The notes below the pieces were generated by a model. It searched no databases. It saw only the letters and a program-made list of their open reading frames with translations, and had not been told where the DNA came from. Both the position numbers and the translations under genes were made by a program. Shown in pieces: positions 1-61,346 of a stretch of 61,346 bases of DNA. This DNA comes from Candidatus Jorgensenbacteria bacterium (lineage in GTDB: Bacteria > Patescibacteriota > Minisyncoccia > UBA6257 > GWB1-50-10). Every line of letters begins with the position of its first letter. Position 1 is the stretch's first letter. Where the stretch lies: the NCBI GenBank assembly GCA_043807585.1, contig JAZDFV010000003.1:1-61346 (forward strand). Direction: 5' to 3'.

Positions 1-129
1 ACGCGATCGCGTTTTAATGTGATAAAAATATGAAAGCCCTAAGATTCTGTAGAACCAAAGGGCTTTTTGATACATTACTACTTCACCAGCACCATCCACT
101 TTGTTTCGGTGAAAGCGCCGGCTTTCAGC
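1..129. repeat. 129-bp perfect direct repeat of 9034-9162 (palindrome half, terminator, CTD 3' end)
   Basis: Base-by-base comparison with 9034-9162; first mismatch at 130/9163. Confidence 0.9.
33..66. terminator. Hairpin terminator downstream of CTD tail 1
   Basis: aaagccct...agggcttt stem followed by T-tract; identical copy at 9066-9099. Confidence 0.75.
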
Positions 130-170
130 CGATAGAAATAGATGCCGCTGGGATATTTCTGTGCGTCCCA
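78..170 (-). pseudogene. Orphan 3' fragment of T9SS type A CTD (tail 1)
   Basis: Translates WDAQKYPSGIYFYRLKAGAFTETKWMVLVK*; in-frame TGA a few codons upstream; matches C-terminus of 9111-10406. Confidence 0.9.
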
Positions 171-181
171 GGAAATCTGCA

Positions 182-373
182 TCAATGGACCCTCGGATCA
201 TCGTAGTTCTCACTCGATACAATCGAGGAAGATGCGAGGCTGGGGAGAAACTCTCTGCCTCCACCGCAGGTTGGACATATTTCTGTTCTGCCCAAACTGT
301 TCTTGTATTCCTCTCCGCGGCAGGTGGGGCAATCTCCCGGTCTCAGGAGAAAATCGCGCGCTATTTCAGACAT
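182..373 (-). CDS. 63-aa Cys-rich peptide with two CPTCxG motifs (zinc-finger-like, Z1)
   Basis: ORF with AAGGTG-like RBS and upstream sigma70-like promoter; positional and motif counterpart at 11097-11294. Confidence 0.65.
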   Translation of the reverse strand: MSEIARDFLLRPGDCPTCRGEEYKNSLGRTEICPTCGGGREFLPSLASSSIVSSENYDDPRVH

Positions 374-455
374 ATCATCACCTTATTGATTGTTTGAGTC
401 GTAAAAAGTCAATCTTAAACCTTCTGAAAAGAAGAATACGCCGCTTCTAATGCTT

Positions 456-491
456 GTCAAATTCCACGGGCCTTAGCCCGTGGAATTTGAC
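456..491. repeat. Perfect 16-bp-arm hairpin (ccacgggc-ctta-gcccgtgg, IS200/IS605/REP-like) whose arms carry TTGAC boxes
   Basis: gtcaaattccacgggc / gcccgtggaatttgac read directly. Confidence 0.75.
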
Positions 492-560
492 TTAACCACC
501 GAAACTAAGTAATGTTGCTATAGTAATTTCTCAGGCATCACAATTATAGGAGAAACGCGT

Positions 561-686
561 ATGGAAAAACAAACTAGTGGTTGTCCGGAAAGAATTGACG
601 GAAACTCCATTGATTACCAGGCAGGAGAGCCGCAAGAAAGGGCGGGAGATCCCGATATCACGAATGTTGATTGTGAAAATTTCTAG
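561..686 (+). CDS. 41-aa acidic peptide MEKQTSGCPERIDGNSIDYQAGEPQERAGDPDITNVDCENF (IDY peptide 1)
   Basis: Below ORF-track cutoff; AGGAG RBS, TTGACT-17-TAATGT promoter, terminator behind it; resembles 11612-11752. Confidence 0.7.
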   Translation: MEKQTSGCPERIDGNSIDYQAGEPQERAGDPDITNVDCENF

Positions 687-730
687 TTTCGCACAATTCG
701 GGTGTGCTATGGTCACGCCCGTGCAATATT

Positions 731-768
731 AAACCCGTAACGCATGTCAATGACCACGTTACGGGTTT
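731..768. terminator. Terminator between convergent peptide and rSAM genes
   Basis: aaacccgtaacg...cgttacgggttt plus T-tract. Confidence 0.8.
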
Positions 769-791
769 TTTTGTCTCCCTTAAAATGACGT

Positions 792-1883
792 TCAGATTCC
801 TTCATTTGCTTTCAACTTCTCCTCAAGGATATTGAAGACCGCCTTGCGAGAGCCACAGTAAAAATATTTATCACCCATACTGCCATCTGCCGATAAATTC
901 CGGTAATCCGTACAGCCACCATGGCATATGGAAAACCAGTGGCAACCCAAACAACCAGTTGGGGGTTTCCTCACGGACAACAAAAATTGTCGGTAATTCT
1001 CACCTTGCAATATGTCGATAAGCCGTTCGGAAAGAATGTTGCCAAGAACGTCGGCTTCACCATTTCTGCTATGACATGGCCTCACATTTCCACTAGGGTA
1101 AATATCTAAGAACTGCTCGCATAGGCCGGAGTAGATACAAGCGGACGGATTGCCACCAAGCATGCCACGCATCGGGTCAATGAACTGTCTTATTTCGACT
1201 GTCGGATCATCTTCTTCAAGCCAGATGAGAAGTATCTTTTCCAGAAAAGTGGAGAATGCGGGATCACTGACTGAAAAGTCGCATACATTTCCCTCATTAT
1301 CCATTTCAAAAGCAGGATTAAACGCCATCTTTTTTACTCCAACATCCTTCAGAAAGCGATAAATCTCTTCAGGAAAATTAGCGCTGTGGGAAGTGACAAC
1401 AGTGATTGTACCGAAATTCAATTCCTCTTCCCGACAATATCGTATACCACGCATAACCTGCGGAAATGATCCCTGTCCACCGACAGCTTTCCTATAATAA
1501 TCATGGATTCCTTCCGGGCCATCAATACTAATACCAACCCGAAAATTGTTCTCCTTAAAAAACCTCGCCCATTTCTTATCAATTAGAACTCCGTTGGTCT
1601 GGACGCCGTTTATAATGTGGGTATTTTCTTTTTTGTATCTCCCTTGAAATTTTAGGGCGGTGCCAAAAAAGTCCATACCTGCCAGTAGCGGCTCGCCGCC
1701 ATGCCAAAGGAAATTACAGGAATCACTATTTATTTCAAGAATCTGCTCTGTTAATTTCTCTAACACTGACAGCGGCATTATACTATCGGATTTCACATTC
1801 TGATCCATGTATCTGTAGAAACAATAGGCGCAACGCAAATCACAGGCGATGTCAGCGCATTTGATTATAGGAAATACTTTCAT
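792..1883 (-). CDS. Radical SAM/SPASM enzyme, anaerobic sulfatase maturase-like (family includes peptide cyclophane maturases)
   Basis: CDLRCAYC, FLWHGGEPLL, QTNG, ISIDGP and SPASM Cys clusters; start MKVF at 1883 with AAGGAG RBS. Confidence 0.9.
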   Translation of the reverse strand: MKVFPIIKCADIACDLRCAYCFYRYMDQNVKSDSIMPLSVLEKLTEQILEINSDSCNFLWHGGEPLLAGMDFFGTALKFQGRYKKENTHIINGVQTNGVLIDKKWARFFKENNFRVGISIDGPEGIHDYYRKAVGGQGSFPQVMRGIRYCREEELNFGTITVVTSHSANFPEEIYRFLKDVGVKKMAFNPAFEMDNEGNVCDFSVSDPAFSTFLEKILLIWLEEDDPTVEIRQFIDPMRGMLGGNPSACIYSGLCEQFLDIYPSGNVRPCHSRNGEADVLGNILSERLIDILQGENYRQFLLSVRKPPTGCLGCHWFSICHGGCTDYRNLSADGSMGDKYFYCGSRKAVFNILEEKLKANEGI

Positions 1884-1965
1884 GACCGTGCTCTCCTTTT
1901 TTGGGGTTGGTAAAAAACTTGCTTTACTGTAAAACAAGAGCTCTTTCACGTCAATACCGAGGTAA

Positions 1966-2277
1966 TGTGCAAGGACATTTGGCACCATGCGAGATATGCT
2001 CGGCACATGGCAATCAACATAGCATCGTCCACTACCTAATTGACCTCGGCAAGCCTGCCTAGAACGGCATCGTGGAACGCTCCCACCACTCCGAATCAGG
2101 AGTCCTTCTACGACCGGAACGTCTTCGCCTCGCTCCCCAAGTTGCGCCGGAAGCTGCGGGTGTGGAATACTCGGTACAACAACCTTGTGCACTGCGGGCT
2201 GAACGGTCGGAGCCCGAATCAATATCTTACCAAATATACCCCGTCACCGACGGTGCCAAATGTCCGTGCCTAAAACA
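1966..2277 (+). mobile_element. Internally deleted IS481-like element with frameshifted integrase-core C-terminus
   Basis: NGIVERSHHS/(D)QESFY...WNTRYNN...GLNGRSP; 18-bp inverted repeats with 1 mismatch at 1969-1986 and 2252-2269; TGT...ACA ends. Confidence 0.7.
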
Positions 2278-3261
2278 TTTCCTGTTTACCAAAATATTGA
2301 GAAAACTATGAACAAATTTCAGAAAATCCTTATCCACCCCTCTATGATTAAAGTGATAGAAGGCAACCACCGGGTACAGTTCCCATACCAATACTTTCAT
2401 TAAATCGTCGTAATTATCAAACTTCACATTAGGGCGCTTTAGGAGAACATCGGTCGTCGGTTCGTAGGCTCTAAAGACTCCAGAACAGAAATAACCAAAA
2501 GGAGCGCAGGATTCGGTTATTATTTCCTGTAAGAAATTTTTAGGTTCGCGGTCTTTTGATATAAAACGTGGCAGAGCCAATTTATTATCTCGTAAGAACC
2601 GAGACAAGATACGTTGTATAGGATTACCATCAACGAATGTATGAGCGGCCTCATGCGCAAGCACACTGACGCCACTGCCGACGTTCCAATCATTGAGTTT
2701 AAACACGGGGACTTCAAGAGTTATATCGTCTTTTCCAAGATTAGCGCCGCCCGAAACAGACCGTTTTATCGAGGGAGACGCTATAAGATGCACCTTCATC
2801 AATTTTGACGATTTGCCTCCCAAGAAATGCTCTATGCCCGCGAACATGTTTCTAACATTATCTTTGCGCAACTCCCCGTCTATTTTTCGTTGCCAATTCT
2901 TGATCGCAAGTTGCTCCCAAGTCTTCTCAAATCTTGGTGTAAATATGTGGAATGCCTCCTTTACTATTTGTAAATCATCTCCGTCTAAGAATTCGGTGAT
3001 TGCCTTCCACTTCCTTCCCTCGGTGGGAATAAAAAATGGCATTCCGAGATAAATGGATTTCCCATTCCTGTAGGAAAAACCGCGTTGTTGCATTACTGCC
3101 TTAAACCGGCGCAAAGATTTTTTCTCTCCGTTACTTAGCGGTCCGGTTAACGCCTGGCATGCCTCATTGTAATCAAGACGACAAGAAAAATGCCATTCCG
3201 ACAAGTTGGAAATGAAGAAGAAGAGATTCTCTGTTTTTGAAATGACAAATCGGAATTTCAT
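2227..3261 (-). CDS. Hypothetical HExxH-motif protein (metallopeptidase or peptide-tailoring enzyme)
   Basis: 344-aa ORF with LAHEAAHT; lies between precursor and rSAM; last ~16 aa derive from the IS relic. Confidence 0.7.
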   Translation of the reverse strand: MKFRFVISKTENLFFFISNLSEWHFSCRLDYNEACQALTGPLSNGEKKSLRRFKAVMQQRGFSYRNGKSIYLGMPFFIPTEGRKWKAITEFLDGDDLQIVKEAFHIFTPRFEKTWEQLAIKNWQRKIDGELRKDNVRNMFAGIEHFLGGKSSKLMKVHLIASPSIKRSVSGGANLGKDDITLEVPVFKLNDWNVGSGVSVLAHEAAHTFVDGNPIQRILSRFLRDNKLALPRFISKDREPKNFLQEIITESCAPFGYFCSGVFRAYEPTTDVLLKRPNVKFDNYDDLMKVLVWELYPVVAFYHFNHRGVDKDFLKFVHSFLNILVNRKCFRHGHLAPSVTGYIW

Positions 3262-3328
3262 ACTCTTTATTCTATCAAAAAAACAACCCCTTATGAATCA
3301 GGGGTTGAAAGCAAATCTTCTCTCGTGG

Positions 3329-3493
3329 TTAGTCGACCGCTTTGTCGTGGTCGCCAGTGGAATGGTCGTTGTAGCTTGGTCCGTCGCCGTGGCAAGATAA
3401 CCTTTTCTGGTTAATCTCGGCCCTCACGCGACTGATGATTTTGCTACCGATACCGACCTTCCGCATCGAGTTGCTACTGGAGGTTTGTTCCAT
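3329..3493 (-). CDS. 54-aa putative RiPP precursor, core SCHGDGPSYNDHSTGDHDKAVD
   Basis: Promoter, AAAGGGAG RBS and downstream hairpin (3283-3307); first gene of the operon with HExxH and rSAM. Confidence 0.75.
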   Translation of the reverse strand: MEQTSSSNSMRKVGIGSKIISRVRAEINQKRLSCHGDGPSYNDHSTGDHDKAVD

Positions 3494-3551
3494 GATCGTA
3501 GCTCCCTTTAAGGAAGTGATTGAAAACAGTGAACTAAAACGGACTAAAACT

Positions 3552-3580
3552 AATATACTCTGCGACATTACAAAGGTCAA
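3552..3580 (-). promoter_or_regulatory. Sigma70 promoter TTGACC-17-TATATT for precursor operon
   Basis: Read from reverse complement; lies just past the CTD tail 2 terminator. Confidence 0.7.
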
Positions 3581-3623
3581 CTCCTTAGTTAGGACGCCAA
3601 AAACTCGACAGTTATACAACTCA

Positions 3624-3656
3624 AAAGGGCTGATGAGTTTTTCTCATCAGCCCTTT
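3624..3656. terminator. Terminator after CTD tail 2 (aaagggctgat...atcagcccttt family)
   Basis: Stem family shared with 8946, 10984 and 15205. Confidence 0.8.
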
Positions 3657-3658
3657 GG

Positions 3659-3880
3659 TTACTTGAGCAGAATCATCTTCCTCGTTGCCACGAAGCCGTT
3701 GGCTTCGAAACGGTAGAGATAGACGCCGCTGGGATACTTCTCTGCGTTCCAGACGATCCGGTGGACACCCGCTTCCTTCTCTTCCGCCACGAGTGTTGTG
3801 AGTTCCTGTCCGAGAAGGTTCAGCACGGTGAGTTTCACCGTTGAACGCTTCGGAAGCGCGAACTCAATCGTCGTCGTGGG
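3659..3880 (-). pseudogene. Orphan, nearly complete T9SS CTD fragment (tail 2)
   Basis: Translates PTTTIEFALPKRS...SGVYLYRFEANGFVATRKMILLK*; no start or propeller domain; closest to the C-terminus of 13337-14632. Confidence 0.9.
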
Positions 3881-3959
3881 ATAAATCGCGCCGTCTCACT
3901 CCCTTATATTGGACATATCACCGAAATGGGATTATTTTCAATACAACAAGATTTTAATT

Positions 3960-4490
3960 ATGGAGCTCAAGGAGAGGAATTCGCCTGTTATAAAAGAACG
4001 TTTTTTGCAATTTATCGAGACCTTGCGAGGCAAAATTGTTTTCGCATTTATTTGTGGCAGTGTAGCTAAAAATAGAACCGATGTTGGGAGCGACATAGAC
4101 GTTTTTATATGTGTAAAAGTTCTTGGCGCAGATTTTAAAACGAGATTTAGAAAATGGTATGAGAGAGTTCACCGAGATTTAAAATTTAAACCGGACAACG
4201 TGTTTCCTGGAGAAATCATGACACTGCAAAAACTTGACGCGAATCTGAGGAAGGCACAAAAGAGCACTCCGAACAAAAACATTAAGGATAGAGGTGTACA
4301 TGATGGCGTTGTATGGGCGGGAATGTTGTGTTCAAAAACTTTAGGATTCGTAGGCAATAGAAACGTATTTTTATTGAGAAAAACACTCGCGAAAAAGATT
4401 CTTATCGGGTGGAAGAAAGATTTGATGCAAAAATTTAAAGCGATGAGCTCCGACTCATTTCTCAAGGAAATAGTAAAGTACGAAAAATAA
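3960..4490 (+). CDS. Polymerase-beta-type nucleotidyltransferase domain protein
   Basis: GSVA...SDIDV motif; likely start MELK at 3960. Confidence 0.8.
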   Translation: MELKERNSPVIKERFLQFIETLRGKIVFAFICGSVAKNRTDVGSDIDVFICVKVLGADFKTRFRKWYERVHRDLKFKPDNVFPGEIMTLQKLDANLRKAQKSTPNKNIKDRGVHDGVVWAGMLCSKTLGFVGNRNVFLLRKTLAKKILIGWKKDLMQKFKAMSSDSFLKEIVKYEK

Positions 4491-4497
4491 TAATAGC

Positions 4498-5718
4498 ATG
4501 GTTGGAAACCCAACAATCAAAGAAAAAACGCAAGAGCTCTCTAGTTTATTAGAACTAAAAAGAGAGGATATTATAGAGGTGCTTTTGGAATATGAAAGTT
4601 ATACCACCGCCATTGACGAATTAGAACGCTCACTGAAATGTCTCCACAATATTGATTCAGAGCTCGAATATTTGACATATGGAAAGGTCGATACCATTAG
4701 CGCCTTCTTTCCGTTAAATTTACCTTTGTATTCTACTATATTGTTTGGCGTGGTCCCCGGTTTTATGGCCAACAAAATCTACATAAGGCCACCCTTATTA
4801 ATGCGGGGCGTTCTGCGAAAAATTCACTCACTTCTACATCTAAAAAATGTTTTACCCGACATGAAAATTATTGAGTTGGAGAGGCACCTTTTCCTTGACG
4901 GTTATGCCTCGATTTCCGATGTAATACTTTTCACAGGCAGATACGAAAACGCAAAAGCTGTCGAGGAAAGTTGTATGGCGCCACTCTTCATTTTTAATGG
5001 TGCTGGGATTAATCCTGTTGTGATAACAAAATCTGCCGACATAGAATTAGCCACCCAGAAAACTATGGAGATGAGACTGTTCAATAGCGGCCAAGACTGT
5101 GCTGGACCCGATGCTATCCTAGTTGATCAACGCGTGCTATCAGAATTTATGGGAACCCTACTCAAGAAACTCGCGACTGTGAAAATAGGAAGTTATTTAG
5201 ATAAAAAGGTTCAGGTAGGCAGATTAATAGATAGCAAACACGTTTTATTCATCGGCAAAATTTTAAGCGGATTGAGGGAGAAAATAATATACGGAGGTGC
5301 CGTCAACTACAAAGATTCAATTGTGTACCCGACTGTCATATTGGATACGTTAGAAGATGGAAGTTTAAACTATCAAGAGTTTTTTGCGCCCGTTTTTTAC
5401 GTTCTGCCGTTTACAAACATGGGCAAGCTCGATTCTTATTTTCTTGCCGAAGAATATGTTGATAATGCAATGTACGTTTCCGTATTCGGAGGATCGCCAG
5501 AATATACATCACACATCAAGGGTTCGGTAATATTGAAGGATAAGATAATAAACGATGTAGAAGAAGGCAATAAGCCATATGGAGGCTACGGGGAAAGGGC
5601 GAACTTTGTTGCTTCCAATGGTAAAATGACCCACAGCCCGATTCTAATTTCAAGAACGCTTTGCAATCATCTAAAGTCCTTGCCGCTTAATAAAACCGCA
5701 GTATCAGAACGTTCCTAA
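4498..5718 (+). CDS. Aldehyde dehydrogenase family protein
   Basis: FNSGQDC catalytic Cys, FTG, EFFAPV, PYGGYG motifs. Confidence 0.85.
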   Translation: MVGNPTIKEKTQELSSLLELKREDIIEVLLEYESYTTAIDELERSLKCLHNIDSELEYLTYGKVDTISAFFPLNLPLYSTILFGVVPGFMANKIYIRPPLLMRGVLRKIHSLLHLKNVLPDMKIIELERHLFLDGYASISDVILFTGRYENAKAVEESCMAPLFIFNGAGINPVVITKSADIELATQKTMEMRLFNSGQDCAGPDAILVDQRVLSEFMGTLLKKLATVKIGSYLDKKVQVGRLIDSKHVLFIGKILSGLREKIIYGGAVNYKDSIVYPTVILDTLEDGSLNYQEFFAPVFYVLPFTNMGKLDSYFLAEEYVDNAMYVSVFGGSPEYTSHIKGSVILKDKIINDVEEGNKPYGGYGERANFVASNGKMTHSPILISRTLCNHLKSLPLNKTAVSERS

Positions 5719-5733
5719 ATCGAGACCAAACTT

Positions 5734-6675
5734 ATGCGCCAGCACAAAACAGTCGATAACTCCATTAGCTCGGACGACCTATCTGGGATCAGAAAGCGAT
5801 ACCCGTGGATAAAGATGTTCTCGGGGGACATAGAGTGTTATATACCGCCGGGATATTACGATAAGTTATTAAAAGAATACACCTTCGGTGGCAAGTCAGA
5901 TTTGGATATCTTCCGATTATATTTAAAATCTCTAACACTGAAGCCGGGTTGCCGAGTGTTAGAATTGGGTGGCGGTACGGGGAGAGCGACGAAGGTATTT
6001 CTTGACGCAATAAAGAATTTTGGAGCACTAGACGTAATCGATTTAAGCCCTGGAATGGTGTCCTATTTATCGAGGAGGTTCAGTAGGAATAGAAACGTGT
6101 TGGTTAGGACAGCCGATAATGTAGATTATTTGAACAAAACAAAAAGAAAGTATGATTTGGTGTATAGTCTTTGGAGTTTTTCCCACTCGGCACATCAACA
6201 CATGGCTGACGAGGGGTTAAGAAGGGGGTCAAAATATACTGAAAATTCTCTGGAGGGTTTCATAAAGGGAAACATTAATCCACGCGGAAATTTCTTCGTC
6301 ATGCATTTTGACAGTCTGAGTGAGGAACAGAGAATTCTGATGAAGCAGTGGGCGAAAGATTTTCACATTTTTAAGAAAAGGTCTAGACAGTCACCATCCA
6401 AGCGGTTGTTGGATAAAATCTTGAAAAATCTTAATGGCGTTTATATTCACGGACTCACCACTAAATACTATGCAGGTGACCAAATACTATATAATTCGCT
6501 GGACGAATTATTGGAAATTTTCCTTAATTTCCATATGGAAACGGAATACAACAGAAGCCGTTATCTAAAACGTGCGTTACGCGACATATCGAATGACGCG
6601 CATAAATATTGTCAACCAAACGGCACATACCTCATACGCCCGGGCTGTTTCGTTTATTCGTTCCAGAGATTGTAG
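5734..6675 (+). CDS. Class I SAM-dependent methyltransferase
   Basis: VLELGGGTG, IDLSPGM, YDLVY motifs. Confidence 0.85.
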   Translation: MRQHKTVDNSISSDDLSGIRKRYPWIKMFSGDIECYIPPGYYDKLLKEYTFGGKSDLDIFRLYLKSLTLKPGCRVLELGGGTGRATKVFLDAIKNFGALDVIDLSPGMVSYLSRRFSRNRNVLVRTADNVDYLNKTKRKYDLVYSLWSFSHSAHQHMADEGLRRGSKYTENSLEGFIKGNINPRGNFFVMHFDSLSEEQRILMKQWAKDFHIFKKRSRQSPSKRLLDKILKNLNGVYIHGLTTKYYAGDQILYNSLDELLEIFLNFHMETEYNRSRYLKRALRDISNDAHKYCQPNGTYLIRPGCFVYSFQRL

Positions 6676-6735
6676 AACCTGATGAGATTGTAAAAAGGCA
6701 ACCTTTTGTAGAACATCTTTTTGCATATCAACAAG

Positions 6736-6763
6736 AAAGCCACGGACTCATGCCCGTGGCTTT
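6736..6763. terminator. Bidirectional terminator between methyltransferase and argS
   Basis: aaagccacgg...ccgtggcttt. Confidence 0.75.
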
Positions 6764-6770
6764 TTGAGTG

Positions 6771-8621
6771 TTACATTTTTTCAGGAACTCGAATATTCAT
6801 CAAATTGAGTCCTTTTCGGATGACATTCCTTACTGCGGTGATAAGAAGCACCCTTGAGCGAAGCAAGTTCTCTTCCTCTGTTCTTGAGACCGAAACCTCC
6901 GTGTAAAAATTATTGAAGAGTTGAGCTAACTCTTCAAGATACGAAGCGAGAAAATGTATCGCATCAAACCGCTGGGATTTGATAACTACGAAGGGGAAAA
7001 ACATGAGTTTCTTTGCGAGCTCAAATTCACTCCGCGCCTCGAAGTGGGGCAAGAAATCACGAGCGTTTTTAAGCATCTCCCCATTGATACTTCCAACCCT
7101 TTTTAGTATCGAGTTGATTCTCACGCAAGTGTACTGAAGATACGGAGAGCTGCCACCGTCGAAATTGAGCATCTTCTCCCAATTAAAAGAGATATTCTTG
7201 GTTCGTGATTGCCGAAGGTCGTTGTAAAGTATTGCACCGACCCCAACAATTTCTGATACCCTTCCCGTCTCTTCAGGAGTCATGGAAGAACCTTTCGCGG
7301 ATATAACCGCTCGCGACTTCAAGGTTGCTTGATCAATTAGCTCTTCGAGCTCAACCAATGTACCTTTTCTCGTGGACATTTTCTTTCCCTCGGTGAGAAC
7401 CATTCCAAACCCAACATGTTTGGCTTCCGCACCTGTCAGAAGATTGAGTTCCTCGCCAAGCAAGAACAGTTGTTTGAAATTAAGCTCTTGTTCGCTCCCG
7501 ACAACGTACACAATCACGTTTGGCTTGAATGTCTTGACGCGAAATTTCAATGTTGCTAAGTCTCTGGCTATATACAAAGTCGAACCATCCTGCTTCCTTA
7601 GGAGGAAGGATGGCGCGTCTAGGGAATCTACTATGACAGTTTCTGTTCCCTCTTCTTTTCTGGCGATGCCCTTTTCCAGACATTCTTCTATTGTTTCTTG
7701 TGCCAACTCGGAGAAATATCCTTCTCCTATAGAGGTGTCGAATTGGACTCCGAGTTTTTCGTAGGCCTTCTTAAAATCGGCGACGCTCAGATCTCTGAAT
7801 CTTTTCCACAGCTCAGTGATCCTCGGATCGTGCTTCTCGAGTTTCTTGAATATCTCTCTTGCTTCTATCTCCAACTCCGGGTGCTCCTCCGATTCGCGGT
7901 TAAACCTGACGTACAGATCTTTGAGATCCTTAAGTGAACTTTCTGAGGCGCCTTCTGTTCCTTCTCCCCAGCATTCGTATGCGTAGATAAGCTTACCAAA
8001 CTGAGTCCCCCAATCGCCCAAATGGTTGTCCCTTATCTCCGTATACCCTGTTGCCCGGTACACATTGGCTAGGGCCTGCCCAATGATAGTGGACCGTAAG
8101 TGCCCAACGCCTATCGGTTTAGCTATATTAGGAGCAGAGTAGTCAAAGAGGGCAACCCTTTTTGCGTTAACGTCGCTCTCGCCATATTTCTCTCCTAGAG
8201 AGTCGATGGTCAATAATATCTCAGGGTACAAAGTTTCCGATTCCAGTTCTATGTTGACGAATGGACCCTCGTTTTTTGCCGTCTTGATCCATTTTATGTC
8301 GCTCTGGTTGATCACGGAAGATATGGTTCCCGCGATTTTTACTGGATTCTCTTTTAATGATTTTGCTAATTCGAAAACCGGTAGTGCAATATCTCCACTT
8401 ACATGAGCTGGGGGTATTTCAAGCTCCAATCTTTCTAGCTTCGAGGCGTCAAACCTCTCCCGCAGAACACCCTTAATGGCCCTATCAAGCAGTTCTAGTT
8501 GGTAGCTGTGCAAGGATATATAGGATCTTTCCCTTTTCTCGCTTTCAACCCTTGCCAAAGCTTTCTCGATTGAATCGTCGATCTCGGTCCTATAATCCTC
8601 AAATGGGTCACCTTGCTTCAT
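6771..8621 (-). CDS. argS: Arginyl-tRNA synthetase
   Basis: PNIAK...GHLRSTIIG, HLGDWGTQFG, KMSTRKG, YLQY; start MKQG with GAAAGGAG RBS. Confidence 0.95.
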   Translation of the reverse strand: MKQGDPFEDYRTEIDDSIEKALARVESEKRERSYISLHSYQLELLDRAIKGVLRERFDASKLERLELEIPPAHVSGDIALPVFELAKSLKENPVKIAGTISSVINQSDIKWIKTAKNEGPFVNIELESETLYPEILLTIDSLGEKYGESDVNAKRVALFDYSAPNIAKPIGVGHLRSTIIGQALANVYRATGYTEIRDNHLGDWGTQFGKLIYAYECWGEGTEGASESSLKDLKDLYVRFNRESEEHPELEIEAREIFKKLEKHDPRITELWKRFRDLSVADFKKAYEKLGVQFDTSIGEGYFSELAQETIEECLEKGIARKEEGTETVIVDSLDAPSFLLRKQDGSTLYIARDLATLKFRVKTFKPNVIVYVVGSEQELNFKQLFLLGEELNLLTGAEAKHVGFGMVLTEGKKMSTRKGTLVELEELIDQATLKSRAVISAKGSSMTPEETGRVSEIVGVGAILYNDLRQSRTKNISFNWEKMLNFDGGSSPYLQYTCVRINSILKRVGSINGEMLKNARDFLPHFEARSEFELAKKLMFFPFVVIKSQRFDAIHFLASYLEELAQLFNNFYTEVSVSRTEEENLLRSRVLLITAVRNVIRKGLNLMNIRVPEKM

Positions 8622-8808
8622 TTTATTTCTCCTTTCTTGTACTCTTTTCACGAAGGTTTGTTTTGTTTGTAATAAACTACGGTTAGCGTATCCGGTTTCT
8701 AAGTACTTATCAAGTTAAAGCTTTGAGTCGCCGCAATTGGTTGGTTTGCGCGTCTACGATGATATTCTAATAGAATTTACCGTAGCTGGAAAGAATAACA
8801 AAGACATC

Positions 8809-8863
8809 AAAGCCCGATACGATGATTCGTATCGGGCTTTGTTGTTACTTACTTCACGAGCAC
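8809..8863 (-). pseudogene. CTD micro-tail 3 (VLVK*, 8849-8863) plus terminator 8809-8840
   Basis: Terminator aaagcccgatac...gtatcgggcttt nearly identical to 17691-17722 behind the third full gene. Confidence 0.7.
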
Positions 8864-8877
8864 CCTTCCATCCGCAT

Positions 8878-8913
8878 TACTATCCTATCGGACGATCGTC
8901 CGATAGGATAGTA
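8878..8913. repeat. Perfect 36-bp loopless palindrome centred on CGATCG
   Basis: tactatcctatcggacga|tcgtccgataggatagta. Confidence 0.9.
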
Positions 8914-8945
8914 TGGTTGCTCGGTCACTGTTCTCACGCAACGCA

Positions 8946-8994
8946 AAAGGGCTGATACATATGTATCAGCCCTTTAATAAAGCTACTTCACGAG
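8946..8994 (-). pseudogene. CTD micro-tail 4 (LVK*, 8983-8994) plus terminator 8946-8975
   Basis: ctacttcacgag tail; acgcaaaagggctgat terminator as found after the 138-aa genes. Confidence 0.6.
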
Positions 8995-9018
8995 GGGCAT
9001 TTCCTCCACGGCCTAAAG

Positions 9019-9060
9019 TTTTATCACACTAAAACGCGATCGCGTTTTAATGTGATAAAA
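9019..9060. repeat. 42-bp loopless palindrome (1 mismatch) centred on GCGATCGC
   Basis: ttttatcacactaaaacgcga|tcgcgttttaatgtgataaaa; partial second copy at 1-27. Confidence 0.9.
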
Positions 9061-9110
9061 ATATGAAAGCCCTAAGATTCTGTAGAACCAAAGGGCTTTT
9101 TGATACATTA

Positions 9111-10406
9111 CTACTTCACCAGCACCATCCACTTTGTTTCGGTGAAAGCGCCGGCTTTCAGCTGATAGAAGTAGACGCCACTCGGGAAACTTCCTGCGTC
9201 CCAAACGATTCTGTGGGTTCCGGGCTCCATCTCTCCATCAACGAGCGTTTCAATCTTCTGACCGATTGTATTCCAGATTGTAACACTCACATCGGAACGT
9301 TTCGGCAGAGAGAACTCGATAGTCGTGCTCGGATTGAACGGGTTCGGGTAGTTTTGGGAGAGAACGAACGCGGTTGGAACTGAAGAAGGATAGTCGTCCA
9401 CGGCGGTTGGCGTATCAATCGCGCCGTCCACGCGGTAGATGGCGTTCCATGTGCCGACGAGAAGGGATTTTCCCTTCACCGCGAGCGACATCACGAGCGT
9501 GGAGTCCGCGACGATTTGCGTCCATTCCTTCCCATCGCATTTGAAGACGCCGCCTTTTCCACTGGGATCACCGCCGCCTAGCCATCCGAAACCGACGAAC
9601 ATGAGGTTGGGTTTCAGAACAAAGATCGCGGTGCCATTCCGCGCCGATGCGTCGAAACCGGGAACTTTTTCCCAAGTATCCCCGTCATCGGTTGAGCGAT
9701 AGAGGCCCTTTCTCTCGACGCCCGCATAGACAATGCCATTACTATCCGCCGCGACTGCCCACACATGAAGATCGCCAAGACCCTCATTTGACTGGTGCCA
9801 TGTCTTGCCGTCATTAGTTGAGCGGAGCACGCCGAGGCCAATAGTGTCTGCCACACCAGCGAAAATGGAACCGGTTTTCGGATTCATCGCGAGTTCTTCG
9901 ACGTTGAAGTAGTTGCGAGAATCGTAGAAGATTTCCCGCCATGTTATGCCGCCGTCGTCGGATTGTGTAATGCGCCACCCCATACCACCGAGAATCGAAC
10001 CGTCGGGTTTTGCGAGGAAGCAACCTCCCCCGCCAGCGCTCCACACAAAATCCCAATTTCCGCCTTCATCGGTTGACCGGAAGATACCGCTACCGGAACC
10101 ATAGAGGATGGCGTTCGTTTTCTTGTCTCGTATGACGTCGAAGCCGAAGTTGGAGAGGAAATCCTTCTTGAAGATTTGTTTCCACGTCTTTCCATCATCT
10201 GTTGACCGGAGCAGGGCCTTGCGGGACATTGCGGCGAGAATATCGCCGTTCGCGTCCACAAAAAGCGAGAGAACGTTTCCTTTCAAACTGTCCGGCAGAA
10301 GATTCTTGCTTACCGTAATATCCGTCGCCACCGCTTGTGTCCATACCTTTTGAGGCATGGACGCGGTGAGCACCACAAGGATACTCCACATCCATATCCG
10401 TTTCAT
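9111..10406 (-). CDS. Secreted BNR/Asp-box beta-propeller protein with T9SS type A CTD (B1)
   Basis: Signal peptide, repeated RSTDDGKTW Asp-boxes, LSQNYPNPFNPSTTIEF...MVLVK. Confidence 0.9.
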   Translation of the reverse strand: MKRIWMWSILVVLTASMPQKVWTQAVATDITVSKNLLPDSLKGNVLSLFVDANGDILAAMSRKALLRSTDDGKTWKQIFKKDFLSNFGFDVIRDKKTNAILYGSGSGIFRSTDEGGNWDFVWSAGGGGCFLAKPDGSILGGMGWRITQSDDGGITWREIFYDSRNYFNVEELAMNPKTGSIFAGVADTIGLGVLRSTNDGKTWHQSNEGLGDLHVWAVAADSNGIVYAGVERKGLYRSTDDGDTWEKVPGFDASARNGTAIFVLKPNLMFVGFGWLGGGDPSGKGGVFKCDGKEWTQIVADSTLVMSLAVKGKSLLVGTWNAIYRVDGAIDTPTAVDDYPSSVPTAFVLSQNYPNPFNPSTTIEFSLPKRSDVSVTIWNTIGQKIETLVDGEMEPGTHRIVWDAGSFPSGVYFYQLKAGAFTETKWMVLVK

Positions 10407-10454
10407 GGCAAACCTCCATAACTGATTATTGATGATTTGGTAATTATTTCTATG

Positions 10455-10560
10455 TACATTATACCATAGAACATATCAAAAAGTCAATATTACGACAGTA
10501 GACAACTTTAGCGTCAAGCTGAACCGAGAAAAACCCCATCTGATGTGATATAATTTCGAT
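10455..10560. promoter_or_regulatory. Divergent promoter region, duplicated at 14676-14782
   Basis: TTGACT-18-TATAAT with extended TG on minus strand; extended -10 TGATATAAT on plus strand; 86 bp identical between copies. Confidence 0.75.
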
Positions 10561-10561
10561 A

Positions 10562-10978
10562 ATGAAGAAAGTAAGGGCTTTATTCGTCTCTCTTGCGATT
10601 TTTTCGCTTATTCTCCCTGTGGGCGGTTTCGCGGCGTTTCAAGGCCCAGCAAACTTTCAGGGGAAATATGAGGCAAGCCAGGACGCCATTCAGTTGCGGT
10701 GGCAAAATGTTGAGAACTACAGTCAACAGACGTTGACAAAGACCGTCAGTCCTTCAGGTAAACCCGGTGTTTTAGTTCCAAGATTCGATACTGCTCCCGG
10801 CAACAAATCTTTCTCCGATACAAACCAGGGGCAGGAGTTCACCCGCGGCGCGTATCAGTACCAACTTTCCACAACTAAGGGTGGCGAGATACAAACGTCC
10901 GATCTCTCCGTTCCCATCACCCCGGAGGACTCGAACATCGTGATCGTGAAGACGACGAGCGGGGGCTTGATGGCATAA
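10562..10978 (+). CDS. 138-aa secreted single-domain protein (A1), equal to the N-terminus of 19174-22152
   Basis: Signal peptide then AAFQGPANFQGKYEASQDAIQL...; ends GGLMA*. Confidence 0.8.
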   Translation: MKKVRALFVSLAIFSLILPVGGFAAFQGPANFQGKYEASQDAIQLRWQNVENYSQQTLTKTVSPSGKPGVLVPRFDTAPGNKSFSDTNQGQEFTRGAYQYQLSTTKGGEIQTSDLSVPITPEDSNIVIVKTTSGGLMA

Positions 10979-10983
10979 AACGC

Positions 10984-11089
10984 AAAAGAGCTGATACATT
11001 CTTGTTGTATCAGCTCTTTTGATAAATTTTCACTCCGGCTGAAGTGCCGGAATCTACTTCACCAGAAGCATTTTCACCGACGAAATGAA
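10984..11089. pseudogene. Terminator 10984-11020 plus orphan CTD tail 6 (FISSVKMLLVK*, 11054-11089, minus strand)
   Basis: Translation of reverse complement; same layout at 15205-15300. Confidence 0.75.
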
Positions 11090-11096
11090 TTCGCAA

Positions 11097-11294
11097 TCAA
11101 GACGGTGCCGATTCAGAAATTGCGCCCGTCGCCTCGTTCTTAAAGAGATCGCGGACGGGATCGGGCATTCTGCCAACACCATCACATCCACCACATCGGC
11201 CCCCTTTTTCTCTCTCTTCTCCTGTTCCGTTACAGGCCGGGCAGACAATCCATCCTTCCGGCATAAATGTGCAACATCCAAATTCTCCTAGCAT
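11097..11294 (-). CDS. 65-aa Cys-rich peptide with DnaJ-type CxxCxGxG motifs (Z2)
   Basis: CPACNGTG...CGGCDGVG; AGGAGG RBS. Confidence 0.75.
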   Translation of the reverse strand: MLGEFGCCTFMPEGWIVCPACNGTGEEREKGGRCGGCDGVGRMPDPVRDLFKNEATGAISESAPS

Positions 11295-11537
11295 GGGAAC
11301 CTCCTCGTGAAATTGGAAAGGTTGTTTCTATTTACTCTGCTTACATTACACCACACTAGACATAAGAAAATCAAATTTTTATAAGATGGGGTTTTGTGGC
11401 CCGGCAAACCCAACTATTGGTTTGCAATTCCTGACAAGATCAAGCGTGTCCGCAATATCACTAACCGTGGCCGCATCAACGGCGTCACCAGCGCCAGTCG
11501 CTGGAGAAGGAGCAAATCCAAAGCTCCAGCTAACTAC

Positions 11538-11565
11538 TTGACGAGTTGTTACTATTATGTATAAT
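11538..11565 (+). promoter_or_regulatory. Sigma70 promoter TTGACG-16-TATAAT for the peptide/M16 operon
   Basis: Near-consensus boxes read directly. Confidence 0.75.
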
Positions 11566-11611
11566 GCGAGTAGTATATTTCATAAAACTTTTTGAACGAA
11601 AGGAGGAATGT

Positions 11612-11752
11612 GTGCTGAAAGCAAAACCCGATCAAGAACAAATGCCCGAAACGCCGAATAGGGACCCATCAACGGATGCGATTGATTACCCGCAATCACC
11701 GGAAGGTGGAAGGGAAGAGGAATCTTCCGCGATGGAGAGTGAGTTGTTCTAA
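11612..11752 (+). CDS. 46-aa acidic peptide (IDY peptide 2) MLKAKPDQEQMPETPNRDPSTDAIDYPQSPEGGREEESSAMESELF
   Basis: AAGGAGG RBS with GTG start at 5-nt spacing; shares PE..D.IDY...E(N/L)F with 561-686. Confidence 0.7.
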   Translation: MLKAKPDQEQMPETPNRDPSTDAIDYPQSPEGGREEESSAMESELF

Positions 11753-11830
11753 CCATTCTCAGCGCAATTAAAAGTGTTTTCCGTTCTTGGAGTAACCAAC
11801 TAAATTTCAAAAGGAAAGGAGGTGAAAGCT

Positions 11831-11914
11831 ATGTATCCGAACCAACGTTATAGATCGGACGATCCGCCCGAAGGAACCGTGATGGATGACGACGGCGAAC
11901 CTATCCATGGTTAA
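11831..11914 (+). CDS. 27-aa peptide MYPNQRYRSDDPPEGTVMDDDGEPIHG
   Basis: Ideal AAGGAGGTG RBS; followed by hairpin ~11932-11968. Confidence 0.75.
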   Translation: MYPNQRYRSDDPPEGTVMDDDGEPIHG

Positions 11915-12007
11915 CACTCCCCTCATCATTCCGAACACGATTTATTGTTATTACAGTAAGTCGTGTTTTATTTTGTTATTTCTTAAAATAAGCTATTATT
12001 TTGATTG

Positions 12008-13282
12008 ATGAAGCATTATTCCGGGTCAAAACTTGAGAACGGTCTCACCGTCATTACAAGCGAGGATAAAAACTCTGAAGTCGTTCTTCTCATGGCTGGG
12101 TTTAAGGCTGGGTCACGTTATGAGAAAAAAAATGAGCGCGGCTATGCACATCTTTTAGAACACGTACTCCTCAAGGGTACCAAAAAACGTCCGTCCATTA
12201 CTAAAGTTGGCGAGATAACGGATCAAGCCGGAGCTGATCTGGGAGCCTATACCGACATGGAAAGTGTAGTGGTGCGTCTCCATGCCGCAAAGGAATGGCG
12301 GGAGGGCATGTTTGAACTATTGCTAGATGTTATTGGAAATCCTCTTTTCTCAACGGAAACGCTCAAAAACGAAAAGAATATTGTTATCCAAGAATTACAC
12401 AAATTCCGTGACAATCGAGGACCGCGCCTGTGGTCAGAATCACTAAAACGTCTGTTTGGATCTCACCCGCTCGCACAAAATCCCATCGGGGAAGAGGAGG
12501 TGATTTGTCATGTAACAAGCGCGAAACTCAAAAGCTACTATGAACGATTCTTAACTCCCGATAGGGGCGTAATAATAGCTACCGGGAACGTGAGTCACGC
12601 GGAGATTGTAAAATGGGTATCACAATACGGAAAACCAAAATGGATGCAATCTCGGGGAGCATCCACTCCACTCATATCAGTACACCCGAAATCTGGCACA
12701 GAGTTTATCAAAGAGCCCGGGAACCAAACACAGTTGTTCTTCAATTTTGTTTGTCCCGCGCTTACGCTCAATAAATTGCTGACGTTAGAACTAATTGCAA
12801 ACGCATTTGGATATGGGAATGTCCCAATACTAAAACAGGATTTACGCCACAAAAGAGGGTTGGTGTATGCAATCAGCTCTTACGTGCAAAGATTTCAGGA
12901 TGTAGTTCTATTCTATGTTTCCACCGCGAGTACTGAACCGAAGGAGGTCGTTGAAGCGGTAGTAAAAATATTTGAAAACTTTTTGGACACGTTTCCAGAA
13001 AGCCGATTTGAAGAATTCAAGAAAAAATACAAGAGCGTTTTTCTTCGCAAGCTGAGTGATCCTTTTTACGAAGCCAATCTATTGAAAGATTCTTGGATGT
13101 TTTACGGAAGGTTAGTAACGCCAGAAGAAATTTCCCAAAACATCGAATCGCTGACGTACCATGATGTGGTTAATATGAGAAATCGATATCTTATTAATGA
13201 GAAGCTTTTTATTACGATGTTCGGAGAACGGAATCCTGAAATTAAATTATCGGGACAAAGACAATTTACTTCTCATTCCTAA
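12008..13282 (+). CDS. M16 family zinc peptidase
   Basis: HLLEH inverted zincin motif; R..RGLVY C-domain motif. Confidence 0.9.
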   Translation: MKHYSGSKLENGLTVITSEDKNSEVVLLMAGFKAGSRYEKKNERGYAHLLEHVLLKGTKKRPSITKVGEITDQAGADLGAYTDMESVVVRLHAAKEWREGMFELLLDVIGNPLFSTETLKNEKNIVIQELHKFRDNRGPRLWSESLKRLFGSHPLAQNPIGEEEVICHVTSAKLKSYYERFLTPDRGVIIATGNVSHAEIVKWVSQYGKPKWMQSRGASTPLISVHPKSGTEFIKEPGNQTQLFFNFVCPALTLNKLLTLELIANAFGYGNVPILKQDLRHKRGLVYAISSYVQRFQDVVLFYVSTASTEPKEVVEAVVKIFENFLDTFPESRFEEFKKKYKSVFLRKLSDPFYEANLLKDSWMFYGRLVTPEEISQNIESLTYHDVVNMRNRYLINEKLFITMFGERNPEIKLSGQRQFTSHS

Positions 13283-13289
13283 AAAAATA

Positions 13290-13321
13290 AAAGCCCGAGG
13301 GATTGCTCCGCTCGGGCCTTT
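13290..13321. terminator. Bidirectional terminator between M16 and B2
   Basis: aaagcccgag...ctcgggcctt. Confidence 0.75.
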
Positions 13322-13336
13322 TGATACAAAGTACTA

Positions 13337-14632
13337 CTACTTCAGCAACAGCATCTTTCTCGTTGCCACGAAGCCGTTCGCTTCGAGGCGATGGAAATAG
13401 ACACCGCTGGGTAAATCTCGAGCGTTCCAGACGATTCTGTGAATTCCGGGCTCCATCTCTCCATCAACGAGCGTTTCAACATTCTGTCCGAGGGCGTTGT
13501 AAATCGCGAGATTCACATTCGCCCGCTTCGGAATAGAGAACTCTATCGTCGTACTCGGATTGAAGGGGTTCGGGTAGTTCTGGAGCAGACGGTAATCAGT
13601 AATTAGTAACTGGTAATTGTTGTCCACGGCGGTTGGCGTATTCATCGCGCCGTCCACGCGGTAGATGGCATTCCATGTGCCGACGAGAAGGGATTTTCCC
13701 TTCACCGCGAGCGCACCTACCCAACTCACCGAATCGGCGACGATCTGTGTCCATGCTTTCCCATCATACTTGAGGACACCGCTCTTCGCGCCGCCAACAC
13801 CTCCCGCATCGTCGAATCCCACGAACACAAAGTCGGGTTTCACTGCGAGAATCTTCCGCGCCCACCTGTGGGACGCGCCGATTTCCACAATTCTTGTCCA
13901 CGACACACCGTCGTCCACGGAACGATAGAGGCCGTTCTCAGTGCCGGCGTAAAGGGTGCCGTTTGAATCCGCCGCCACAGACCACACATGGAGATCTCCG
14001 AGACCCCCATTTGATTGGTGCCACGTTTTCCCGTCATCGGCGGACCGGAGCACGCCAAGCCCGATGGTGTCGGCGGTACCCGCGAAGAGAGAGCCAGTTT
14101 TTGGGTTCACCGCGAGCTCCTCGACGTTGAAGTAGTGGTCGCTACGATAGAATACCGGTTTCCAAGACACACCACCATCTTCGGAATGGCCGATATATTT
14201 ACCTGTGCCGGCGAGAATGGAACCATCCTCCTTTACCAGAAAACATCCTGCTCCTTTTTCCCACACAAAAGTCCAACTCACGCCGTTATCACCTGACCGG
14301 TAAAGCCCTCCGCCGTTTCCAAAAAGAAGCGCGTTAGTTTTCTGGTCGCGCATGACCGCAAAACCGAAGTTAGAGAGAAAATCTTTTTTGAAGATTCGCT
14401 CCCATGTCTTCCCGTCGTCCGTAGAGCGGAGCAACGCCTTGAAGGACATTGCGGCAAAAATATCGCCATTTGTGTCTATCCAGATTGAAAGAACATTGTC
14501 TTTCAAACTGTCCGGCAGAAGATTCTTGCTTACAGTGATATCCGTCGCCACCGATTGCGCCCATACCTTTTGAGGCATGGACAGCACACTCAACATCAGG
14601 GCGAGCGTGAAAGCCCATGCTCTCGTTTTCAT
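13337..14632 (-). CDS. Secreted BNR beta-propeller with T9SS type A CTD (B2)
   Basis: Paralog of B1; QNYPNPFNP; heptamer-repeat-derived linker NYQLLITDY. Confidence 0.9.
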   Translation of the reverse strand: MKTRAWAFTLALMLSVLSMPQKVWAQSVATDITVSKNLLPDSLKDNVLSIWIDTNGDIFAAMSFKALLRSTDDGKTWERIFKKDFLSNFGFAVMRDQKTNALLFGNGGGLYRSGDNGVSWTFVWEKGAGCFLVKEDGSILAGTGKYIGHSEDGGVSWKPVFYRSDHYFNVEELAVNPKTGSLFAGTADTIGLGVLRSADDGKTWHQSNGGLGDLHVWSVAADSNGTLYAGTENGLYRSVDDGVSWTRIVEIGASHRWARKILAVKPDFVFVGFDDAGGVGGAKSGVLKYDGKAWTQIVADSVSWVGALAVKGKSLLVGTWNAIYRVDGAMNTPTAVDNNYQLLITDYRLLQNYPNPFNPSTTIEFSIPKRANVNLAIYNALGQNVETLVDGEMEPGIHRIVWNARDLPSGVYFHRLEANGFVATRKMLLLK

Positions 14633-14782
14633 TGCTGTTACTCCTTATATAGGTTTGTGAATGACTTTAACTGCTTACATTATACCATAGAACATATCAA
14701 AAAGTCAATATTACGACAGTAGACAACTTTAGCGTCAAGCTGAACCGAGAAAAACCCCATCCGATGTGATATAATTTCAATA

Positions 14783-15199
14783 ATGAAAAGAGCAAGAGCT
14801 TTATTCGTTTCGCTTGCGATTCTCTCGCTTATTCTCCCCGCGGGCGGTTCCGCGGCGTTCCAGGGACCGGCAAACTTTCAGGGGAAATACGAGGCAAGCC
14901 AGGACGCCATTCAATTGAATTGGCAGAATGTTGAGAACTACAGTCAACAGACGTTGACAAAGACCGTCAGTCCTTCAGGTAAACCTGGTGTTTTGGAGCC
15001 AGGACTTGATACCACTCCCGGCAACAAATCCTTCTCCGACACAAACCAAGGGCAGGAGTTCACCCGCGGCTCGTATCAGTACCAACTTTCCACGATCAAG
15101 AGCGGCGAGACACAGACATCCGATCTTTCTGTCCCCATCATGCCGGAGGACTCGAACATCGTGATTGTGAAGACGACGACCGGGGGTTTGATGGCATAA
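14783..15199 (+). CDS. 138-aa secreted single-domain protein (A2)
   Basis: Close paralog of A1 with the same GGLMA* end. Confidence 0.8.
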   Translation: MKRARALFVSLAILSLILPAGGSAAFQGPANFQGKYEASQDAIQLNWQNVENYSQQTLTKTVSPSGKPGVLEPGLDTTPGNKSFSDTNQGQEFTRGSYQYQLSTIKSGETQTSDLSVPIMPEDSNIVIVKTTTGGLMA

Positions 15200-15204
15200 A
15201 ACGC

Positions 15205-15300
15205 AAAAGGGCTGATGCATATCGCATCAGCCCTTTTGATAAATCTTCACTCCGACTAAAGTGCCGGAGGCTACTTCACAAGCGTCATTTTCTTGCGAAT
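15205..15300. pseudogene. Terminator 15205-15237 plus orphan CTD tail 8 (IRKKMTLVK*, 15271-15300, minus strand)
   Basis: Translation of reverse complement; parallels 10984-11089. Confidence 0.75.
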
Positions 15301-15332
15301 ATTTCTATCGAGGTTCAACCTTGATAGGAACT

Positions 15333-16331
15333 TTACTGCACAGAACTGCCTTTGAATTTTATAAGAGATCTTTGGGTGTTAATTTCACATCTGCCGCCAA
15401 TAGGAAAAGTTATCATTGGGCTGGTATGACCGAAATCAAGATTAGAAACGACGGGTATGTCAAAATTTGATACTAGAATCTTCAATAATTCCCCCTCTTC
15501 TTTAGAGGCAAGACCGCTTCTAGAGCCGAATCTGCCAATGACTAATCCACGTAGTTTCCGGAAATCGGAAAGTTGAACCAGCTGGGTTAACATTCTTTCA
15601 ATCATTCCCTTATTCATACAGGGATCTTCTTCAATAAAAAGGATTTTATTTTTAAAACTGGGGCAATACGGCGTTTTTAATAGAAGCAGAAATGTTGATA
15701 AATTTCCTCCGATAATTTCTCCTTCTGCGCTACCAGCTTTGATAAACCGCCAGCCACCATTTTTCATCAGTTGTCTATGCTTGCGGGGCGTTTGCCACCA
15801 TTCGTCTTCCGCCCATGTTTTCGACGGTTCGACTATAATATCTGATTCGCCATCCATCAGTACTTTTTTGAAATATTTAAGCTCGAAGTTGAACGGAGGC
15901 TCAGTTTGTGCCATGGTAGCAAAACATGGCCCCGAAAATGTTATTAAACCGGTTTTTGTAAAAATTGCGTTTTGTAAAGCCGTAACATCACTGAAACCAA
16001 TAAATATTTTGGGGTTATTTTTTATGAGTTTGAAATCAATAAAAGGCAAAAGTTGGTTCGAGGTGTACCCCCCTATAACAGCCATTACCGCCTTAATACT
16101 CTTAGACTTAAACATGTGATGAAAATCTGTAAGGCGCGGTTTTATGCTATCTGTGGAAAGTTCGCTGAATCTGAATATATTCTTTCCGTATTGAACTTTA
16201 AAACCAAGAGATTCCAAATTCTTTTTAGCTAATTTGAGATTTCCCTTTTTAATCAGTGAAGCTGAAGATGCCGGGGCTACCACGCCAATTAAATCTCCAC
16301 ATTTTAATCTTGGCGGTTTAATAATTTCCAT
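15333..16331 (-). CDS. S66 family peptidase (LD-carboxypeptidase / MccF-like)
   Basis: IGVVAPAS, IGGY, FIGFSDVT, GGNL, LFIEE, DFGHT motifs. Confidence 0.9.
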   Translation of the reverse strand: MEIIKPPRLKCGDLIGVVAPASSASLIKKGNLKLAKKNLESLGFKVQYGKNIFRFSELSTDSIKPRLTDFHHMFKSKSIKAVMAVIGGYTSNQLLPFIDFKLIKNNPKIFIGFSDVTALQNAIFTKTGLITFSGPCFATMAQTEPPFNFELKYFKKVLMDGESDIIVEPSKTWAEDEWWQTPRKHRQLMKNGGWRFIKAGSAEGEIIGGNLSTFLLLLKTPYCPSFKNKILFIEEDPCMNKGMIERMLTQLVQLSDFRKLRGLVIGRFGSRSGLASKEEGELLKILVSNFDIPVVSNLDFGHTSPMITFPIGGRCEINTQRSLIKFKGSSVQ

Positions 16332-16397
16332 AACTTATATTATAAATAAAAAAAGAGTGCGAGAGAAGTCTTAAAATCCCGCACTCTCTATTAAGCC

Positions 16398-16427
16398 TTA
16401 CGGCTCACAAAGATGCCCCTTCAACAT
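16398..16427 (-). CDS. 9-aa micro-ORF MLKGHLCEP, candidate RiPP precursor
   Basis: AAGGAGGTG RBS 7 nt upstream; ATG overlaps the stop of the frame-corrected rSAM (ATGTTGA); hairpin plus U-tract follows (~16353-16388). Confidence 0.65.
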   Translation of the reverse strand: MLKGHLCEP

Positions 16428-17591
16428 AATTCATCACCTCCTTCCGGTAGTAGTTCGGAGAGTGTTCTGTACTTTGGCGATTCCCCATCATTTCTTATCA
16501 ACCCTCTGTAGATTTCCTTCAGATTGCTGGAAAGAATGGGTAGAATCGTTTCTTCCACAACTGGCATTATGAAACATGAGATTGGATCGGCATTGTTTAC
16601 CCCCCCCTGTCCATCTTAAGGCATCCGCTCGGCAACCTCCCCCACACAACATGAGATATTTGCAATTCCTACATCCTTCAAGGTCACTAACCTTTAGAGT
16701 GAAGAAGTTATTCTTCATGGCCGACCCCAAGACGTCGCTAAGGCTGGTACCTTCCGTAATTCTTCCCAGAACAAGTTGTATGGGAGAGCAGAGGGTTATC
16801 GTTCCATCGGGCTTAACGGTAATACTGCCCAAGAAATAGTCGCAGGGGTGAAGAGAAGTATCGCTTTGGGCCGCCGCATCACCGAGCTGGATGTTCTCAA
16901 GCTGACTCTTGTATATTCTAAACAATGCCAGTTCTGTCTTTTGCAATTCCGCATGAGCATACCTATTAATTATCAAACGGGAAGCTATCTCAACGGCGGT
17001 TTTGAAATCGAGCAAAATGTCGATCTTGTGAGGTCTAATTGGTAAATCGACTCTCCAAGCATCGACACCCAACTCAACAACCTTTCGCTGGAGATCAACA
17101 ACCTCTCCCATATTGTGTCTGTGAAGCACGGTATTCACGCTGATCCGACAATCCTTTCTTTTTTCCCTTATCCAGCGAATAACGTTGATAATGTTGTGCC
17201 AATCACTGGGTGGCCTTGCTATGTTATGACCATCAAAGCCGTCTAACGAGGTTATTATTTCTTTGACTGCTGGCGATTCGATTACGCTTTCCATCACCTT
17301 CCCGTCTGTCTTCCATAGGTTAGTCATGAGGGATGCTTTTGCATGATGCGAGCCAAGTCTCTCCATGATTTCCAAAATCCCCGGGAAAGAAAGAGGTTCT
17401 CCTCCAGAAACAACAAAACTCCCTATGCCCATCTCTACTGCCTGATCAATTATTCCCAACCACTCTTTGCTGGTCATCTCAGCTTTCTCATGACACATAC
17501 TGCTCTTCTCGCGAACGACGTAACAGTAAGAGCAATTAAGATTGCACCTATTTGTCAAATCAAGGTGTATCCTTTTTATACGATGTTCCAT
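16421..17591 (-). CDS. Radical SAM/SPASM enzyme (PqqE/NirJ-like), frameshifted at a G8 tract (16600-16607)
   Basis: CNLNCSYC, SGGEP, SPASM cysteines; removing one G restores ...NNADPISC...EGGDELC*. Confidence 0.85.
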
Positions 17592-17654
17592 TTTTATCCT
17601 CCATTCTCATCCGCTTATTTGGTTTTTATTCGAAGGTAATTCGATACTAAATAT

Positions 17655-17682
17655 ATTATACTCAATAATAGAAAGGTGTCAA
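17655..17682 (-). promoter_or_regulatory. Consensus promoter TTGACA-16-TATAAT for the rSAM cassette
   Basis: Read from reverse complement, immediately beyond the B3 terminator at 17691-17722. Confidence 0.85.
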
Positions 17683-17733
17683 CAAATAAAAAAGCCCGAT
17701 ACAATCAATCGTATCGGGCTTTCTTGTTACCAC

Positions 17734-19029
17734 TTATTTCACCAGCACCATCCGTTTCGTTTCAGTAAAAGCACCGGCCTTCAGCTGATAGAAGTATATG
17801 CCGCTGGGCAGATTAGAACCGTCAAACGTGGCGGTGTATACTCCCGCTCTTTCTGTCTTGTCCACCAGCACCGACACCTCCACACCAAGTATGTTGTACA
17901 CCGCGAGTTTCACATACGTCATACGTGACACTTGATACTCAATACTGGTAGAGGGATTGAACGGGTTCGGGAAATTCTGGGACAGCATGAAAGCGGTTGG
18001 AACGGAAGGATAGTCGTCCACGGCGGTTGGCGTATCAATCGCGCCGTCCACGCGGTAAATCGTGTTCCAAGTTCCGACAAGGAGCGATTTACCCTTGACC
18101 GCAAGCGACTTCACTATGTAAACGGTATCGGCGACGATCTGTGTCCACACCTTCCCGTCATACTTGAGGACCCCGCTCTTTGCTGCGCCCGCTTTCCAGT
18201 CGAATCCCACGAATACAAGATTCGGCTTTACCGCGAGAATCTTCCGCGCCCACCTGTGGGACGTGCCGATTTCCGTAATTCTTGTCCACGACACGCCGTC
18301 ATTCACCGAACGATAGAGGCCGTTCTCGGTGCCAGCGTAGATGGTGCCGTTCGAGTCAGACGCTACAGACCACACATGAAGATCTCCGAGACCCCCATTC
18401 GACTGTTGCCACGTCTTCCCGTCATCGGTTGAACGGAGTATGCCGAGGCCAATGGTGTCCGCAGTGCCTGCGAAGATAGAGCCGGTCCTAGGATTCATCG
18501 CGAGTTCCTCAACGTTGAAGTAGGGGCGGGGGTCGTAGAAGATTTCCCTCCACGTAGCACCGCCGTCGTCCGATTGTGTAATACGGTAACTCATGCCGCC
18601 GAGGATCGAGCCGTCCGGTTTTGCGAGGAAGCAACCCCCCCCGCCAGCGCTCCACACAAAAGTCCAGCTTTTACCCTCATCAGTTGATCGGAAAATACCG
18701 CTACCGGAACCATAGAGAATGGCGTTCGTTTTCTTGTCCCGTATAGCACCGAAGCCAAAGTTTGAGAGAAAGTCCTTTTTGAAGATTCGCTCCCATGTTT
18801 TCCCGTCGTCGGTCGAGCGGAGCAGGCCTCTGTAAGACATTGCCGCGAGGATGTCGCCGTTCTTATCAATCCAGATGGAGTACACGTTCTCGCTCACGCT
18901 GTCGGGCAGAATTTTGTTTACCGTAATATCTGTCGCCACCGATTGTGTCCATACCTTTTGCGGCATGGACAGCACACTCAACGTCAGGGCGAGTGTGAGA
19001 GCCCATGCTTTCGTTTTCATTTCTGTCAC
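17734..19029 (-). CDS. Secreted BNR beta-propeller with T9SS type A CTD (B3)
   Basis: Paralog of B1/B2; QNFPNPFNP; start may be MKTK at 19020. Confidence 0.9.
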   Translation of the reverse strand: MTEMKTKAWALTLALTLSVLSMPQKVWTQSVATDITVNKILPDSVSENVYSIWIDKNGDILAAMSYRGLLRSTDDGKTWERIFKKDFLSNFGFGAIRDKKTNAILYGSGSGIFRSTDEGKSWTFVWSAGGGGCFLAKPDGSILGGMSYRITQSDDGGATWREIFYDPRPYFNVEELAMNPRTGSIFAGTADTIGLGILRSTDDGKTWQQSNGGLGDLHVWSVASDSNGTIYAGTENGLYRSVNDGVSWTRITEIGTSHRWARKILAVKPNLVFVGFDWKAGAAKSGVLKYDGKVWTQIVADTVYIVKSLAVKGKSLLVGTWNTIYRVDGAIDTPTAVDDYPSVPTAFMLSQNFPNPFNPSTSIEYQVSRMTYVKLAVYNILGVEVSVLVDKTERAGVYTATFDGSNLPSGIYFYQLKAGAFTETKRMVLVK

Positions 19030-19173
19030 TCCTTATATTTTGTTGGTAAACCACTGTTATTCTGTTCCCATTATACCACGACTGGTGCCTAAAAGTCAAT
19101 ATTACGAGGAAAGCATGGGGCTTTGTCGAATCGGAGCGCAGAAAAGGGCTTGGGATATGGTATAATAGAAACC

Positions 19174-22152
19174 ATGAGAAAAGCTGTCGGTTTTCTTGCG
19201 CTTTCATTTCTCCTTTCGTTCACTTCCGCGTTCGCGGCTTTCCAAGGACCCGCTAATTTTCAGGGGAAATACGAGGCAAGCCAGGATGCTATTCAATTGA
19301 ACTGGCAGAACGTTGAGAACTATAGCCAGCAGACACTAACGAAGGTCAGTAGTCCTTCTGGTGGGTCACGTGTTTTAAAAGATCAACCCAACCCAGCTAC
19401 CGGTCAGCAAACTTTCTCCGACACAAACCAGGGGCAGGAGTTTGCCCGCGGCGCGTATCAGTACCAACTTTCCACAACCAAGGGCGGCGAGATACAAACG
19501 TCCGATCTCTCCGTTCCCATCATGCCGGAGGACTCGAACATCGTGATCGTGAAGACGACTACCGGGGGCCCGCCAGCCGTCGAGGGTTACATCTTAACCT
19601 GCCTCGGGAGTACCACCTCCACCATCAGCCTCGCGTGGAGCGGGAATGTCTCGGGCACCCACACCCTAAACCTCTACCGGAGTACCAGTGCCTCGGGGGT
19701 GCTTGGCGGGAGCCGTACGCTCGTGGCACCCCCGCCTACACTTACTACCGGGAGCGGTTCCTACACCGACGCAACCGGTCTCGCAGAAAATACCAACTAC
19801 TGGTACCGCCTGGAGTGGGGGGGCAGCGGCACCACCCAACAGTGCCGCACCGCCGCCGAAAGCCCTCCTCCCACTCCGGCCGGCGCCGATGTGCCGTCGT
19901 TCCTGAACGTTTGGGCGCTATCGCCCTCATCGCTCTACGTGAACTGGAAGGACAATTCGGTGGTTGCGCACACCTTCGACCTCCAGCGGGTGAAGCTCAC
20001 ACCCGCGCCGCCCGTATTCCCCTACACGGATGCCACCGGGAAGAAAGGCGTGGAGACCGTGAGCGATACCGCAATCAAACTCTATTGGAAGAATCTTACC
20101 AATACCCAGACGCTGAAGGGCCCCTACTACCACCTCGTGGAACGGAGCACGTCGAGCACCCCATTTGCGGATCCTGACAATGACGGGGACCTCGACGAGC
20201 ACGACCCGTCGTTCACAAAAATCCCGTGGGCGTTCACGGATGACGTGGATGTGGCGAGCACGCGCACGATCTACGAGCAGACGAGCACCGGCCTCACCGA
20301 GGGCACCAACTACTACTACCGTATGAAGGGGTGCTCATTCGTGCGGGCCGATGTCACCCGCGAGCAACCGCCGCCGGGACCCCAGAACGACGTACCCGAG
20401 GATATCTGCGGTGCGTACCAGAGCGGTGGTGTGGTGTACCTCGCGACGACGACGCTCCCGGCCTCGCCGCAGGGGGTTGAGTTCACAAATGTAACCACGA
20501 GTAGTCTCGCCCTCCGGTGGAAGGACTACTCCCAAAGAGAGAGCGGGTTTGCGCTTGCGGTGTTCCCTGCGCCGGGGGCGGGGAACTGCACCACCGGACA
20601 ATGCACCGCACCGGTGAACGCGGCGATGCCACCCGCAGGCCAGACGTACTCGTTCACTGCGCCATTCACCGTCACGGGGCTTCAGCCCGGAACGTCTTAC
20701 GCCGTCGCTATCCGCGCGTTCCGTGACGGCACGTGGGGGCGTGCGTTCTCTCCGGGGGTGTCGCCATCAAACTCTACCACGACCGACTCCTACGTCATGG
20801 TTGCCTCGCCGGACGGTGGCACTATCGGGGGCGACTGCACGAGCGGTCAGACCTGCTATTTCAGCTATGGCCATTCGGTAACCCTCACCGCGTCCGCGTC
20901 CGGCGAGTACGAATTTACACAGTGGACCGGTGGACCCTGCACTAACTCCACGAACGCGACATGCACTTTCCCAATTACCGGGAACGTGAGCGTGAACGCG
21001 CTCTTCACGGAAAACCCCAAGGTTGTAGTTGCCTCGCCGAGCGGCGGCACGATCGGGGGCGACTGCGAGAGTGGCAAGACCTGCTACTTTGTTCCCAATA
21101 CCTCGGTAACCCTTACCGCGACAGCGGACGGCGGGTACGAATTCACGAAGTGGAACGACGGGCCTTGCAATAACTCCACGAACGCGACGTGCACTTTCCC
21201 AATTACCGGGAACGTGACCGTGAACGCGCTTTTCACAAGGGTGGTGCTCCAGGAAACCGTATCTGTAAACGCATTTGTGGGGGCGACTGCGACCTCGACC
21301 GCTTTTAACTTCTCCCTCGTTGATCCGAATGGCAAGACCGTGGCCTCGGGGGTGAACAATGTTCCCACCTCGACGACCGCGAACTATCCCACCGGTTCGG
21401 ATAAGAAGTTTACCTTCACCTACGTGAGTGGGGGACCTCCCGGTATGGTCTTTGAGAAGATCGTCCATTTGAACTCAACCGGCAGTGGCGCGCCGACATT
21501 TAACACGTTCACCGGTCAAGGATTCATTGGTGAAGACGGCGGTTGGCTCAAGTACGACGTGTACTTCACGACGGCGAGCGGCATGCTCCCCACACGGAAT
21601 CTCTATGCAAATGTCACGGAGTCCCTCCGGACCGTCATAGAGTGGTTCTCGGCCGTCGGCACGCGCGTGAGAGTAGGAGCGACAGCGCTCGCGGGGGACT
21701 TTGCGGCGGCGGTGAGAGGATTATTTGCGACCGCGGCCGCATCGGTGGAGCTCCGGACCGTGGGCGGAGTGACCCTCACCCGGGACCAGTTGGATGCCTA
21801 CTTTGACCGATTCACGCCGTCGGGGTGGCAGGGATCCCACGCCGAGCGGAACCTCTCGGTCTTCACCGATACCGGGCTTGCGGCGGATACCGCCTATCTC
21901 TACCGAGTGCGCGCATGTAGCGGCGGCACCTGCACGGTGTATTCCGATGCAGCGGCGGGCAAAACGCTCTCGGGGAGTGCGGTAGAGAGCGGTGTGGTCA
22001 AGGTGTGCGTGCGGAATAACTTCTGCGGTACAAAGACGCGCTACATCGTGCCGGGATCGTCGCCACTGATCGCATCTGATGACCAGTGCGCGCTGAATAT
22101 CCACTGCCGCGACGTGGGCACCTCCCGCCAGTTCTTCGAGGAGACCCGGTAA
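19174..22152 (+). CDS. ~992-aa secreted surface protein with FN3-like domains and two ~76-aa InlB-B-repeat-like units (A3)
   Basis: Signal peptide; W...Y.YRV FN3 patterns; 228-nt internal repeat at ~20800 and ~21028. Confidence 0.8.
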   Translation: MRKAVGFLALSFLLSFTSAFAAFQGPANFQGKYEASQDAIQLNWQNVENYSQQTLTKVSSPSGGSRVLKDQPNPATGQQTFSDTNQGQEFARGAYQYQLSTTKGGEIQTSDLSVPIMPEDSNIVIVKTTTGGPPAVEGYILTCLGSTTSTISLAWSGNVSGTHTLNLYRSTSASGVLGGSRTLVAPPPTLTTGSGSYTDATGLAENTNYWYRLEWGGSGTTQQCRTAAESPPPTPAGADVPSFLNVWALSPSSLYVNWKDNSVVAHTFDLQRVKLTPAPPVFPYTDATGKKGVETVSDTAIKLYWKNLTNTQTLKGPYYHLVERSTSSTPFADPDNDGDLDEHDPSFTKIPWAFTDDVDVASTRTIYEQTSTGLTEGTNYYYRMKGCSFVRADVTREQPPPGPQNDVPEDICGAYQSGGVVYLATTTLPASPQGVEFTNVTTSSLALRWKDYSQRESGFALAVFPAPGAGNCTTGQCTAPVNAAMPPAGQTYSFTAPFTVTGLQPGTSYAVAIRAFRDGTWGRAFSPGVSPSNSTTTDSYVMVASPDGGTIGGDCTSGQTCYFSYGHSVTLTASASGEYEFTQWTGGPCTNSTNATCTFPITGNVSVNALFTENPKVVVASPSGGTIGGDCESGKTCYFVPNTSVTLTATADGGYEFTKWNDGPCNNSTNATCTFPITGNVTVNALFTRVVLQETVSVNAFVGATATSTAFNFSLVDPNGKTVASGVNNVPTSTTANYPTGSDKKFTFTYVSGGPPGMVFEKIVHLNSTGSGAPTFNTFTGQGFIGEDGGWLKYDVYFTTASGMLPTRNLYANVTESLRTVIEWFSAVGTRVRVGATALAGDFAAAVRGLFATAAASVELRTVGGVTLTRDQLDAYFDRFTPSGWQGSHAERNLSVFTDTGLAADTAYLYRVRACSGGTCTVYSDAAAGKTLSGSAVESGVVKVCVRNNFCGTKTRYIVPGSSPLIASDDQCALNIHCRDVGTSRQFFEETR

Positions 22153-22414
22153 GGGGAACTTACAACTTACAACCTACAACTGACAACCAGTTTTGGTTTC
22201 GGAAGTTCTACCCACGCACCAGTCCCGCTTAGCGGGGCGGTACGGGGTTTTGCTATAGTCAACTTGTATGTTATACTGACGATCGTCAGTATAACATACA
22301 ATTCCACGGAACCCCAAATGTACCCCACGCATAACCCCTTGTTTATGTGTGGGGTGGAAAGAAGCCGCGGACGCAAGAGAAAGGCCGACTCAGATTTTTG
22401 AGTCGGCCTTTGGT

Positions 22415-23050
22415 TTACGCGCGACAGCTTTGCAGCGCTCCCGTGAGCGACTGGAGAACGATCCACCGCACGTCGTCCGATGTCTCCACCTCGCGCTCGG
22501 GAGGGGTGAGGAACGTGAGCACTTCCCGGTGGGCGGGGATGAGGCGCCGTGCTCCGCGGAATGCCCCTCCCGCCGCAAACGCGGCAAGGGGGCTCTCGAC
22601 TACGCCGAGGGTGCGGTTCGCCGCATGGATCACGGTGCCTTCGCCGGTTGCCAGCCCCACATGCCCTATGCCGTCGGCGGGGTCGGTGAGGTAGTAGTCA
22701 ATGGAGCCGGAGCGGAATACGAGGTCACCGGCCATGAGGTCGGGGAGCGCGATCTGCGCGCCGAGTTCCCGCTGCTGGATGGAGCGGCGGGGGAGCCAGA
22801 TGCCGCGCTCTCCGTAGAGCCATTTCACAAAACTTGAACAATCCACCACCTCCGGCGCTTCGCTCACCCGCGCCCCGCGGCGGTAGGTGGCGATGCCAAC
22901 CCGTGCGCGCGCGAGCGCGACCACGTCCACCGCCACTATCCGAAATCCCTTCGCGGCGAGCGATATAATCACCCCTTCTTTCGGGAGAGGAACGCCGAGC
23001 GCTGCAAGATCAACGGCGCAACGGTTCTTCACCGCACGATATTCGGCCAT
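22415..23050 (-). CDS. NlpC/P60 family cell-wall peptidase
   Basis: DCSSFV, GDLVF, GHVGL, IHA motifs; start MAEY. Confidence 0.85.
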   Translation of the reverse strand: MAEYRAVKNRCAVDLAALGVPLPKEGVIISLAAKGFRIVAVDVVALARARVGIATYRRGARVSEAPEVVDCSSFVKWLYGERGIWLPRRSIQQRELGAQIALPDLMAGDLVFRSGSIDYYLTDPADGIGHVGLATGEGTVIHAANRTLGVVESPLAAFAAGGAFRGARRLIPAHREVLTFLTPPEREVETSDDVRWIVLQSLTGALQSCRA

Positions 23051-23100
23051 GACGCCACGCCTTCCTTTCTTTTCGTTGTGTATGTAAAAGAGCAAAAAAC

Positions 23101-23268
23101 AAAAACCTGCCCCAGGAGGGCAGGCTTCGAGGTCTCGCGGAAAACTCAAGACCTCCCCTCTGGGTCAGGGTTGGGGAAAGGGGAGAGGGAGGCGAATCCG
23201 GACCACGTTCGTATCGTCTTCGTATGGAGCATGGTTTTTTATGGTAGCCGGTGAGCGGGAGAAGTCAA
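23101..23268 (-). promoter_or_regulatory. Putative attenuator leader: promoter, 28-aa uORF (23146-23232), hairpins and terminator
   Basis: TTGACT-16-TACCAT; MLHTKTIRTWSGFASLSPFPNPDPEGRS*; cctgccc...gggcagg plus T-tract upstream of NlpC/P60. Confidence 0.45.
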
Positions 23269-23563
23269 CCCCGCACCAGACCAAGTGCCATCATCCCTGC
23301 GGGAGATCTCTCGAAGGGAGACAACGCCTAGACGCCCCTCCAGAAAACACGGTTTTATTTCAAAGCATCGCGGCGGTTGAAGAAACGCCGCGCTTTAAGA
23401 GAGCATTGTGGGGAGCCTTGCCTGCTCGCCTCGCTAAAGCTCTGGCGAAGCGGGTCGGTAGGCAGGGAAACTTCGACATAGCACCCATTTTACCCACTTA
23501 CAAAGCCATGGCTTTTTATCTGGGGAAACACCTCTTATGAGTGGTTAGGTGATTGGGGAGGAG

Positions 23564-23599
23564 AAGGATCCGCTCCGACTTAAGTCGGAGCGGATCCTT
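23564..23599. terminator. Perfect 36-bp palindrome at the comF stop
   Basis: aaggatccgctccgactt|aagtcggagcggatcctt. Confidence 0.65.
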
Positions 23600-24360
23600 T
23601 ACGCTCTCGCAACGACGACGCCGATGATACCATTCGCGCCGCCTCCTTGGAGTGCCTCTGCTGCTTCCTTCATGGTGGCGCCGGAAGTGAACACATCATC
23701 CACGAGGAATACCGTTTTCCCGCGGATGAGCTCGGGGCGCTTGAGCGTGAAGCAGTGTGCCACGTTTGCCCGACGCTTTTCTTCATTTGCTTCCTTTGCC
23801 TGCGGAGGGGTGTTGCGTGTCCGCGCGAGCGCGTCAGGGAGGACCGCGGCGCGTGAGAGCGGTTCGGTCCCGGTGAGCGCCTCCGCGATGAGTGCGGCCT
23901 GGTTGAACCCGCGCTCCCGGAGGCGTCGCGGATGGAGCGGGATGGGGACAATGACCAGGTCGCCGGCCGCTGAAGGCGCCCCGCGGAGCGTTGCGGCGAG
24001 GTAGGGGAGAAGAACTTTGAGGAGCGGCGCAAGCGCCATCTTCGTCCGCTCGTACTTCAATGTCCGGATGAGCGCGCGGACAGCGGGGTTTGCATAGCCC
24101 GCAGCGGCGGCGAGGATGAAGTGTTCCCGCGGATGGCAGCGGGGATGGGTTGAGGCAAGCGGCGGAGGGAGGCGCGCGCCGCAGCGGGGACAGGAGAATC
24201 CGTCCCGCAGCGCGATGGTCCCGAAGCACCTCTCGCAGATGGCGGCGCGGCGCGGGGTCGGTGGGAGAAGATTCGCGCACGCGGCGCAGTGGGGCGGGAA
24301 GAGCGTATCAAGGGTTGCTTCCCACAGCAGGCGGAGAATATGATGACCCGCGCGTTCCAT
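23599..24360 (-). CDS. comF: ComF family competence protein (Zn ribbon + PRTase)
   Basis: LFPPHCAAC, PIPLH..R.RERGFNQA, LVDDVFTSGAT. Confidence 0.92.
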   Translation of the reverse strand: MERAGHHILRLLWEATLDTLFPPHCAACANLLPPTPRRAAICERCFGTIALRDGFSCPRCGARLPPPLASTHPRCHPREHFILAAAAGYANPAVRALIRTLKYERTKMALAPLLKVLLPYLAATLRGAPSAAGDLVIVPIPLHPRRLRERGFNQAALIAEALTGTEPLSRAAVLPDALARTRNTPPQAKEANEEKRRANVAHCFTLKRPELIRGKTVFLVDDVFTSGATMKEAAEALQGGGANGIIGVVVARA

Positions 24361-24389
24361 TACTCCTCATTCTACCCCACCGTGTTACA

Positions 24390-25502
24390 ATGGACGCAAT
24401 GGGTTTGAAAAGCATCACCTCCAATTTTTTCACCGACATCAAGAACTTTTTGAGCTTCGGGCGCGTGCTCGGCGTGGACATCGGCACCGCCTCGGTGAAG
24501 ATGGTGGAGCTCGCGCGGAAAGGCGATGTGATATCGCTTGAGAACTACGGTGTGCTCCAGATGCGGGAGCACCTGGTGCGCGCGAATGCCGCCCTCCAAT
24601 CGAGCTCGCTCAAGCTCGACGAGCAGGAAGCCATCCGCCTCCTCAAGATCCTCCTCTCCGAGGTGAGGCCGAAGGCGGGGAAGGTCATCGCCTCGGTACC
24701 ATCATTCTCCTCGTTCGCGGTGCCAATCGAGATGCCTTTACTTACGCGGGAGGAGACCGAGAAGTCGATGGTGTTCCAAGCACGGCAATACATCCCCATG
24801 CCTGCGGGGGAGATGACCATCGAGTGGGAGAAGGTGGGAGAGTTTGAGAACCAGCAGGGGCAGCGCATGCAGCGGGTGCTCGTCTCGGCGATTCCGAACG
24901 CCTTGATCGCGAAGTATCAAGCCATTTTCCGTGCAGCAGGTCTCCAACTCGTTTCGCTCGAATCGGAGGGCGCGGCACTCGCGCGCGCTCTGTTCTCGCC
25001 CAATGATCGTTCCACGCTCCTCGTAGACATCGGAACGGAGTCAACCGCCATCGTGGTGGTAAATGGGTTGACGGTCCAGCAGATTGCGCAGACCGATTAC
25101 GGCGGGATTTCCCTCACCCAGGCGCTCGCGCGCGGTCTCGGCATCAGTGTCACCCGTGCTGAGGAGCTCAAGTGGCGGCGCGGCCTCCTTGGGGGCGGCG
25201 CCGAGGCGGAGTTGTCAACATCGCTACTGCCGTTTTTAGATGTTATAATACAGGAGTGTGAGCGGGTGCGCGTGCTCTATGAGCGAATGTTCAGAGCGCG
25301 CGTAGAGCGGCTCATGCTTGCGGGCGGCGGCGCGAACCTCCGCGGGATCGGGGAATATTTCAGTGAGCGTCTCGGGCTTCCACTCGCAGAGCCGCGTCCG
25401 TTCACCCACGTTACATACCCGAGCGAGCTCGAGCCGACAATGCAGTTCCTGAACCGAGAGCTCCCCGTGGCGGCGGGCCTCGCGCTCCGGTTCTACCGGT
25501 GA
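24390..25502 (+). CDS. pilM: Type IV pilus assembly protein PilM
   Basis: LGVDIGTASVK, LLVDIG, LAGGGA actin-like motifs; first gene of the pilus cluster. Confidence 0.9.
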   Translation: MDAMGLKSITSNFFTDIKNFLSFGRVLGVDIGTASVKMVELARKGDVISLENYGVLQMREHLVRANAALQSSSLKLDEQEAIRLLKILLSEVRPKAGKVIASVPSFSSFAVPIEMPLLTREETEKSMVFQARQYIPMPAGEMTIEWEKVGEFENQQGQRMQRVLVSAIPNALIAKYQAIFRAAGLQLVSLESEGAALARALFSPNDRSTLLVDIGTESTAIVVVNGLTVQQIAQTDYGGISLTQALARGLGISVTRAEELKWRRGLLGGGAEAELSTSLLPFLDVIIQECERVRVLYERMFRARVERLMLAGGGANLRGIGEYFSERLGLPLAEPRPFTHVTYPSELEPTMQFLNRELPVAAGLALRFYR

Positions 25503-25601
25503 CTAACGATGACTAATGACCATGACGATGACAGTAATGACAATAACTGTAACAATAACGACGAAGAAAAGTCATAGTCATTGTTATCGTTATAGTAAAC
25601 C

Positions 25602-26168
25602 ATGAACGGCACCCCATCTCCCCAAACAAATGTGAGCAGCCAGTTCGTTACCGAGAAGCTGCCAGTCGGGTGGCCATGGCGGCTCCTGGTGTTTTCCATC
25701 GTCATTTTTGCGTTCACTCTTCTTGTTTTCTTCGGCATCAAGTTCGGGTACACCGCTTTTCTCGATAAGAAATCATCCGACCTGGACAGCTCGCTCAATA
25801 AGCTCTCGGAAGAGGTGAGCGTGACGGACCAAAGTCGGTTCGTGGGTTTTTACTCGCAAATCGTGAATCTGAAGAGCGTGCTCGACCGGCACCTCTTCAG
25901 TGCCAATCTTTTTACTTTCCTCGAGCAGAATGTGATTGACGGGGTGGTGTTCACCGAGGCCAAGTTCAGCGGCTTGGACCGAGCACTCAACCTTCAGGGA
26001 ACCGCCTCGTCCTTCGATGCCATTGCCCAGCAGATGGCGGTGTTTGCGAAGGTGCGCGAGGTTCAAAAGGTGCTCCTCGAGGACGCGAACGTCGGTAGCG
26101 GAAACGCCGCTTTCAGGCTCTCGGTGGTTTTCACCGACGCGTTTTTCAAGAAACTTTTAACACCATGA
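25602..26168 (+). CDS. pilN: PilN-like bitopic membrane protein
   Basis: Single N-terminal TM; L.G.A.SF..IA.Q pattern; position after pilM. Confidence 0.7.
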   Translation: MNGTPSPQTNVSSQFVTEKLPVGWPWRLLVFSIVIFAFTLLVFFGIKFGYTAFLDKKSSDLDSSLNKLSEEVSVTDQSRFVGFYSQIVNLKSVLDRHLFSANLFTFLEQNVIDGVVFTEAKFSGLDRALNLQGTASSFDAIAQQMAVFAKVREVQKVLLEDANVGSGNAAFRLSVVFTDAFFKKLLTP

Positions 26169-26725
26169 GAGTCTCCACCAAACGCGTTTTAAGCATCGGG
26201 TTGTCCCTCCTGTTCATCTTGGGGGCGCTCGCGGTCTACGGTAATTTCATCCGCGGCGCCATGAGCGACGTTGGTAAGCTCCGCGCGCTCGTGGCTTCCA
26301 AATCGAGTCTGTTCGCGAACCAGCGGCAGGCGGTGGGGCAGGTGAAGGATCTCATTGCGCAGTTCCAGAACGCGAGCAGGCTTCAGGAGACCGTTTCGCT
26401 CGCCATGCCGAATGACGAACAGGCGATCCAGGCGCTCAGGCAGATAGAGGCGGTGGTGCGGACGAGCGCGGTTGTTCTAGGAAGCGTAGATTTCAAAACT
26501 GCCACGCTCCCAAAGGTGAGGGGAGAATCCTTCGTGGGTCGCTTGGGGGTGGTTGAGATGCATCTGCGTGCTGACGGCGCCTACGGGAATCTCAAACAAT
26601 TTATGCAGCTTCTCGAGTCAGGCGTGCGAGTTTCCAACGTGACGGAGTTCGACTATATTGCAGGGGGAGCGCGCCCCACGGACTCTCTTGCCCTCACGGT
26701 CGAAACCTATTACCAGCAGAAATGA
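26165..26725 (+). CDS. pilO: PilO-like protein
   Basis: N-terminal TM; G.Y.NLKQFM..LE...R pattern; overlaps pilN stop. Confidence 0.75.
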   Translation: MRVSTKRVLSIGLSLLFILGALAVYGNFIRGAMSDVGKLRALVASKSSLFANQRQAVGQVKDLIAQFQNASRLQETVSLAMPNDEQAIQALRQIEAVVRTSAVVLGSVDFKTATLPKVRGESFVGRLGVVEMHLRADGAYGNLKQFMQLLESGVRVSNVTEFDYIAGGARPTDSLALTVETYYQQK

Positions 26726-26870
26726 CGATGACTATGACGATGACTATGACGATGACTATGACCGTAGCTACGGCTATATTAAGAATTTCAGATGGACAAC
26801 AAAAAAATTGGCGGATGGTATCCGCATAAATCAGCCAAAATCCGCGTCAATCAGCGTTTAGCAAATAACT

Positions 26871-27158
26871 ATGGCCATTGTCGTTGAAGAGGAAAAGAAA
26901 ACCAACTGGGTTACCGTCATCACCGTGGTGGTGATCCTCGCCGTGGTGTTCATCGGGGGGTATTACCTTTTCTTCCAAAACCCGGGGCTCATTGAGGTGG
27001 TGGTGCCGGACCGCCTCCAGCAGCTGAACGAACTCTCGCAGGCGAAGTTTGACCCCAACGCGGTTTTGGATTCCCCGGTGTTCAAAGCGCTCCGCGACTA
27101 CTCCACTCCACTCGTGCTTCCGCAGGCGGGACGGGCAAACCCCTTCCAGCCAAAGTGA
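26871..27158 (+). CDS. Small bitopic pilus accessory protein (possible PilP-like)
   Basis: 95 aa with one TM; ends GRANPF. Confidence 0.6.
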   Translation: MAIVVEEEKKTNWVTVITVVVILAVVFIGGYYLFFQNPGLIEVVVPDRLQQLNELSQAKFDPNAVLDSPVFKALRDYSTPLVLPQAGRANPFQPK

Positions 27159-27372
27159 AGGGCTTCGTCTAAAATTTCGAGCCGCAGGCGAAGGAATTTT
27201 AGTGACGAAACCTTCACCCAGCACATAAGTTCATAGAAACGTTGGAAAATAAAAAAGACTTACTTACCTCTGCAAAAACTAATTTTGTGATAAGAAACAT
27301 CCAATTGAATTTATGTGCTGGGTGCTCAATGTGGTGGGACATTCGACCGAGCTCAGTCGAGGGCCTGAATTT
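27158..27372. mobile_element. Composite MITE/REP-like element
   Basis: Outer ends shared with 31976 and 45019; inner IR cacccagcacataa...ttatgtgctgggtg. Confidence 0.6.
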
Positions 27373-27414
27373 CATTCGCCTCGCATCGGGCTCTGAAATT
27401 CAGACCACATTGGC

Positions 27415-29142
27415 ATGACAGACCAGGAATTGCTTGATGCCCTTGTGAAGAAAGGACTCCTAGACCAGGTGTCCGCGGCCGGCGTTGCCCGCGATGCCGG
27501 CCTCACCGGTCGCTCGGCCGAGGACGTGCTATACGAGCGCCGCGCCGTGGAAGAGCCGTCGCTCGCCGCGGCGAAGAGCGAACTCCTTGGGATCCCATAC
27601 CGCCCAACGGAGGTGGAGAAGATCCCCGATGAGCTTTTGAAGGTAATTCCCCGCGAGACCTCGGTGACATACCGCGTGATGCCACTATCGCGCGAGCGCA
27701 ACATGCTCGTTGTAGGGATGTTGCGCCCGGATGACGAGCGCGCCCAGGAGGCACTCCGCTTCATCGCGAAGCGGGAGGGCGTAAGTTTGGGTATATACCT
27801 CATAACTCCCTCGGACTTGAAAGCAATGTGGCGCCGCTACGCGCCGTACCGGAGCGAGGTGGAGACGGCCGCAAAGGAAGTCGGCAAACTTCCCGGAGGA
27901 GAAAGCGAGATCACCTCACTCGAGGAGGGAGGGAGCGTCGAGGATGCGCCTATCATCAAGATCGTGGCGGCCACCCTCCGGCAAGCGGTAGAGGGTGGAG
28001 CGTCCGACATCCACATTGAGCCACAGCGCTCGCGCCTCCGCATCCGCTTCCGGGTGGATGGCATGCTCCAGGAAGTTGCTTCGCTCCCCGTGGCGCTTAC
28101 CCAGCAGATACTCTCCCGCGTGAAGGTGCTCGCGCGCCTCAAGCTCGATGAGAACCGCATCCCGCAGGACGGGCGGTTCCGGACCTTGATCTTCGGGCGC
28201 GACATCGATTTCCGGGTAGCCACGTTCCCTACTCCCTCCGGGGAAAAGGTGGCGCTCCGCGTCTTGGACCCAACAGTTGGCTTGAAGGGCTTGGGGGAAC
28301 TTGGGCTTGCCCCTTACCACGAAGCGGTTTTGAAGGAGGCCATTGAACGGCCCTTCGGCATGATCCTGATAAGCGGCCCAACCGGCTCCGGAAAGACCAC
28401 CACTCTCTACGGCATCATGCGCCAGCTCGCGAAGGAAACCGTGAACGCGGTGAGCTTGGAGGACCCGGTTGAGTACTTCATGGAGGGGGTTAATCAGTCG
28501 CAGGTGAAGCCGGAGATCGGCTACACGTTCGCCTCGGGCCTGCGGCAGATCCTCCGCCAGGACCCTGACGTGATCATGGTGGGTGAGATCCGGGACAGCG
28601 AGACCGCGGATCTCGCGGTGAACGCGGCCTTGACGGGTCACGTCCTCCTCTCCACGCTCCATACCAACAACTCGGTGGGAGTGATACCACGACTGGTTGA
28701 TCTCGGTGTGCCGCCGTTCCTCCTCTCTTCTGCCATGAATCTCATGTTGGCACAGCGCCTCGTGCTCCGCCTCTGTCCAGAATGCAGGGTGAAGGGGGAG
28801 GTAGCGCGGGATGCCGAGCGCATTATCAGCGAAGCGCTCGAAACACTCCCGCCGTCCCTGAAAGCGGGGGTGAAAGCGAAACCGCCGTACACGGTCTTTC
28901 GCGCGAAGCCAAAAGCGGACTGTCCCGTCTGCAGGGGAAAAGGCACCGCCGGCCGTGTAGCTCTCTTTGAGCTGTTTCAGATGACTCGGACGCTTGCCGA
29001 CCTCATCACGGGGGGATTTACTGAAGGGAAGCTCATGGACGAAGCAAAGCGGCAGGGAATGGTGACGCTCCGCGCGGATGGGATTTTGAAGGCCTTGAAG
29101 GGCGACGTGGGGATAGAAGAAGTCATCCAGGAAACAACCTAA
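27415..29142 (+). CDS. pilB: Pilus assembly ATPase PilB/GspE
   Basis: GASDIHIEP, GPTGSGKTTT, LRQDPDVIMVGEIRD. Confidence 0.95.
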   Translation: MTDQELLDALVKKGLLDQVSAAGVARDAGLTGRSAEDVLYERRAVEEPSLAAAKSELLGIPYRPTEVEKIPDELLKVIPRETSVTYRVMPLSRERNMLVVGMLRPDDERAQEALRFIAKREGVSLGIYLITPSDLKAMWRRYAPYRSEVETAAKEVGKLPGGESEITSLEEGGSVEDAPIIKIVAATLRQAVEGGASDIHIEPQRSRLRIRFRVDGMLQEVASLPVALTQQILSRVKVLARLKLDENRIPQDGRFRTLIFGRDIDFRVATFPTPSGEKVALRVLDPTVGLKGLGELGLAPYHEAVLKEAIERPFGMILISGPTGSGKTTTLYGIMRQLAKETVNAVSLEDPVEYFMEGVNQSQVKPEIGYTFASGLRQILRQDPDVIMVGEIRDSETADLAVNAALTGHVLLSTLHTNNSVGVIPRLVDLGVPPFLLSSAMNLMLAQRLVLRLCPECRVKGEVARDAERIISEALETLPPSLKAGVKAKPPYTVFRAKPKADCPVCRGKGTAGRVALFELFQMTRTLADLITGGFTEGKLMDEAKRQGMVTLRADGILKALKGDVGIEEVIQETT

Positions 29143-29254
29143 AAGGCTTTCTACAAATTTTCGAACGGTAGCGAAGAAAATTTGTTAAGAAAACTGTTTA
29201 AATTTATGGTAAAATTTATATCGTCAGGAACTCATAAATTTAAATAAATTTGGC

Positions 29255-30325
29255 ATGGACTACGCGCAAAAACTGAATGAGCTTCTCTTGACTACCGCGC
29301 GCGAGAACGCGTCCGACCTCCACATCGCGGTGGGTCGGCGCCCCACCATCCGTATTGACAGCGTTTTGATCCCCCTCGCGAAGGAGCCCATCCTCACCAA
29401 GGAGGACGCCGAGGGACTCGTGGGCGCGCTCCTCTCAGTGGAACAAAAGGATCGGTTCCTGAAACTGAAACAGGTGGATTTTTCGTTCAATTTTGAGGAC
29501 AAGGCGCGGTTCCGGGTGAACGTGTTCTTCCAGCGGGGTTTTATGGCGGCGGCACTGCGCCTTATCCCCGCCCAGATCCGCACTATGGAGGAGCTGAATC
29601 TTCCTCCAATCCTTCACGACTTCGCCAAGATGAACCAGGGGTTCGTCCTCGTCGTGGGGCCGGCGGGGCACGGGAAATCCACCACACTTGCGGCCGTTCT
29701 GGATGAGATAAATCACAACCGCACCGAGCACATCATTACCGTGGAAGATCCCATCGAGTACCTCTTCGCACAGGACCGCTGCATCATCTCACAGCGTGAG
29801 GTGGGGCAGGACACAACCTCGTTCCATGAGGCGCTCCGCGCGGTGCTCCGGCAGGACCCCGACGTCATCATGATCGGCGAGATGCGCGACCCTGAAACCA
29901 TCGCGACCGCGATGACCGCGGCGGAGACCGGTCACATTGTGTTCTCAACCCTCCACACGAACTCCGCTTCGCAGACCGTCGACCGCATCATTGACAGCTT
30001 CCCGCCCGAGCAGCAGGGGCAGGTGGTCTCCCAGCTCGCCTCCACGCTCGTGGCTATCATCTCGGAGCGCCTCGTGCCGCGGGTTGGCGGGGGGCGCGTG
30101 CCGGCGATGGAGATAATGCTCACCAACTCCGCCATACGGAACCTAATTCGCGAGCGGAAGATCTACCAAATCGACCTCGTTATTGAGACCTCCGTGCAGG
30201 AGGGGATGATATCCCTGAACCGTTCGCTTGTGAATCTCCTGAAAAGCAAAGAAATTTCGCTCGAGCAGGCCGAGAGTTACTCGCTCAACCCATCGGAGCT
30301 GAGGATATTGTTGGAGAGAACGTAA
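29255..30325 (+). CDS. pilT: Pilus retraction ATPase PilT
   Basis: ASDLHI, GPAGHGKSTT, AIRNLIRE. Confidence 0.95.
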   Translation: MDYAQKLNELLLTTARENASDLHIAVGRRPTIRIDSVLIPLAKEPILTKEDAEGLVGALLSVEQKDRFLKLKQVDFSFNFEDKARFRVNVFFQRGFMAAALRLIPAQIRTMEELNLPPILHDFAKMNQGFVLVVGPAGHGKSTTLAAVLDEINHNRTEHIITVEDPIEYLFAQDRCIISQREVGQDTTSFHEALRAVLRQDPDVIMIGEMRDPETIATAMTAAETGHIVFSTLHTNSASQTVDRIIDSFPPEQQGQVVSQLASTLVAIISERLVPRVGGGRVPAMEIMLTNSAIRNLIRERKIYQIDLVIETSVQEGMISLNRSLVNLLKSKEISLEQAESYSLNPSELRILLERT

Positions 30326-30327
30326 CG

Positions 30328-30765
30328 CGATGCGAATATACGAATGCATACGAATACTACGAATAAAATCATCTACCCAGAGCTATCGTATGCGCTTACT
30401 GGTGTTTCTTTCAGCGTTCATAACCAACTCGGGCGCTTTTCGCGTGAGCGGCAATACGGCGACGCAGTTGAAGCGAAATTAAAGGAGCTAAAAATACCTT
30501 ACGAAAGAGAGTACAATGTGAAAGGCTCAGGTAACATTATTGATTTTCTCGTAGATAGCAAAATTGTTATGGAACTAAAAGCGAAACCAGTTGTTTCAAG
30601 AGATGATTATTATCAGGTTCAACGATATCTTCAAACGCTTAATTTGAAATTGGGTATCATTGTCAACTTCCAGAACCGGTACATAAAACCCACCCGAGTT
30701 GTCAGGATAGATACCCCTTCAAAAGCGAGATTCGTATAATTCGTTCAATTCGTATATTCGCATCG
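30328..30765. mobile_element. GxxExxY gene bounded by perfect 18-bp inverted repeats
   Basis: cgatgcgaatatacgaat (30328-30345) and attcgtatattcgcatcg (30748-30765). Confidence 0.65.
30344..30739 (+). CDS. GxxExxY protein (PD-(D/E)XK nuclease-like)
   Basis: VHNQLGRFSRERQY, IDFLVD..IVMELK, Q..RYL. Confidence 0.9.
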   Translation: MHTNTTNKIIYPELSYALTGVSFSVHNQLGRFSRERQYGDAVEAKLKELKIPYEREYNVKGSGNIIDFLVDSKIVMELKAKPVVSRDDYYQVQRYLQTLNLKLGIIVNFQNRYIKPTRVVRIDTPSKARFV

Positions 30766-30769
30766 AGAT

Positions 30770-31975
30770 ATGAAGTTTAACTACAAAGCGCGCACGAAGG
30801 AGGGGGAGCTCCAGGTGGGGAACGTTGAGGCCTCGGCCCGCGAGGCGGCGGTTTCCGTGCTCTTGGGGCACGGGCTCTTCGTGCTCTCGGTGGAGCCGGT
30901 GAAGGAGACAAAGTGGTACAGCCGTCTCACCGACTTCTTCGAGCGGGTGAAGGTCACCGACCTCATGGTTTTCACGCGCCAGTTCGCCACCCTCCTCGCC
31001 TCGCAGGTACCTCTGGGGGATAGCTTGCGGAGTTTGTACGCGCAAACCTCAAAACCGGTTCTGAAGGAGGTGCTCGCGGAGGTGGCTTCCGATATTGAAT
31101 CCGGGTTTTCGCTCTCGCAGGCACTCGGGCGCCACCCCGGAGTGTTCTCCGAGTTCTATGTGAACATGGTAAGGTCGGCGGAGGTGACAGGCCGCCTCTC
31201 GGAGGTGCTGGACTTTCTCGCCGATTATCTTGAGCGGCAGTCGATGCTGGTCTCGAAGGTGAGGAACGCGCTTGTCTACCCCGTGTTCGTTGTGGGCCTC
31301 TTCTTCGTAGTGGTCATCATTATGGTGACCATGGTTATTCCACAGATCGCCCCTATCTTTGCCGAGTCGAATGTGCAGCTTCCCGCCCTGACCAGGTTCC
31401 TGGTTTCTTTCGGCACTTTCGTGGTGGGCTGGTGGTGGGCTCTCATAATCGTGTTCACCATGCTCGTCCTCCTAGTGATCAACTATGTGCAGACCGATGA
31501 AGGCAAGGCGGTGTTCAACGAGATCAGCTTACGGCTCCCCTTGATCGGCAAGCTTCTTCAGCGCTCGTACATTGCCCGTTTCGCGGAGTCGGCGAAGGTT
31601 CTGATCCAAGGCGGCCTCACCATTCCGCAGGCAATCGAGATCGCCTCACACACCATCGGCAACTACGTGTACCGTGACGTGCTCCACGAGGCGGCGCAGG
31701 CGGTGCGAAAAGGGCTCCTGCTCTCGCAGGCCCTCAAGGATGCGCCCTACTTCCCGCCGCTCGTCTCCCAGCTCATCGCGGTGGGTGAATCCACCGGCCG
31801 CCTTGAGGTGCTCTTGGGGAAGATCTCCTCGTTCTATGAGCGGCAGGTGGAAGATATCGTGGGGAATCTCGTTGAGCTCATCCAGCCGGCGCTCCTCGTG
31901 GTGATCGGTATCATGGTGGCGGGGCTCTTCGCCTCCATCCTCCTCCCGCTCTACAACCTCACGAAGGTATTCTAA
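30770..31975 (+). CDS. pilC: Platform protein PilC/GspF
   Basis: FTRQFATLL, AEVTGRL, GESTGRL, LIQP. Confidence 0.95.
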   Translation: MKFNYKARTKEGELQVGNVEASAREAAVSVLLGHGLFVLSVEPVKETKWYSRLTDFFERVKVTDLMVFTRQFATLLASQVPLGDSLRSLYAQTSKPVLKEVLAEVASDIESGFSLSQALGRHPGVFSEFYVNMVRSAEVTGRLSEVLDFLADYLERQSMLVSKVRNALVYPVFVVGLFFVVVIIMVTMVIPQIAPIFAESNVQLPALTRFLVSFGTFVVGWWWALIIVFTMLVLLVINYVQTDEGKAVFNEISLRLPLIGKLLQRSYIARFAESAKVLIQGGLTIPQAIEIASHTIGNYVYRDVLHEAAQAVRKGLLLSQALKDAPYFPPLVSQLIAVGESTGRLEVLLGKISSFYERQVEDIVGNLVELIQPALLVVIGIMVAGLFASILLPLYNLTKVF

Positions 31976-32240
31976 AGGGCTTTCTACGAATTTTCGAGCC
32001 GAAGGAGATGAAAATTTGTCGAGAAAACCTTTACCCCGTTAGATAGCGGCAATCATATGAAATTTCAATACAAAAATAGAGTGAGGTATAATAATCATCG
32101 AACTGCACTCCGAGAGGGCTTGCCCGCATCTAACGGGGTGGACATTCGGCCGAGCTCAGTCGAGGCCCTCAATTTTACCGCGCCCGACTTGCCCGAGAGC
32201 AACCCGGGCGGGCGGGTAGTCACTCGCTCCGCTCGTGAAT
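31976..32240. mobile_element. Composite MITE-like element, second copy at 45019-45240
   Basis: accccgttagat...atctaacggggt inner IR; ggacattcggcYgagctcagtcga tail; extensive similarity between copies. Confidence 0.7.
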
Positions 32241-32316
32241 AAAATTGGCATTTGCTATAATAAAGCGGATATTCGAAAGGTCGATGGAATAGCCAATAAC
32301 AAATAACCAATAACAA

Positions 32317-32745
32317 ATGACTAGTAAAAGAAGCGGTTTCACGCTGATCGAGATGCTCGTGGTGGTCGCCATCATCGGGCTCCTTGCGTCAGTGGTAGTG
32401 GTGGGGGTGGGGGGTGCGCGCCAGCGGGCGCGGGATGCGAAGCGCATAGCGGATATCAGGCAGATCCAGAACATGCTTGAGAACTACTACTCGACAAACA
32501 ACGCATACCCCACTGCCTTGAACCTTTTACCTAGCGTGCCTACCGATCCCTTGGATGCCACCAAGTCCTACGGCTACTCTGGGAGCGCCCAGACCTACAT
32601 ACTGGGGACCTGCCTGGAAAACGATCGCCCTGCCGGAACAGGGAGCGTCGCCGAGATGCTTGTTCTCACCAACCTCACCACCAACTGCACCAACTGCAAC
32701 CAAGCCGCGCCCGGAAATCTCAAGGTCTACTGCGTTAAGAGCTAA
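32317..32745 (+). CDS. Type IV pilin (major pilin/GspG-like)
   Basis: GFTLIEMLVVVAIIGLL. Confidence 0.9.
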   Translation: MTSKRSGFTLIEMLVVVAIIGLLASVVVVGVGGARQRARDAKRIADIRQIQNMLENYYSTNNAYPTALNLLPSVPTDPLDATKSYGYSGSAQTYILGTCLENDRPAGTGSVAEMLVLTNLTTNCTNCNQAAPGNLKVYCVKS

Positions 32746-32758
32746 TCCGCTCCACTCA

Positions 32759-33346
32759 ATGTCTACCCTTAAACGCGCTAACGCGGTTTTATCCAGCACC
32801 ACTTTTGAGCACGTCAGCAAAAGTGGTGCGAAGAAGGGTTTATCCAGCACCACCTTTGAGCACGTCAGCAAAAGTGGTGCTGGGTTTACCCTCATCCTTC
32901 GACGAACTCGGGATAAGCGTGGTTTTACGCTTATCGAGATGCTTATTGTGGTAGCCATCATCGGGCTCCTCTCGTCGGTGATCCTCGTGGGGCTTGGTGA
33001 TGTGCGCAAGGAAGCGCGGGACACGCGCCGCATTTCTGACATCCGACAGATGCAGAACCAGCTCGAGATCTACTATTCCGAACACCAGAGCTACCCTCCC
33101 GACGTCTACGAACAGCTTCAGGGGACTCCGTTCGACCCGGTGGCGGATCCAACGACTGGGGAACTGCACAAGTACGTCTACGAACGCCTCTCGCAGAACA
33201 GCTACCTCCTCGGGACATGCCTCGAGGGCGCGCGCCCCACGGGGATAAGCCACATCAGCCAGAATTTCCGGAACGACATCACGAACTACGGCGTCGGCTG
33301 CAATTGCGATGAGGCCGCGCAGCAGGCATACTGTGTGAAGAGTTGA
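32759..33346 (+). CDS. Type IV pilin paralog with repeat-expanded leader
   Basis: GFTLIEMLIVVAIIGLL; leader contains 2x41-bp hairpin repeat. Confidence 0.85.
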   Translation: MSTLKRANAVLSSTTFEHVSKSGAKKGLSSTTFEHVSKSGAGFTLILRRTRDKRGFTLIEMLIVVAIIGLLSSVILVGLGDVRKEARDTRRISDIRQMQNQLEIYYSEHQSYPPDVYEQLQGTPFDPVADPTTGELHKYVYERLSQNSYLLGTCLEGARPTGISHISQNFRNDITNYGVGCNCDEAAQQAYCVKS

Positions 33347-33526
33347 TAGCGCGATGCGAATATACCTGCCCGCCATAGCCTTTATCTTTGTTTTCTCTCC
33401 AGACATAGCTTTCTTATAATTGATGTTTAGACATAAATCATCGGATAGGCGTTGGCAGGCGGGCGAATTCGTGCGAATGATACGAATAATGCGAATGTTG
33501 GGAACGCCGGTTGCCGGTTAATTGTC

Positions 33527-34429
33527 ATGGAAGCGGTGTTTTACGCGACACTTTTTATACTCGGGCTCGCCACGGGGAGTTTCCTGAACGTTCTCACGCT
33601 CCGGTACCAGCCGGAGCGTTCCGTGTTCAGCCGAAAGGCGCTCGGCGGTCGTTCGCATTGTCCGCACTGCAGGAAAACGCTTACCGCGATCGAGCTCATT
33701 CCGCTCGTGAGTTTTCTAATCCAGCGTGGGCGTTGCTCCGCCTGTGGCGAACAGCTCTCACTCCAGTACCCGCTCGTGGAACTGGTGAGCGGCGCGGTGT
33801 GGGTGATGGTGCCGCTCTCGTTGAGTTTTTTTTACAACATCGCCCCAGTCGCCTTCGCTTCCCTCGCGGCGCCGCTATGGTTCTACGGACTCGCACTTGT
33901 GTGGATCGTTGCCTTTCTCACATGGCTCGCGATCTTCGTGATCGATATGCGGCACTATCTGATCCCCAATGAGCTGAATATACTCCTCGCTGTTCTCGGG
34001 GTGGCTGCGATGCTTCTCCTCTCCGCGCACCACGGGGCGCTCCCGGTGTTCCGTGATTCGTTCCTGCGGCACTACGCGCTTCTCGTCTCGCCCACCTTCG
34101 GGGTGTGGGCAGGCCATCTCTTGGGCGCGGCGGCCGGCGGGCTCATCTTCGGTTTCCTGGTGTTTCTGGGACGGGGGCGGGCGATGGGGGTGGGGGACGT
34201 GAAGCTCGCTATTGCCTCCGGGATCCTCTTGGGGTGGCCCGATATTCTCCTCGCCGCGTTCCTCGCATTCATTGTGGGCGGGGTGTGGGGGGTGGTACTC
34301 GTGCTCGCGAAAGAAAAAAAGTTCAGTGACCGTGTTCCCTTCGCGCCTTTCTTTGTGATCGGCGCGGCTATCACGGTTTTCGGCGGGTACCACCTCCTCC
34401 GCCTCTACTTCTCTCTCTTCGGGCTCTGA
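33527..34429 (+). CDS. pilD: Prepilin peptidase
   Basis: GSFLNV, RSHCPHC, GRCSAC, YPLVE, MGVGDVKL, PFAPF. Confidence 0.93.
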   Translation: MEAVFYATLFILGLATGSFLNVLTLRYQPERSVFSRKALGGRSHCPHCRKTLTAIELIPLVSFLIQRGRCSACGEQLSLQYPLVELVSGAVWVMVPLSLSFFYNIAPVAFASLAAPLWFYGLALVWIVAFLTWLAIFVIDMRHYLIPNELNILLAVLGVAAMLLLSAHHGALPVFRDSFLRHYALLVSPTFGVWAGHLLGAAAGGLIFGFLVFLGRGRAMGVGDVKLAIASGILLGWPDILLAAFLAFIVGGVWGVVLVLAKEKKFSDRVPFAPFFVIGAAITVFGGYHLLRLYFSLFGL

Positions 34430-34473
34430 TCTTCAAGACACGCGCTTTTCCCCGCCTCCTGCTATAATAGAGA

Positions 34474-35007
34474 GTGATGCGGGGCTTTTCTCTCGTTGAA
34501 ATGATCGTCGTGGTTGCAATCACCGCGTTCCTTTCCGCGCTTCTCTTGACCTACAACCGCTCGAGCGACAACCAAATCGTGCTTTCAGTGGAACGGGAGA
34601 AGGTAATGGGATTCTTGAACCGCGCCAAGGCCTTTGCGCTGGAGCGGAACCTCGCGAAGGGGGGAGAGGATGTGTGCGCGTTCGGGGTGAATTTCAACAA
34701 AGGCAATGGCACTATGGAGATCTTCCGCATAGGGAGCGGAGTGAGCGGAGGGTGCGGCGATTCTGATCCCTCACTCGACGGCACCAACAATTCTGTCATA
34801 GAGGGCCTTACCCTCGCCTCCCGCGTGGAGTTTAGGAGTTTCACATGCACGCCAACCACGCCCTGCGATGCAGCATCGCACGATGTGGCGTTCATTCCGC
34901 CATACCTCAAGACCGTGAACTCCGGGAGCATCGTGCTCGGCGTCAAAGGCAGTTCGAATGTCCTCACCGTTGAGGTGGGGGTCGGAGGGGAGATAACGCC
35001 CCGGTAA
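34474..35007 (+). CDS. Minor pilin (FimT/GspH-like)
   Basis: GFSLVEMIVVV. Confidence 0.8.
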   Translation: MMRGFSLVEMIVVVAITAFLSALLLTYNRSSDNQIVLSVEREKVMGFLNRAKAFALERNLAKGGEDVCAFGVNFNKGNGTMEIFRIGSGVSGGCGDSDPSLDGTNNSVIEGLTLASRVEFRSFTCTPTTPCDAASHDVAFIPPYLKTVNSGSIVLGVKGSSNVLTVEVGVGGEITPR

Positions 35008-35016
35008 CACGAGGAC

Positions 35017-35529
35017 ATGAAAACGATGTGCAACGCATCCGGCGTGATAGGAAAGAGAGAAGGAAGTTTCCTTGTGGAGGCCATTGTTGCCTTGAGTTTG
35101 GTGGTCACCGGCATCCTCGGGATCATCGTGCTCCTCACCCGTTCCATCGGGCTCACAGCCAATGTGTCGCAGCGCGCGGTGGCGACCTACCTCGCGGCGG
35201 AAGGAATCGAGATAACCAAAAACATCATTGACATCGAGATCGCGAAACCGGCGGGGAGTGGGTGGTCTTTCGTCTCGGGACTTCCTTCTTCGTTTGCGGT
35301 GGAACACGATTCGTCGGCGCCGGACGTGGGTCGTGCCGGGTTACCACTCCATTTCAGTGGCGGTTTATATTCGTACGATCCGAGCGGTGCTCTCACACCG
35401 TTCCGACGGGTGATGACTGCGACCTCAACTGGCGATGAGGTACAGGTGAGTTCAGTGGTGACATGGTCCATAAAAGGAAAGCCGGAATCGGTGAATCTTG
35501 AAGATCGGTTTTGGAACTGGCGCCAGTAA
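35017..35529 (+). CDS. Minor pilin (PilV-like)
   Basis: GSFLVEAIVAL, A.YLAAEGIE. Confidence 0.8.
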   Translation: MKTMCNASGVIGKREGSFLVEAIVALSLVVTGILGIIVLLTRSIGLTANVSQRAVATYLAAEGIEITKNIIDIEIAKPAGSGWSFVSGLPSSFAVEHDSSAPDVGRAGLPLHFSGGLYSYDPSGALTPFRRVMTATSTGDEVQVSSVVTWSIKGKPESVNLEDRFWNWRQ

Positions 35530-36152
35530 TGACGAAACTTATGTCTATCAAAAGCCGAAAAGGGAAAGAGGGGTTTACCCTGAGCTTGCCGAATGGGTTC
35601 ACGGTAGTCGAGCTCCTCGTGGCGATGTCCATATTCGCCATTTTCTTGAGCATTGCTTTCGGTGTATTCGTGCAGGCCGTGAAGGGACAGCGCGAGCTAA
35701 CCCGTTTCATGGCGGTGCAGAACAACGCGGGGCTCGTCTTGGAACAGATGATGCGGGAGATGCGGACCGGCTACTGGTTCTGCGATGGTACGGAAAACGG
35801 TGCCGCGCCCTGTGAGACGAGCGGGAATTCACTCACGTTCAAAAACCACGAAGGGGAAATGGTGCGTTACCGTCTTGATAGTGAGAAAGTGGGAAGGCAG
35901 GTTGTTGGAGTCGATGACGATCCGGTGCCGCTCACCTCAAGCGTGGTGCGAATAAGCAACCTGCAGTTTCTCGTGACCCAGCAGGGAAACCCCTGCGTGC
36001 CGCCGCGGATCACCGTGGCGATGCAAGCCGGGCTCGCGGGGGCGGGGAACGTAGCGCCGGTGAATTTGGAGACCTCGGTGAGCTCCAGGGTTTTCCCTGT
36101 TGACGTAAAGGGCGCGTCGCTGAGTCTTAGGTCCAGCTGTTACGTGCCGTAA
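35529..36152 (+). CDS. Minor pilin (PilW/GspJ-like)
   Basis: GFTVVELLVAMSIF. Confidence 0.8.
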   Translation: MTKLMSIKSRKGKEGFTLSLPNGFTVVELLVAMSIFAIFLSIAFGVFVQAVKGQRELTRFMAVQNNAGLVLEQMMREMRTGYWFCDGTENGAAPCETSGNSLTFKNHEGEMVRYRLDSEKVGRQVVGVDDDPVPLTSSVVRISNLQFLVTQQGNPCVPPRITVAMQAGLAGAGNVAPVNLETSVSSRVFPVDVKGASLSLRSSCYVP

Positions 36153-36167
36153 GACGTACGAATATAT

Positions 36168-36770
36168 ATGGCAGCAAGGTCAATAGAAAAAATTCGACAG
36201 CGGGCTTCGGCTGAGCTCAGCCGAAAGTCCTCAGGGCAAGCCCTCCTCCGCCAGAAGGCTACGGACGGGCAAGCCCTTCGACGGATTCGACTGGGGCTTC
36301 GACTGAGCTCAGCCGAACGTCCTCACCGCAGGCAGCGCTCAGGGCAGGCCCTTCGACAGCGCTCAGGGCAGGCCATGCTCCTTACGGTCATCATGACCAG
36401 CGGCATCCTTTTCCTCGTGACATCGGTGGCTGGGATCCTTATGTTCTACCAGCTTCAGCAGGTAACCGACATTGGGAATTCCGCCGCGGCCGTCTTTGCC
36501 GCAGATGCAGCCTTGGAGAAAGCGACGTACAACTATCTCAAAAGCACGGAATTCGTATATGACCCCACCAAACCCTGTTTTGTGTCCCCACGGCCTCCTT
36601 CGTGTCTCGGCCCCACAGTTTCGCTCTCGAACGGAGCGTCTGGTTCCTCGTATCTTGTGATCCCGCCTCCCGGCACTCCAAACGCCACCACGGTCATCAC
36701 GGCGGAGGGGAAAGGCCCCGGGGGGCGCACAGTCCGTCTTCTCCAGACAACTTTCTTCGTGAACCCCTAA
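36168..36770 (+). CDS. PilX-like minor pilin with REP-expanded leader
   Basis: SGQAMLL..., AVFAADAALE; repeated GQA segments. Confidence 0.7.
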   Translation: MAARSIEKIRQRASAELSRKSSGQALLRQKATDGQALRRIRLGLRLSSAERPHRRQRSGQALRQRSGQAMLLTVIMTSGILFLVTSVAGILMFYQLQQVTDIGNSAAAVFAADAALEKATYNYLKSTEFVYDPTKPCFVSPRPPSCLGPTVSLSNGASGSSYLVIPPPGTPNATTVITAEGKGPGGRTVRLLQTTFFVNP

Positions 36771-36803
36771 ATTTCAGAGGCGAAACCTCCGAAAATTTGG
36801 ACT

Positions 36804-38966
36804 ATGGATATTCGAGAGGCACGCGTACGGGTTTCGAAGCTCCGAGCGGAGGTTGAGCGGGCTCGGTACGCCTACCACGCGCTGGACAAGGAACTTATTT
36901 CGCCGGAGGCGCTCGATTCGCTGAAGAAGGAACTCTTTGACCTCGAGCTGAAGTTTCCGGAACTCATTACACCCGACTCGCCGACCCAGCGGGTGGCGGG
37001 GAAACCGCTCGCACAGTTCCGCAAGGTGCGCCACTTCTCTCCCATGCTCTCGTTCAACGACGTGTTCAGCGAGGATGATTTCCTTGCATGGTTCCTGCGG
37101 GTGAAGAATTATCTTGGTAGGTCGCTGACTGATGTAGAAGAACTTCGGCGTAAATCCGCGCTTGCCCCGTTAGATGCGAAGCTATCTAACGGGGTGAATC
37201 CGCGTGAATCTGCGATGTTCTACTGCGAGCTCAAAATTGACGGACTTGCCATCGAGCTCATCTACGAGGACGGGATGCTGGTACAAGGGTCCACGCGCGG
37301 CGACGGCCGCATAGGCGAGGACGTTATCCAAAATCTCAAGACCATCGAAGCAATTCCTCTGCGGATCCTCGAGGCCAAGGAGGCGATCATGAACGCGCGG
37401 GAACTCGGCTTGGATTCCGAGCGTTTTGACTTCAACCCGGGGCGCCTCGTGGTGCGCGGCGAGGTGTTTTTGACCAAGCGCGAGTTTGCCCGCATCAACC
37501 GCGAGCAGGAAATGCTGGATGAGAAGGCCTATGCAAATCCGCGGAACATCGCGGCCGGTTCCATCCGGCAGCTTGACCCGAAGGTCACCGCTTCGCGGAA
37601 GCTTGACTCCTTCCAGTATGCCGTGGTGAGCGACGTCGGCCAGCGGACCCACGAAGAGGAACATCTCTACCTCCGAGCACTCGGGTTCAAAACGAATCCA
37701 TGGAATAAGCTCACGCACTCGCTCCGGGAAGCAATCGCGTTTCGCGACCACTGGGGTGCGCATCGCGAAAAACTTCCCTATGAGATAGACGGGGCGGTGG
37801 TCATTTTGAACGATAACGCGGCTTTCGCCGCCGCGGGGGTGGTGGGGAAAGCGCCGCGGGGTGCCATCGCCTACAAGTTTTCGCCGCGCGAAGCGACAAC
37901 GGTGGTGGAAAATATCGTGGTGCAGGTTGGACGCACGGGGGCCCTGACGCCTGTCGCGGTGCTCCGCCCCGTGGAGGTAGGCGGGATCACTATCACACAC
38001 GCCACGCTCCACAACTTTGATGAGGTGAAGCGTCTCGGCATCAAGATCGGTGACACGGTGGTGGTGAGCCGCGCGGGCGACGTGATTCCGCAGATAACCC
38101 AAGTGCTTCCCGAGCTCCGCACGGGAAAAGAAAAACCATTCCGTATGCCGGAGCGGTGCCCGGTGGACGGTTCCAGGGTCGTGAAGGAAGGCGCCATCAT
38201 GCGGTGCGGAAACCCGAAGTGCGCCGCCCGCCACCGCGAGGCGCTCCGCCACTTCGTGGCGCGTTCGGCGTTCGATATCCGCGGTTTGGGCGCGAAGATC
38301 GTGGACCGTTTTTTGGACGAGGGGCTCATCGGCGACGCGGCGGACATCTTCACGCTCAAAGCCGGGGACATTGCCGTTCTGGGGCGTTTTGGTGAGAAGT
38401 CGGCGGCAAACATCGTGCGGGAGGTGGCGGAGAAGAAACGGGTCGCGCTTCCGCGGTTCCTTTTTGGCCTCGGCATCCTCCATGTGGGAGAAGAGACGGC
38501 GCTCCTTCTGGCGAAGGAAATCTCAAATCTCAAATCCCAAATCTCAAAACCGACAGACATGCTAAAAGTTTTCCAGAAACTTTCCGTTGAGGATTTGCAG
38601 AACATCAAGGATATCGGGCCGAAGATGTCAGAGAGCATCTACGATTGGTTCCGCGAGCCGCGCAATGTAAAACTGCTGGAAAAATTGGAACAAGCTGGGG
38701 TGGAAATCAAAAATCAAAAATCAAAAATCAAAAATCAAAAGTTAGAAGGACTTACGTTTGTTTTGACCGGTACCCTAAGAACGATGAGCCGCGACGAGGC
38801 GAAGGAGAAAATACGCGCCTTGGGCGGCGAGGTTTCGGAATCAGTTTCCCGGAAGACGAGCTACGTGGTGGCGGGGACGGAACCGGGATTGAAGTACGAG
38901 AGGGCGAAGACCTTTGGCATCCCGACGCTCGACGAGGCGGCTTTCGTGAAACTCCTCAAGGGGTGA
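36804..38966 (+). CDS. ligA: NAD-dependent DNA ligase
   Basis: ELKIDG, STRGDG, BRCT FVLTG; three in-frame repeat insertions. Confidence 0.97.
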   Translation: MDIREARVRVSKLRAEVERARYAYHALDKELISPEALDSLKKELFDLELKFPELITPDSPTQRVAGKPLAQFRKVRHFSPMLSFNDVFSEDDFLAWFLRVKNYLGRSLTDVEELRRKSALAPLDAKLSNGVNPRESAMFYCELKIDGLAIELIYEDGMLVQGSTRGDGRIGEDVIQNLKTIEAIPLRILEAKEAIMNARELGLDSERFDFNPGRLVVRGEVFLTKREFARINREQEMLDEKAYANPRNIAAGSIRQLDPKVTASRKLDSFQYAVVSDVGQRTHEEEHLYLRALGFKTNPWNKLTHSLREAIAFRDHWGAHREKLPYEIDGAVVILNDNAAFAAAGVVGKAPRGAIAYKFSPREATTVVENIVVQVGRTGALTPVAVLRPVEVGGITITHATLHNFDEVKRLGIKIGDTVVVSRAGDVIPQITQVLPELRTGKEKPFRMPERCPVDGSRVVKEGAIMRCGNPKCAARHREALRHFVARSAFDIRGLGAKIVDRFLDEGLIGDAADIFTLKAGDIAVLGRFGEKSAANIVREVAEKKRVALPRFLFGLGILHVGEETALLLAKEISNLKSQISKPTDMLKVFQKLSVEDLQNIKDIGPKMSESIYDWFREPRNVKLLEKLEQAGVEIKNQKSKIKNQKLEGLTFVLTGTLRTMSRDEAKEKIRALGGEVSESVSRKTSYVVAGTEPGLKYERAKTFGIPTLDEAAFVKLLKG

Positions 38967-39015
38967 CCCCTCGCCATTTTGTTCAAAGGGTGAGGGGCGG
39001 GGTATACTGAAGCCA

Positions 39016-39330
39016 ATGCTTTCCGAAAAGGACGTCACGCACCTCGCGGAGCTTGCGCGCATAGCGCTCGCTCCAGAGGAGAAAAAATCCCTCCTCAAGG
39101 ACCTTGGGGGAATCCTCGCATACTTTGAGGAACTGAAGGCCGTTGATACCGAGGGAGTTCGGCCCATTGCTGGCGGCACGAGCTCCATGAACGTGGTGCG
39201 TGAGGATACGGGAAGCGAGCCGATCCCGAACGGCCTCGCCGTGGAGGCGTTCCCAGAGGCGGAGAACGGTTTTCTGAAAGTTCCGCCGGTATTTTCCGCC
39301 GAAGGCGGATCCGCCTCAGGCGGAGAATAA
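39016..39330 (+). CDS. gatC: Asp/Glu-tRNA amidotransferase subunit C
   Basis: HLAELARI, NVVRED, FLKVP. Confidence 0.9.
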   Translation: MLSEKDVTHLAELARIALAPEEKKSLLKDLGGILAYFEELKAVDTEGVRPIAGGTSSMNVVREDTGSEPIPNGLAVEAFPEAENGFLKVPPVFSAEGGSASGGE

Positions 39331-39332
39331 TA

Positions 39333-40793
39333 ATGGAATTAAGAAATCTCTCCATCGCAGGTATCCGCCGGGGGCTCGCCGAGAAGCGCTTTTCTGCGGT
39401 TGAGCTCGCGGAAGAATTTCTGGGCTGGGCGGAGACGCACGACCGCGAAATCCACGCGTACCTCTCGCTTGCTCGAGAGCATGCTCTCGCCTCCGCCAGG
39501 GCGGTGGATGAAAAAATTGCCACCGGCGCGCCGCTCCCGCCGCTCGCAGGGGTTCCGGTGGCGCTCAAGGACAATCTGCTCGTGGAGGGCGGCGTGACCA
39601 CGGCCGCGTCGAAGATACTGGAACACTACGTGGGGAGCTACGATGCGACGGCTGTGAGGAAGCTCAAGGATGCGGGCGCGGTGCTCCTCGGTAAGACCAA
39701 CATGGATGAGTTCGCGATGGGCTCTTCCACGGAACACTCCGCGTTTGGCGTAACGCGGAACCCGTACGATCTCTCGCGGGTGCCCGGCGGCTCCTCCGGC
39801 GGCTCCGCGGCGGCGGTCGCGGCGGGGATGGCGGCGGCGGCGCTGGGTTCCGACACGAGCGGCTCCGTATGCTTGCCCGCGGCGTTCTGCGGCATCGTGG
39901 GTCTCCGGCCTTCCTATGGTGCGGTCTCGCGCTTCGGCCTGATCGCCATGGCATCCAGTTTGGACCAGATCGGCCCGCTCGCGAAGACGGCGGAGGACGC
40001 GGCGCTGGTTTTCGGTGCCATCCGCGGGAGGGATCCCTTGGATGCCACGAGTGTTGAGTTCGAGCCATCAGGTGATCCGGTACCGCCCGGGGAGGCGAAA
40101 AAGTTGAAGGTGGGTATCCCCAAGGAATTCTTCGTGGAGGGGATTTCCCCCGAAGTGTCTCGCGGCCTCGAGGTGGCGATGGCAAAACTCAAATCGCTCG
40201 GCTTCACATTCAAGGAAATCAGCTTGCCGCACGCGAGGTACGCCCTCGCTGTCTACTACATCATCATGCCCGCGGAAGTTTCCGCGAACCTCGCGCGCTT
40301 CGATGGTATTAGATACGAAAGAACCAACAACCAACAACCGACAACTGACAACTTATTAAAGGATCTTTACTTCAAAACCCGCGGTGAAGGATTCGGCGCG
40401 GAGGCGCGGCGGCGCATCCTCCTCGGAACCTACGTGCTCTCCGCCGGCTACTACGATGCGTACTACGCGAAGGCGCAGAGAGTGCGGCGGCTCATCACCG
40501 AGGACTTCGAGCGGGCGTTCGATCGCGCGGGCGGCGGCGTGGATGTCATCTTTGCGCCAGTGGCGCCGACCACCGCGTTCAAGCTCGGGGAAAAGATTGC
40601 TGACCCGCTCGCCATGTACCTCTCGGACATTTTTACGACGCAGACGAACCTCGCCGGCGTTCCCGCGCTCTCCATGCCGGTGGACGGCTACCGGCCGGAG
40701 CGTACGGAACTTCCCATAGGATTCCAGCTTATCGGGAAGCGGTTCCACGAGGAGGAACTGTTCGCCGCGGGCCGCTTGTACGAGGAAGGGTAG
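39333..40793 (+). CDS. gatA: Asp/Glu-tRNA amidotransferase subunit A
   Basis: GKTNMDEFAMGSS, PGGSSGGSAAA, RRILLGTYVLSAGYY. Confidence 0.97.
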   Translation: MELRNLSIAGIRRGLAEKRFSAVELAEEFLGWAETHDREIHAYLSLAREHALASARAVDEKIATGAPLPPLAGVPVALKDNLLVEGGVTTAASKILEHYVGSYDATAVRKLKDAGAVLLGKTNMDEFAMGSSTEHSAFGVTRNPYDLSRVPGGSSGGSAAAVAAGMAAAALGSDTSGSVCLPAAFCGIVGLRPSYGAVSRFGLIAMASSLDQIGPLAKTAEDAALVFGAIRGRDPLDATSVEFEPSGDPVPPGEAKKLKVGIPKEFFVEGISPEVSRGLEVAMAKLKSLGFTFKEISLPHARYALAVYYIIMPAEVSANLARFDGIRYERTNNQQPTTDNLLKDLYFKTRGEGFGAEARRRILLGTYVLSAGYYDAYYAKAQRVRRLITEDFERAFDRAGGGVDVIFAPVAPTTAFKLGEKIADPLAMYLSDIFTTQTNLAGVPALSMPVDGYRPERTELPIGFQLIGKRFHEEELFAAGRLYEEG

Positions 40794-40860
40794 GGTGGTA
40801 CAACGAAGGCAGCGCTTGAGAAGGGTATTTTTACATCCACTTTTGAGAAAGGAGGGATAC

Positions 40861-41016
40861 ATGACTGCTCCGCAAAATCTGCCGCCCGAGGTTTGTACGG
40901 ATCACCATGACCACAAAGCTAATGGCGAACGCCAATGTCTATGGTGTCATGAATGGATCAGGGCTTCGTGGCCATTTTACAGTCACGAACAAAATTGCCC
41001 CTCGCGGCCGAAGTGA
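40861..41016 (+). CDS. 51-aa Cys/His-rich putative zinc-binding peptide
   Basis: AAGGAGG RBS; C..HH, CLWC, H...C. Confidence 0.6.
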   Translation: MTAPQNLPPEVCTDHHDHKANGERQCLWCHEWIRASWPFYSHEQNCPSRPK

Positions 41017-41073
41017 AGCGGTAGCCGCGGGCGCTCCACGCGAACGCCGCCCCAATATTCTAGGGCGGCGTTT

Positions 41074-41757
41074 TTATGTTTTGAGGATCGTTTCGGCGCG
41101 TGCGAGGTCCCCCGGTGTCCCGATGGGGATCCAGAGCTTTGTTTCCACCACTTCTATCGGATGTTCACGGGCCATGGCGCCCAAGGCAGTCGCGAAGTAG
41201 TACTCGCCGTTTGCGGGGTGGGGGACGGGTGGATAGTTGAAGATGTCAGGAGTGATCATATGGGTGGCGGTGGTGACGAGGTTGGAGCGCGGCGCCGCAG
41301 GCTTTTCTTCAATTTCCCTGATGGTGCCGTCGGCGTTCAAAGTGATAACCCCGAAACGTTCAGGGTGTTCTGCGTGCGACGCGACGATGGCGAGCGGGCG
41401 CGAGAGACATTCGGCAATTGAAGCGGCATCAGTGAGGTCATCCGAGTAGAGGAACGCGAATGCGTCATTTTTGGAGAGGTAGGGCTTGCAAAGCTCAAGC
41501 GCGTGGTAGGTGCCTTTCCGCTCCGTTTGCGCGACGTAGGTGACCGGCCGGCCGAGGAACTCCGGGCCGCAGTATTCCTTTATCTGGTCTCCCCGGTAGC
41601 CGGTAACGATGATGAGTTCGACCACGCTCGGCGGGAGAGCTTCTACAATGTGTCGCAGTAAAGGTTTCCCTAGGAGTGGGACAAGTGATTTGGGGGTCGT
41701 GAGTGTCAGAGGCCGCATGCGGACCCCTTCCCCAGCGGCGAGGATGACGGCTTTCAT
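41074..41757 (-). CDS. Sugar-phosphate nucleotidyltransferase (RfbA/GalU-like)
   Basis: KAVILAAGEGVRMRPLT..PK. Confidence 0.9.
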   Translation of the reverse strand: MKAVILAAGEGVRMRPLTLTTPKSLVPLLGKPLLRHIVEALPPSVVELIIVTGYRGDQIKEYCGPEFLGRPVTYVAQTERKGTYHALELCKPYLSKNDAFAFLYSDDLTDAASIAECLSRPLAIVASHAEHPERFGVITLNADGTIREIEEKPAAPRSNLVTTATHMITPDIFNYPPVPHPANGEYYFATALGAMAREHPIEVVETKLWIPIGTPGDLARAETILKT

Positions 41758-42023
41758 ATAGACGCTGATTTACGCTGATTATTGGACGCTGATTTACGCT
41801 GATATTTAAGACGCGGATTTATGCGGATTGGAACGGATTTATACGGATGTTATCAGTTATTAGCTCGGTGATCTCTAACGGGATTCATGGTGCGCTTGAA
41901 TAATAAAAGAGACACCTGGAATTACAAGGCGTCCCCATTTTTTTGCGGGCCGGCCCTCCTTCGTCCTGAGCCGCGTCGAAGGACTGCGGACGGGCAGGCT
42001 GGATTTGTGTCGGCTTTTTCAGG

Positions 42024-42097
42024 CGCGGTGGACGGGATTTGAACCCGTGATCTTCTCCGTGACAGGGAGACGCTTTGCCAGGCTAAGCTACCACCGC
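42024..42097 (-). tRNA. tRNA-Asp(GTC)
   Basis: Manual cloverleaf; anticodon at 42061-42063. Confidence 0.92.
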
Positions 42098-42132
42098 TCG
42101 TTTAAAAATCCTATATTTTCTTGGGAGATAAA

Positions 42133-42678
42133 TCAAGTTTTGTAACCGGGTTTTCGTTTCGGGTACGCCACAATAATTCTCCGTTTCCATCCTATGAGGA
42201 ACTTTTTCACCGAAGCGCGGCGCGCGATGCCCGAACGGGTTTTTGAATCGGGGTCAAGATAGAGGACCACCCCTTTCCCGATGCCGGTGATTGCCACCAG
42301 ATGCCCGTGGCGTTTTGGGTCGAGATTTCCGTAGATTGAGGCGAGCACCGGTCCGCGCCGCAATTCTTTTTTCAGTTTCGGGAACGCGCGCGTTGGCGTG
42401 AGTTTTGCCCAGTCATAATTTTGTCCCGCGAGCCCGAAATGTTTTGCAACCATTGCGAGGCCACGGTGCGACCATCCCACACTTCTTATATACGCGCCGC
42501 GATTGTGGGCGAGCCGAACGAGCGAAGGAATGGTGGGTGGCATGCGGCGGATGGCTCCTTCGCGGTGCCAAAAATCCAGGACCATTTTGAGCGCTACAAT
42601 GCCACAGCTTCGGGACCGCCAGAAGCGGTTTTTGACGTCAAAACGTTGGGAGAGGGCAGTGACCGCGTAATGCATCAA
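42133..42678 (-). CDS. Peptidase C39-like protein
   Basis: SCGIVALKM, GHLVAITG, DP motifs. Confidence 0.75.
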   Translation of the reverse strand: MMHYAVTALSQRFDVKNRFWRSRSCGIVALKMVLDFWHREGAIRRMPPTIPSLVRLAHNRGAYIRSVGWSHRGLAMVAKHFGLAGQNYDWAKLTPTRAFPKLKKELRRGPVLASIYGNLDPKRHGHLVAITGIGKGVVLYLDPDSKTRSGIARRASVKKFLIGWKRRIIVAYPKRKPGYKT

Positions 42679-43118
42679 AAGCGTTTCACCATGACGATGT
42701 GGTCGTGCGGTTCTGCGGTGAATACTGTAAGACCTTGTATGGTGACGCCGCCAAGTTTATGGCGAGAATGAATAATCTCGCCATTTCCGAGATAAAGTCC
42801 CACGTGGCCGATGGTCATTTGGCGTCCGCCGAAGAGGTCGTCGTCATAATGTCCCTTTCTCCCGCGCGCGAAGAGAACGTCGCCCGTTTCAAGATTTGAG
42901 AAGTCGTGTGCCAGAGCGATTTCTTTTCCTTGCGGATCCGCGGCTTGAAGGATGGATGAACGGGGGAGCTCGATGCCAATCTGCTTGAAAACGTATTGGA
43001 CGAACGATGAGCAATCAAAGAAGTTCGGTGCCTCCTCCGGCGCGGCGCCGTATTTGTAGGGCCTCCCGACCAGACCTTTCGCCAATGCGACGAGTTTTGT
43101 TTTTTGTGCCCCCGTCAT
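42675..43118 (-). CDS. NlpC/P60 family protein
   Basis: PYKYG, FDCSSFV, GHVGLYLG, IIHS. Confidence 0.9.
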   Translation of the reverse strand: MTGAQKTKLVALAKGLVGRPYKYGAAPEEAPNFFDCSSFVQYVFKQIGIELPRSSILQAADPQGKEIALAHDFSNLETGDVLFARGRKGHYDDDLFGGRQMTIGHVGLYLGNGEIIHSRHKLGGVTIQGLTVFTAEPHDHIVMVKRF

Positions 43119-43237
43119 TTTTTGTGGCTGGGGTGGGATTCAAACCCCATTTAAAAAACGGTTATGGTGGCCAGAACCAGAGCATAGCACGGTTCAGGCC
43201 TACCATGAACCGTATTGCCAAAGGCAATTCTGGTTCA

Positions 43238-43312
43238 TGGTGGCTGGGGTGAGAATCGGACTCACAACCTGACGCTTATGAAACGTCTGCTCTACCATTG
43301 AGCTACCCAGCC
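43238..43312 (-). tRNA. tRNA with CAT anticodon, probably elongator Met; CCA encoded
   Basis: Manual cloverleaf starting GGCTGGG; Ile2 not excluded. Confidence 0.85.
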
Positions 43313-43386
43313 GTCAAAATCACTGTATCGTACAATTAAATTACGTTCAAGATTTGATTTTTACCGGTATGTTGCTAACATAAGAA

Positions 43387-43459
43387 CGCGGGGTAGTGTA
43401 ACGGCCGCACGTGAGGCCCATAACCTCAAGGCTAGCGGGTTCGACTCCCGCCCCCGCAA
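43387..43459 (+). tRNA. Initiator tRNA-fMet(CAT)
   Basis: CGCGGGG start with C1:A72 mismatch; anticodon stem has AGG rather than GGG. Confidence 0.85.
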
Positions 43460-43462
43460 CAC

Positions 43463-43680
43463 TTCGACTCGCTATGCTCGCTCAGTGCAAGCACCCTCAG
43501 CAGAAGCAGCGAGGAGAAGTGGGCTGAGTTTATCGAAGCCCTTTCGACTCGCTATGCTCGCTCAGTGCAAGCACCCTCAGCAGAAGCAGCGAGGAGAAGT
43601 GGGCTGAGCCGTTCGGCCCCGAGGAGTTCGGCTGAGGCTCACTCGAAGTCCTCACGGCCGAGGGGTTTATCGAAGCCCCT
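43463..43680. repeat. REP-like array: two 66-bp direct repeats (80-bp period) plus palindromes
   Basis: 43463-43528 = 43543-43608. Confidence 0.85.
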
Positions 43681-43686
43681 TCAACT

Positions 43687-43941
43687 ATGTGGCATGTTTA
43701 TCTACTGCTCTGCAGGAACGATAGTATCTATACTGGCGTCACAGACGACGTTAATGCGAGATTCAAGCGACACAGAGCGGGAACGGGCGGTGGGCACACC
43801 CACTCATACCCAGCAATCAGATTGCTACGCACGGAAGAGTTTCAAACCAAGGAGGAAGCACTAAAGCAGGAAAGGCAAATTAAGGGGTGGCGGCGCGAGA
43901 AAAAGCTTAATTTAGTCGAATTTGGGAGACCTATGGTGTAG
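43687..43941 (+). CDS. Small GIY-YIG nuclease
   Basis: WHVYLL...SIYTGVT...R...H; A.K.E.QIKGW.REKK. Confidence 0.9.
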   Translation: MWHVYLLLCRNDSIYTGVTDDVNARFKRHRAGTGGGHTHSYPAIRLLRTEEFQTKEEALKQERQIKGWRREKKLNLVEFGRPMV

Positions 43942-43983
43942 AACAAATTTGCGCGGCGTTAGCACCACGCGAAAAGATATAAT

Positions 43984-45018
43984 ATGCCTGATGTGAAAAA
44001 AATAAGAGAGCGTGCCCTTGAGGCGCTGAAGAGCGTTTCCGATGCCGAGACGCTTGAGGGAGTTCGGGTGAAATATTTGGGGCGGAAGGGCGAGCTCACG
44101 GGGCTCCTCCGGGCCCTCAAAGACCTGCCAGTCGCCGAGCGGAAGCGGGTCGGTTCCGCGGCAAATGCGCTGCGGCGCGAGCTTGAATCTCTCGTAGACG
44201 GCAAGAAGGCGGAATTGGGGGGCAATGAGGGAAGCGGGGTTCATCTTGATGTGACGAAGCCGGGCGAGAAGCTCCACCGCGGCCACCTCCATCCGCTCAC
44301 GAAGATAGACCGGGAGATACGGGAGATCTTCCGCTCCATGAATTTCTCCGTCGTGGAGGGGCCGGAGGTGGAAACCGCCTACTACAATTTCGATGCGCTG
44401 AACATTCCCGCGGACCATCCGGCGCGGGATATGTGGGACACGCTCTGGTTAAACCCGACCAACGACCAACGACTAACGACAAATAACAAGAACGGTCGTA
44501 AGTTGTCAGTTGAAAGTCGTAAGTTATTGTTGCGGACGCATACCAGTCCGGTGCAGGTCCGTTACATGGAGACCCATGAGCCGCCGTTCCAGATCGTGGT
44601 GCCGGGACGGGTGTTCCGCTACGAGGCGACCGACGCTTCCCACGAGATCAATTTTTACCAGCTGGAGGGTCTCATGGTGGGAACGGACGTCTCGCTCGCG
44701 AACTTCAAGTTCGTGGTGGAGGAGTTCTTCCGAAAGCTCTTCGGGAAGGGTTTGGAGTTCCGGTTCCGGCCCGGCTACTTCCCATTTGTGGAGCCGGGGC
44801 TGGAGGTGGACATCCGTTTCCAGAAAGGCAAGTGGCTCGAGGTGATGGGTGCGGGGATGGTCCATCGGAACGTATTTGACGCGGTGCGCTATAACCCCGA
44901 CGCGGTCCAGGGATTCGCCTTCGGCATGGGCATCGACCGCCTCGCCATGATCAAGTACAAGGTTCCCGACATCCGTTTTTTCTACTCCGGCGATCTCCGC
45001 TTTGTGCGGCAATTTTGA
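43984..45018 (+). CDS. pheS: Phenylalanyl-tRNA synthetase alpha
   Basis: HPARDMWDT, LLRTHTSPVQ, FPFVEP, GFAFGMG. Confidence 0.97.
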   Translation: MPDVKKIRERALEALKSVSDAETLEGVRVKYLGRKGELTGLLRALKDLPVAERKRVGSAANALRRELESLVDGKKAELGGNEGSGVHLDVTKPGEKLHRGHLHPLTKIDREIREIFRSMNFSVVEGPEVETAYYNFDALNIPADHPARDMWDTLWLNPTNDQRLTTNNKNGRKLSVESRKLLLRTHTSPVQVRYMETHEPPFQIVVPGRVFRYEATDASHEINFYQLEGLMVGTDVSLANFKFVVEEFFRKLFGKGLEFRFRPGYFPFVEPGLEVDIRFQKGKWLEVMGAGMVHRNVFDAVRYNPDAVQGFAFGMGIDRLAMIKYKVPDIRFFYSGDLRFVRQF

Positions 45019-45253
45019 AGGGCTTGGTATGAATTTTCAAGACAGAGTCGCAGAAAATTTATTTACCAAACCTTCACCCCGTTAGATAGCGGTAACAATA
45101 TGAAATTTCAATGCAAAAATGGAGTATTAGGGATAACAATCGTCGAACCACTCCGAGCGGGTCTGTCCGCATCTAACGGGGTGGACATTCGGCTGAGCTC
45201 AGTCGAAGCCCTCGGTTTTATAGTCACTCGCTGTGCTCGCGAATAAAAACGGC

Positions 45254-54990: not shown

Positions 54991-55872
54991 ATGAATCAAA
55001 AAGGATCCGCGGCGATTGTTGTCCCTCTCATTATTTTGGGCATTCTTATGGTGGCTGTCTGGGGTTTGTTAACTTCTGGTTTGGTAGTTTTTGCACAAGA
55101 GCCCATCCCATCTGATAATCTACGTGTTAATGATCCTTCTTACCCACGGCCTATACAAAGTGCGGGTTCCCCTTGGCTCTGCGTAAATTTAAATTTTAAT
55201 GGTGATGAGTATTGTCTGCGAACGCAAAAGGATAGAGTTGAATCTGACCAAGGCGCCGTCTTAGGAATTTTGGATTTGGTAAAGTCAAAATTGCTAGAAA
55301 CGATTTCAGAGAACTATTTTTCCAAACATTTTGACCTAAAACAAGTTTTAATAGGTGAGCAAGACACGGCGATTGATTTTTCTTATAACATAGGCGAGTA
55401 CAGTATAGACTACAGAGTTTTCGTTAGGGCTGAAGGCGTTAACAAGAATGTTATTCCACCGCGAGCAGCTCCCAGAGAAATTGCGGGGGTTGTTAATAAA
55501 GATGCGGTTTTTTCTGAAGCGCGGAAATGTATAGGAACAGAAAACGTGATATATGGCATAAACCCCGCTCCTGGTAGCATGTTTGAACTCCTTGCTATCG
55601 GTGACGAACCTAATCCTGGCAATCATAACCATTTTGAGATGGACCTAGAGACGAGCAAGGTTTCCTGTTCACTGGTGACAGAATCTATATTGGAATGGAG
55701 CGCGGTTTCTCCTAAAGAACCAAGACAAAATGTACCTTGCTATGACTGTTGGAAGAGCTACATACCTTATGTGGCGGGGGTTGGCGCAATAATTCTTGTT
55801 GTCTCTGGAACAATTTTATACCGGGAGAAGCGAGGTGGAGTGAAAAATAAGGATGGAGAGCGGACGAAATAG
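54991..55872 (+). CDS. Hypothetical surface protein with N- and C-terminal TM segments
   Basis: 293-aa AT-rich ORF between tRNA-Ala 3' duplicates. Confidence 0.7.
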   Translation: MNQKGSAAIVVPLIILGILMVAVWGLLTSGLVVFAQEPIPSDNLRVNDPSYPRPIQSAGSPWLCVNLNFNGDEYCLRTQKDRVESDQGAVLGILDLVKSKLLETISENYFSKHFDLKQVLIGEQDTAIDFSYNIGEYSIDYRVFVRAEGVNKNVIPPRAAPREIAGVVNKDAVFSEARKCIGTENVIYGINPAPGSMFELLAIGDEPNPGNHNHFEMDLETSKVSCSLVTESILEWSAVSPKEPRQNVPCYDCWKSYIPYVAGVGAIILVVSGTILYREKRGGVKNKDGERTK

Positions 55873-56090
55873 ACAATTTCTCCCACCTTCCTCTGTAGAG
55901 CCCCCATCCTCTATACTACTAAGCAGCATGACGAAGAGGATTGTCGTCTTCCAAGGGCTTGTTCCTGAAGAAAGTTCTAACGTCTTCTACTAGGGTCCAC
56001 AAAATGTCCCTTCCGGCAAAAAGACCCCCGTTGTTGGGAGAACCTCGAGGGTTCTTGACAAGAAGTTTGTTGGCATGATACACTTAAAGC

Positions 56091-56729
56091 ATGAAAGAAA
56101 AGTATGATCCCTCGAAAATCGAACACCTAGAGAGTCAGGAGGGCCTTGTGGAGGATTCGGAAAAAGCGAGGAGAATGGCAAACACCGAAGAGTGGTATAA
56201 AGAGTGGTCCGACGATTATGATAAATACCTTAAGGATCACGAAGGCGAAAATCCAGCCGAACATTTAAATTGGTTGGAAAAACTAACGAAAAGTCCCGGC
56301 ACTGAAGATAAAGATGATGCGCAGCGCGCCCTAGCGTTTTTAGGAATAAAACCGGAATATATAGAGAAAATTGGAGAAGTTGACGCGGAGGCGATCGGCG
56401 AGAAAGTAGATTACGAAAAAACTCTTCGCAGTAAGAGCGAAAGTGAGTTGCGAGCTGATTCATTCAAACTCTTTGCCACCCAGATATTTTGGAATGCATG
56501 GGGGGTGGGAAGACCCGCACCAGAATCTAAACGGATAAAACAAGATAAGGACAACAGATTTTCTTATTGGGATGCCGAAGGGGAGGCGCAAGCACATTTC
56601 TTTCAGGAATCACCGAGAGTTTATAGTAAATTGGCACATGAGTGGGCCGCTATGTATAAGCGCGGAGCAATATCCGATGAATTAGAAAGGAGAAGGAGAG
56701 AGAAGGAACGCTCGAAAGAAAAGGAGTAA
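56091..56729 (+). CDS. Hypothetical charged protein
   Basis: 212-aa ORF with no recognised motif. Confidence 0.7.
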   Translation: MKEKYDPSKIEHLESQEGLVEDSEKARRMANTEEWYKEWSDDYDKYLKDHEGENPAEHLNWLEKLTKSPGTEDKDDAQRALAFLGIKPEYIEKIGEVDAEAIGEKVDYEKTLRSKSESELRADSFKLFATQIFWNAWGVGRPAPESKRIKQDKDNRFSYWDAEGEAQAHFFQESPRVYSKLAHEWAAMYKRGAISDELERRRREKERSKEKE

Positions 56730-57073
56730 GCGGGGCTTAAACCGAACAGAGAGGTGATGCGGCGTTGCACGCATCCTTTTTCTTTGTCCAAACTTTCCGC
56801 CTCAAACAACCTTACCCCACTTCCTCTGTGCATTCTCTTCAGATACACTGATCTCAAGAATCAGGGAATCGAGGATAAGTTCTGCGAATGCTTTGATTTC
56901 TCCTGGTCCAAAGTTCCAACTGCTTCGCGTGAGGTCCACAAAATCATCCACTTCTCCCCCTAGGTCCACCAAAGACGTTCGCGCGGACAAGTTTGACTTC
57001 TCCCGGAATGTGTATAAAGCTAAACCTTGTAAAGGTCGGTCTATCGCTCATACATAAATTGTAATTGAGAAAA

Positions 57074-57985
57074 ATGTCTATTGAACAAGGTCCGTTTTCC
57101 CAAGGGGCGGGAAACGAGCAGCCGAAAGATCAGGAGGCCTTGAATATTGAACAGGCTTGGATAGGAGCGCTCGCCGAGAAGCCGGTCCGCGATTTGGCGC
57201 GGGAGGAAGGCGCGAGTGAGGAGGAAAAGGCGATCCTTGACCGGTTGGCGGAGAGGCACGGCGAAAAAGCGGTGCAAGAGTACGGGGCCGAAAAAGAGAA
57301 AAATCCCATTGAGAGATTGCTTGCCCGCGTGGATAAGATCGCCGTTGAGATGGAAGGAAAGGGGTTGGGACAAGATGCGGCTATGGTGAAAAAGATAAAG
57401 GACAGGTTTGATCTTTACGCCGAAACTGTGCGAAAAGGTAAGGAAGGTTTGGAAGAAAGTCGGGGTAGGAGGGTGTCGTTGCAGGAACTGAAGCGGAGCG
57501 GCCATTCGGAATATGCGATCGGCGATTCAATCCCGGTAACCCATCAAATTGGCAGGGGCGGTGGTTGGACTTACTCTCCACAAGGGTTTGCGAGAAGCTG
57601 GTTCAGTGAGGGCGATCTTGAGAAATACAAAGATTCGTTCGAGAAGGAACGGACGGAGCATAATATGGAAGTCGTCAATTTCAGCTTTTCCAAGGAGGGC
57701 GAAACGGAGTTCTACCGATCCCTGGGGGTTCTCGGAGCGAACGAAGAAGTTATCGACATACCGACTATCTACCAAAGAGCGGATAACGAAGAAAGGAAGA
57801 AACGTGGCCATAGCGAGGGACACATTGATCCGAAAAATTACCAGGCTAAATTCCCCACCAATATCGATGGGGTAATTTTAGAGGTTAAGAAAGACCGCAG
57901 TAGATCCTACGACGGCCAAGGCGAAGAAAGAATTTCCCTCGGATTCGACGACAAGTTTCTGGAGGCGATTCTCGCCAAGAAATAA
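57074..57985 (+). CDS. Hypothetical charged protein
   Basis: ~303-aa ORF; TTGACT promoter-like box upstream. Confidence 0.7.
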   Translation: MSIEQGPFSQGAGNEQPKDQEALNIEQAWIGALAEKPVRDLAREEGASEEEKAILDRLAERHGEKAVQEYGAEKEKNPIERLLARVDKIAVEMEGKGLGQDAAMVKKIKDRFDLYAETVRKGKEGLEESRGRRVSLQELKRSGHSEYAIGDSIPVTHQIGRGGGWTYSPQGFARSWFSEGDLEKYKDSFEKERTEHNMEVVNFSFSKEGETEFYRSLGVLGANEEVIDIPTIYQRADNEERKKRGHSEGHIDPKNYQAKFPTNIDGVILEVKKDRSRSYDGQGEERISLGFDDKFLEAILAKK

Positions 57986-58108
57986 TAATTAAGGGCCAAC
58001 TTTCGTCCTGGTCTCATAAGTAGCCCCCGCCTCCTTTGTGGGGCTACTGCGGAAAACGGCCGCCCCCCTGGGGCGGCCTTTTTCGTTTTGGTTTATGATT
58101 AGGGAAAC

Positions 58109-58801
58109 ATGCCCGTAGTCGGCATTGATATCGGCGGCTCAAAAATGCGCGGGGTGGTGTGGAGCGGCACCCGCGTTCTCCGCGCAAAAACCGTTGGAAC
58201 TCCCCACGGGAAAGTCGTCTTTGAGAGAACACTCAGGGCGCTCGTCCAAGGCCTTGGCGGTGGCGACCGGCGCGTTCCTGTCGGCATCGGCTGTGCGGGT
58301 GTCATCCAAGGAACGAAAGTGGTCTGGAGCACCAACATTCCGTTTCTCGTGAATTTTGACATGGCGAAGTTTCTCGGCCGCCGGGTGCGGCTCGATAACG
58401 ATGCGCGCGCGTTCGCGCGCGGGGAATACCGGCGGGGTGCGGCGAAAGGTGTGCGGCGCGCTCTCTTCCTTACCTTCGGCACGGGTGTGGGGCGCGCGTA
58501 TGGGGAGCGCAACAGAATAGAGAGCGTAAAACGTTTTGAATATCCCGAACGATGGGAGAAACGGTACCAGGCGATTCGCGGCATGAAGAAGCTTGGGTCA
58601 TTCGCGGCGGAGCATGTGTTTCCCATCGTCAGGCGTTACAAGCCGACAGTTATCGTGGTAGGCGGGGCGGTGGGGGGGTGTGCGGGATTCGTGCCGCGTT
58701 TTCGCGCCGCCCTCCGTACGCGGGGATTCACTGGGAATACCGTGAGGTCAAAACTCGGGGCGTACGCGGGCGCCATCGGCGCGGTGCTTCTTTTCCCATG
58801 A
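58109..58801 (+). CDS. ROK family sugar kinase
   Basis: VGIDIGGSK, DNDARA, LTFGTGVG, AGAIGA. Confidence 0.88.
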   Translation: MPVVGIDIGGSKMRGVVWSGTRVLRAKTVGTPHGKVVFERTLRALVQGLGGGDRRVPVGIGCAGVIQGTKVVWSTNIPFLVNFDMAKFLGRRVRLDNDARAFARGEYRRGAAKGVRRALFLTFGTGVGRAYGERNRIESVKRFEYPERWEKRYQAIRGMKKLGSFAAEHVFPIVRRYKPTVIVVGGAVGGCAGFVPRFRAALRTRGFTGNTVRSKLGAYAGAIGAVLLFP

Positions 58802-58924
58802 TCCCGTTAGAGATAACTAGAGTATCCATTATGCATTTCAACATCCACGAAGGTAAGAAACTGATTGGTAATGAAAAGGCCGTGACTGCTACGGTCGCCT
58901 CGGGCGACCTATCTCTAACGGGAT
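58801..58924. mobile_element. MITE-like element with cccgttaga...tctaacggg inverted ends
   Basis: atcccgttagagat / atctctaacgggat. Confidence 0.65.
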
Positions 58925-60179
58925 GAATAGAAACGAACCATTTTACTTCGGTGCCGCGACGAGCGCCCACCAAGTGGAGGGCGGGAACCGGAACGACTGG
59001 ACGGAGTGGGAAATTGAAACTGCAAAGAGCAAGGCGCAAATGGCGAAGGGTAATCCGCCGACTGGCGGATGGCCGGACTATATATTGGAAAATTATCCGA
59101 GCCCTCTTGACGAAGAAAATTATATTTCGGGGCGTGCGGCGGACCATTTCAACCGCTACGAGGAGGATTTTGATATTGCGAAATCGCTCGGCCACAACGC
59201 CCACCGTTTCTCCATCGAGTGGTCGCGGGTGGAGCCGGAGGAAGGGAAGTTTGACGAGAGCGCCCTCGCGCACTACCGCAACGTGGTGAAAGCGCTCCGC
59301 GCGCGGGGAATGGAACCGTTCGTCTCCCTCTCCCACTGGACGATTCCGCGCTGGTTCCGTGACGCGGGCGGGTGGCGCAGTCCGCGCGCCCCGGAGCGCT
59401 TCGCGCGGTACGCGGAAACGGCGGCGCGCGTGCTCGGGGACGACGTGCGTTTCTGGATCACCCTGAACGAGCCGGAGCTCAATGCGGCATTCGGGTATTT
59501 CCTCGGAAAGTGGCCGCCGAACGTCCGCTCGCCGCTGGCCTATTGGCGCGTGCTCCACCGGCTTGTGGACGGTCACCGCGCCGCCTACGCGGTCATCAAG
59601 CGCTTGGCTCCGCAGGCGCAGGTCGGCATCGCGAAACACAATTCATACTTTGAAGCGGTGGGGTTGAATCCGTGGAATCGGGCGCTCCAGTCGCTCGCGC
59701 AGTGGTGGTGGAATTCGTACTTCCTGGACAGCATCGCGGACGTGCAGGACTTCATCGGACTCAACTACTACTTCCACAACCGCATCAACTGGTGGTTCAA
59801 CCGCAACGAGAACAGAACGGTGTCGGATGTTGGATGGGAGCTGTATCCGGAGGGCATCTACCACGTCGTGAAGGACCTCGCGCGCTACCGGAAACCGATC
59901 TACATCACCGAGAACGGCGTGGCCGATGCGCGCGACGTTCTCCGAGCCGCATTCATCCGCGAAACGTTCCGGTGGCTCGCGCTCACGAAAGAGGAAGGGG
60001 TGGATATCCGCGGCTATCTCCACTGGTCGCTCATCGACAATTTTGAGTGGGCGGACGGTTTCTGGCCGCGCTTTGGGCTCGTGGAGGTGGACTACCGTAC
60101 GCAGGCGCGCCGCGTGCGTCCGAGCGCGCTCGTCTACCGCGACCTCATCCGAGAATGGCACCGGGAGCATTTCGATTGA
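58923..60179 (+). CDS. Glycoside hydrolase family 1 (beta-glucosidase)
   Basis: ATSAHQVEG, RFSIEWSR, TLNEP, ITENG, WSLIDNFEW. Confidence 0.95.
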   Translation: MNRNEPFYFGAATSAHQVEGGNRNDWTEWEIETAKSKAQMAKGNPPTGGWPDYILENYPSPLDEENYISGRAADHFNRYEEDFDIAKSLGHNAHRFSIEWSRVEPEEGKFDESALAHYRNVVKALRARGMEPFVSLSHWTIPRWFRDAGGWRSPRAPERFARYAETAARVLGDDVRFWITLNEPELNAAFGYFLGKWPPNVRSPLAYWRVLHRLVDGHRAAYAVIKRLAPQAQVGIAKHNSYFEAVGLNPWNRALQSLAQWWWNSYFLDSIADVQDFIGLNYYFHNRINWWFNRNENRTVSDVGWELYPEGIYHVVKDLARYRKPIYITENGVADARDVLRAAFIRETFRWLALTKEEGVDIRGYLHWSLIDNFEWADGFWPRFGLVEVDYRTQARRVRPSALVYRDLIREWHREHFD

Positions 60180-60223
60180 TTTATTCGCATCATTCGCATG
60201 ATTCGTATATTCGCATCGCGTTT

Positions 60224-61114
60224 ATGAATTGGTTTTCCATCGCAACCGTTGCATACCTCCTGAACGCTGGCGCGGCGCTCGTGGATAAGGTGCTCCTGCG
60301 GCGCCTCGTCCCTCACCCCGCGGTGTACGCATTCTTCGTGAGTGTGCTGGGCGGGGTCGTGGTGCTCGCGGCGCCGTTCGTGCTCCAGGCGGCTGCCGCA
60401 AATATTATTCTCGCGAGCTTGGGCTCGGGTGTTCTCTTTACGGCCGCGCTCTTTCTCTTCTATACCGCGCTCCGGAAGGGGGAAACATTGCGCGTGGTGC
60501 CGCTCGTGGGGAGCGCGACGCCCGTTTTCGTGCTCGCCCTCGCGTGGATGATGCTCGGGGAAACGCTCACTGCGGCGCAGCTCGTCGGGCTCGCGCTTGT
60601 GGTCTTGGGGACTTTCTTCCTCGCACGGGAGGGGAGCGGGGGGCGGATGACGGCGCGCCTTGTCATGGAGGGCAGTGTCGCGGCGCTCCTCTTTGCCGCC
60701 TCGCACGTCGCCGCCAAGTTCGTGTATCTCCATCACCCGTTCCTCTCCGGGCTCGTATGGCGGGGGATCGGCGGGATCCTCGGGGCGCTCCTCCTTCTTG
60801 CATTCTCCTCCAATCGCAGGAATATCCGTGAGGCGCTTTCACACCCCGTGCTCTCTACAGGCGCGCTGTTCTTTGTGGGCCAGGCGCTCGCGGCGGTGAG
60901 TTTTTTCCTCGTGAACTACGCATTCTCGCTCGGGCCCGTGACGCTCGTGAACGCATTGACCGGCATCCAATACGCGTTCCTCTTCGCGGCGGTGTATACG
61001 CTCTCGCGGTTCTTCCCGCAGGTACTCCACGAATCCCATACGCCCCGGACGGTTGCGGCAAAAGTGGTCGGCATCCTCCTCGTGAGCGGCGGAATCGCCG
61101 CGCTGTTCATATAG
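60224..61114 (+). CDS. EamA/DMT family transporter
   Basis: About ten hydrophobic segments in two repeats. Confidence 0.8.
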   Translation: MNWFSIATVAYLLNAGAALVDKVLLRRLVPHPAVYAFFVSVLGGVVVLAAPFVLQAAAANIILASLGSGVLFTAALFLFYTALRKGETLRVVPLVGSATPVFVLALAWMMLGETLTAAQLVGLALVVLGTFFLAREGSGGRMTARLVMEGSVAALLFAASHVAAKFVYLHHPFLSGLVWRGIGGILGALLLLAFSSNRRNIREALSHPVLSTGALFFVGQALAAVSFFLVNYAFSLGPVTLVNALTGIQYAFLFAAVYTLSRFFPQVLHESHTPRTVAAKVVGILLVSGGIAALFI

Positions 61115-61140
61115 CAAATTATGCGTATGGTGAGTATTAC

Positions 61141-61346
61141 CGAACTGACTTGTGGTAAACCATTCAGCACTGAGTCTTTCGACGGCGAGCTCAAGACGGT
61201 CGAGCCGCTCATGGCCGAAGCGCTTGTCGAACCTACTTGTGGTGAGCCATTCGGCACTGAGCTCATGGCCGAAGCGCTTGTCGAACCTACTTGTGGTGAG
61301 CCATTCGGCACTGAGCTCATGGCCGAAGCGCGTGGCGAACCTACTT
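61141..61346. repeat. 54-bp tandem REP-like repeat running off the window end
   Basis: Units start at 61207, 61261 and 61315; degenerate copy at 61141. Confidence 0.88.

What the first reader, a model, noticed from the sequence alone, without database searches (positions are those of the whole stretch)
30328..30765. GxxExxY nuclease gene as the candidate autonomous member of an inverted-repeat element family
Seen: the gene sits alone between pilT and pilC, bounded by perfect 18-bp IRs embedded in ~9-nt cgaata-type iterations. The same sequence occurs gene-less at 60201-60218 (exact), at 33350-33365 (split by another element and resuming ~33463), and degenerate and in frame inside pheT (~45730-45806). 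Established: GxxExxY proteins are PD-(D/E)XK-like with no assigned function. Inference: an analogue of RAYT/REPIN systems, with a small nuclease that spreads or maintains the repeats.
Basis: partly seen in the sequence, partly recalled or inferred. Interest (0 to 1): 0.72.

Follow-up and report, generated by a model that had tools for sequence, protein, structure and literature searches.

The report
Small nuclease gene inside repeat arms
A 131-residue nuclease gene of unknown function sits inside a pair of inverted repeat arms that also occur without the gene, and the same gene-plus-arms design recurs in its relatives across many bacterial phyla, which points to an undescribed selfish DNA system.

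Summary
ORF 30344-30739 (PF13366/TIGR04256, active-site residues intact) is bounded by a perfect 18-nt inverted repeat. Each arm holds four [AG]CGAAT units spaced 8-10 nt apart. The start codon lies in the left arm and the stop codon in the right arm. Gene-less copies are real: a solo arm (60178-60222), a split solo arm (33350-33496) and an in-frame 27-residue insert in pheT. In 80 Patescibacteria loci with homologues (50-69% identity), nearly all carry the same arms. All 65 long arm pairs enclose only this gene, and 17 short pairs are gene-less hairpins. The cassettes lie in more than 43 gene contexts, almost always wedged between co-oriented genes. Relatives have pilT-pilC spacers of 0-20 nt. 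Cassette GC3 is 0.40 against 0.8 in the flanks, with sharp borders. Cassette identity does not follow host identity. Distant GxxExxY genes in five other phyla have arms of unrelated sequence but the same design. An empty fabD-fabG site was found in Sphingomonas. My reading is a nuclease-repeat partnership analogous to RAYT/REPIN, built on a PD-(D/E)XK enzyme. Binding and cutting of the arms are untested. Exact proteins stay in one context across samples, so movement is rare.

The parts
30326..30367 (+). Left arm of the cassette: outer terminus CGATGC, then four [AG]CGAAT units 8-10 nt apart. It contains the ORF start codon (30344) and begins 0-3 nt after the pilT stop codon.
   Evidence: The same terminus, consensus GATaCnAATATACgAATgnATaCtAATnAtaCnAAT, is found in 132 arms of homologous cassettes.
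30344..30739 (+). GxxExxY / PDDEXK_3 nuclease gene, 131 aa. Catalytic set: E35, D67, E77-x-K79, Q91-x-x-x-Y95. The N-terminal MHTNTTN is the translation of the arm units and is disordered in the model.
   Evidence: GC3 is 0.40 against 0.79-0.82 in pilT and pilC.
30728..30768 (-). Right arm: the reverse complement of the left arm, four units, ending 5 nt before the pilC ATG.
29255..30325 (+). pilT, the host gene upstream. Its stop codon abuts the left arm.
30770..31975 (+). pilC, the host gene downstream. Its start codon lies 5 nt after the right arm.
60178..60222 (-). Solo arm without the gene: 22 nt identical to the cassette's left terminus, followed by three more units. It fills the 47-nt spacer between a stop codon (60175-60177) and the next ATG (60225).
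33350..33364 (+). Outer end of a solo left arm, directly after the stop codon of the pseudopilin gene.
33365..33463 (.). 99-nt AT-rich insert with GC-rich imperfect inverted ends (CCTGCCCGCC / GGCAGGCGGG). It splits the solo arm and is a different small element.
   Evidence: A related palindrome, CCTGCCTGCCGGCAGGCAGG, lies inside the right arm of L051.
33464..33496 (+). Continuation of the split solo left arm (four units).
45722..45806 (+). Degenerate gene-less element (left units followed by right units) read in frame inside pheT. It adds about 27 residues to the B3/4 domain.
   Evidence: Hairpin -27.8 kcal/mol, z -2.8.
32292..32318 (+). Weak array of CCAAT/ACAAAT units ending at the pilin ATG. 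Membership is uncertain.

Best explanation
The window holds one gene-bearing member and several gene-less members of a selfish cassette family. The unit is a small PD-(D/E)XK (RecB/Cas4-like) nuclease gene enclosed by two inverted arms. Each arm is an array of 4-5 short units spaced about one helical turn apart. The cassette has no recognisable promoter or terminator. It sits between co-oriented host genes, a few bases after one gene's stop codon and a few bases before the next gene's start codon, so it is probably expressed by read-through of the host operon. Deleting the ORF leaves a hairpin of about 70-110 nt made of arms only. Such hairpins accumulate at other gene junctions and occasionally in frame inside genes. 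I infer that the nuclease recognises the iterated units of its own arms, that several subunits bind along one face of the DNA, and that it cuts at or near the termini or at the hairpin or cruciform the arms can form. This would move or maintain both the gene-bearing and the gene-less copies in trans, as proposed for RAYT and REPINs. Shown here: the anatomy, the family-wide gene-arm association, the insertion polymorphism, the foreign composition and the co-variation of arms with protein lineage. Inferred: binding, cleavage and the route of insertion.
For: The anatomy and its statistical support in the window come. 76 of 81 loci have the left array and 71 of 81 the right array. 66 cassettes with both strict termini are 436-648 nt long, median 458. 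In 56 of 66 a same-strand ORF of at least 100 aa ends within -8 to +15 nt of the left terminus, and in 57 of 66 one starts within -8 to +20 nt of the right terminus; the median gaps are 4 and 6 nt. Among 84 convergent terminus pairs in 1.02 Mb, all 65 pairs of 401-600 nt hold GxxExxY and nothing else, and 17 pairs are at most 160 nt and gene-less. There are 57 gene-less termini in the flanks. They resemble the resident gene-bearing arms more than the arms of other loci (0.663 against 0.579, p=2e-8). The nearest relative, L011, has five gene-less hairpins at successive pil-operon junctions. Contexts number 43-46. Cassettes at pilT|pilC are not each other's closest relatives. The window and L011 share 88% pilT and 71% pilC identity but only 60% cassette identity, whereas L007 and L049 share 57% and 35% but 72%. 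Most pilT-pilC spacers in relatives without the cassette are 0-20 nt. An empty fabD-fabG site exists in S. paeninsulae against the occupied site in S. parapaucimobilis. GC3 drops from about 0.8 to 0.40 exactly at the cassette borders, and it is lower than the host's in all six pilT|pilC loci. The active-site residues are invariant. The fold is closest to Cas4, LHK-exo and lambda exonuclease. Distant members have arms of unrelated sequence with 9-nt units: Bacteroides 30 nt, Bernardetia 28 nt, Sphingomonas 25 nt, and 49 nt in a cyanobacterium and in L185. Unit spacing is 8-10 nt, with 4-5 units per arm. No + strand promoter or terminator is predicted.
Against: No biochemical evidence links the protein to the arms. 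I found no consistent target-site duplication. A hydrolytic nuclease alone cannot rejoin DNA, so host functions or another partner would be needed. Exact proteins P0041, P0014 and P0129 each stay in one context across many samples, so gene-bearing copies move rarely. Two copies in one genome are only 59-71% identical, unlike an actively transposing insertion sequence. In some distant lineages the gene lies between two complete palindromes or direct repeats rather than inside one, and 2 of 14 distant loci show nothing. The loci were chosen through the gene, so a different autonomous partner elsewhere in these genomes is not excluded.
Confidence: 0.6

Rival explanations
1. The arms act mainly at the RNA level, like the stems that flank 23S rRNA intervening sequences. 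In the operon transcript the two arms pair. The stem is processed (for example by RNase III) or keeps the upstream stop codon and the downstream start codon close together, which limits polar damage. In this reading the nuclease is not the mobility enzyme.
For: Gene-less elements fold into long hairpins: -47.1 kcal/mol with z -9.5, and -34.8 kcal/mol with z -4.9. The cassettes are co-oriented inside operons with stop and start codons within a few nt of the arm ends. There is no own promoter or terminator. A PF05635 '23S_rRNA_IVP' gene next to a GxxExxY cassette is itself flanked by inverted arrays of ACGATACG units. Stems of Correia elements are reported as RNase III targets (PMC2229807).
Against: This does not explain how cassettes reach more than 43 contexts or how gene-less copies multiply. 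Solo arms (60178-60222 and 33350-33496) cannot form the stem; the solo arm at 60170-60230 folds no better than shuffles (z 0.02). The nuclease active site is conserved, so the enzyme has a job. This reading is compatible with the best explanation as an additional layer rather than a replacement.
Confidence: 0.2
2. The gene is a free-standing homing endonuclease. It cuts the empty junction between conserved genes, and repair from an occupied allele copies it in.
For: It recurs at the same junctions in diverged hosts: pilT|pilC in 7 loci, the two transketolase halves in 4, and a third pair in 6. The different cassette lineages at pilT|pilC imply repeated entry. From my own knowledge, PD-(D/E)XK homing endonucleases exist (I-Ssp6803I). 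Foldseek lists I-Bth0305I only weakly, at rank 44 with E 0.46.
Against: The GC3 change at the cassette borders is sharp, with no co-converted flank. There are at least 43 different contexts. Terminal inverted arrays and gene-less derivatives are not features of homing endonuclease genes.
Confidence: 0.08
3. The gene is a passenger in a miniature inverted-repeat element that an unseen transposase mobilises in trans (a mobile insertion cassette), or the arms are host regulatory palindromes and the gene is an ordinary, vertically inherited host gene.
For: Exact proteins stay at one site across many samples, and the Bacteroides copy is fixed at radA|FAD-dependent protein. There is no target-site duplication and no known transposase fold. 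In densely colonised genomes other genes are also bracketed by palindromes.
Against: All 65 long arm pairs hold only this gene, with no other cargo and no transposase in 1.02 Mb. Arms of quite different sequence accompany different GxxExxY lineages in six phyla. Neighbouring genes lack flanking inverted repeats once the cassette is removed. The composition is foreign and identity is incongruent with the host. The Y1_Tnp gene seen near one locus has different hairpins.
Confidence: 0.12

Closest known systems
REPIN / RAYT systems (REP doublets and REP-associated tyrosine transposases; PMC3116915)
   Same: A low-copy enzyme gene is bracketed by the repeats it is associated with. Gene-less inverted doublets that fold as hairpins are scattered in intergenic space. 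Two copies in one genome are distinct, and the closest relatives lie in other genomes. Repeat type co-varies with enzyme lineage. The gene-bearing copy rarely moves.
   Different: The enzyme is a PD-(D/E)XK RecB/Cas4-like nuclease (PF13366), not an HUH Y1 transposase (PF01797). The arms are arrays of 4-5 units 8-10 nt apart rather than one short GC-rich palindrome. In Patescibacteria the gene lies inside the palindrome, with start and stop codons in the arms.
Bacterial miniature inverted-repeat elements such as Correia/NEMIS and Rickettsia palindromic elements (PMC2229807)
   Same: Elements of about 70-110 nt with terminal inverted repeats fold as long stem-loops. They sit in transcribed intergenic regions, and one copy is read in frame inside a conserved gene (pheT), as RPEs are.
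   Different: The only coding partner is a 131-aa nuclease. There is no consistent TA or other target duplication. Placement between stop and start codons is very tight.
23S rRNA intervening sequences carrying a PF05635 ORF
   Same: A small ORF is enclosed by complementary arms. A PF05635 gene with its own inverted unit arrays lies two genes from a GxxExxY cassette in L185.
   Different: The host site is a protein-coding operon rather than rRNA, the protein family differs, and processing is not shown.
Free-standing homing endonuclease genes and Tn7 TnsA (from my own knowledge)
   Same: Both are small restriction-enzyme-fold nucleases tied to mobile DNA. Homing endonuclease genes recur between conserved genes. 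Tn7 ends carry several repeated binding sites.
   Different: Unlike a homing endonuclease gene, this cassette has terminal arrays and gene-less copies. Unlike Tn7, there is no DDE partner (TnsB).

Membership tests
TIGR04256 GxxExxY / PF13366 PDDEXK_3 | Profile score above the curated cut-off | tested here: met
   PF13366 scores 67.7 bits (cut-off 22). TIGR04256 scores 62.2 bits (cut-off 35).
TIGR04256 GxxExxY / PF13366 PDDEXK_3 | ExxY helix motif plus D...ExK and QxxxY catalytic residues | tested here: met
   E35, Y38, D67, K79, Q91 and Y95 are invariant and E77 is at least 90% conserved in 30 homologues. The same columns are invariant across 7 distant members.
PD-(D/E)XK nuclease fold, RecB/Cas4-like branch | alpha-beta-beta-beta-alpha-beta core resembling solved nucleases | tested here: met
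   The AF2 model has pLDDT 87.6. The best Foldseek hits are Cas4 4ic1 and 4r5q, LHK-exo 3syy and lambda exonuclease, with E 5e-4 to 6e-2 and TM about 0.5. Sequence search of the PDB found nothing significant.
RAYT / REPIN | Enzyme is an IS200-like Y1 (HUH) transposase | tested here: not met
   Only PF13366 and weak nuclease families match.
RAYT / REPIN | Enzyme gene flanked by its cognate repeats, and gene-less inverted doublets dispersed in the genome | tested here: met
RAYT / REPIN | Low-copy gene; copies within a genome are distinct; the closest relatives lie in other genomes | tested here: met
   Same-genome pairs are 59-71% identical, and nearest neighbours lie in other genomes and contexts. 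Compare PMC3116915.
Miniature inverted-repeat element with an autonomous insertion sequence | Terminal inverted repeats shared by short and long forms | tested here: met
Miniature inverted-repeat element with an autonomous insertion sequence | Target-site duplication | tested here: inconclusive
   The flanks of 66 cassettes, the L011 elements and the Sphingomonas occupied and empty pair show no consistent duplication. The hosts compared are too diverged to be decisive.
Miniature inverted-repeat element with an autonomous insertion sequence | The long form encodes a known transposase (DDE, serine, tyrosine or HUH) | tested here: not met
   The long forms hold only the 125-135-aa nuclease.
Free-standing homing endonuclease gene | Spread by repair with co-conversion of flanks; no terminal repeats | tested here: not met
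   The GC3 step at the borders is sharp, and terminal arrays are present.
Free-standing homing endonuclease gene | Cleaves the empty allele | not testable with these tools
   This needs an enzyme assay.
Anti-phage defence systems (PADLOC) | Match to a defence protein model | tested here: not met
   Only weak Cas4-type similarity, E 1e-3 to 5e-3.
Known RNA families (Rfam 15) | Covariance-model match to the arms | tested here: not met
   No match in 29000-34000 apart from two weak hairpin-type hits elsewhere.

The most novel reading that the evidence does not exclude
GxxExxY proteins (TIGR04256/PF13366, thousands of members and no assigned function) are the enzymes of a previously unrecognised class of mobile or self-maintaining cassettes that spans many phyla. 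In this class a solitary PD-(D/E)XK nuclease recognises arrays of roughly 9-nt units in its own inverted arms and drives the spread of gene-less hairpin elements into the junctions of operons. That would be a route of DNA mobility that uses none of the known transposase or recombinase families. The PF05635 'intervening sequence' proteins may belong to a parallel system.
Probability: 0.35. Interest if true: 0.88.

Novelty: new variant of a known kind. Interest (0 to 1): 0.78.

Why it matters
It would give a first functional context to a large protein family listed as 'function unknown' (PMC3424549). It would add a second enzyme class to the short list of repeat-enzyme partnerships, of which RAYT/REPIN is the known example. 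It would also explain a conspicuous class of intergenic hairpins in the small genomes of Patescibacteria and in Bacteroidota, Cyanobacteria and Proteobacteria. The very tight placement between stop and start codons of co-transcribed genes suggests either an unusual way of choosing targets or an unusual way of avoiding harm to the host operon. The system is small: 131 residues plus two arms of about 40 nt. That makes binding, cleavage and mobility directly testable in vitro and in a surrogate host.

Tried and rejected
- **Sequencing runs:** Public runs hold only 5% of the words of this stretch. Laying their contigs showed conserved pilT motifs and many hits to the left arm, but no empty or occupied joints of this strain.
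- **Exact protein look-up:** pilC of the window is not on record.
- **Viral contigs:** A scan for the terminus pattern gave 8 isolated 18-mers with no arrays and no gene. I treat these as chance.
- **PDB sequence searches:** Searches with the protein and with a profile gave nothing significant.
- **Rfam:** No family matches the arms.
- **PADLOC:** Only weak Cas4-like similarity.
- **Promoter and terminator scan:** Nothing on the + strand in or next to the cassette. A TATAAT in the right arm has no -35 partner.
- **Target-site duplication:** I considered TA and longer duplications. None is consistent.
- **Co-conversion tract in pilT:** Rejected. GC3 at the pilT 3' end is 0.70, within the gene's own range.
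- **Recent jumps:** Exact proteins P0041, P0014 and P0129 each occur in one context only.
- **Y1_Tnp as the real mobiliser:** The Y1_Tnp gene near the P0014 locus is flanked by different hairpins.
- **Literature:** 'GxxExxY', 'PF13366/PDDEXK_3' and related terms returned no paper on function or on flanking repeats.

Full report
**1. The observation**

The ORF 30344-30739 (+, 131 aa) lies alone between pilT (29255-30325) and pilC (30770-31975). It scores above the curated cut-offs of PF13366 PDDEXK_3 (67.7 bits) and TIGR04256 GxxExxY (62.2 bits).

The 18-mer CGATGCGAATATACGAAT occurs exactly three times in the window: 30328-30345 (+), 30748-30765 (-) and 60201-60218 (-). Chance would give 0.05. 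The inverted repeat extends to 23 nt at 91%.

Each arm is an array of four [AG]CGAAT units. Arrays of at least three such units spaced 7-12 nt apart occur seven times in the window, against 0.04 in shuffles.

The ORF start codon lies inside the left arm (…CGAATATACGA-ATG-CAT-ACG-AAT-ACT-ACG-AAT…). The stop codon lies at the inner edge of the right arm.

- A solo arm fills the spacer 60178-60222, with 22 nt identical to the left terminus.
- A solo left arm begins at 33350. It is cut after 15 nt by a 99-nt insert with GC-rich inverted ends and resumes at 33464.
- A degenerate left-plus-right element at about 45722-45806 is read in frame in pheT. There the protein has 27 extra residues between positions that are adjacent in E. 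coli PheT (275/276) and nearly adjacent in the Staphylococcus enzyme.

**2. The protein**

Homologues, all from Patescibacteria metagenome bins, reach 66-69% identity. In an alignment of 30 of them, E35, Y38, D67, K79, Q91 and Y95 are invariant and E77 is nearly so. That gives the ExxY helix, D…ExK and the QxxxY motif of RecB-type nucleases.

An AlphaFold model (pLDDT 87.6) has the expected core. Its best solved neighbours are Cas4 (4ic1, 4r5q), LHK-exo and lambda exonuclease, at modest scores. So the enzyme looks intact.

The N-terminal MHTNxTN is conserved among homologues but disordered in the model. It is the translation of ATG-CAT-ACG-AAT-nnn-ACG-AAT, so what is conserved is the DNA of the arm. 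The held literature lists the family as 'function unknown'.

**3. Relatives carry the same arms**

A scan of one genome per species found 372 stretches that encode relatives. I read the best 80 loci.

- Nearly all show the same termini and units on both sides of the gene. 76 of 81 loci (these 80 plus the window) have a left array, 71 of 81 a right array and 67 both.
- 66 cassettes with both strict termini measure 436-648 nt, median 458.
- Over 132 arms the consensus is GATaCnAATATACgAATgnATaCtAATnAtaCnAAT. Arms mostly have 4-5 units spaced 8-10 nt apart. The units are ACTAAT, ACGAAT, ACAAAT and ACCAAT.
- A local inverted-repeat score between the two flanks has a median of 22 for these genes. 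For neighbouring genes, after removing the cassette, the median is 7 and the maximum 11.

**4. Long and short forms, and nothing else**

In 1.02 Mb of fetched DNA there are 84 convergent pairs of termini.
- 65 pairs are 401-600 nt apart, and every one holds a GxxExxY gene and nothing else.
- 17 pairs are at most 160 nt apart and gene-less.
- One pair is 243 nt apart and empty.
- One spans a locus with a 32-unit tandem array.

No other cargo and no transposase lies between arms. The 394 kb of pilT loci from metagenomes hold no strict terminus.

Gene-less termini in the flanks (57 of them) resemble the resident gene-bearing arms more than the arms of other loci: 0.663 against 0.579 identity, p=2e-8.

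The window's closest relative is L011, with pilT 88% identical. It has five gene-less hairpins of about 95 nt at successive junctions of the same pil operon, plus the gene-bearing cassette at pilT|pilC. These hairpins fold strongly (-47 kcal/mol, z -9.5). No Rfam family matches.

**5. Placement**

In 56 of 66 cassettes a same-strand ORF of at least 100 aa ends within a few nt of the left terminus. In 57 of 66 another begins within a few nt of the right terminus. The median gaps are 4 and 6 nt.

For the subtype whose repeat reads GTATCGAT…ATCGATAC, the repeat abuts or overlaps the stop codon, and the start codon follows within 0-3 nt.

No sigma-70-type promoter or intrinsic terminator is predicted on the + strand in or beside the window's cassette. 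I infer that the cassette relies on read-through from the host operon. I also infer that only insertions which keep the neighbouring cistrons close together survive, or that the insertion step itself prefers such junctions.

**6. Not syntenically fixed**

- The neighbours fall into 43-46 different clusters among 62-64 loci. Recurrent sites are pilT|pilC (7 loci), a second pair (6) and the two halves of transketolase (4).
- Cassettes at pilT|pilC are no more alike than random pairs (0.61 against 0.61), and their nearest relatives sit in other contexts.
- Cassette identity is uncoupled from host identity. The window and L011 share pilT 0.88 and pilC 0.71 but cassette 0.60. L007 and L049 share 0.57 and 0.35 but cassette 0.72.
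- Of 25 pilT loci read from metagenomes, most have pilT-pilC spacers of 0-20 nt, for example 6, 6, 2, 4, 1 nt or overlapping codons. One (L087) has a GxxExxY cassette with variant arms. One (L086) has a gene-less run of ATTCGTA units.
- In the window GC3 is 0.79 in pilT, 0.40 in the cassette gene and 0.82 in pilC. The step falls exactly at the borders. The cassette is lower in GC3 than its host in all six pilT|pilC loci.

Together these results indicate repeated, precise entry of foreign cassettes rather than vertical descent, and they argue against entry by recombination with co-converted flanks.

**7. Rare movement**

Three exact proteins that are seen on many contigs each occupy a single context. 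Two copies in one genome are only 59-71% identical.

This is the pattern described for RAYTs: single-copy genes, distinct copies within one genome, and closest relatives in other genomes (PMC3116915). It is not the pattern of an active insertion sequence.

**8. The design is family-wide**

Distant GxxExxY genes (25-60% identity) were found by tblastn in plasmid or chromid records and through a profile search.

| Host / locus | Position of the gene | Flanking repeats |
|---|---|---|
| Bacteroides | radA \| gene \| FAD-dependent protein | 30-nt inverted repeat TTCACCACAGAGGACGCAGAGGAC… |
| Bernardetia | ade \| gene \| mannose-1-phosphate guanylyltransferase | 28 nt of CACAGAGA units |
| Sphingomonas parapaucimobilis | fabD \| gene \| fabG | 25-nt repeat TTCACGCGAAGGCGCGAGG…; S. 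paeninsulae has the empty fabD-fabG spacer |
| A cyanobacterium (L183) | between two flavodiiron protein genes | 49-nt repeat of CGCAAAGGT units (z 25) |
| L185 | after a nitroreductase gene | 49 nt of CAAATC units (z 25) |

In Gemmatirosa, L189, L192, L195, Prevotella and a fusobacterium the gene lies between two complete palindromic elements or between long direct repeats. Two of 14 distant loci show nothing.

So the arms differ in sequence but share the architecture, and they change with the protein lineage. A PF05635 '23S_rRNA_IVP' gene two genes away in L185 has its own inverted arrays.

**9. Interpretation**

This is an enzyme-repeat partnership of the RAYT/REPIN type, with Correia-like or RPE-like gene-less derivatives (PMC3116915, PMC2229807), but built on a PD-(D/E)XK nuclease and on arms made of iterated units.

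It is not a RAYT and not a conventional insertion sequence, because the enzyme family differs and no target duplication is seen. It is also not a typical homing endonuclease gene, because it has terminal arrays, gene-less copies and sharp borders.

I take the nuclease to bind the units and to cut at the arm ends or at the hairpin or cruciform they form. This step is inference only. An RNA-level role of the arm stem (processing, or keeping cistrons coupled) may coexist with it.

**10. Limits**

- The loci were chosen through the gene, so another partner of the arms elsewhere in these genomes is not excluded.
- The hosts compared at empty and occupied sites are too diverged to define exact insertion points.
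- The sample of distant family members is small (14 loci).
- No close sequencing run was available for population-level evidence.

Noticed in passing
window 29144-29200 and 31976-32035: The pilB-pilT and pilC-pilin spacers begin with the same motif of about 60 nt, a(a/g)ggctttctac(a/g)aattttcga…gaaaatttgt…agaaaac. It is a hairpin directly after the stop codon and is unrelated to the cgaat arms. It may be a terminator or a second repeat family. L085 has a similar hairpin in its pilT-pilC spacer.
   Followed up: no
window 33365-33463; L051 about 3395-3415: A 99-nt AT-rich insert with GC-rich inverted ends (CCTGCCCGCC…GGCAGGCGGG) splits a solo arm. A related 20-nt palindrome, CCTGCCTGCCGGCAGGCAGG, sits inside the right arm of an unrelated cassette. 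This may be a second small element that lands in the arms.
   Followed up: partly
window 32745-32900: Between the two pilin-like genes the frame-independent peptide LSSTTFEHVSKSGA is repeated twice. The stretch 32789-32888 gives weak hairpin-type Rfam hits. This is a tandem or palindromic repeat of another kind.
   Followed up: no
L185 389-775 and flanks: A PF05635 '23S rRNA intervening sequence protein' gene in a protein-coding operon is flanked by inverted arrays of ACGATACG units (inverted-repeat score 19.5). This suggests that a second family of small genes shares the cassette design.
   Followed up: partly
L066 4406-4695: A run of 32 tandem ATT[AT]GTAT-type units (290 nt) lies directly after a GxxExxY gene. 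It looks like an expanded arm.
   Followed up: no
L086 3277-3411: The pilT-pilC spacer of a metagenome relative is filled by about 12 ATTCGTA units with no gene. It is a gene-less occupant of the same junction as in the window.
   Followed up: partly
L206 3340-3528 versus L212 2206-2396: A Y1_Tnp (IS200/RAYT-type) gene next to a polysaccharide synthase gene differs in orientation and length between samples that share the same GxxExxY protein. Its hairpins (ggggtgaaactcccaac, cgcagcaagctgcgg) are unrelated to the arms.
   Followed up: partly
L026 3941-4000; L059 3938-4000; L047 3902-4000: Some cassettes have a duplicated left arm (two outer termini in tandem), which gives elements of 500-545 nt.
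   Followed up: no
L178-L182 (Bacteroides): The same GxxExxY protein is listed in 3763 blocks of the collection. In the 24 contigs that were read it always lies between radA and an FAD-dependent protein gene. In this genus the cassette is fixed and looks domesticated.
   Followed up: partly
L171, L175, L178, L192, L195 termini: Arms of Bacteroidota and Sphingomonas cassettes share an outer TTCAC…GTGAA end although their units differ. This hints at common descent of arm termini across phyla.
   Followed up: no
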